Shown: positions 1 to 10,106 of the stretch, piece by piece
Layout: the number at the start of each line of letters is the position of its first letter
How positions within the stretch are numbered: the first letter of the stretch is position 1
Source: Myxococcales bacterium
Lineage (GTDB): Bacteria; Myxococcota_A; UBA9160; SMWR01
Assembly (NCBI GenBank): GCA_022571825.1
Contig: JACZXC010000071.1
Span: forward strand, 1-10,106
Direction: 5' to 3'
DNA: 10,106 nucleotides
Notes under the pieces: generated by a model
Databases searched by the model: none
What the model saw: the letters and a program-made list of their open reading frames with translations, nothing else
Told to the model about the DNA's origin: nothing
Translations under genes and position numbers: made by a program

Positions 1-367
1 GGGCGAGGCCCCCCGCGATTGCGTGGCCGTGGATTCGAGCCAGGGTGACGGCCTCGGCCTCTTCGATGGCGCGGCAGGCGCGAAGCCCGAGCTGCGCGAC
101 GTGGCGGCGCTCTCGATCCGTAGCGTCCGAAGAGGCCCGCAGTCGCGCGCTTCCCGGCGGCTCGCCCAGGTCGGCGCCCCCGCAGAAGGAGGGCCCGCGG
201 CCCCCGAAGATCACCACCCGGGACTGGAAGTCGCGCTGGAGGCCGCCGAAGAGATCCGCGATCTCCTCGAGCACCTTCCCGTTCAGCGCGTTCCGTTTTT
301 CGGGTCGGTCCAGCCAGACGTGCAGGATCGAGTCCTGGCGATCGACCTGAAGTGTGCTCCACGCCAT
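1..367 (-). CDS. Enoyl-CoA hydratase/isomerase (crotonase-fold) family protein, N-terminal ~122 aa. The C-terminus lies beyond the window start.
   Basis: My translation of the reverse complement from the ATG at 367..365 gives MAWSTLQVDRQDSILHVWLDRPEKRNALNGKVLEEIADLFGGLQRDFQSRVVIFGGRGPSFCGGADLGEPP...AVTLARIHGHAIAGGLA. It contains the crotonase hallmarks LDRPEKRNAL, FC(A/G)GADL and the oxyanion-hole AxGGG. A GAGG Shine-Dalgarno sits about 5 nt upstream of the ATG. The ORF is missing from the track because it has no stop within the window. Confidence 0.8.
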   Translation of the reverse strand, partial: MAWSTLQVDRQDSILHVWLDRPEKRNALNGKVLEEIADLFGGLQRDFQSRVVIFGGRGPSFCGGADLGEPPGSARLRASSDATDRERRHVAQLGLRACRAIEEAEAVTLARIHGHAIAGGLA

Positions 368-515
368 CGGCCTCGTTTACCACGTTGCGCTCACGCGTGT
401 CGAGGCTGGCCCGACGCCGAGCGGACTCGGCGACGCGCTATCCTTCGACCCACGGACCTTCGATCGTTCGCCCTTCGCCGCGCTACGACATCCCCTCGGG
501 AGCCTTGGAGAGCCC
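368..515. promoter_or_regulatory. Divergent intergenic region between the crotonase gene (-) and the small-protein/lipoprotein genes (+); presumed promoters
   Basis: A 148-bp non-coding gap between divergently oriented starts. A GGAG RBS lies just upstream of the ATG at 516. I could not identify -10/-35 boxes with confidence in this high-GC context. Confidence 0.3.
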
Positions 516-749
516 ATGACCCGACTGTCGGTGGACTTCGAGCATTCCCCCCGCACGTGGTGGGAGAACGGTGGTCAGGCGCTATGGGACGGGATCAGCG
601 ACGACTTCGACGAGAACGCGATCGTTCTCGACGACACCCTGGCGGAATCTTGGCTCGCCCAGGCCCGCAAGATCGCCGGGTGGGACGCGGGCCCGGAGTA
701 TGCGCCCCACCCGATTCATGCAGCCCCGGCGGATGAGGATCTCGAGTAG
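516..749 (+). CDS. Small acidic hypothetical protein (77 aa)
   Basis: An ATG at 516 is preceded by ggag. The product MTRLSVDFEHSPRTWWENGGQALWDGISDDFDENAIVLDDTLAESWLAQARKIAGWDAGPEYAPHPIHAAPADEDLE is D/E-rich with no recognisable domain. The longer GTG-354 version in the track would overlap the divergent crotonase start, so I prefer the shorter form. Confidence 0.35.
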   Translation: MTRLSVDFEHSPRTWWENGGQALWDGISDDFDENAIVLDDTLAESWLAQARKIAGWDAGPEYAPHPIHAAPADEDLE

Positions 750-818
750 GGCATCCGGCAACCGCCGCGGGTGTCATCGGGGCGAATCCGCCGAGTCGGG
801 TATCGTCGGCAAGGCTTC

Positions 819-1451
819 ATGAGTGCACCTCGCTTCACCGTTGGTCGATCCAATCTGCTGCCCATCCTCGCCGTCGCCACCCTGCTGGCCGGCTGCGCGG
901 GCAGCCCGGATCCCATGCGGTACCTGCTGGCCCACAGTGGTGACCACTGGGATACGGTCTCGGGCCGTTCGGTCGTCGATCCCCTCCGCGAGCGCTATCC
1001 GGAGTTCTTCCAGGTGATCCTGGATCCCTCCAAGACGCGCGAACCCGACTTGCGCCCCCTTCGCAACGATCTGGAGCGAGAGCCCGTTGATCACCGAAAC
1101 TTCCAGGCGCTTCACTCCATTGCCGTCGGATACTTCGAGCTCAACTATCGGGCCAATGCGATTCCCGGGGGTCCGAACTATTTCGCCGACAACTTCCGCG
1201 CCGCCAAGTTGGTCGCCGTGCCCTGGCGCGCCTACAGCGAGGTCGCAGACGGCCGTCTGCGCGACGCAATCCTCGACTTCTTCGAAGATGCGGGCTCTGG
1301 GGAGAAGCTCGGAACGGCGGTGACGGCGCCGCGACTGGCGCGGATCGTGGCGTCACTCGAAGCCAAGGAAACCGGCGATGCAGAGCGTCGACTGCGGATC
1401 CGAGGCCTTGCCGAGCGGCTGGTATCGATGTCCGGGGCCGACGGGCGCTAG
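819..1451 (+). CDS. Putative lipoprotein of unknown function (210 aa)
   Basis: From the ATG at 819 the N-terminus MSAPRFTVGRSNLLPILAVATLLAGCAGS has a positive n-region, a hydrophobic core and a lipobox L-A-G-C, consistent with a SPII-type signal. The mature part has no domain I recognise. The track ORF 771..1451 carries a 16-codon extension that does not look like a signal peptide. Confidence 0.65.
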   Translation: MSAPRFTVGRSNLLPILAVATLLAGCAGSPDPMRYLLAHSGDHWDTVSGRSVVDPLRERYPEFFQVILDPSKTREPDLRPLRNDLEREPVDHRNFQALHSIAVGYFELNYRANAIPGGPNYFADNFRAAKLVAVPWRAYSEVADGRLRDAILDFFEDAGSGEKLGTAVTAPRLARIVASLEAKETGDAERRLRIRGLAERLVSMSGADGR

Positions 1452-2560
1452 CCGCTCTCGACCGCGGGCGGCAGGGGCGGCGGTGATGCTCCGAACAGTC
1501 CCAGCAGCTGCGGGACCTGATTCGCCGAGGTCCAGCCGGCCATGCCCTGGGTCCACACGAGCGTGTCGGGACGAACCCGGCCCGCGCTGGCGGCCTGGGC
1601 GAGCTGCGGCGGCGTGAAGGGGCCGACGCTCTGCCCGTTTTCCGCGATGTGCCAGCTCGCGGGCAGGGGGGGCGGGGGCGCCTGGGGCCCGGTTTGGCCG
1701 GGAGCCCCGCCGGACAACATCGGGCCGGCCATGGCCATGCCCATTCCCAAACCCAAGCCCGCTCCCGCGATACCACCCGCCGGATTCCCGGCCGCCACCG
1801 GCATCGCCTGGCCGAGCTGATAGCTCTGAAATGCCGCCATGTCCCCGATCACGCTCATGCTCGTGCGGGTATCCAGGGCCTGTTCCACCTCGGCGGGAAC
1901 GGAGATGTTCACGATATAGAGCTGTGGGATCTCGAGGCCGTACTCGTTGTCGATGCGTTCGACCACCAAGTGGCGCACCTTTTCCGAAAGGTTCTGATAG
2001 TTAGACGCCAGGTCGAGAACGGCGATCTCGGATTTCGCGACCACGTCGGCGAAGCCCGTATTGATGATCGAACGAATCAGCTCGGTGATCTCGTCGGACT
2101 GGAACTCGGAGTCGGTTCCCACCAGCTCTTCGAGCAGGATCTTCGGATCCTGCGCCTTCAGCGTATAGGTTCCGAAGGCGCGGACGCGGATCGGGCCAAA
2201 GTCCGGGTCTCGCATCATGACGGGATTGGGCGTGCCCCACTTGAGATCCGTGATCTGCCGGGTGGAGACGAAGTAGACCTCGGCCATGAAGGGGGAGTCG
2301 AAACCGTATTTCCAGCCCGCGATTGTACTCAGGACGGGAAGGTTGGCCGTCACGAGTTTGTGCTGGCCCGGACCGAAGACGTCCGCGATTCGCCCCTGAC
2401 TGACCAGGATCGCCGCCTGGCCCGGACGGACGATGAGCTGGGCACCGTGCTTGATCTGGTTGTTGAAACGCGGAAATCGCCAGACGAGAGTGTGGCGGCT
2501 GTCGTCGACCCACTCGATGATGTCGATGAGTTCCGCGCGCAGCTTGTCGATCAGTCCCAT
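1448..2560 (-). CDS. SPFH/Band-7 family protein (YdjI-like, Band_7_1 type) with a C-terminal DUF4339/GYF-like domain preceded by Gly/Met-rich and Pro-rich linkers
   Basis: A 370-aa ORF with a strong AGGAG RBS 7 nt upstream of the ATG at 2560. The N-terminal ~270 aa (MGLIDKLRAELIDIIEWVDD...RPGQAAILV...) matches the Band_7_1 SPFH family that includes B. subtilis YdjI. This is followed by a low-complexity stretch (GNPAGGIAGAGLGLGMGMAMAGPMLSGG), PPPPLP, and the C-terminal segment WHIAENGQSVGPFTPPQLAQAASAGRVRPDTLVWTQGMAGWTSANQVPQL. That segment fits the DUF4339 pattern (W..G...GP....L......TLVW..GM..W). A second Pro tract (ASPPPLPPA) follows. Confidence 0.85.
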   Translation of the reverse strand: MGLIDKLRAELIDIIEWVDDSRHTLVWRFPRFNNQIKHGAQLIVRPGQAAILVSQGRIADVFGPGQHKLVTANLPVLSTIAGWKYGFDSPFMAEVYFVSTRQITDLKWGTPNPVMMRDPDFGPIRVRAFGTYTLKAQDPKILLEELVGTDSEFQSDEITELIRSIINTGFADVVAKSEIAVLDLASNYQNLSEKVRHLVVERIDNEYGLEIPQLYIVNISVPAEVEQALDTRTSMSVIGDMAAFQSYQLGQAMPVAAGNPAGGIAGAGLGLGMGMAMAGPMLSGGAPGQTGPQAPPPPLPASWHIAENGQSVGPFTPPQLAQAASAGRVRPDTLVWTQGMAGWTSANQVPQLLGLFGASPPPLPPAVESG

Positions 2561-2583
2561 GCTCTACTCCTTCGGTCGGGCGG

Positions 2584-3474
2584 TCAGGTGAATTTCTTCA
2601 GGAGGCCGGCGAAGACGTCCACGATCGAGCCTCCGATCGGAACGCCGCGGCTTGGTCGAATCTCCCGGGCGAGGCGCATTCGCGCAAATTCGGCCTCGGA
2701 CCGGGGGTCGACCCGCGGGCGGGACGCCTGGCGCAACTGCGGTGACATTTTGCCCCCGCTCAGGACGAAGCCCGCGATCTGCTCGAGTTCGTCGGCGTCG
2801 AGCCAGGTGCCATGACTGGAACAGCGGTCGATGATGACGCCGGAAGACCTCCGAAAATTGCGGCGCTGCATGAATCCGTCGCAGACGGGACACTTCCGAT
2901 ACTGGACGCGCTGAGCGGCCGGATTCGAACCGGTCACGCGAGGCTTGAGGGCGGCGAGCTGCGCCGGATCGGCGTTTCGGCGCGCGTCGATAGCGCGGCT
3001 CACCAGCAGATCGAAGCTGTCATCGGGGATCCAGAGGCCGTTGCACTCCCGACACTCGTTCAGGCCGATGCCCCCCACCTGGCGAGCCGGCATCAGCACG
3101 GTGCAAACGGGGCAGGGGAGCTCGTAGCTTTCGACCTGCACCTGTTGGGGCCGGAAGCCCACGCCGCAGGCCGTGCAGAAACGCGAGTCTTCTTGGTTGC
3201 GTCCGTAGCACTCGGGACAGATGAGACTGAGGTTCCCGGGATCGCGGACGATCGCCGATCCGCAGTAGTCGCAGGCCTCGACATCCGGGGAAATCAGGGC
3301 ACCGCATGCGGCGCAGCGGCGTACCGCGGCGTCTACGGCCTCGTGGGGATCGTTCTCGACGGTCTCGCCACAGCGACACGGGAACGACTTCGCGACGATG
3401 TCCGAAACGTCGTACTGGGTGTGGCAGTTCGCGCAGACGACAAGACGCACGACCCGGGCCCTCCCCCCGCGCAA
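2584..3474 (-). CDS. Multi-zinc-ribbon protein: three N-terminal CxxC...CxxC ribbons plus two TFIIB-type zinc-ribbon (zf-TFIIB/PF13453-like) domains; YdjG-like
   Basis: In the 296-aa ORF the track start at 3474 is TTG. A GTG at 3450 preceded by GGGGGGAGGG with 8-nt spacing is the more likely start. The N-terminal motifs are CANCHTQYDVSD...CRCGETV, CAACGALISPDVEACDYCG and CPECYGRNQEDSRFCTACG. Two copies of CPVC....M.......CxxCxGxW(L/I)DxDE(L) follow: LPCPVCTVLMPARQVGGIGLNECRECNGLWIPDDSFDLL and CPVCDGFMQRRNFRRSSGVIIDRCSSHGTWLDADELEQI. The stop lies only 23 nt upstream of the SPFH gene start, so the two are likely co-transcribed. Confidence 0.8.
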   Translation of the reverse strand: MRGGRARVVRLVVCANCHTQYDVSDIVAKSFPCRCGETVENDPHEAVDAAVRRCAACGALISPDVEACDYCGSAIVRDPGNLSLICPECYGRNQEDSRFCTACGVGFRPQQVQVESYELPCPVCTVLMPARQVGGIGLNECRECNGLWIPDDSFDLLVSRAIDARRNADPAQLAALKPRVTGSNPAAQRVQYRKCPVCDGFMQRRNFRRSSGVIIDRCSSHGTWLDADELEQIAGFVLSGGKMSPQLRQASRPRVDPRSEAEFARMRLAREIRPSRGVPIGGSIVDVFAGLLKKFT

Positions 3475-3626
3475 GGGCGCGTGTGGGGGTCATCGGGAGG
3501 TCTGCGCGGCGACTTTACGCGGGAGGGTTGCTCGATGTGCGAGGGGGATGGGCCCCGATTCGAGATTGGAAAGACGCTTCGCCGCATCTGGGGGCCTTCC
3601 CCGCCCCACGCAACGCCACAGCGGGG

Positions 3627-4454
3627 TTAGCGGGCGCCGAGGCGGTCGCCGCAGTGCTTGCAGAAACGCGCGTCTTCGGCGTGCCCTTCGCTGAGACAAC
3701 TCGGACAGGCGCGGGTGGTCACGGGTCGCCGGACCGAGTGGACGAGCTCGGCGGAAACGATGCCCGTGGGTACGGCGATAATGCTGTAGCCCATGATCAT
3801 GACCAGGGCCGCGATCATTTGTCCGGGCACGGTCTGGGGCGCGATGTCTCCGTAGCCCACCGTGGTCATGGTCACGATGGCCCAGTAGACGGAGATCGGA
3901 ATGTTGGTGAAGCCGTTCTCGGGTCCCTCCACGATGTACATGACCGCGCCCATGATCACCGACATCACGAGGACCGTGCCGAGAAAGATGATCACTTTGG
4001 GGGCGCTGCTCCGCAGCGCCGAGACCAGGATATTGGCCTCGCCGAGATAGCGGACCAGCTTGAACACTCGAAAAATGCGAAGCAGACGGAGTGCGCGGAT
4101 CACCAGGAGAGAATGGGAGCCGGGCAGGATCAGGCTCACGTAGCTGGGAAGAACGGCCAGGAGATCGACCATGCCATAGAAGCTGCGGGCATAGCGCCCG
4201 GGCTTGCGAACGCATGCGAGGCGCACGGCGTACTCGACCGTGAAGACAATGGTGATGACCCACTCGAAGGCGTGAAGCCACGGCCCGTAGTCATCCACGA
4301 TGTCGGACACGCTTTCCAGCATGACCGCGAGCACGCTCAGCAGAATCACGATCAGTAACGCGACGTCGAAGGCCTTGCCCGCCGGAGTATCGGCTTCGAA
4401 GATGACGATCCGGATGCGCTCGCGGATCTGCCCGGGTTCGCTTGCTGCGGTCAC
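3627..4454 (-). CDS. Voltage-gated-type (6TM) potassium channel with a C-terminal zinc ribbon
   Basis: A 275-aa ORF with a GTG start at 4454. Hydrophobic segments S1-S6 are present. The S4 voltage-sensor-like segment has Arg at every third position (IRALRLLRIFRVFKLVRY). The K+ selectivity filter is TTVGYGD. The C-terminus RACPSCLSEGHAEDARFCKHCG is a CxxC-(x14)-CxxC zinc ribbon in place of the usual RCK or tetramerisation domain. Confidence 0.85.
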   Translation of the reverse strand: MTAASEPGQIRERIRIVIFEADTPAGKAFDVALLIVILLSVLAVMLESVSDIVDDYGPWLHAFEWVITIVFTVEYAVRLACVRKPGRYARSFYGMVDLLAVLPSYVSLILPGSHSLLVIRALRLLRIFRVFKLVRYLGEANILVSALRSSAPKVIIFLGTVLVMSVIMGAVMYIVEGPENGFTNIPISVYWAIVTMTTVGYGDIAPQTVPGQMIAALVMIMGYSIIAVPTGIVSAELVHSVRRPVTTRACPSCLSEGHAEDARFCKHCGDRLGAR

Positions 4455-4581
4455 GAAACCTGCAATTCTCGCCGGGAGCGGACCTTCACACGTCGACCTC
4501 TGGATTCGCCGCCGGATGGTAACGTCCGGAAAGGTCCATGAAAGGCCGACGGGCCCTATGCTCTCGACCCGGGAGGGTGAA
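4455..4581. promoter_or_regulatory. Divergent intergenic region between the K+ channel gene (-) and the ADH gene (+)
   Basis: A 127-bp gap between divergent starts. It contains a short imperfect palindrome, CCGGAtggtaACGTCCGG, that could be an operator. The strong GGGAGGG RBS for the ADH lies at 4571..4577. Confidence 0.3.
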
Positions 4582-5577
4582 ATGCGGGCAATCTTGTTCG
4601 ACCGACCGGGGCGACCGCTGCGGGAAGCCGATCTCCCCGAGCCCGTCCCGCAACCGGGTCAAGTGCGGGTTCGCGTGCACGCCTGCGGTGTATGCCGAAC
4701 CGATCTCCACGTGGTCGACGGTGAGCTCCCGGACCCCAAGCTGCCTCTCGTGCTCGGTCATCAGATCGTGGGACGGGTCGAGGCGGTGGGCCCCGACGCC
4801 GAGGGCTTTGCCATCGGCGACCGGATCGGTGTGCCCTGGCTGGGCGGAAGCTGCGGTGCGTGTCGCTTCTGTTCGACCGGCTGCGAGAATCTGTGCGACG
4901 CCGCGCGCTACACCGGATACCAGATCGATGGCGGTTTCGCCGACTTCTGCACCGCAGACCCGCGTTTCTGCTTTCCCATTCCCGAGCGTTATTCGGACCT
5001 CGATGCGGCCCCGCTTCTCTGCGCGGGTCTGATCGGGTACCGGGCACTGCGGATGACGGGCGACGCCGAGCGACTGGGCTTCTACGGATTCGGGGCATCG
5101 GCGCATATCCTCATCCAGGTCGCGCGATTCGAAGGTCGCGAGGTCTATGTCTTCACCCGGCCCGGGGATGCGGCAGCCCAGCGGTTCGCAGAAGAGCTGG
5201 GCGCGGCGTGGGTCGGAGGCTCGGATCGGGTGCCTCCGGATCCGCTCGACGCCGCGATCGTGTTCGCGCCGGTCGGCGGACTGGTGCCCGCCGCGCTGCG
5301 CGCCGTGAGGAAGGCGGGCGTGGTCGTCTGCGCGGGAATCCACATGAGTGAGATCCCCGCTTTCCCCTACTCGATTCTCTGGGGTGAGCGGGTACTCCGG
5401 TCGGTTGCGAACGTCACGCGCCGCGATGGCGAGGAGTTTCTCGCCCTGGCGCCGAAAGTTCCAGTCCGAACGGAAATTCACCGCTACTCCCTCGACCAGG
5501 CGCCGCGCGCCCTCAGCGACCTGCGAGAGGGGTGCTTCACCGGCGCAGCGGTGGTAGCGGTCCGACCGGGGGACTGA
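4582..5577 (+). CDS. Zinc-dependent alcohol dehydrogenase (MDR superfamily)
   Basis: The ATG at 4582 is preceded by GGGAGGG with a 4-nt spacer. The 331-aa product has catalytic-Zn motifs CGVCRTDLH and GHQIVGRV. The structural-Zn motif is GGSCGACRFCSTGCENLC. A Rossmann-like GFYGFGASAHI precedes the NAD-binding region. The 4300..5577 track ORF has an implausible 94-aa N-terminal extension that overlaps the opposite-strand channel gene. Confidence 0.85.
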   Translation: MRAILFDRPGRPLREADLPEPVPQPGQVRVRVHACGVCRTDLHVVDGELPDPKLPLVLGHQIVGRVEAVGPDAEGFAIGDRIGVPWLGGSCGACRFCSTGCENLCDAARYTGYQIDGGFADFCTADPRFCFPIPERYSDLDAAPLLCAGLIGYRALRMTGDAERLGFYGFGASAHILIQVARFEGREVYVFTRPGDAAAQRFAEELGAAWVGGSDRVPPDPLDAAIVFAPVGGLVPAALRAVRKAGVVVCAGIHMSEIPAFPYSILWGERVLRSVANVTRRDGEEFLALAPKVPVRTEIHRYSLDQAPRALSDLREGCFTGAAVVAVRPGD

Positions 5578-5588
5578 CCATGCGTCTC

Positions 5589-5630
5589 CCGGGAACGACC
5601 GCCGCGAAACCTTTGGTTCCCCGGTGTGTT
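5589..5630 (+). terminator. Possible intrinsic terminator downstream of the ADH gene
   Basis: An inverted repeat CCGGGAAC...GTTCCCCGG has an ~8-bp stem with one bulge and a 19-nt loop. It is followed by TGTGTT, 12 nt after the ADH stop. The U-tract is weak, as is common in high-GC genomes. Confidence 0.35.
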
Positions 5631-5668
5631 CGACTCCACAGCGGAATGGGCCGCTCGGGAGAAAACTC

Positions 5669-6220
5669 ATGAAACGGACTGGGATTCTGGCACTGGCGAT
5701 GAGCTTGGCGTGGGCACCCGCCGCCACCGCGGTGGCGGGCGAGGAAGACGCTCTCAACCGGGCGGGCGATCGGATCGAGCGCCACCTCGATCGCCGGGGA
5801 GATCGCATCGAAGACCGACTCGATCGCCGAGGTGATCGCATCGATCGCCCCCTCGATCGTCGGGGAGATCGCATCAAAGACCGACTCGATCGCCGGGGCG
5901 ACCGCATCGATCACCGGCTGGATCGCCGGGGCGATCGCATCGATGCGCGTCTCGACCGCGCCTCCGGCCGAGCCGCCGAGGCCGGGAACGATGGGCTCGC
6001 GACGTGGCTGGATCGTCGGGGAGATCGCATCGAAGACCGACTCGATCGCCGAGGCGACCGCATCGATCACCAGTTGGACCGCCGAGGCGACCGCATCGAT
6101 CACCAGTTGGACCGCCGGGGCGACCGCATCGATCACCGGCTGGATCGCCGGGGAGACCGCATCAATCGTTGGCTGGATGGGCGGGGCGATCGCGCCCGCA
6201 GGGGCGGTGGCCACCGCTGA
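5669..6220 (+). CDS. Secreted repeat protein: signal peptide followed by ~11-12 tandem 11-residue repeats (L/I)DRRGDRI(E/D)xR carrying ~11 RGD motifs
   Basis: The ATG at 5669 is preceded by GGGAGA. The N-terminus MKRTGILALAMSLAWAPAATAVAGEE has an n-region (KR), a hydrophobic core and an AxA-type cleavage site. The rest is GDRIEDRLDRR-type repeats in two blocks separated by a non-repeat spacer (ASGRAAEAGNDGLATW). The frame is chosen on the signal peptide. Codon third-position GC in this frame is lower than in two alternative frames; see findings. Confidence 0.55.
   Translation: MKRTGILALAMSLAWAPAATAVAGEEDALNRAGDRIERHLDRRGDRIEDRLDRRGDRIDRPLDRRGDRIKDRLDRRGDRIDHRLDRRGDRIDARLDRASGRAAEAGNDGLATWLDRRGDRIEDRLDRRGDRIDHQLDRRGDRIDHQLDRRGDRIDHRLDRRGDRINRWLDGRGDRARRGGGHR
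5760..6185. repeat. Imperfect 33-bp tandem repeat array of ~12 units in two blocks, consensus ctcgatcgccggggagatcgcatcgaagaccga, rich in CGATCG/GATC palindromes
   Basis: Direct inspection shows the 33-mer recurring head-to-tail over 5760..5940 and 6004..6185, with point variants (gag/gcg, gaagac/caccgg/caccag). It encodes the 11-aa protein repeat of the overlapping CDS. Confidence 0.8.
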
Positions 6221-6319
6221 GCCGCGCCCGTCGCCCCCGCTGCCCTGAGCGCACCCGTGAGGCGTGGCTCGACGACCCACGCGCTTCGCGACGAATCCGC
6301 GCGCTAGAATCCCTGTGTC

Positions 6320-7768
6320 ATGGGCCGATCCGAAATGCTTCGTCCGATTGGACCCGCGGTCTTCGAGCTCCCGCGCGACTTTCGTCCCGGCATGCGGGTT
6401 CCGGTGCGGATTTACGGTACAGAGAAGCTGGTGGCCGAAATGGACCCCGAGGTCTTCCGGCAGGCCGCGAACGTCGCCACCCTGCCGGGCATCGTCGAAG
6501 CCAGCTTCTGCATGCCCGACGCGCACCGGGGCTATGGATTCCCGATCGGCGGGGTTGCCGCCATCGATGCCGAGACGGGGGTGATCTCGCCCGGCGGGAT
6601 CGGCTTCGACATCAACTGCGGCATGCGGCTCGTGCGCACCGACCTGCGCTGGCCAGAGGTTCAGCCACGCCTGCGCGAACTCGTCGATGCCCTGGCGGAT
6701 CGCGTGCCGGCGGGAGTGGGTTCCCGAGGCTTCGTGCGGGTGACCCGCGACGAGTTCCGCGAGCTGCTGGAAGGAGGCGCGGGCTGGGCGGTCGCCCGGG
6801 GGTACGGGACCGAAGCGGACCTGGAGACGACCGAGGAGAAGGGCTGCTTCGAGAGCGCCGACCCGGCGTGCGTAAGCGAGCGGGCCATCGAGCGGGGTCA
6901 ACGACAGATCGGCACCCTCGGCTCGGGAAACCACTACCTGGAAATCCAGGTGCTTCGGCCCGATGGAATCTTCGATGCAAGGCTCGCGAAGGCTTTCGGC
7001 CTTTCGCTCCCGGAGCAGGTCGTCGTGATGTTTCACTGCGGCAGCCGGGGATTTGGACATCAGGTAGCGACGGATTACCTGCGATCGTTTCGCCGGAGCA
7101 TGCCGAAGGAGTACGGACTCGACCGCGAGCTGGCGTGTGCCCCCTTTGCATCCCCCGATGGCCGCGACTATTACGGCGCGATGTGCTGCGCCGCCAACAT
7201 GTCTTTCGCGAACCGTCAGGTGATCCTTCACCGCATCCGCGAGGTCTTCTCCGATGTGTTTGGTCGCGATCCCGACGCGCTGGGGATCCGGAACGTCTAC
7301 GACGTGGCCCACAACACTGCGAAGCTGGAGCGCATCGAGCTCGGCGGATGCGAACGCACGCTGCTGGTCCATCGCAAGGGCTCTACCCGTGCGCTTCCGC
7401 CGGGCCATCCGGAGCTTCCGCCCGTGTATCGCCAGACGGGCCAACCGGTCATCATCGGTGGCAGCATGGAGACCGGTTCCTACGTCCTGGCGGGTGTGGC
7501 CAGTGGGATTGCCAGCTTCTACAGCAGCGCCCACGGAAGCGGGCGGAGGATGAGCCGCACCCAGGCCCGCAAGCTGGTGCGGGGCCGGGAGCTTCGGGAG
7601 CGCATGGCGAGACGGGGAATCTGGGTCCGCGCCGCCTCCGATCGCGGCCTCGCCGAGGAGGCGGCCATCGCCTACAAGGATGTCGATGAGGTGGCCGAGG
7701 CCAGCGAGATCGCCGGGCTGTCGCGACGCGTGGCCCATCTGATTCCGGTCGGAAACGTGAAGGGATGA
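6320..7768 (+). CDS. rtcB: RNA-splicing ligase RtcB (3'-phosphate/5'-hydroxyl RNA ligase), archaeal/Thermus-type
   Basis: The 482-aa product aligns by eye along its whole length with Pyrococcus RtcB. Shared segments include GMRVPVRIY, NVATLPGIVEASFCMPDAHRGYGFPIGGVAAID, GVISPGGIGFDINCG, GSGNHYLEIQV, HCGSRGFGHQVATDYL, YDVAHNTAK, HRKGSTRALPPGH, GQPVIIGGSMETGSY and YKDVDEV. The start is the ATG at 6320 or 6335. Confidence 0.95.
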   Translation: MGRSEMLRPIGPAVFELPRDFRPGMRVPVRIYGTEKLVAEMDPEVFRQAANVATLPGIVEASFCMPDAHRGYGFPIGGVAAIDAETGVISPGGIGFDINCGMRLVRTDLRWPEVQPRLRELVDALADRVPAGVGSRGFVRVTRDEFRELLEGGAGWAVARGYGTEADLETTEEKGCFESADPACVSERAIERGQRQIGTLGSGNHYLEIQVLRPDGIFDARLAKAFGLSLPEQVVVMFHCGSRGFGHQVATDYLRSFRRSMPKEYGLDRELACAPFASPDGRDYYGAMCCAANMSFANRQVILHRIREVFSDVFGRDPDALGIRNVYDVAHNTAKLERIELGGCERTLLVHRKGSTRALPPGHPELPPVYRQTGQPVIIGGSMETGSYVLAGVASGIASFYSSAHGSGRRMSRTQARKLVRGRELRERMARRGIWVRAASDRGLAEEAAIAYKDVDEVAEASEIAGLSRRVAHLIPVGNVKG

Positions 7769-8790
7769 CTCGAGGCGCGCCTCGCGGGAGCGGGGACCTG
7801 ACCAAACGGACGCTCCCGACGGGGAAACTTCCCGCCGCGCTGCTCGGGGAGCTTCTGGCCTCGGGTCCGCCCCTGCCCGACGAGGTTCTTCTGGGGCCGA
7901 GGGTTGGAGAGGACGCCTGTGCGATCCGGGTGAAGTCCGGGGTGCTCGTGGCGGCCACCGATCCCATCACCCTCACCGGCGGCGACGTTGGAGGACACGC
8001 CGTGGTGATCAATGCCAATGACGTCGCGGTCCTGGGCGTGCGCCCCCGTTGGTTCCTCGCGTGCGTATTGATGCCACCCACCGCCACCGAGGCCGACATC
8101 CGCGTCCTGTTCGCGGACACGCGTACCGCCCTGGAGAGTGTCGGCGCCGCCCTCGTGGGAGGACACACGGAGGTGACGGAGGCCGTCAATCAACCGGTCG
8201 TCGTGGGACAGATGTTGGGACTGCGTGAGGACGGACACTTCGTTCCGACCCGGGGGATGGGGGAGACCGACGCGGTACTTCAGGTCGGTCTCGCGCCGGT
8301 GGAAGGGGCCGCTGTACTCGCCCGAGAAGCCGACTTCGACGTGCCGCCGGATATGCTGGCCCGGGCCCGTGACGCGCTGCGCGATCCGGGCATCAGCATC
8401 GTGAAGGCGGCGCTGCGGGCCGCCGAGCTGGGGGCAACCGCGCTCCACGATCCCACCGAGGGTGGACTCTCCGCCGGCCTGCATGAACTGGCCGACGCAT
8501 CCGGGGTGGCATTGTGTATCGATGCCGATGCGGTCCTGTGGTTCCCGAGTGGTCTCGCCGTGTGCGCCGCGCTGGGGGCCGATCCCTGGGGTGTGCTTGC
8601 CTCCGGGACGCTGCTGGCCGCCTTTCCCGGGTCGTCCGCCGAGGAGATACTTGCCATCCTGGTAGGGGAGGGGTTCCCGGTCGCGATCATCGCCCGCGCC
8701 GAGCGGGGAAACGGCGTGCGGCTGGCCGATGGCTCGCCGCTTCGACGTTACGAGCGCGACGAGGTCTCGCGGGTGCTGGACACCGCTTGA
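7765..8790 (+). CDS. AIR-synthase-related (PurM-like superfamily) protein, HypE-like but lacking the HypE C-terminal PRIC motif
   Basis: The ATG at 7765 overlaps the rtcB stop (ATGA, 7765..7768). The product (KLPAALLGELL...DACAIRVKSGVLVAATDPITLTGGDVGGHAVVINANDVAVLGVRPRWF...GGHTEVTEAV...) matches the HypE/PurM N-domain pattern TD..I.P..F.GG.IG..A...ANDVAV.GA.PR. A C-terminal AIRS_C-like domain is present. There is no terminal Cys and no SelD-type N-terminal Cys/Sec. Confidence 0.75.
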   Translation: MTRGAPRGSGDLTKRTLPTGKLPAALLGELLASGPPLPDEVLLGPRVGEDACAIRVKSGVLVAATDPITLTGGDVGGHAVVINANDVAVLGVRPRWFLACVLMPPTATEADIRVLFADTRTALESVGAALVGGHTEVTEAVNQPVVVGQMLGLREDGHFVPTRGMGETDAVLQVGLAPVEGAAVLAREADFDVPPDMLARARDALRDPGISIVKAALRAAELGATALHDPTEGGLSAGLHELADASGVALCIDADAVLWFPSGLAVCAALGADPWGVLASGTLLAAFPGSSAEEILAILVGEGFPVAIIARAERGNGVRLADGSPLRRYERDEVSRVLDTA

Positions 8791-8871
8791 GCTCCAGACG
8801 CGGCAGCTCGCTGCAGGAGGTCGTCGACTTCAGGTGGCCTACCATCGCGGCCTCGAGCAGGTGAGCCGTCG

Positions 8872-9891
8872 GTGACAAACGTGAGCATTCTGGGGGCGGG
8901 GGCCTTTGGGACCGCGCTGGCCATTTACGCCGGCGGCCTCGGTCATCGGGTTCGTGTCTGGGCCTTCGACGATGGACTCCCCGAGGCGGTGGCGGCCCAG
9001 GGCGAGAACTCCCTGTACCTTCCGGGCTTCCCCGTTTCCGAAGAGATCGGCTTCACCAACGAAATCGCCGAGGCGCTGGCCGGAGCCGACCTGGTGATGT
9101 TTGTGGTCCCCTCGGCATACATGCGCAGCGTGAGCACTGCCGCAGCACCGTGGATTCCGGACGAGGCCTTGATCACCTCGACCGCCAAGGGCATCGAGAG
9201 CGAGAGCCTGGCCACGATGAGCGGGGTTCTGGAAGAGACGCTGCCGTCGCGTCGAAGTCGTCTCACGTTTCTGTCCGGTCCGAGCTTTGCGCGCGACGTG
9301 GCATCGGGTCTTCCCGCGGATGTTGCACTGGCGGCGTCGGATATCGATGTCGCGCGCAGCGTGCAGTCGATCCTCCACTCGCCGCGCTTCCGCGTCTACA
9401 CCAGCGACGACGTCATCGGAGTCGAGCTGGGCGGGGCGCTGAAGAACGTGATTGCCGTCGCCTGCGGCGCCGCTCACGGGCTCGGCATGGGAGCGTCCGC
9501 CCTGGCGTCGTTGATGACCCGGGGACTGGCTGAAATCGCGCGACTGGGCGTCGCGCTGGGCGCGAATCCGTTGACGTTCCTCGGACTGGCCGGCGTCGGC
9601 GACCTGACCCTCACCTGCAACGGCGAGTTGTCACGGAATCGACAATTGGGCCTGCGCCTGGCTCGGGGGGAGCGGGCTGAAGAGATCGCCGCTTCGCAGA
9701 AGGCGGTGGCCGAGGGCTACATGAGCGCGCGTCCGGTGCACCGGCTGGCGGGGCGCGAGGGCGTCGAGATGCCCATCGCCGAAGCGGTCTATCGCGTGTG
9801 TTGCGAAGGGGCCGACGTACGCGAGGAAGCCGCCGCACTGATGCAGCGAGAGATGAAGGACGAGCTCGCGGGAGTGTTCGCTCCCCGGTGA
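8872..9891 (+). CDS. gpsA: NAD(P)H-dependent glycerol-3-phosphate dehydrogenase
   Basis: The GTG at 8872 has an AGGTGA RBS 7 nt upstream. The product has the Rossmann N-terminus [12 protein letters not shown] and the GpsA motifs [24 protein letters not shown] and GDLTLTC. It is 339 aa, typical of GpsA. Confidence 0.9.
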
Positions 9892-10106
9892 GACGCGCCG
9901 CGCCCTGGGTGCTCCTGGCGGCCGGCGTGGCCGTGTTTCTGTCCGAGTCCTGGGTTCGGCACGCCCAACTCGACGACGCCTACATCTCCTACCGCTACGC
10001 GGACAATCTCGTCTCGGGGCTCGGGCTCGTCTACAACCCGGGTGAGCGCGTCGAGGGCATGACGAATTTGCTCTGGACACTGCTCGTGGCCGTCGGGATG
10101 GGCCTG
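9888..10106 (+). CDS. Integral membrane protein, N-terminal fragment (possible GT-C-type glycosyltransferase-like). It continues beyond the window end.
   Basis: The GTG at 9888 overlaps the gpsA stop (GTGA). My translation is [73 protein letters not shown]. It has a TM helix, a [28 protein letters not shown] motif and a second TM helix. GC3 is high with no stop to the window end. The functional assignment is tentative. Confidence 0.45.

Follow-up and report, generated by a model that had tools for sequence, protein, structure and literature searches.

A Conserved Gene Pair for a Five-Ribbon Protein and an SPFH-GYF Protein, Found Mostly in Myxococcota, and Its Lineage-Specific K+ Channel Neighbour

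Genes and Features of the Locus

The stretch of DNA analysed here (the window, 10,106 nucleotides) is from contig JACZXC010000071.1 of a Myxococcales bacterium. Reading of its open reading frames confirmed three co-oriented genes on the minus strand, for an SPFH protein, a multi-zinc-ribbon protein and a K+ channel (Table 1), at the positions given by an earlier sequence-only reading. The domain predictions of that reading were also correct, as a Pfam search returned Band_7_1 with DUF4339 (the older name of GYF_2), zf-TFIIB with DZR, and Ion_trans with a ribbon.

Table 1. Coordinates of the three genes and their features in the window
Feature	Coordinates	Strand	Basis
SPFH (Band_7_1) + GYF_2 gene (SPFH-GYF), 370 aa, second of the conserved pair	1448..2560	-	Pfam
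SPFH domain, aa 26–236	1853..2485	-	Band_7_1 profile positions 1–210 of 211
Glycine-zipper-like segment, aa 257–283, AAGNPAGGIAGAGLGLGMGMAMAGPML, conserved	1712..1792	-	alignment A3 and 58 orthologues
Proline-rich motif PPPPLP, aa 295–300, directly before the GYF domain	1661..1678	-	poly-Pro run kept in orthologues
GYF_2 domain, aa 303–352	1505..1654	-	Pfam
Proline-rich motif PPPLPP, aa 360–365, tail after the GYF domain	1466..1483	-	PPP[LPV]P tail in most orthologues
Intergenic spacer, 23 nt, GAAGGAG Shine-Dalgarno motif	2561..2583	-	sequence reading
ZnR5 gene, 288-aa soluble protein, five zinc ribbons, first of the conserved pair	2584..3450	-	Pfam Zn_ribbon_TFIIB x2 + DZR x2; alignment A1
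ZnR5 ribbons 1–3, aa 6–95	3166..3435	-	invariant Cys columns
ZnR5 ribbons 4 and 5, aa 113–213, TFIIB type, helix after each	2812..3114	-	Pfam PF13453, two stretches
ZnR5 C-terminal amphipathic helix, aa 273–288, ...SIVDVFAGLLKKFT, conserved	2587..2634	-	pattern across A1
Kv-type K+ channel gene, C-terminal zinc ribbon, lineage-specific neighbour	3627..4454	-	Pfam

The open reading frame at 2584–3474 (minus strand) matches Zn_ribbon_TFIIB (E = 4e-10) and DZR (E = 4e-8), each in two stretches. Every member of an alignment of 28 family members (A1) begins at the GTG at 3450, which is the true start, and the product, here called ZnR5, therefore has 288 aa, not 296. Its five ribbons each have four ligands (C6/9/25/27, C46/49/60/63, C78/81/92/95, C113/116/133/136 and C187/190/210/H213), and the 20 metal ligands are conserved in A1. 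Ribbon 2 reads RCAACGA...CDYCGSAIVRD; ribbons 4 and 5, with an AF2 pLDDT of about 75–87, weakly match the small zinc-finger protein ZifS (8yoz). No TM segment was found in ZnR5 (maximum KD19 1.12), and the AF2 model has no globular domain beyond the ribbons, NTF2-like domain included. The median hydrophobic moment of the C-terminal helix, 0.56, exceeds the 95th percentile of other 11-mers (0.51), and AF2 places a helix at aa 276–287 in a model that is only moderate overall.

SPFH-GYF matches Band_7_1 (E = 3e-96), Band_7 (E = 3e-16) and GYF_2 (E = 6e-21), and its GYF_2 domain is similar to the solved GYF domain of GltJ/AgmX (7z3c, E = 1.6e-5). The AF2 model reaches a pLDDT of about 90 in the GYF domain and is poor elsewhere. 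In the glycine-zipper-like segment, N259, P260, G262, G263, A265–G268, G270 and G272–G274 are nearly invariant in A3 and the 58 orthologues; with a KD19 of 1.41 the segment stays below the TM threshold, and SPFH-GYF has no TM segment.

The Shine-Dalgarno motif in the spacer between the two genes lies 6 nt upstream of the ATG, which bears out the 23-nt gap and ribosome-binding site reported earlier. The gap between the channel gene and ZnR5 is 152 nt to the TTG and 176 nt to the better-supported GTG; a terminator-like hairpin was looked for in this interval and none was found. The channel matches Ion_trans (E = 1e-39), Ion_trans_2 (E = 8e-15) and, weakly, DZR (aa 247–269); its filter reads TVGYGD, its S4 carries an arginine ladder (RALRLLRIFRVFKLVR) and its tail contains CPSC...CKHC.

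Conservation of the ZnR5/SPFH-GYF Pair

Across the 185,579 species genomes scanned there are 65 species-level ZnR5 loci, 64 of them evaluable; relatives of ZnR5 number 961. In 61 of the 64 loci the next gene after ZnR5 is SPFH-GYF, in the same orientation. The gap between the two genes in orthologous pairs is short (median about 28.5 nt; at most 112 nt in 58 of 60), and an SD-like motif is present in 58 of 60 gaps, so the proposed co-translated unit of ribbon and SPFH genes holds up as an operon-like arrangement. The same pair appears at L159–L162 in independent gene calls with Pfam labels; the divergent ZnR5 genes L045, L046 and L061 have no adjoining SPFH gene. Mean identity to relatives is 70% for SPFH-GYF versus 57% for ZnR5.

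The 115 immediate neighbours of the pair fall into 57 unrelated clusters, the largest with 12 loci, and are mostly metabolic or housekeeping genes (rpoD/dnaG, speA, hisF, glnE, acetyl-CoA synthetase, histidine kinase, MBL-fold protein). These data show that the pair is co-inherited in about 60 lineages at species level, most of them Myxococcota MAGs, whereas its surroundings vary. PspA_IM30 occurs within 8 kb of the pair in only 2–3 of the 65 loci, several kb away, and is adjacent in none; the lack of PspA seen in the window is thus general in the family.

The K+ Channel Gene

Adjacency of the channel gene to the pair is restricted to the window's own clade (identity of at least 86%): it is seen at L001, L066 and L162, and probably also at L161. 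The channel gene was not found in the 63 other ribbon-anchored loci, including relatives at 73% identity, and neither ZnR5 nor SPFH was found in 79 of 80 channel-anchored loci, 42 of which have at least 1.5 kb of downstream sequence. The pairing of ribbon and SPFH genes is far beyond chance and the three-gene arrangement is not; the sequence-only reading had joined all three into one sensor-scaffold-channel module and had itself named the absence of conserved adjacency as grounds against it. It had further suggested that the ribbons could mediate hetero-association. However, the ribbon tail is a trait of the channel family, kept in 79 of 80 channel relatives, which have no ribbon or SPFH gene nearby; since it is constant whatever the neighbours, it gives no evidence for such association. 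Searches against PADLOC defence families gave no match for any of the three proteins and none of the contigs is viral.

The channel gene is best explained as independent of the pair and as having arrived, in this lineage, at a site flanked by the pair and the ADH gene; it is a recent neighbour only and lies outside the conserved unit. It shares Ion_trans, the S4 arginine ladder and the TVGYGD filter with prokaryotic Kv-type 6TM channels (KvAP/MVP-like), but has a conserved C-terminal ribbon in place of RCK or another cytoplasmic domain, and its linkage to the pair is confined to the window's clade. At L159, a K+ channel of another kind is encoded 2.4 kb away from the pair.

Comparison with Known Systems

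Band_7_1 SPFH proteins adjoin or are fused to zinc-ribbon modules in Vibrio, Paracoccus, Ralstonia, Novosphingobium, Bacteroides and Nocardia. In Vibrio, SPFH-GYF is followed 4 nt on by a protein with two ribbons, a domain and a TM segment, and Paracoccus has the same arrangement; SPFH-SHOCT precedes ribbon-DUF4178 proteins in Ralstonia and Novosphingobium, SPFH-GYF precedes a multi-TM protein and then a ribbon-TPR protein in Bacteroides, and the SPFH protein of Nocardia carries a double ribbon in cis. The Vibrio-type ribbon-TM family stands alone in the Bacteroidota genomes examined, and SPFH adjacency is therefore recurrent, not obligatory.

The uncharacterised Vibrio and Paracoccus pairs have an SPFH-GYF protein of the same architecture (44–51% identity, with a glycine-rich segment and polyproline flanks) and a co-oriented ribbon protein within a few nucleotides. 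There, however, the ribbon partner is encoded downstream of SPFH-GYF and, unlike ZnR5, has two ribbons together with a roughly 230-aa domain and a TM helix at its C-terminus, with similarity to ZnR5 confined to one or two ribbons (hhalign probability 50–59%). Comparison of the ZnR5 ribbons with the Vibrio, Paracoccus and Ralstonia partners gave weak matches (probability 38–59%, E 1e-4 to 3e-4). The resemblance of ribbon 2 to ribbons of SPFH-adjoining proteins in other phyla is suggestive only; such similarity is based on the generic CPxCG knuckle and therefore does not prove common descent.

These associations give comparative backing to the analogy, drawn earlier, with YdjG and YdjI (SamG and SamI) of the B. 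subtilis pspA-ydjGHI (PspA-SamGHI) operon. SamI and SPFH-GYF are both Band_7_1 proteins without a TM anchor of their own, and in both the SPFH domain is followed by a glycine-rich low-complexity stretch; in both systems SPFH and multi-ribbon proteins share one operon, and the SPFH oligomer may have the ribbon protein as its receptor or regulator. [quoted passage not shown] In contrast to that operon, the ZnR5/SPFH-GYF pair has no PspA and no YdjH/TPM gene, its ribbon gene comes first and is followed by the SPFH gene with no gene in between, the C-terminal part of SPFH-GYF is a GYF domain flanked by polyproline motifs where SamI has a zinc finger, and the hosts are Myxococcota, not Firmicutes. 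Whereas YdjG combines two ribbons with an NTF2-like domain and a TM segment (PMC11237479), ZnR5 has five ribbons and, in place of that domain and that segment, a C-terminal amphipathic helix. The zinc-ribbon domains predicted for the middle protein are real, but in architecture it is not of the YdjG type.

Myxococcus GltJ (AgmX), of the gliding machinery, has a GYF_2 domain homologous to that of SPFH-GYF and a ribbon functionally coupled to it: the ribbon has the linker as its binding partner, and GYF a proline-rich sequence (PMC11135422), a ligand logic that the polyproline motifs of SPFH-GYF recall. About 44% of bacterial GYF proteins have an adjacent ribbon (PMC11135422). GltJ, however, is a single transmembrane polypeptide that carries both domains along with TonB-like parts and lacks an SPFH domain, whereas here they are on two soluble proteins with no link to MglA, AglZ or Glt genes. 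With the canonical scaffolds (HflK/C, the flotillins FloA/FloT, and QmcA/YqiK with NfeD), SPFH-GYF shares the SPFH domain, a dedicated operon partner and, as expected for it, membrane ring or cage oligomers; they differ in being anchored by an N-terminal TM segment or hairpin and partnered by NfeD or a protease, whereas SPFH-GYF, a member of the Band_7_1 subfamily, has no anchor and is partnered by a ribbon protein.

Proposed Function and Alternative Explanations

With moderate confidence we infer that the functional unit is the two-gene operon ZnR5–SPFH-GYF, a PspA-independent SPFH scaffold with a soluble multi-ribbon adaptor. A module of all three genes, in which ribbon–ribbon contacts couple the scaffold to K+ flux in the service of envelope integrity or phage-triggered depolarisation, is not supported: co-orientation, the hairpin-free interval, the arrangement kept in the closest relatives and the second channel at L159 speak for it, but the neighbourhood data largely refute it, and the constant ribbon tail and the absence of PADLOC matches and viral contigs also count against it, which makes it the least probable of the readings weighed. 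Scarcely more probable is that ZnR5, through its 20 cysteines, acts as an Hsp33/RsrA-type switch sensitive to zinc or redox state, whose oxidation or zinc loss releases or activates the SPFH scaffold. The five fully conserved four-ligand sites and the cation-efflux, Usp or AhpC-type genes beside the pair in some loci would fit, but these neighbours are not conserved and the ribbons are indistinguishable from structural zinc sites.

It is improbable, though a little less so, that ZnR5 is a nucleic-acid-binding or regulatory protein (for instance a transcription or translation factor) with a regulatory rather than structural link to SPFH-GYF. TFIIB-type ribbons classically bind nucleic acid or polymerase, JGI labels ZnR5 relatives "Zn-finger nucleic acid-binding protein", and the weak PDB matches are RNA polymerase subunit P, reverse gyrase ribbons and ZifS. 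Against this, ZnR5 has no HTH or other DNA-binding domain and has a conserved amphipathic helix, the short gap with its SD motif looks like the stoichiometric coupling typical of complex subunits, the analogous YdjG is a receptor (PMC8581546), and bacterial ribbons beside GYF serve protein–protein switching (PMC11135422). Unlikely, but the strongest of these alternatives, is that the pair works like GltJ, as a ribbon/GYF switch adaptor whose main output is to bring a proline-rich partner encoded elsewhere (a cytoskeletal or polarity protein, for example) to SPFH platforms, and not to protect against membrane stress. The GltJ-like GYF domain, the Myxococcota host, the versatility of ribbon-linker-GYF modules as switches (PMC11135422) and polyproline flanks suggestive of an autoinhibition that a partner could relieve all favour it; yet Vibrio, Paracoccus and Bacteroides, all without Agl-Glt machinery, likewise pair SPFH-GYF with a ribbon protein, no conserved third gene points to a ligand, and ribbon and GYF are on separate polypeptides.

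In the preferred two-gene reading, which takes SamG/SamI of B. subtilis and other SPFH proteins as its analogues, the SPFH domain would drive oligomerisation of SPFH-GYF, which has no TM anchor, into a ring or cage lying on the cytosolic side of the cytoplasmic membrane. The glycine-zipper-like segment, to judge from its sequence, may contribute to membrane contact, and together with the GYF domain and its two polyproline flanks it could allow multivalent binding to itself or to partners. ZnR5 would be the dedicated partner, attached to the membrane by its C-terminal amphipathic helix and thereby substituting for the membrane-anchored ribbon proteins found with Band_7_1 SPFH proteins elsewhere; as such it may recruit or gate the scaffold, in a system that would operate without an adjacent PspA. 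One or more of its ribbons probably bind the SPFH protein, possibly at the linker before the GYF domain, as the GltJ ribbon does in cis.

A Two-Gene Operon of Zinc-Ribbon and SPFH Genes

The three consecutive minus-strand ORFs from which the sequence-only reading had built a channel, zinc-ribbon and SPFH module are present in the window (G+C ~67%), and the domains it predicted for all three proteins match the Pfam results listed in the table. The 23-nt spacer between the genes of the five-zinc-ribbon protein (ZnR5) and the SPFH-GYF protein, with GAAGGAG ahead of the SPFH ATG, is likewise as described there. The 3' end of the SPFH-GYF gene is convergent with the lipoprotein-like ORF, so that the transcription unit ends at SPFH-GYF. 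A scan of positions 1200–4800 for promoters and terminators found none, and RNA folding of the stretches 3' of the channel gene (z = +0.98) and of the SPFH gene (z = −0.93) revealed no structure beyond that of shuffled controls.

Features of the window: positions, strands and family assignments
Feature	Positions	Strand	Product and matches
131-aa ORF	354–749	+	no family match
Lipoprotein-like ORF	771–1451	+	226 aa; no family match
SPFH-GYF ORF	1448–2560	−	370 aa; Pfam Band_7_1 (E = 3e-96), then GYF_2, the former DUF4339 (E = 6e-21)
ZnR5 ORF as first called	2584–3474	−	Pfam Zn_ribbon_TFIIB in 2 stretches (E = 4e-10), DZR in 2 stretches (E = 4e-8)
Channel ORF	3627–4454	−	Pfam Ion_trans (E = 1e-39); TVGYGD filter, S4 arginine ladder, CPSC...CKHC tail
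ADH-family ORF as listed	4300–5577	+	94-aa N-terminal extension
Repeat protein	5624–6220	+	198 aa; signal-peptide-like N-terminus
RtcB RNA ligase	6320–7768	+	
AIR-synthase-like protein	7765–8790	+	HypE/ThiL/SelD superfamily, below every NCBIfam cut-off

The family profile, run against 185,579 species with one genome each, yielded 65 ZnR5 loci, which were queried with the window's proteins by tblastn. SPFH-GYF lies directly downstream of ZnR5 on the same strand in 61 of the 65; one further locus stops at a contig edge, and the three divergent loci L045, L046 and L061 (40–49% identity) carry other genes downstream of ZnR5. The spacer has a median of 28.5 nt in the 60 pairs with complete genes and is at most 112 nt in all but two of them, both with a frameshift in the ribbon gene; 58/60 have an SD-like motif ahead of the SPFH start. 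SPFH-GYF is the better conserved partner (mean identity 70% vs 57% for ZnR5). The same pair was found in four further contigs with independent gene calls and precomputed Pfam labels. The two genes form a conserved operon, and the two-gene unit proposed from the window is strongly confirmed by this conservation of neighbourhood.

The K+ Channel as a Recent Neighbour

The channel gene encodes a Kv-type protein, with a 6TM Ion_trans core, the TVGYGD filter and RALRLLRIFRVFKLVR, which holds the S4 arginine repeats, and it is a recent neighbour of the pair. It lies beside the pair only in relatives of at least 86% identity, namely L001 (ZnR5 86% identity), L162 and probably L161 (SPFH 90% identity). 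In L002 (73% identity) and in more distant loci the gene upstream of ZnR5 is GlnE-like or something else, and phmmer searches together with filter motifs detected K+ channel signatures in none of the other ZnR5 loci among the 65. A metagenome scan starting from the channel gave more than 531 relatives; among the best 80 loci, which were examined (L066–L145), ZnR5 stands beside the channel only in L066, which is 98% identical and effectively the same organism, and 42 of these 80 have at least 1.5 kb downstream of the channel that holds neither ZnR5 nor SPFH. The sequence-only reading had made the neighbourhood of the three genes across genomes the test of its module, and by that test the conserved three-gene module is refuted, since channel adjacency is limited to close relatives. 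The ribbon of the channel had been read as a possible means of association with ZnR5; 79 of the best 80 channel relatives carry a C-terminal zinc ribbon of the form CPxC...CxxCG, and the tail is a trait of the channel family rather than evidence of partnership with ZnR5.

A zinc ribbon as cytoplasmic tail is unusual among Kv channels. The only other channel near the pair was seen in the metagenomic relative L159, whose SPFH-GYF is 77% identical to that of the window: at a distance of 2.4 kb downstream of the pair, after three intervening genes, stands a different K+ channel (13538–14263; an Ion_trans_2 protein with TLGYGD and without a ribbon). Its position there is probably a coincidence.

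Flanking Genes and PspA

All-against-all clustering of the ORFs of the 65 loci, together with a census of immediate neighbours, found no conserved third gene beside the pair, the largest flank clusters comprising 12–18 loci of 65. Those that hold real genes are housekeeping genes; one subclade, for instance, has RpoD and DnaG upstream and another has arginine decarboxylase there, and an FAD oxidoreductase is found downstream. Sorting the 115 immediate neighbours gave 57 unrelated clusters, represented by GlnE, an ADP-forming acetyl-CoA synthetase, a GAF protein, a histidine kinase, an MBL-fold protein and others. The flanks of the pair are ordinary, variable metabolic and housekeeping genes.

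The search for PspA began with the verified E. coli protein and continued with a small HMM into which the matches were built. The window lacks a PspA gene, and PspA_IM30 occurs in only 2–3 of the 65 loci, several kb away and past an opposite-strand gene. Since it is so rare and distant, PspA is not part of the unit, and the absence of PspA beside the pair, seen earlier in the window, is borne out across the 65 loci. The combination that marks a Psp system, PspA/IM30 with a membrane sensor (PspBC, LiaIF or YdjGH) nearby, does not occur here. In the related loci L015 (~13240–13776) and L017 (~14620–15148), PspA_IM30 (Pfam E = 2e-11) lies 3–4 kb downstream of the pair, with an opposite-strand histidine kinase between them; L030 has one further weak PspA match.

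As to the suggested phage-triggered module, neither a PADLOC-DB scan of five window proteins nor a search of viral contigs with the ZnR5 profile gave a match, and a tblastn search of plasmids with ZnR5 also gave none.

Architecture of the Two Proteins

An alignment of 28 ZnR5 family members contains five complete four-ligand ribbons and places the family start at the GTG at 3450, with GGGGGAGG ahead of it; the ZnR5 product is accordingly 288 aa long. A large protein collection holds 961 relatives, and those that are named belong to Myxococcota or to "Deltaproteobacteria" MAGs. ZnR5 has no predicted TM segment (maximum KD19 1.12). After ribbon 5, the family alignment and the AF2 model leave only ~55 residues of poor conservation and a single helix, with no further globular domain. 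This C-terminal helix is conserved and amphipathic (phi-x-S-phi-phi-x-x-phi-x-x-phi-phi), is modelled as a helix by AF2, has a hydrophobic moment above the 95th percentile of the rest of the family's sequence and occupies the position of the TM helix in the Vibrio-type partners described below. Only the two TFIIB-type ribbons and the trailing helices are modelled with confidence, and sequence and Foldseek searches of the PDB found no global structural relative of ZnR5, the matches being weak and single-ribbon (ZifS 8yoz, RNA polymerase subunit P and reverse gyrase); we found nothing useful in the literature on ZifS/8YOZ.

SPFH-GYF matches Band_7_1 (PF13421) over profile positions 1–210 of 211 (E = 3.2e-96, 321 bits vs a cut-off of 24) and GYF_2 (PF14237) over 1–50 of 50. 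No KD19 window exceeds 1.6, so that no TM anchor is predicted. The SPFH domain is followed by a glycine/alanine/methionine-rich segment (aa 257–283), which in the orthologues contains the near-invariant glycine-zipper-like NPAGGLAGAGVGLGMGMAMAG. The C-terminus consists of GYF_2 with polyproline flanks and lacks Cys pairs; in the orthologues a polyproline run lies directly N-terminal to the GYF domain and a PPP[LPV]P tail C-terminal to it. The AF2 model, built on a 44-sequence alignment of low diversity, has a mean pLDDT of 52 and is usable for the GYF domain alone (pLDDT ~90), which is similar to the solved GYF domain of GltJ (7z3c, E = 1.6e-5). The SPFH+GYF architecture was already listed in 2007 (PMC2034487). 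We found no paper on the five-ribbon ZnR5 family or on its pairing with SPFH-GYF.

Comparison with SamG/SamI and GltJ

To our knowledge, SamI/YdjI of B. subtilis is the only Band_7_1 SPFH member that has been studied. It has no membrane anchor, and its need for a zinc-ribbon membrane protein is usually discussed along with its link to PspA. SPFH-GYF resembles it in lacking an intrinsic TM anchor and in having a low-complexity region after the SPFH domain, but differs in having no C-terminal zinc finger or ribbon and no operon with pspA. ZnR5 shares N-terminal zinc ribbons, five in its case, with YdjG/SamG, and its ribbons 1–2 align weakly with those of Vibrio and Paracoccus proteins of YdjG-like architecture. 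YdjG is described as two ribbons, an NTF2-like (YpeB-related) domain and a TM segment (PMC11237479), and ZnR5 is set apart from it by this architecture; having neither the NTF2-like domain nor the TM segment, two defining features of YdjG, it is by architecture not the YdjG-type protein it had been taken for. Because the YdjI zinc finger, the PspA context and the NTF2-like and TM parts of YdjG are all missing, we file the pair as one that works like the SamG/SamI partnership, yet in a distinct form and outside the SamG/SamI system.

In GltJ, the ligand of the GYF domain is a proline-rich sequence and that of the adjacent ribbon is the intervening linker, an arrangement that constitutes a switch; an adjacent ribbon is found in ~44% of bacterial GYF proteins (PMC11135422). 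GltJ carries ribbon and GYF in one polypeptide joined by a flexible linker, whereas here they reside on separate proteins.

SPFH–Ribbon Associations in Other Phyla

A plasmid and chromid collection was searched with the SPFH protein, and the neighbourhoods were read. In Vibrio coralliilyticus and V. scophthalmi, SPFH-GYF is followed after 4 nt by a 352–362-aa protein that starts with two ribbons, continues with a ~230-aa domain and ends in a TM helix; in Paracoccus versutus the genes are arranged likewise, with TelA and DUF2927 upstream of them. The gene order is DUF350, SPFH-SHOCT and a ribbon-DUF4178 protein in Ralstonia, SPFH-SHOCT, two ribbon-DUF4178 proteins and a spermidine-synthase-like ORF in Novosphingobium, and SPFH-GYF, a multi-TM protein and a ribbon-TPR protein in Bacteroides finegoldii, while in Nocardia a double ribbon is part of the SPFH protein itself. 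Starting from SPFH, a ribbon in trans or in cis was thus present in 6/6 further contexts examined. For the partner the link is not obligatory: the Vibrio-type ribbon-TM family has at least 2400 members, and those in the Bacteroidota genomes examined (L153–L156) have no SPFH gene within 4 kb and stand alone, so that the link of the family to SPFH depends on lineage.

In profile comparisons of ZnR5 with the partners from other phyla, ribbon 2 aligns, and in one case ribbons 1–2 (probability 38–59%, E ~1e-4); the pattern they have in common, CPxCGA...CxYCxS, resembles the generic ribbon knuckle closely, and we regard this similarity as no more than suggestive. Taken together, the neighbourhoods suggest a recurrent SPFH–ribbon partnership among phyla, whether in cis or in trans, to which PspA, TPM, DUF4178, TelA and DUF350 may be lineage-specific additions.

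Among the Band_7_1 SPFH/ribbon pairs of Proteobacteria, those with TelA and DUF2927 in Paracoccus (L149, 2427–7428), with DUF350 in Ralstonia (L148, 4551–7542) and with a spermidine-synthase-like membrane protein in Novosphingobium (L152, 3986–8720) echo the PspA-associated contexts of Ravi et al. 2024.

Proposed Mechanism and Alternatives

The operon with its conservation, the domain content of the two proteins and the recurring SPFH–ribbon theme are observations; what we conclude about how the pair works is drawn from comparison. In the most likely mechanism, SPFH-GYF would oligomerise at the membrane, on its cytoplasmic side, in an assembly that may be shaped or stabilised by the glycine-rich segment and by GYF–polyproline contacts, in cis or between subunits. 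ZnR5, made from the same operon, would bind SPFH-GYF through one or more ribbons, and its terminal helix could provide peripheral membrane attachment, by which the scaffold would be recruited or gated, possibly in a stress-related role. The model for such a scaffold would be the action of SamG/SamH on SamI, here without a transmembrane sensor and without PspA.

Several other readings were weighed. A functional module of channel, ZnR5 and SPFH-GYF, as the gene order of the window would have it, is highly improbable, because channel adjacency is confined to relatives of at least 86% identity. That ZnR5 is a nucleic-acid-binding or regulatory protein seems to us improbable. A GltJ-like adaptor, whose true output would be an unlinked proline-rich partner, is unlikely, although it is compatible with much of the recruited-scaffold model, and a zinc or redox switch is very unlikely. 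It is also improbable that all the parts of a broader reading hold together, namely an autonomous PspA-independent pair, a switch and a channel captured in the window's lineage. There, the soluble five-zinc-site array of ZnR5 would act as a zinc-, redox- or stress-sensitive switch controlling the assembly of an SPFH cage, an assembly driven by GYF–polyproline contacts, the ribbon of YdjI-type proteins having moved from cis to trans, and the Kv channel of this lineage would dock its ribbon tail on the same scaffold.

The pair is no new kind of system, and the link to the channel dissolves. It represents an SPFH–ribbon partnership, otherwise known from one model organism, in a minimal form that is widely conserved and PspA-free; this Myxococcota version is the most stripped-down one, with two soluble proteins and no other conserved neighbour. 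It joins two themes described separately, SPFH–ribbon partnership in Bacillus and ribbon–GYF switches in Myxococcus GltJ, and would offer a clean system for the membrane access of an anchor-less SPFH protein and for the roles of ribbons and GYF/polyproline elements. In practical terms, ~60 orthologous sequence sets of the pair are available for complex modelling and experiment.

Other Genes of the Window

The two ORFs that lie convergent downstream of the pair (lipoprotein-like and 131-aa) are kept only in the closest relatives L001, L002 and L004. Homologues of the ADH-family protein and its profile matches start at M95 (nt 4582), and a start there leaves a ~130-nt divergent intergenic region shared with the channel gene. 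The 4-nt overlap (ATGA) of the RtcB and AIR-synthase-like genes suggests that the latter may encode an RtcB partner. The repeat protein consists of ~12 copies of the 11-aa unit DRLDRRGDRIx with a 33-nt period; it stays below every curated family cut-off of Pfam and NCBIfam, and a relative is present in L004.

Follow-up and report, generated by a model that had tools for sequence, protein, structure and literature searches.

A zinc-ribbon tail as the hallmark of a large prokaryotic family of Kv-type channels

The gene described here lies in a 10,106-nucleotide stretch of DNA, hereafter called the window, and encodes a six-transmembrane voltage-gated-type K+ channel that ends in a predicted zinc ribbon. 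Compared across genomes, this ribbon tail is the sequence hallmark of a large, cross-phylum prokaryotic Kv-type channel family, not a one-channel oddity. We consider it probable, at roughly 55%, that the tail represents a true Cys4 zinc ribbon of the generic bacterial DZR/Zn_ribbon type, built into the channel and stabilised by zinc, which affects assembly or gating. A preliminary description of this DNA had regarded such a ribbon as an unusual appendage on prokaryotic Kv channels, a view not supported by the at least 592 matches to the channel family in a search of species-representative genomes.

The channel and its tail

Features of the channel gene, from the N-terminus to the C-terminus of the protein:
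3627..4454, minus strand: channel gene (ORF), GTG start; 275 aa, six-transmembrane voltage-gated-type K+ channel with a C-terminal zinc ribbon
4362..4403, minus strand: pre-S1 cytoplasmic motif I18-IFEADTPAGKAFD-V31, conserved in homologues
4056..4109, minus strand: S4 voltage-sensor helix, residues 116-133, with R120, R123, R126, R129 and K132 at every third position
3846..3863, minus strand: K+ selectivity filter T198-V-G-Y-G-D203, from sequence, invariant in both homologue alignments
3762..3770, minus strand: S6 hinge P229-T230-G231, invariant in 98 homologues
3717..3746, minus strand: basic linker L237-T246, including R242 and R243, joining the end of S6 to the ribbon
3639..3716, minus strand: predicted zinc-ribbon module T247-L272, TTRA-CPSC-LSEGHAEDARF-CKHC-GDRL, ~26 residues, from conservation and model
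3696..3707, minus strand: first zinc knuckle C250-P-S-C253, invariant Cys; codon of the first Cys at 3705-3707
3681..3683, minus strand: H258, a nearly invariant His; its loop E-G-H-(D)-x-D is specific to the family and separates the two predicted hairpins
3651..3662, minus strand: second zinc knuckle C265-K-H-C268, invariant Cys, followed by G269

The 275-residue protein is a member of the voltage-gated K+ channel superfamily and of the six-transmembrane Kv type, by its domain score, selectivity filter, S4 and fold, and is predicted to act as a tetramer that conducts K+ selectively and in a voltage-dependent manner. It matches Pfam Ion_trans (PF00520) with 136.6 bits against a cut-off of 25 (E = 1e-39) and Ion_trans_2 with 54.9 bits against a cut-off of 22.5 (E = 8e-15). 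Foldseek search of the AlphaFold monomer model (mean pLDDT 84) against the PDB revealed similarity to the transmembrane regions of Kv4.2, Kv2.1 and Kv1.x, with TM-scores of 0.6-0.7 and E-values of ~1e-10; Kv4.2 is the best match of the membrane part in both sequence and fold. The intact S4 and TVGYGD filter noted in the preliminary description were confirmed. In S4, which is modelled as a helix at residues 116-130, four of the basic residues (R120, R123, R126 and K132) do not vary among 98 homologues and R129 reaches at least 90% conservation. In the filter, TVGFGD replaces TVGYGD in some family members. In addition, F71, E74 and D97 are invariant in the homologue alignments, and by analogy we take them to lie in the charge-transfer centre as S2/S3 countercharge residues. 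In the model, residues 209-241 form the S6 helix, whose P229-T230-G231 hinge presumably occupies the position of the Shaker PVP gating hinge. Only ~30 residues precede S1, and no Pfam match to a BTB/T1 domain was found in the channel. Within this short segment, T23, G26, F29 and D30 of the pre-S1 motif are invariant in 98 homologues and several adjoining positions are at least 90% conserved. The motif I18-V31 is a candidate docking surface for the zinc-ribbon tail.

The channel resembles KvAP of Aeropyrum pernix and MVP of Methanocaldococcus, which share with it the six transmembrane segments, an S4 with Arg at every third residue, a TVGYGD-type filter and the lack of a large cytoplasmic domain. 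Two KvAP chains (PDB 1orq and 6uwm) align to residues 32-235 of the channel. However, these alignments end at the end of S6, whereas the window's channel continues into the tail; to our knowledge, neither KvAP nor MVP possesses a Cys4 tail. The NCBIfam model of MVP-type channels gives a partial match whose 55 bits do not reach the cut-off of 300; the window's channel is therefore not an equivalog.

The tail follows the motif C250-x2-C253-x4-H258-x6-C265-x2-C268, holds four of the five Cys in the whole channel and contains the peptide quoted in the preliminary description, CPSCLSEGHAEDARFCKHCG. That description had assigned a CxxC-x14-CxxC ribbon to positions 3627-3700. The four-Cys ribbon is indeed present and the tail does lie there, but the spacing between the CxxC knuckles is x11 rather than x14, and the ribbon itself covers 3639-3716, with its first Cys codon outside the earlier range. 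A CxxC-x8-16-CxxC pattern anywhere in the protein arose in eight of 200,000 shuffles of the channel sequence. AlphaFold modelled the tail with a pLDDT of 79-90 and placed β-bridges at residues 249, 256, 264 and 271, corresponding to two hairpin-like pairs.

Against Pfam, the window's tail scores 20.6 for DZR (PF12773; cut-off 27.3) and 19.1 for Zn_ribbon_3 (PF13248; cut-off 27), reaching neither cut-off. Among 22 family tails, permissive E-values (best 5e-6 to 2e-7) give matches to DZR for 21 and to Zn_ribbon_3 for 19, with further matches to Zn_Ribbon_1 (PF13240) and DUF7575. By these profile matches, the window's tail is a short and divergent member of the zinc-ribbon superfamily, not a non-member. 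The tail shares with generic ribbons of the DZR, Zn_ribbon_3, Zn_Ribbon_1 and DUF7575 types the two CxxC knuckles and an A-x-F-C-x-x-C-G-x-x-L half, but differs from them in one extra inter-knuckle residue (x11) and in a nearly invariant G-H with acidic flanks. Generic zinc ribbons occur in YdjG and fused to PspC (10.1101/2020.09.24.301986). A CCHC zinc knuckle (CX2CX4HX4C) was also considered and rejected. The first half, CX2CX4H, fits, but the His-to-Cys spacing is 6 instead of 4; HIV-1 nucleocapsid was matched in the PDB profile search without significance (E = 0.037), and zf-CCHC lies outside the 25 Pfam families most often matched by the tails, whose Pfam matches are ribbons.

Conservation and spread of the tail

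The tail motif is present, with all four Cys, in 120 of the 120 best database homologues and in 79 of 80 species-level genomes, which span more than 12 phyla and include one archaeon. The conservation of the four Cys among orthologues, on which the preliminary description had made its reading of the tail depend, is thereby borne out. Genomes bearing the tail belong to Acidobacteriota, Bacteroidota, Myxococcota, Planctomycetota, Gemmatimonadota, Nitrospirae, Chloroflexota, Verrucomicrobiota, Desulfobacterota, Gamma- and Betaproteobacteria and Ignavibacteria, together with a Methanosarcinales MAG. Both Pseudomonas aeruginosa and Klebsiella pneumoniae have ribbon-tailed members, WP_003083179.1 and WP_002910080.1 respectively, that of P. 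aeruginosa being probably PA1496.

The consensus of the tails reads T-Q/R-x-CPxC-xxEGHDxDA-x-F/H/Y-CK-x-CG-xxL, often with the stop codon directly after it; the protein ends exactly four residues past the last Cys in 40 of 79 tails. Conservation among 98 homologues is complete at C250, C253, H258, C265 and C268 and reaches at least 90% at T247, G257, A262 and L272. In every tail tallied, 11 residues separate the knuckles, and a linker of 13 residues leads from E236 to C250 in 74 of the 98 homologues (range 11-15). The residue equivalent to H258 is His in 98/98 close homologues and 77/79 genome-wide tails, and the loop after it has D at +1 in 55 and at +3 in 64 of the 79 tails. At the level of sequence, these alignments demonstrate that purifying selection acts strongly on the four Cys, the distance between the knuckles, the length of the linker and the E-G-H-D-x-D loop.

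The search with the C-terminal 40 residues alone that the preliminary description had proposed was run against 1.84 billion cluster representatives. Proteins with a single match are almost all C-terminal ends or fragments of such channels, and proteins with multiple matches are ribbon-repeat proteins of the generic kind, without the His. The G-H with acidic flanks is absent in 43 of the 46 proteins classed as multi-ribbon; outside channels, the G-H feature was seen only in a few small tandem-ribbon proteins, namely P0129 and P0187 of the multi-ribbon class, plus P0123.

Most tails are missing from precomputed domain annotation because they score below the Pfam cut-offs, and for the same reason the family proteins are labelled merely as "ion transporter" in databases. 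Among solved structures in the PDB, no channel chain covering the tail was found. Likewise, no description of the tail was found in the literature on zinc ribbons of bacterial or voltage-gated K+ channels, and papers on PA1496, which are expression studies, go no further than calling it a "putative K+ channel". The tail is apparently undescribed so far.

Neighbouring genes and gene order

Features next to the channel gene:
3475..3626, minus strand: spacer from the channel stop codon to the next same-strand gene, 152 bp
2584..3474, minus strand: multi-zinc-ribbon gene, outside the channel module; 296-aa soluble protein with about five zinc ribbons
1448..2560, minus strand: SPFH gene, outside the channel module; 370 aa, Band_7_1 321 bits, C-terminal GYF_2 74 bits

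The preliminary description placed the channel 150 bp from a gene for a string of zinc ribbons and suggested that the tail couples channel gating to this protein and its SPFH partner. The distance agrees with the 152-bp gap, and the 296-residue neighbour, which has no obvious transmembrane segment, does match Zn_ribbon_TFIIB (E = 3.6e-10) and DZR (E = 3.7e-8) twice each. Its third ribbon has 10/20 identities to the channel tail, with x10 spacing and no His. That the tail and these ribbons diverged recently from a common ancestor was rejected, as they have the generic consensus alone in common. No promoter-like or terminator-like site was found in the spacer, and the RNA fold of the spacer is no more stable than that of shuffled sequence (z = 0.32). 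Both results are uninformative in DNA of 67% G+C, and co-transcription of the channel with the next gene is therefore only a possibility.

The multi-ribbon gene adjoins the SPFH gene also in L081 and L085-L088, and the block of zinc-ribbon, SPFH and lipoprotein-like genes is conserved by itself, apart from the channel. The ORF at 771-1451, which flanks the SPFH gene, has no Pfam match. In the window, the Band_7_1 SPFH gene adjoins a TFIIB-type zinc-ribbon gene, similar to YdjG/YdjI (SamG/SamI) of Bacillus subtilis. In contrast to the YdjG/YdjH/YdjI-PspA module, no pspA or ydjH/TPM-domain ORF was found next to 1448-3474 in the window, and the SPFH protein carries GYF_2. Zinc-ribbon proteins are already known from elsewhere to associate with Band-7 proteins, ydjG/ydjI being one example (10.1101/2020.09.24.301986; PMC8581546).

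Comparison of gene order gave the suggested coupling no support. Apart from the window, only L090, a 98%-identical contig, has the channel beside the multi-ribbon/SPFH pair. In relatives at ~75-80% identity the pair lies 4.7 kb from the channel, with a Usp gene, a cation-efflux gene, a small ORF and two GlnE genes in the interval, and in five relatives at 69-74% identity no such pair is present on their contigs. Within 6 kb of the channel, SPFH and multi-zinc-ribbon genes are absent in all 80 diverse genomes, and tblastn searches of the 80 loci with the window's zinc-ribbon, SPFH, ADH and lipoprotein-like proteins found nothing. The coupling was rejected also when approached from the other side, by a reverse search starting from the zinc-ribbon protein. 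All-versus-all clustering of the neighbouring ORFs yielded no recurrent partner, with each neighbour family present at a maximum of 7 of the 80 loci, and no redox or metal-homeostasis gene recurs as a neighbour at these loci. At the level of gene order, these comparisons demonstrate that the channel has no conserved pairing with any particular neighbour gene, and the adjacency in the window would be a lineage-specific accident of gene order.

Possible role of the tail

The tail is taken as a genuine and selectively maintained module of zinc-ribbon type on a channel of otherwise standard Kv appearance. As a zinc-stabilised ribbon built into the channel, it would bind one structural Zn2+ per subunit via C250, C253, C265 and C268, and the tetramer would therefore carry four small rigid domains below the cytoplasmic face, close to the S6 gate, the S4-S5 linker and the pre-S1 motif. 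The S6 helix and the start of the ribbon are ~13 residues apart, and the protein usually ends with the ribbon. The four domains may stabilise assembly and/or bias the opening of the activation gate, and the family-specific E-G-H-D-x-D loop may provide a contact or ligand surface.

Eukaryotic Kv channels offer one parallel. Similar to the T1 Zn2+ site of Kv2, Kv3 and Kv4, the tail is a predicted zinc-binding cytoplasmic module with Cys/His ligands on a Kv channel. T1 is an N-terminal BTB-fold domain of ~100 residues, with a zinc site of three Cys and one His between subunits, whereas the module of the window's channel is a C-terminal ribbon of ~26 residues in a protein with ~30 residues before S1. 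In position, the tail is analogous to the C-terminal domains of KcsA and bacterial sodium channels. The four-helix bundle of the former and the coiled coil of the latter directly follow the pore-lining helix and influence assembly and gating. However, these domains are helical and lie on the pore axis, whereas the tail is predicted to be a zinc-stabilised β-hairpin domain.

The five invariant potential ligands, four Cys and one His, exceed what a structural Cys4 site needs, which hints at more than a passive structural role. Oxidation of the Cys4 site with release of zinc, or binding of a divalent cation or a proton at the E-G-H-D-x-D loop, might shift the conformation under the S6 gate, and K+ flux might thereby be coupled to redox or metal status; we regard both the switch and the coupling as tentative and rather doubtful possibilities. 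Such sensing is consistent with the ligand count, the acidic-His cluster of the loop, the short fixed tether to S6 and the first half CX2CX4H, which has exactly the spacing of a zinc-knuckle ligand set, and Cys4 zinc sites serve as redox switches in Hsp33 and RsrA-type anti-sigma factors. Nevertheless, the zinc-knuckle match is not significant and the His-to-Cys spacing deviates from it, the usual zinc-ribbon topology would put the His in a loop far from the zinc site, and no redox or metal-homeostasis gene recurs beside the channel. It appears unlikely that the ribbon, in four copies per channel, forms a metal- or redox-sensing gating ring that responds to Zn2+ or another divalent cation, protons or oxidants. 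Equally in need of caution is the idea that the ribbon docks a partner encoded elsewhere, such as a soluble regulator, a cytoskeletal or scaffold protein, a protease or a chaperone, which we judge improbable. Zinc ribbons commonly mediate protein-protein contacts, the surface loop of the tail is strongly conserved, and ribbons are recurrent cytoplasmic appendages of bacterial membrane proteins, including the one fused to the N-terminus of PspC (10.1101/2020.09.24.301986). Against this, no co-localised partner gene was seen in 80 genomes, and a partner would have to be conserved over more than 12 phyla and one archaeon.

A tie between the tail and the adjacent multi-ribbon and SPFH/Band-7 proteins, through ribbon-ribbon docking or a stomatin-like regulation, is very unlikely. 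The same strand and 152-bp gap in the window and L090, the lack of a detected terminator in this gap and the generic consensus common to the tail and the neighbour's third ribbon agree with it, and stomatin-family proteins regulate ion channels in eukaryotes. However, five unrelated genes separate the pair from the channel in the ~75-80% relatives, the pair is missing from the contigs of the five 69-74% relatives, and no such neighbour occurs in the 80 genomes; moreover, the zinc-ribbon, SPFH and lipoprotein-like block is conserved alone, its zinc-ribbon/Band-7 pairing is known independently, and the neighbour's ribbons differ from the tail in their x10 spacing and in the absence of the family-specific His. 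That the Cys pattern is fortuitous and functionless has a negligible probability, being already refuted by conservation. The window's tail taken alone does fall under the Pfam cut-offs, but the four Cys are invariant across ~200 homologues of many phyla, shuffled proteins very rarely yield such a pattern, and AlphaFold is confident on the tail.

Altogether, the tempting link of the channel to SPFH/Band-7 proteins and membrane stress is removed as unsupported. KvAP-like prokaryotic Kv channels serve as minimal models of voltage gating and are usually described without cytoplasmic regulatory domains. The present analysis shows that the members of a very large cross-phylum channel family carry a zinc-ribbon tail that is strictly conserved and tethered to the activation gate. 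Members of this family in P. aeruginosa and K. pneumoniae, both culturable and genetically tractable, make the role of the tail in assembly, gating or sensing directly testable. If the ribbon did act as a gating-ring sensor, these channels would be modulated by both voltage and ligand, and would represent a previously unrecognised regulatory class of prokaryotic Kv channels that includes those of P. aeruginosa and K. pneumoniae.

Membrane part of the channel and its C-terminal tail

The Kv-type channel consists of a membrane part and a C-terminal tail bearing four Cys residues, encoded as follows.

3627-4454, minus strand: Kv-type channel gene (ORF; 275-residue product)
4362-4403, minus strand: conserved cytoplasmic pre-S1 motif IIFEADTPAGKAFDV (channel residues 18-31)
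3639-3716, minus strand: codons of the whole putative zinc ribbon
3705-3707, minus strand: codon of the first tail Cys

The membrane part is that of a standard Kv channel and is closest by fold and sequence to Kv4, Kv1, Kv2 and KvAP. The channel scores 136.6 bits against Pfam Ion_trans, for which the cut-off is 25, and 54.9 against Ion_trans_2. In the PDB, the strongest matches by sequence are to Kv4.2, Kv1.3, Kv2.1, Shaker and KvAP, and every one of these alignments ends at residues 236-241, where S6 ends. With 98 homologues as input, AlphaFold2 gave a model (mean pLDDT of 84) that has TM-scores of 0.6-0.7 against the transmembrane parts of Kv4.2, Kv2.1 and Kv1.x. The channel is an equivalog of neither the MVP-type (55 bits vs a cut-off of 300) nor the Kch-type family (29 vs 425). 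In agreement with the preliminary description, S4 is textbook-like, its basic residues R120, R123, R126, R129 and K132 recurring every three positions, and the TVGYGD filter is intact at residues 198-203. The P229-T-G231 hinge of S6, just before the S6 end, is invariant, and so are T23, G26, F29 and D30 of the pre-S1 motif among 98 homologues, the motif being conserved as strongly as the tail. In seven of the 80 family members (loci L023, L031, L053, L058, L066, L073 and L078), TVGFGD replaces the filter and the full ribbon tail is kept.

The final 30 residues of the channel read TTRA-CPSC-LSEGHAEDARF-CKHC-GDRLGAR, in which four of its five Cys form the motif C250-x2-C253-x11-C265-x2-C268. The two CxxC knuckles had been recognized correctly before, with the spacing miscounted as x14 and the tail placed at 3627-3700, a range that overlaps the ribbon and misses the first Cys codon.

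Lack of conservation of the four Cys among orthologues, named in advance as what would refute the tail, was clearly not observed. In a search of 5.8 billion proteins, all of the 120 best-scoring homologues (60-87% identity) possess a C-terminal CxxC-x11-CxxC. An alignment of 98 sequences showed that C250, C253, H258, C265 and C268 are invariant, and that conservation reaches at least 90% at T247, G257, A262 and L272. When GTDB was scanned with one genome per species, at least 592 relatives were confirmed, and among the best 80 of these (50-63% identity) the motif is present in 79. The 80 are distributed over Acidobacteriota, Bacteroidota, Myxococcota, Planctomycetota, Gemmatimonadota, Nitrospirae, Chloroflexota, Verrucomicrobiota, Desulfobacterota, Gamma- and Betaproteobacteria, Ignavibacteria, Calditrichia, Methylomirabilota, Sumerlaeota and Spirochaetales, in addition to one Methanosarcinales archaeon. 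The tail is family-wide rather than the unusual appendage that it had been taken for. Its consensus across phyla is T-Q/R-x-C-P-x-C-x-x-E-G-H-D-x-D-A-x-(F/H/Y)-C-K-x-C-G-x-x-L, with the His kept in 77 of the 79 tails and the stop codon exactly four residues past the last Cys in 40. Degenerate tails are rare: the first knuckle is CxC at locus L052, and the His is missing at L075 and L017.

Altogether, the alignments indicate that the ribbon is conserved in channel orthologues beyond chance. It belongs obligatorily to the channel polypeptide and is conserved independently of any neighbouring gene. A short linker of fixed length ties the ribbon to the S6 end, just past the hinge; in 74 of 98 sequences, the first Cys is 13 residues away from the invariant E236 at that end.

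Classification of the tail

AlphaFold predicts the tail with confidence: its successive blocks have pLDDT values of 79, 88, 90 and 84, and isolated β-bridges at residues 249, 256, 264 and 271 are consistent with two hairpins, each bearing a knuckle. A Pfam scan of 22 diverse tails at permissive thresholds matched DZR (21 tails), Zn_ribbon_3 (19), DUF7575 (17) and Zn_Ribbon_1 (17). Under curated cut-offs, the tail of the present channel scores too low (DZR, 20.6 vs 27.3; Zn_ribbon_3, 19.1 vs 27), which accounts for the restriction of precomputed annotation to Ion_trans and Ion_trans_2 in nearly all homologues, and for the RefSeq name “ion transporter” of family members.

A PDB search with the tail profile gave no significant match. 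The top match, the HIV-1 nucleocapsid zinc knuckle (E = 0.037, not significant), arises because CPxCxxEGH has the knuckle-like spacing CX2CX4H. A zinc-knuckle assignment was rejected, as the next spacing is of six residues instead of four and zf-CCHC is absent among the leading Pfam families.

The C-terminal 40 residues, searched alone as had been proposed, gave 182 matches (E up to 0.001) among 1.84 billion cluster representatives. Proteins with a single match are nearly all C-terminal ends or fragments of ribbon-tailed channels, and those with multiple matches are repeat proteins of the generic DZR/Zn_Ribbon_1 kind that lack the His. Three small stand-alone proteins (P0123, P0129 and P0187) have two or three tandem ribbons with the full CX2CX4HX6CX2C pattern; therefore the His-containing subtype also occurs outside channels. 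In addition, a 442-residue phage-integrase-family protein (P0229) has a channel-type C-terminal tail, SCPSCDLEGHADDAAYCRACG; it could be a genuine integrase-tail fusion, or reflect an element that has inserted where a channel gene ends (3'), with the integrase ORF reading into the tail.

Judged by sequence, the tail belongs to the generic DZR/Zn_ribbon superfamily, in which it stands out as a subtype of the zinc ribbon common in bacteria, found overwhelmingly on this Kv channel family. Compared to the generic ribbon, it has one additional inter-knuckle residue and a G-H-acidic loop. The first interpretation is partly supported: the tail is a real, apparently functional zinc-ribbon module, and its coupling to the neighbouring ZnR/SPFH genes is not supported. 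As the channel lacks a T1 domain, its ribbon is unlike the T1 zinc site of eukaryotic Kv2-4 in fold and position. Neither PDB searches nor a literature search found a solved structure or an account of a prokaryotic Kv channel that bears a zinc ribbon; the combination is apparently undescribed.

Neighbouring genes

The other genes of the window are listed below.

1448-2560, minus strand: Band_7_1 SPFH protein gene with a GYF_2 domain (Pfam), next after the multi-ribbon gene
2584-3474, minus strand: gene for a 296-residue multi-ribbon protein (~5 ribbons; Zn_ribbon_TFIIB, DZR), 152 bp downstream of the channel
4585-5577, plus strand: zinc-type alcohol dehydrogenase (ADH) gene, ordinary housekeeping
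5624-6220, plus strand: ORF for a 198-residue repeat protein with a signal-peptide-like N-terminus; tandem array at 5764-6193
6320-7768, plus strand: RtcB RNA ligase gene (rtcB), ordinary housekeeping
7765-8790, plus strand: AIR-synthase-related protein gene, ordinary housekeeping, its start overlapping the rtcB end by 4 bp
8872-9891, plus strand: glycerol-3-phosphate dehydrogenase GpsA gene, ordinary housekeeping

The 198-residue protein has about 12 tandem 11-residue repeats (LDRRGDRIxDR), encoded by a 33-bp DNA repeat, and its only Pfam matches are weak, sub-threshold and apolipoprotein-like. A long antisense ORF overlaps it.

The preliminary description correctly placed a gene for a string of zinc ribbons about 150 bp from the channel. 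In the 152-bp spacer, no promoter or terminator was detected, which is uninformative at 67% G+C. The order ADH-channel-ribbon protein recurs on a metagenomic contig of the same species (L090, 98% identical). In the closest other lineage (L081 and L085), which has a channel ~75-80% identical and a ribbon protein 73% identical to those of the window, the ribbon-SPFH pair is found 4.7 kb downstream of the channel, beyond a Usp gene, a cation-efflux gene, a small ORF and two GlnE genes. In L081, the ADH gene and the channel are separated by a DnaJ-like gene and a small ORF, neither of which is present in the window. The pair is absent from the whole contigs of five relatives at 69-74% identity, and in 80 diverse genomes no SPFH or multi-ribbon gene lies within 6 kb of the channel. 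All-versus-all clustering of flanking ORFs revealed no recurrent neighbour of any family (maximum 7 of 80 loci). The tail shares 10 of 20 residues with the third ribbon of the 296-residue protein, which has x10 spacing and no His; the likeness is limited to the generic consensus.

The multi-ribbon, SPFH and lipoprotein-like genes form a block conserved by itself, apart from the channel. At 771-3474, the multi-ribbon protein, the Band_7_1/GYF_2 SPFH protein and a convergent 226-residue protein (no Pfam match) are kept as a unit in relatives at about 70-84% identity (L081, L085 and L086). The C-terminus of the 296-residue protein is a possible amphipathic helix, GGSIVDVFAGLLKKF. The block resembles the known pairing of a zinc-ribbon protein with a Band-7 protein in Bacillus subtilis ydjG/ydjI (PMC8581546; 10.1101/2020.09.24.301986), but has neither pspA nor ydjH. 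From the gene orders compared, we conclude that the channel adjoins the ribbon-SPFH pair by an apparent lineage-specific accident.

Proposed function and family members in pathogens

A built-in structural or gating module best explains the tail, with a probability of roughly 0.55. C250, C253, C265 and C268 of each subunit would bind one structural Zn2+, and the tetramer would bear four rigid mini-domains on its cytoplasmic face, close to the S4-S5 linker, the activation gate and the pre-S1 motif, which could be an intra-channel docking partner of the tail. The ribbons may stabilise channel assembly, bias gating, or both. If the domain has the usual topology of zinc ribbons, the E-G-H-D-x-D loop would lie far from the zinc, at the domain end, as the obvious candidate contact or ligand surface. 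The ribbon domain is acidic, which argues against nucleic-acid or anionic-lipid binding.

That the tail acts as a metal, redox or pH sensor is possible but unlikely, and that it docks a partner encoded elsewhere in the genome is more doubtful still. Coupling of the channel to the neighbouring ZnR/SPFH genes, as first proposed, was tested from both sides and is now highly improbable, since the pair adjoins the channel only in the window species and the 80 loci share no recurrent neighbour. A chance Cys pattern is practically negligible, given its retention in homologues and species-level relatives and the finding that only 8 of 200,000 shuffles of the channel gave a comparable pattern anywhere in the protein.

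The full CX2CX4HX6CX2C tail is present in members from Pseudomonas aeruginosa (WP_003083179.1, L092:3998-4849, NZ_CP133752.1), encoded beside a urea transporter and two genes away from muiA, and Klebsiella pneumoniae (WP_002910080.1, L093:3986-4813, NZ_CP132641.1), flanked by oppF and a cls gene. The annotation of both is 'ion transporter' alone. The two records are labelled plasmids, yet carry genes that look like core chromosomal ones. From gene order and PAO1 numbering, WP_003083179.1 is probably PA1496, which figures in the literature solely in expression studies, under the label “putative K+ channel”. Ribbon-tailed channels are present in cultured, clinical pathogens, and the function of the tail is directly testable in model bacteria.

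Follow-up and report, generated by a model that had tools for sequence, protein, structure and literature searches.

Exported 11-residue repeat proteins of environmental diderm bacteria and their frequent linkage to an ECF sigma module

A stretch of 10,106 nucleotides from a Myxococcales bacterium (hereafter the window) carries a gene for a protein of twelve 11-residue repeats behind a predicted signal peptide. We found that this protein belongs to a family that is widespread in environmental diderm bacteria, that has remained uncurated, and whose gene often heads a cluster with an ECF sigma gene of group NF006550. By analogy with the enterobacterial proteins CpxP, Spy and ZraP, we consider it somewhat probable (about 0.55) that the family acts as periplasmic hairpin effectors of an NF006550 envelope-stress module.

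The repeat gene, its product and its relatives

The gene and its product are organised as follows.

5657 to 5661, forward strand: Shine-Dalgarno-like GGGAG, 7 nt 5' of the ATG, read directly off the sequence
5669 to 6220, forward strand: coding sequence of the repeat protein, 183 residues plus stop with an ATG start, from the ORF list and translation
5669 to 5737, forward strand: predicted signal peptide, residues 1–23, with predicted cleavage between AVA and GEED, from sequence features and homologue equivalents
5753 to 5950, forward strand: N-terminal arm, residues 29–94, six 11-mers with consensus LDRRGDRIDxR, from the register listing
5951 to 6007, forward strand: central break and predicted hairpin turn, residues 95–113, LDRASGRAAEAGNDGLATW, with a 19-residue spacing kept family-wide
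6008 to 6205, forward strand: C-terminal arm, residues 114–179, six 11-mers, from the register listing
6206 to 6220, forward strand: short basic tail GGHR and TGA stop, from the translation; homologues often have a basic tail as well

The gene is real and its frame is correct. A GC-rich 33-bp repeat leaves all six frames open, other frames and the minus strand contain long overlapping ORFs, and a cluster of 'antisense ORFs' recurs across the family loci, all of which could be read as signs of an artefact or of a wrong frame or strand. In homologue pairs, however, codon positions 1, 2 and 3 in the frame of ORF 5669–6220 carry 222, 160 and 731 substitutions, respectively, and because these fall mostly at the third position we take this frame to be coding. 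The signal peptide and the ribosome-binding site are both there, the protein is conserved across genomes of roughly 35–70% GC, and within the family the operon position is conserved and a promoter is present. An artefact is thus practically inconceivable. Scans for sigma-70 promoters and intrinsic terminators around the repeat gene gave nothing useful, and an exact look-up of the window protein sequence returned no record. Its neighbours in the window encode a Zn-dependent alcohol dehydrogenase and RtcB, and are shared solely by a metagenome contig of the same population (L089). An operon with these two genes was rejected as a family feature, as the linkage is absent from the 128 other family loci whose neighbours were clustered or listed.

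Residues 1–23, MKRTGILALAMSLAWAPAATAVA, comprise a basic n-region and an uncharged h-region, with AVA preceding G24. Judged on these features, the window protein has the Sec-type signal peptide without a lipobox that characterises the family, and since it contains no Cys it is not a lipoprotein. The original prediction had the protein exported and named homologues lacking a signal peptide as evidence that would speak against this. Such homologues were not encountered: those that were aligned or listed have an equivalent N-terminal segment with K/R and a hydrophobic stretch, mostly with an AxA-like end, and a signal-peptide-like N-terminus, again called by features, is present at all inspected loci. 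The repeat protein is probably Sec-exported and would reside in the periplasm.

Behind the signal peptide come six 11-mers, a 19-residue break and six further 11-mers. All twelve repeats follow the family profile L1 D2 x [RK]4 G5 D6 R7 I8 [DEN]9 x R11, and the mature protein is 30% Arg and 22% Asp. Where the original prediction had read about 12 repeats with some 11 RGD tripeptides, we counted 12 repeats, exactly 11 RGD and 12 GDR motifs, spaced by 11 residues inside each arm. The array is interrupted, not continuous, as the central break moves the register by 8 residues. At the DNA level, Tandem Repeats Finder reported a 33-bp period over 5764–6163 (12.4 copies), a 66-bp period over 5764–6193 and, for the C-terminal arm, a 33-bp period over 6006–6193 (5.7 copies, 83% matches).

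The break conforms to the family pattern LDRxxxRAxxxGxxxLAxxLD, with 19 residues between arms of similar length (6(+1) and 6 repeats in the window protein), and the homologue alignment shows little or no variation at D96, G106 and L114. In most family members the arms are separated by one break only, spaced at 19 residues or at 19 plus multiples of 11. The two arms have equal repeat numbers in 91 of 202 proteins and differ by at most one in 174 of the 202 (Spearman 0.48). The window copy is an expanded 6+6-repeat version. The proposal that the underlying 33-bp repeats make the gene prone to copy-number variation was partly supported: family members have between 2 and 7 repeats per arm, and contig L089, near-identical to the window, lacks 156 nt, which reflects either a real allele or an assembly collapse.

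Sequence searches identified 765 family clusters at 50% identity (E ≤ 1e-3) and 217 word-indexed homologues, with phmmer E-values down to 2e-35; the genome scan for the family was run with a 9-sequence alignment. No Pfam or NCBIfam model covers the family; across Pfam, NCBIfam and the PDB, the only matches were sub-threshold and composition-driven (Apolipoprotein, phasin and a coiled-coil protein), and were not accepted as signs of membership. A literature search with repeat peptide strings and for RGD-repeat periplasmic proteins found nothing relevant on it. Carriers span the Gamma-, Beta- and Zetaproteobacteria, Desulfobulbia, Nitrospinota, Myxococcota and Binatia, and include free-living Woeseiaceae, Methylophilaceae, Gallionellaceae, Zetaproteobacteria, Nitrospinota, Lysobacterales and Myxococcota. 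They live free in sediment, soil and water, and many of them oxidise iron or sulfur.

Linkage to an ECF sigma module and a shared promoter motif

Among the 71 species-level loci with enough downstream sequence, an ECF sigma gene follows the repeat gene on the same strand in 42, and a DUF3106 gene also lies downstream in 41 of those 42. The repeat gene comes first in the cluster and is followed by the genes for the ECF sigma factor, a putative anti-sigma factor and DUF3106, an arrangement with which the Pfam labels on independently called genes agree. All sigma proteins (47/47) matched NF006550 only, at E ≤ 1e-40. The module consists of an ECF sigma factor of group NF006550 (PRK09047), a DUF3619-like single-pass putative anti-sigma factor and DUF3106, and the genes for these three proteins are the only neighbours that recur across phyla. 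Flanking pnt genes were considered as a further part of the module and rejected, as they were confined to the Lysobacterales (18 loci).

About 40% of family members are unlinked to the sigma module, so the linkage is frequent and not obligatory. The window copy belongs to the unlinked ones: the window contains no ECF sigma gene, and the repeat gene does not head such a cluster there. The family is physically and regulatorily linked to a module that the window does not contain and that is uncharacterised in the literature searched, in which no experimental data on DUF3106, DUF3619, PRK09047 or the sigma group were found. The main text of the ECF re-classification paper makes no mention of DUF3106 or DUF3619 domains.

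Upstream of the start codon, the motif GTCAAC-N14-18-CGT[TC] was found in 33 of the 48 linked copies and in 34 of the 41 that are unlinked. Its spacer is 16 nt in nearly all cases, and it is located 34–94 nt 5' of the start, mostly 55–95. GTCAAC-N16-CGTT was recovered again from independent loci in metagenomes, one clade having GTAAAC...CGTC as a variant. In five loci the motif directly precedes the sigma gene, and it is also found 5' of nearby lipoprotein or secreted-protein genes. With a relaxed promoter pattern, the upstream regions of 74 of 121 family genes were matched versus 1.4% of control windows. Searching the literature for a TGTCAAC promoter gave nothing relevant. Neither the link to the sigma module nor the promoter had been noticed in the original prediction.

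The canonical motif was not found in the window by a matrix derived from canonical sites (best score 3.7 versus a training minimum of 14), so we do not claim a canonical promoter for the window copy. A putative variant site is located upstream of the gene.

5604 to 5630, forward strand: putative variant ECF-type promoter at −65 to −39, GCGAAACC (5604–5611), N13, TGTGTT (5625–5630)

The relaxed pattern AACC-N14-GNGTT has a single occurrence in the entire window, at 5608–5630 (−61), versus 0.10 expected. The closest relatives (L001, L072, L065 and L098) have GCG[CA]AACC and then ..GGTT at the same position. Because the relaxed pattern was partly defined after the window had been seen, the variant site is weak evidence. 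The window copy may also be sigma-dependent.

Predicted fold and comparison with other helical proteins

AlphaFold2 predicted the window protein as two long helices, residues 4–104 and 108–178, joined by a turn at residues 105–107 (mean pLDDT 86; 83–93 for the first helix and about 90 for the second). For P0035, a family member of 108 residues, pLDDT was 93–98 over the repeats and pTM was 0.63 (48 sequences). Hydrophobic periodicity is 3.65–3.68 residues, with 3.68 in the N-terminal arm. These results agree with the 11-residue periodicity and helical character that had been proposed. Structure prediction had also been suggested as a way to look for a single alpha-helix or an 11-mer superhelix; the model has two antiparallel helices with a turn. 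On a helical wheel, L1, G5 and I8 form a narrow seam, with a stripe of Asp along one side (positions 2, 6 and 9) and a stripe of Arg/Lys along the other (positions 3, 4, 7 and 11). The conserved central turn and the matched arm lengths point to an antiparallel two-helix hairpin. As highly charged repeats that fold only conditionally may also be modelled as confident helices by AlphaFold2, the hairpin is predicted rather than proven.

The periodicity had been compared with that of lipid-type amphipathic helices, as in LEA-3 proteins, apolipoproteins and synuclein. Apolipoproteins A-I, A-IV and E and the group-3 LEA proteins indeed have in common with the family an 11- (or 22-) residue periodicity, helical character and high charge. 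The window protein scored 33 bits with Pfam Apolipoprotein (PF01442) versus a cut-off of 90, 12 of 48 family members matched this model at E ≤ 0.01, and apolipoprotein A-IV was the best, non-significant, sequence match in the PDB; a PDB profile search returned no apolipoprotein. The repeat protein differs from these groups in its conserved hairpin turn and in lacking Pro punctuation. Since its hydrophobic face consists of only two of 11 residues (L1 and I8) plus Gly (G5), confined to the narrow seam, it has no lipid-binding face, and the turn and matched arms favour a hairpin over a lipid-type helix.

The same features bear on whether the protein is a hydrophilin or LEA-like protectant, which would be disordered, become helical on water loss or crowding, and guard the envelope against desiccation or osmotic stress. 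The 11-residue periodicity would suit this role, as would a GRAVY of −1.85 in the window protein (family median about −1.9), its Gly content of 12% (median about 8%) and the weak, sub-threshold Apolipoprotein matches, and stress-type sigma control is compatible with it. However, the LEA model LEA_4 (PF02987) is not among the Pfam matches of the window protein at E ≤ 1, most carriers live in water or sediment, and AlphaFold2 reached its confidence of 93–98 from only 48 sequences. The conserved turn, the matched arms and a seam with a conserved core Gly favour a defined hairpin. We therefore think a protectant role unlikely.

Hendecad coiled coils and antiparallel helical hairpins, such as designed helix-loop-helix bundles, prefoldin arms and the PorM periplasmic hairpin, are fold analogues only, at 0–15% identity. 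None of them has the design of Asp and Arg stripes, and none has the same regulatory context. The PDB profile search identified no solved relative.

An exported protein with 11 RGD tripeptides might be taken for an RGD-based adhesin or an integrin-binding host mimic, as had been suggested. Yet repeat position 4, which supplies the R of RGD, is occupied by R in 57% of the family repeats and by K in 30%, its R share climbs weakly with genomic GC (rho 0.35), and typical members contain only 2–3 RGD. RGDs that bind integrin sit on flexible loops, whereas those of the repeat protein lie inside a confidently predicted helix, beside the seam. Moreover, the carriers are environmental and free-living, and apart from the Sec signal peptide no surface anchor or secretion-system signal was found. 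An RGD adhesin would be marked by an RGD that is conserved, sits on an exposed flexible loop of a surface or secreted protein and occurs in a host-associated organism, a combination that was not observed. Host mimicry is thus highly improbable, the RGD motifs seem to arise incidentally from the repeat, and an annotation based on their count, however tempting, is unsupported and has been removed.

A candidate role in the cell envelope

In the effector reading that we favour, the Sec-exported product would be a soluble periplasmic protein whose 11-residue repeats fold into a rod-like antiparallel two-helix coiled coil. L1, G5 and I8 would be buried as the narrow seam, and with an Asp stripe on one flank and an Arg/Lys stripe on the other the arms could therefore zip by complementary charges, while the rod surface would display a periodic acid/base pattern. 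The family would be the lead gene and hallmark target of ECF sigma group NF006550, such that the repeat protein is made when the envelope-signalling module fires. In the periplasm it may be a binding or shielding effector, a sensor feedback partner, or both, with its basic stripe perhaps turned towards the short acidic tail that the anti-sigma factor has in the periplasm, or towards anionic envelope polymers.

CpxP, Spy and ZraP, the LTXXQ-type proteins of Enterobacteria, are periplasmic chaperones or binders that are also sensor feedback partners. Like the repeat protein as predicted, they are small, Sec-exported, all-helical, hairpin-type and highly charged, and they lead an envelope-stress regulon, their transcription being driven by a promoter of the stress system itself. 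The differences are nevertheless considerable. No LTXXQ or Metal_resist (PF07813/PF13801) match is listed for the repeat protein, and profiles found no solved relative. Their regulator is a two-component system, whereas the repeat family goes with an ECF sigma/anti-sigma pair, and they form a bent four-helix cradle, whereas the repeat family is predicted to form a regular 11-residue rod of variable length. The analogy rests on shared logic, that of a small exported helical protein heading an envelope regulon, and not on homology.

More tentatively, the protein may be a length-tunable, charge-striped rod that binds the acidic tail of the anti-sigma factor, the basic DUF3106 protein, or both. 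It could then be both the main output of the module and its co-sensor or feedback regulator, with the number of repeats tuning reach or affinity.

Partly compatible with the favoured effector role is that of a periplasmic buffer or binder of ions or polyanions, with the Asp stripes holding divalent metals or the Arg stripes binding LPS, phospholipid head groups or polyphosphate. The extreme periodic charge segregation of the repeat profile, a family median pI of 11.2 and the many iron- or sulfur-oxidising carriers would be in keeping with such binding, and Lysobacterales members often have His at position 10 and in their turn (AxxHGH). These His residues are not kept family-wide, however, and no conserved metal-transport genes lie nearby. 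One JGI record, homologue P0032, is labelled 'Ni/Co efflux regulator RcnB', a label that lacks Pfam support: no RcnB domain (PF11776) is precomputed for P0032 and none was found in the window protein, so this assignment was rejected. We regard such a role as quite unlikely.

Our analysis names a family for which no curated model or literature was found, and describes its architecture and regulatory context. The repeat is a clean natural 11-residue antiparallel coiled coil, as predicted, whose seam contains Gly and whose Asp and Arg stripes are kept apart, and may interest protein designers. The uncharacterised ECF group NF006550 gains a predicted promoter, GTCAAC-N16-CGTT, a hallmark target and several other candidates for its regulon, and with these the system becomes directly testable in cultured Lysobacterales, Cellvibrionales or methylotrophs. 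If the repeat protein is indeed a co-sensor rod, it would be an unrecognised component of an uncharacterised, phylum-spanning ECF system.

Repeat protein and its family

The repeat gene was predicted to encode a secreted protein of about twelve 11-residue repeats, and its features were located as follows.

5669-6220, + strand: repeat gene, with an ATG start and 183 residues encoded
7 nt 5' of the ATG, + strand: GGGAG, read from the sequence
Residues 1-23: signal-peptide-like N-terminus, MKRTGILALAMSLAWAPAATAVA
Residues 29-94: first arm, six 11-residue units
Residues 95-113: break between the arms, LDRASGRAAEAGNDGLATW
Residues 114-179: second arm, six further 11-residue units, then a short basic tail

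The finding is real and the description right: the ORF has the signal-peptide-like start, twelve 11-mers, exactly 11 RGD motifs and 12 GDR motifs. Tandem Repeats Finder reported 33-bp and 66-bp periods across 5764-6193. The repeats form two arrays rather than one, with a register offset of 8 residues between them.

Because all frames are open across the GC-rich repeat in the ORF listing of the window, we tested the frame with homologues. Between 23 equal-length homologous gene pairs (75-99% nucleotide identity), codon positions 1, 2 and 3 of this frame carried 222, 160 and 731 substitutions, and conservation of the protein extends to its signal peptide and spans genomes of ~35-70% GC. The frame of ORF 5669-6220 is thus coding, and the third-position excess answers the concern that another frame or strand might be the one expressed.

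A word-indexed search identified 217 homologues, all unnamed or "hypothetical" except for one with a doubtful "RcnB" label. Scanning the family profile against 1.84 billion representatives with HMMER yielded 765 clusters (50% identity) at E ≤ 1e-3, of which 387 reached E ≤ 1e-10. No model in Pfam or NCBIfam covers the family; the top match, Apolipoprotein PF01442, scored 33 bits against a cut-off of 90. Sequence and profile searches found no relative among solved structures, and the repeat peptide strings did not occur in the literature searched.

The usual family member has 105-115 aa and consists of a signal peptide, three repeats, the conserved break LDRRADRAAxxGxxxLAxRLD and three repeats. 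The repeat profile reads L1 (85%), D2 (93%), x3, R/K4 (57/30%), G5 (87%), D6 (75%), R7 (94%), I/V/A8, D/E/N9, x10 and R11 (79%). Scanning a single genome for each species gave 80 loci, and every carrier belongs to an environmental, diderm (Gram-negative) lineage. Carriers include Lysobacterales (Arenimonas, Pseudoxanthomonas, Luteimonas, Thermomonas, Silanimonas), Woeseiaceae, Cellvibrionales, Methylophaga, Cycloclasticus, the sulfur oxidisers Thiogranum, Thioalkalivibrio and Thiohalobacter, Methylophilaceae, Gallionellaceae/Sideroxydans, Zetaproteobacteria, Desulfobulbus, Nitrospinota, Myxococcota and Binatia.

Some records depart from this picture. At locus L062, from a MAG labelled Gemmatimonadaceae, the repeat protein and its gene cluster are Pseudoxanthomonas-like; the contig may be mis-binned and should not count as evidence for Gemmatimonadota. 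The proteins of loci L098 and L099 have about ten degenerate 11-mers (HDRRDERADRR) added in the C-terminal half; these lack the usual Gly and Ile and amount to a second type of repeat, still more highly charged, appended to the hairpin. In protein P0059 (300 aa, ENA contig), a repeat-protein N-terminus containing five repeats plus the turn continues into the C-terminal half of an aldehyde dehydrogenase (PF00171); a frameshift or a chimeric assembly is a more probable cause than true gene fusion.

Predicted hairpin, copy number and RGD motifs

AlphaFold2 modelled the window protein as two long helices (4-104 and 108-178) joined by a turn at G106-N-D, with a mean pLDDT of 86 and about 90 across the repeats. 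A 108-aa Arenimonas member gave helices at 24-65 and 69-107 (pLDDT 93-98, pTM 0.63). The helical character expected from the sequence is supported, with two helices and a turn instead of a single helix. Hydrophobic periodicity was 3.65-3.68 residues, or 11/3. When the family repeat profile is placed on an 11/3 helical wheel, the order round the helix would be I8-L1-G5, D9-D2-D6, x10 and R3-R7-R11-R4, suggesting a narrow seam with a small residue, an acidic stripe on one side and a basic stripe on the other. With the arms antiparallel, acidic and basic stripes of opposite arms could face each other.

A hairpin predicts similar lengths for both arms. Among 202 distinct family proteins, with arms of two to seven repeats, repeat numbers were equal in 91 and differed by at most one in 174 (Spearman 0.48, p = 6e-13). 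The architecture is conserved and hairpin-compatible. With 6 + 6 repeats the window protein lies at the long end of the family, and if helical would form a rod of ~11 nm. At loci L044, L057 and L065 (the last from a Myxococcota MAG), proteins of 217-285 aa have the whole arm-turn-arm unit tandemly duplicated, with two predicted hairpins per protein.

That range of arm lengths partly supports the original prediction of copy-number variability, but the closest comparison is less clear. Metagenome locus L089 (JGI contig Ga0209980_10098636, 1.4 kb) is 98.3-99.7% identical in nucleotides to window 5462-7043, which places both in the same population judging by sequence. It is missing 156 nt in frame, with the junction within a 19-nt stretch common to two near-identical repeat blocks, so that the turn and some four repeats are gone. 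A genuine recombinant or copy-number allele would explain this, as would collapse of the repeats in short-read assembly; since nearly every family member has the turn, we lean towards the latter.

The RGD motifs had also suggested an adhesin or host-interaction mimic. Across the family, G-D is preceded by R in 57% of repeats and by K in 30%, the share of R has a weak positive correlation with genomic GC (rho 0.35, p = 5e-5), and typical members have 2-3 RGD and 1.5-3 KGD. RGD falls within helix that is predicted with confidence and has G5 in its seam, and the carriers are free-living. The adhesin reading is wrong or at best unsupported, and the eleven RGDs are best explained as a product of repeat expansion in a high-GC genome.

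An ECF sigma module and its predicted promoter

We clustered all ORFs adjoining the family loci. Three partners, and no others, recur across phyla; they invariably lie downstream and on the same strand, and gene calls from the public collection agree with this arrangement.

Partner 1, downstream, same strand: ECF sigma factor
Partner 2, downstream, same strand: small single-pass membrane protein with an acidic periplasmic tail and a weak DUF3619/anti-sigma match
Partner 3, downstream, same strand: basic DUF3106 protein with a signal peptide

Downstream sequence reached 1.5 kb or more at 71 species loci; in 42 of them the sigma gene directly follows the repeat gene, and DUF3106 is also present in 41 of these 42. 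NCBIfam NF006550 (PRK09047) was the sole family matched at E ≤ 1e-40 by all sigma proteins (47/47). In Lysobacterales only, the four genes sit between pntB and pntAA, which encode transhydrogenase (18 loci, including L003, L004 and L005).

In 33 of the 45 loci where repeat and sigma genes are linked, a search for short word pairs identified TGTCAACC-N~15-GCGTT ahead of the repeat gene; on the reverse complement of the same regions the pair never occurred except as its own mirror image. The strict form GTCAAC-N14-18-CGT[TC], 34-94 nt before the start codon, was found in 33/48 linked copies and in 34/41 unlinked copies, nearly always with a 16-nt spacer. Metagenome loci that form an independent set have it too, with the co-varying form GTAAAC-N16-CGTC in one soil clade. 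The strict motif is rare elsewhere (87 occurrences in 1.57 Mb, both strands, most upstream of a repeat gene).

ECF promoters characteristically have AAC in the -35 element and CGT in the -10 element, and ECF sigma factors commonly drive transcription of their own genes. We therefore read GTCAAC-N16-CGTT as the NF006550 sigma's own promoter. The motif lies directly upstream of the sigma gene in five cases (L003/L009, L004, L011, L020 and L088), and also before a DUF3106 gene and genes for a small Gly-rich lipoprotein (116 aa), a larger lipoprotein (500 aa) and a secreted protein (286 aa), the last three being candidate further regulon members. The lipoprotein and secreted-protein genes with GTCAAC-N16-CGTT ahead of them are at L008, L056 and L063 (minus strand, some 2-3 kb away from the repeat gene), at L107, L109, L112 and L113, and at L091 and L092. 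The repeat protein is coupled to one ECF module, physically and by promoter, and appears to be the sigma's most consistent target, adjacent or not.

The window copy and a probable periplasmic role

The window copy has other neighbours.

Minus strand: SPFH/Band-7 protein with a C-terminal GYF_2 domain; voltage-gated K-channel-like ORF
Before the repeat gene: Zn-dependent alcohol dehydrogenase
6320-7768, + strand: RtcB (RNA ligase)
7765-8790, + strand: AIR-synthase-related gene, HypE-, ThiL- or SelD-like, all matches far below cut-offs
After these: GpsA, 70-72% identical to Myxococcales SG8_38 and Polyangiales MAG proteins

Several ORFs of 220-300 aa had no Pfam or NCBIfam match; coordinates given with these and the minus-strand pair are 1448-2560 (-), 3627-4454 (-), 23-736, 771-1451 and 2584-3630. 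The RtcB and AIR-synthase-related genes overlap by 4 nt (ATGA), which suggests translational coupling. The window contains neither RtcA nor RtcR, and no ECF sigma gene. Judging by the GpsA identities, it probably derives from an uncultured Myxococcota.

The canonical promoter was not found in the window, where the best position-matrix score was 3.7 compared to at least 14 at training sites. A variant site, GCGAAACC-N13-TGTGTT, lies at 5604-5630, and the closest relatives have the same layout and distance: GCGCAACC-N13-CGGGTT in L001 and L072, and GCG[CA]AACC-N14-CGGTT in L065 and L098. Relaxed to AACC-N14-GNGTT, the pattern occurs once in the window (0.10 expected), and a similar one is upstream of 74/121 family genes versus 1.4% of control windows. 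As the relaxed pattern was shaped after these sequences had been seen, sigma dependence of the window copy is only plausible.

The repeat protein is of an exported type. We propose that it would be produced in the periplasm when the ECF module fires, and act there. A rod striped with basic and acidic residues may have as candidate partners the anti-sigma, through its acidic periplasmic tail, and the DUF3106 protein, which is strongly basic. The position of the repeat protein in the circuit resembles that of CpxP, Spy and ZraP of enterobacterial envelope stress, which are likewise small, charged, helical, exported and at the head of a regulon, and which are periplasmic binders or chaperones and feedback partners of their sensor. 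Unlike these, the repeat protein did not test as a member of LTXXQ, and the comparison is an analogy of logic, not homology. A hydrophilin/LEA-like protectant, or a binder of ions or polyanions, is possible: the composition fits (Gly 8-12%, GRAVY about -1.9, pI about 11), and both would be partly compatible with a periplasmic effector. As to kind, we group the repeat protein with the helical periplasmic proteins of stress regulons and with hendecad coiled coils. What is of more interest is that the family as a whole is linked to an uncharacterised ECF system, for which a promoter is predicted.
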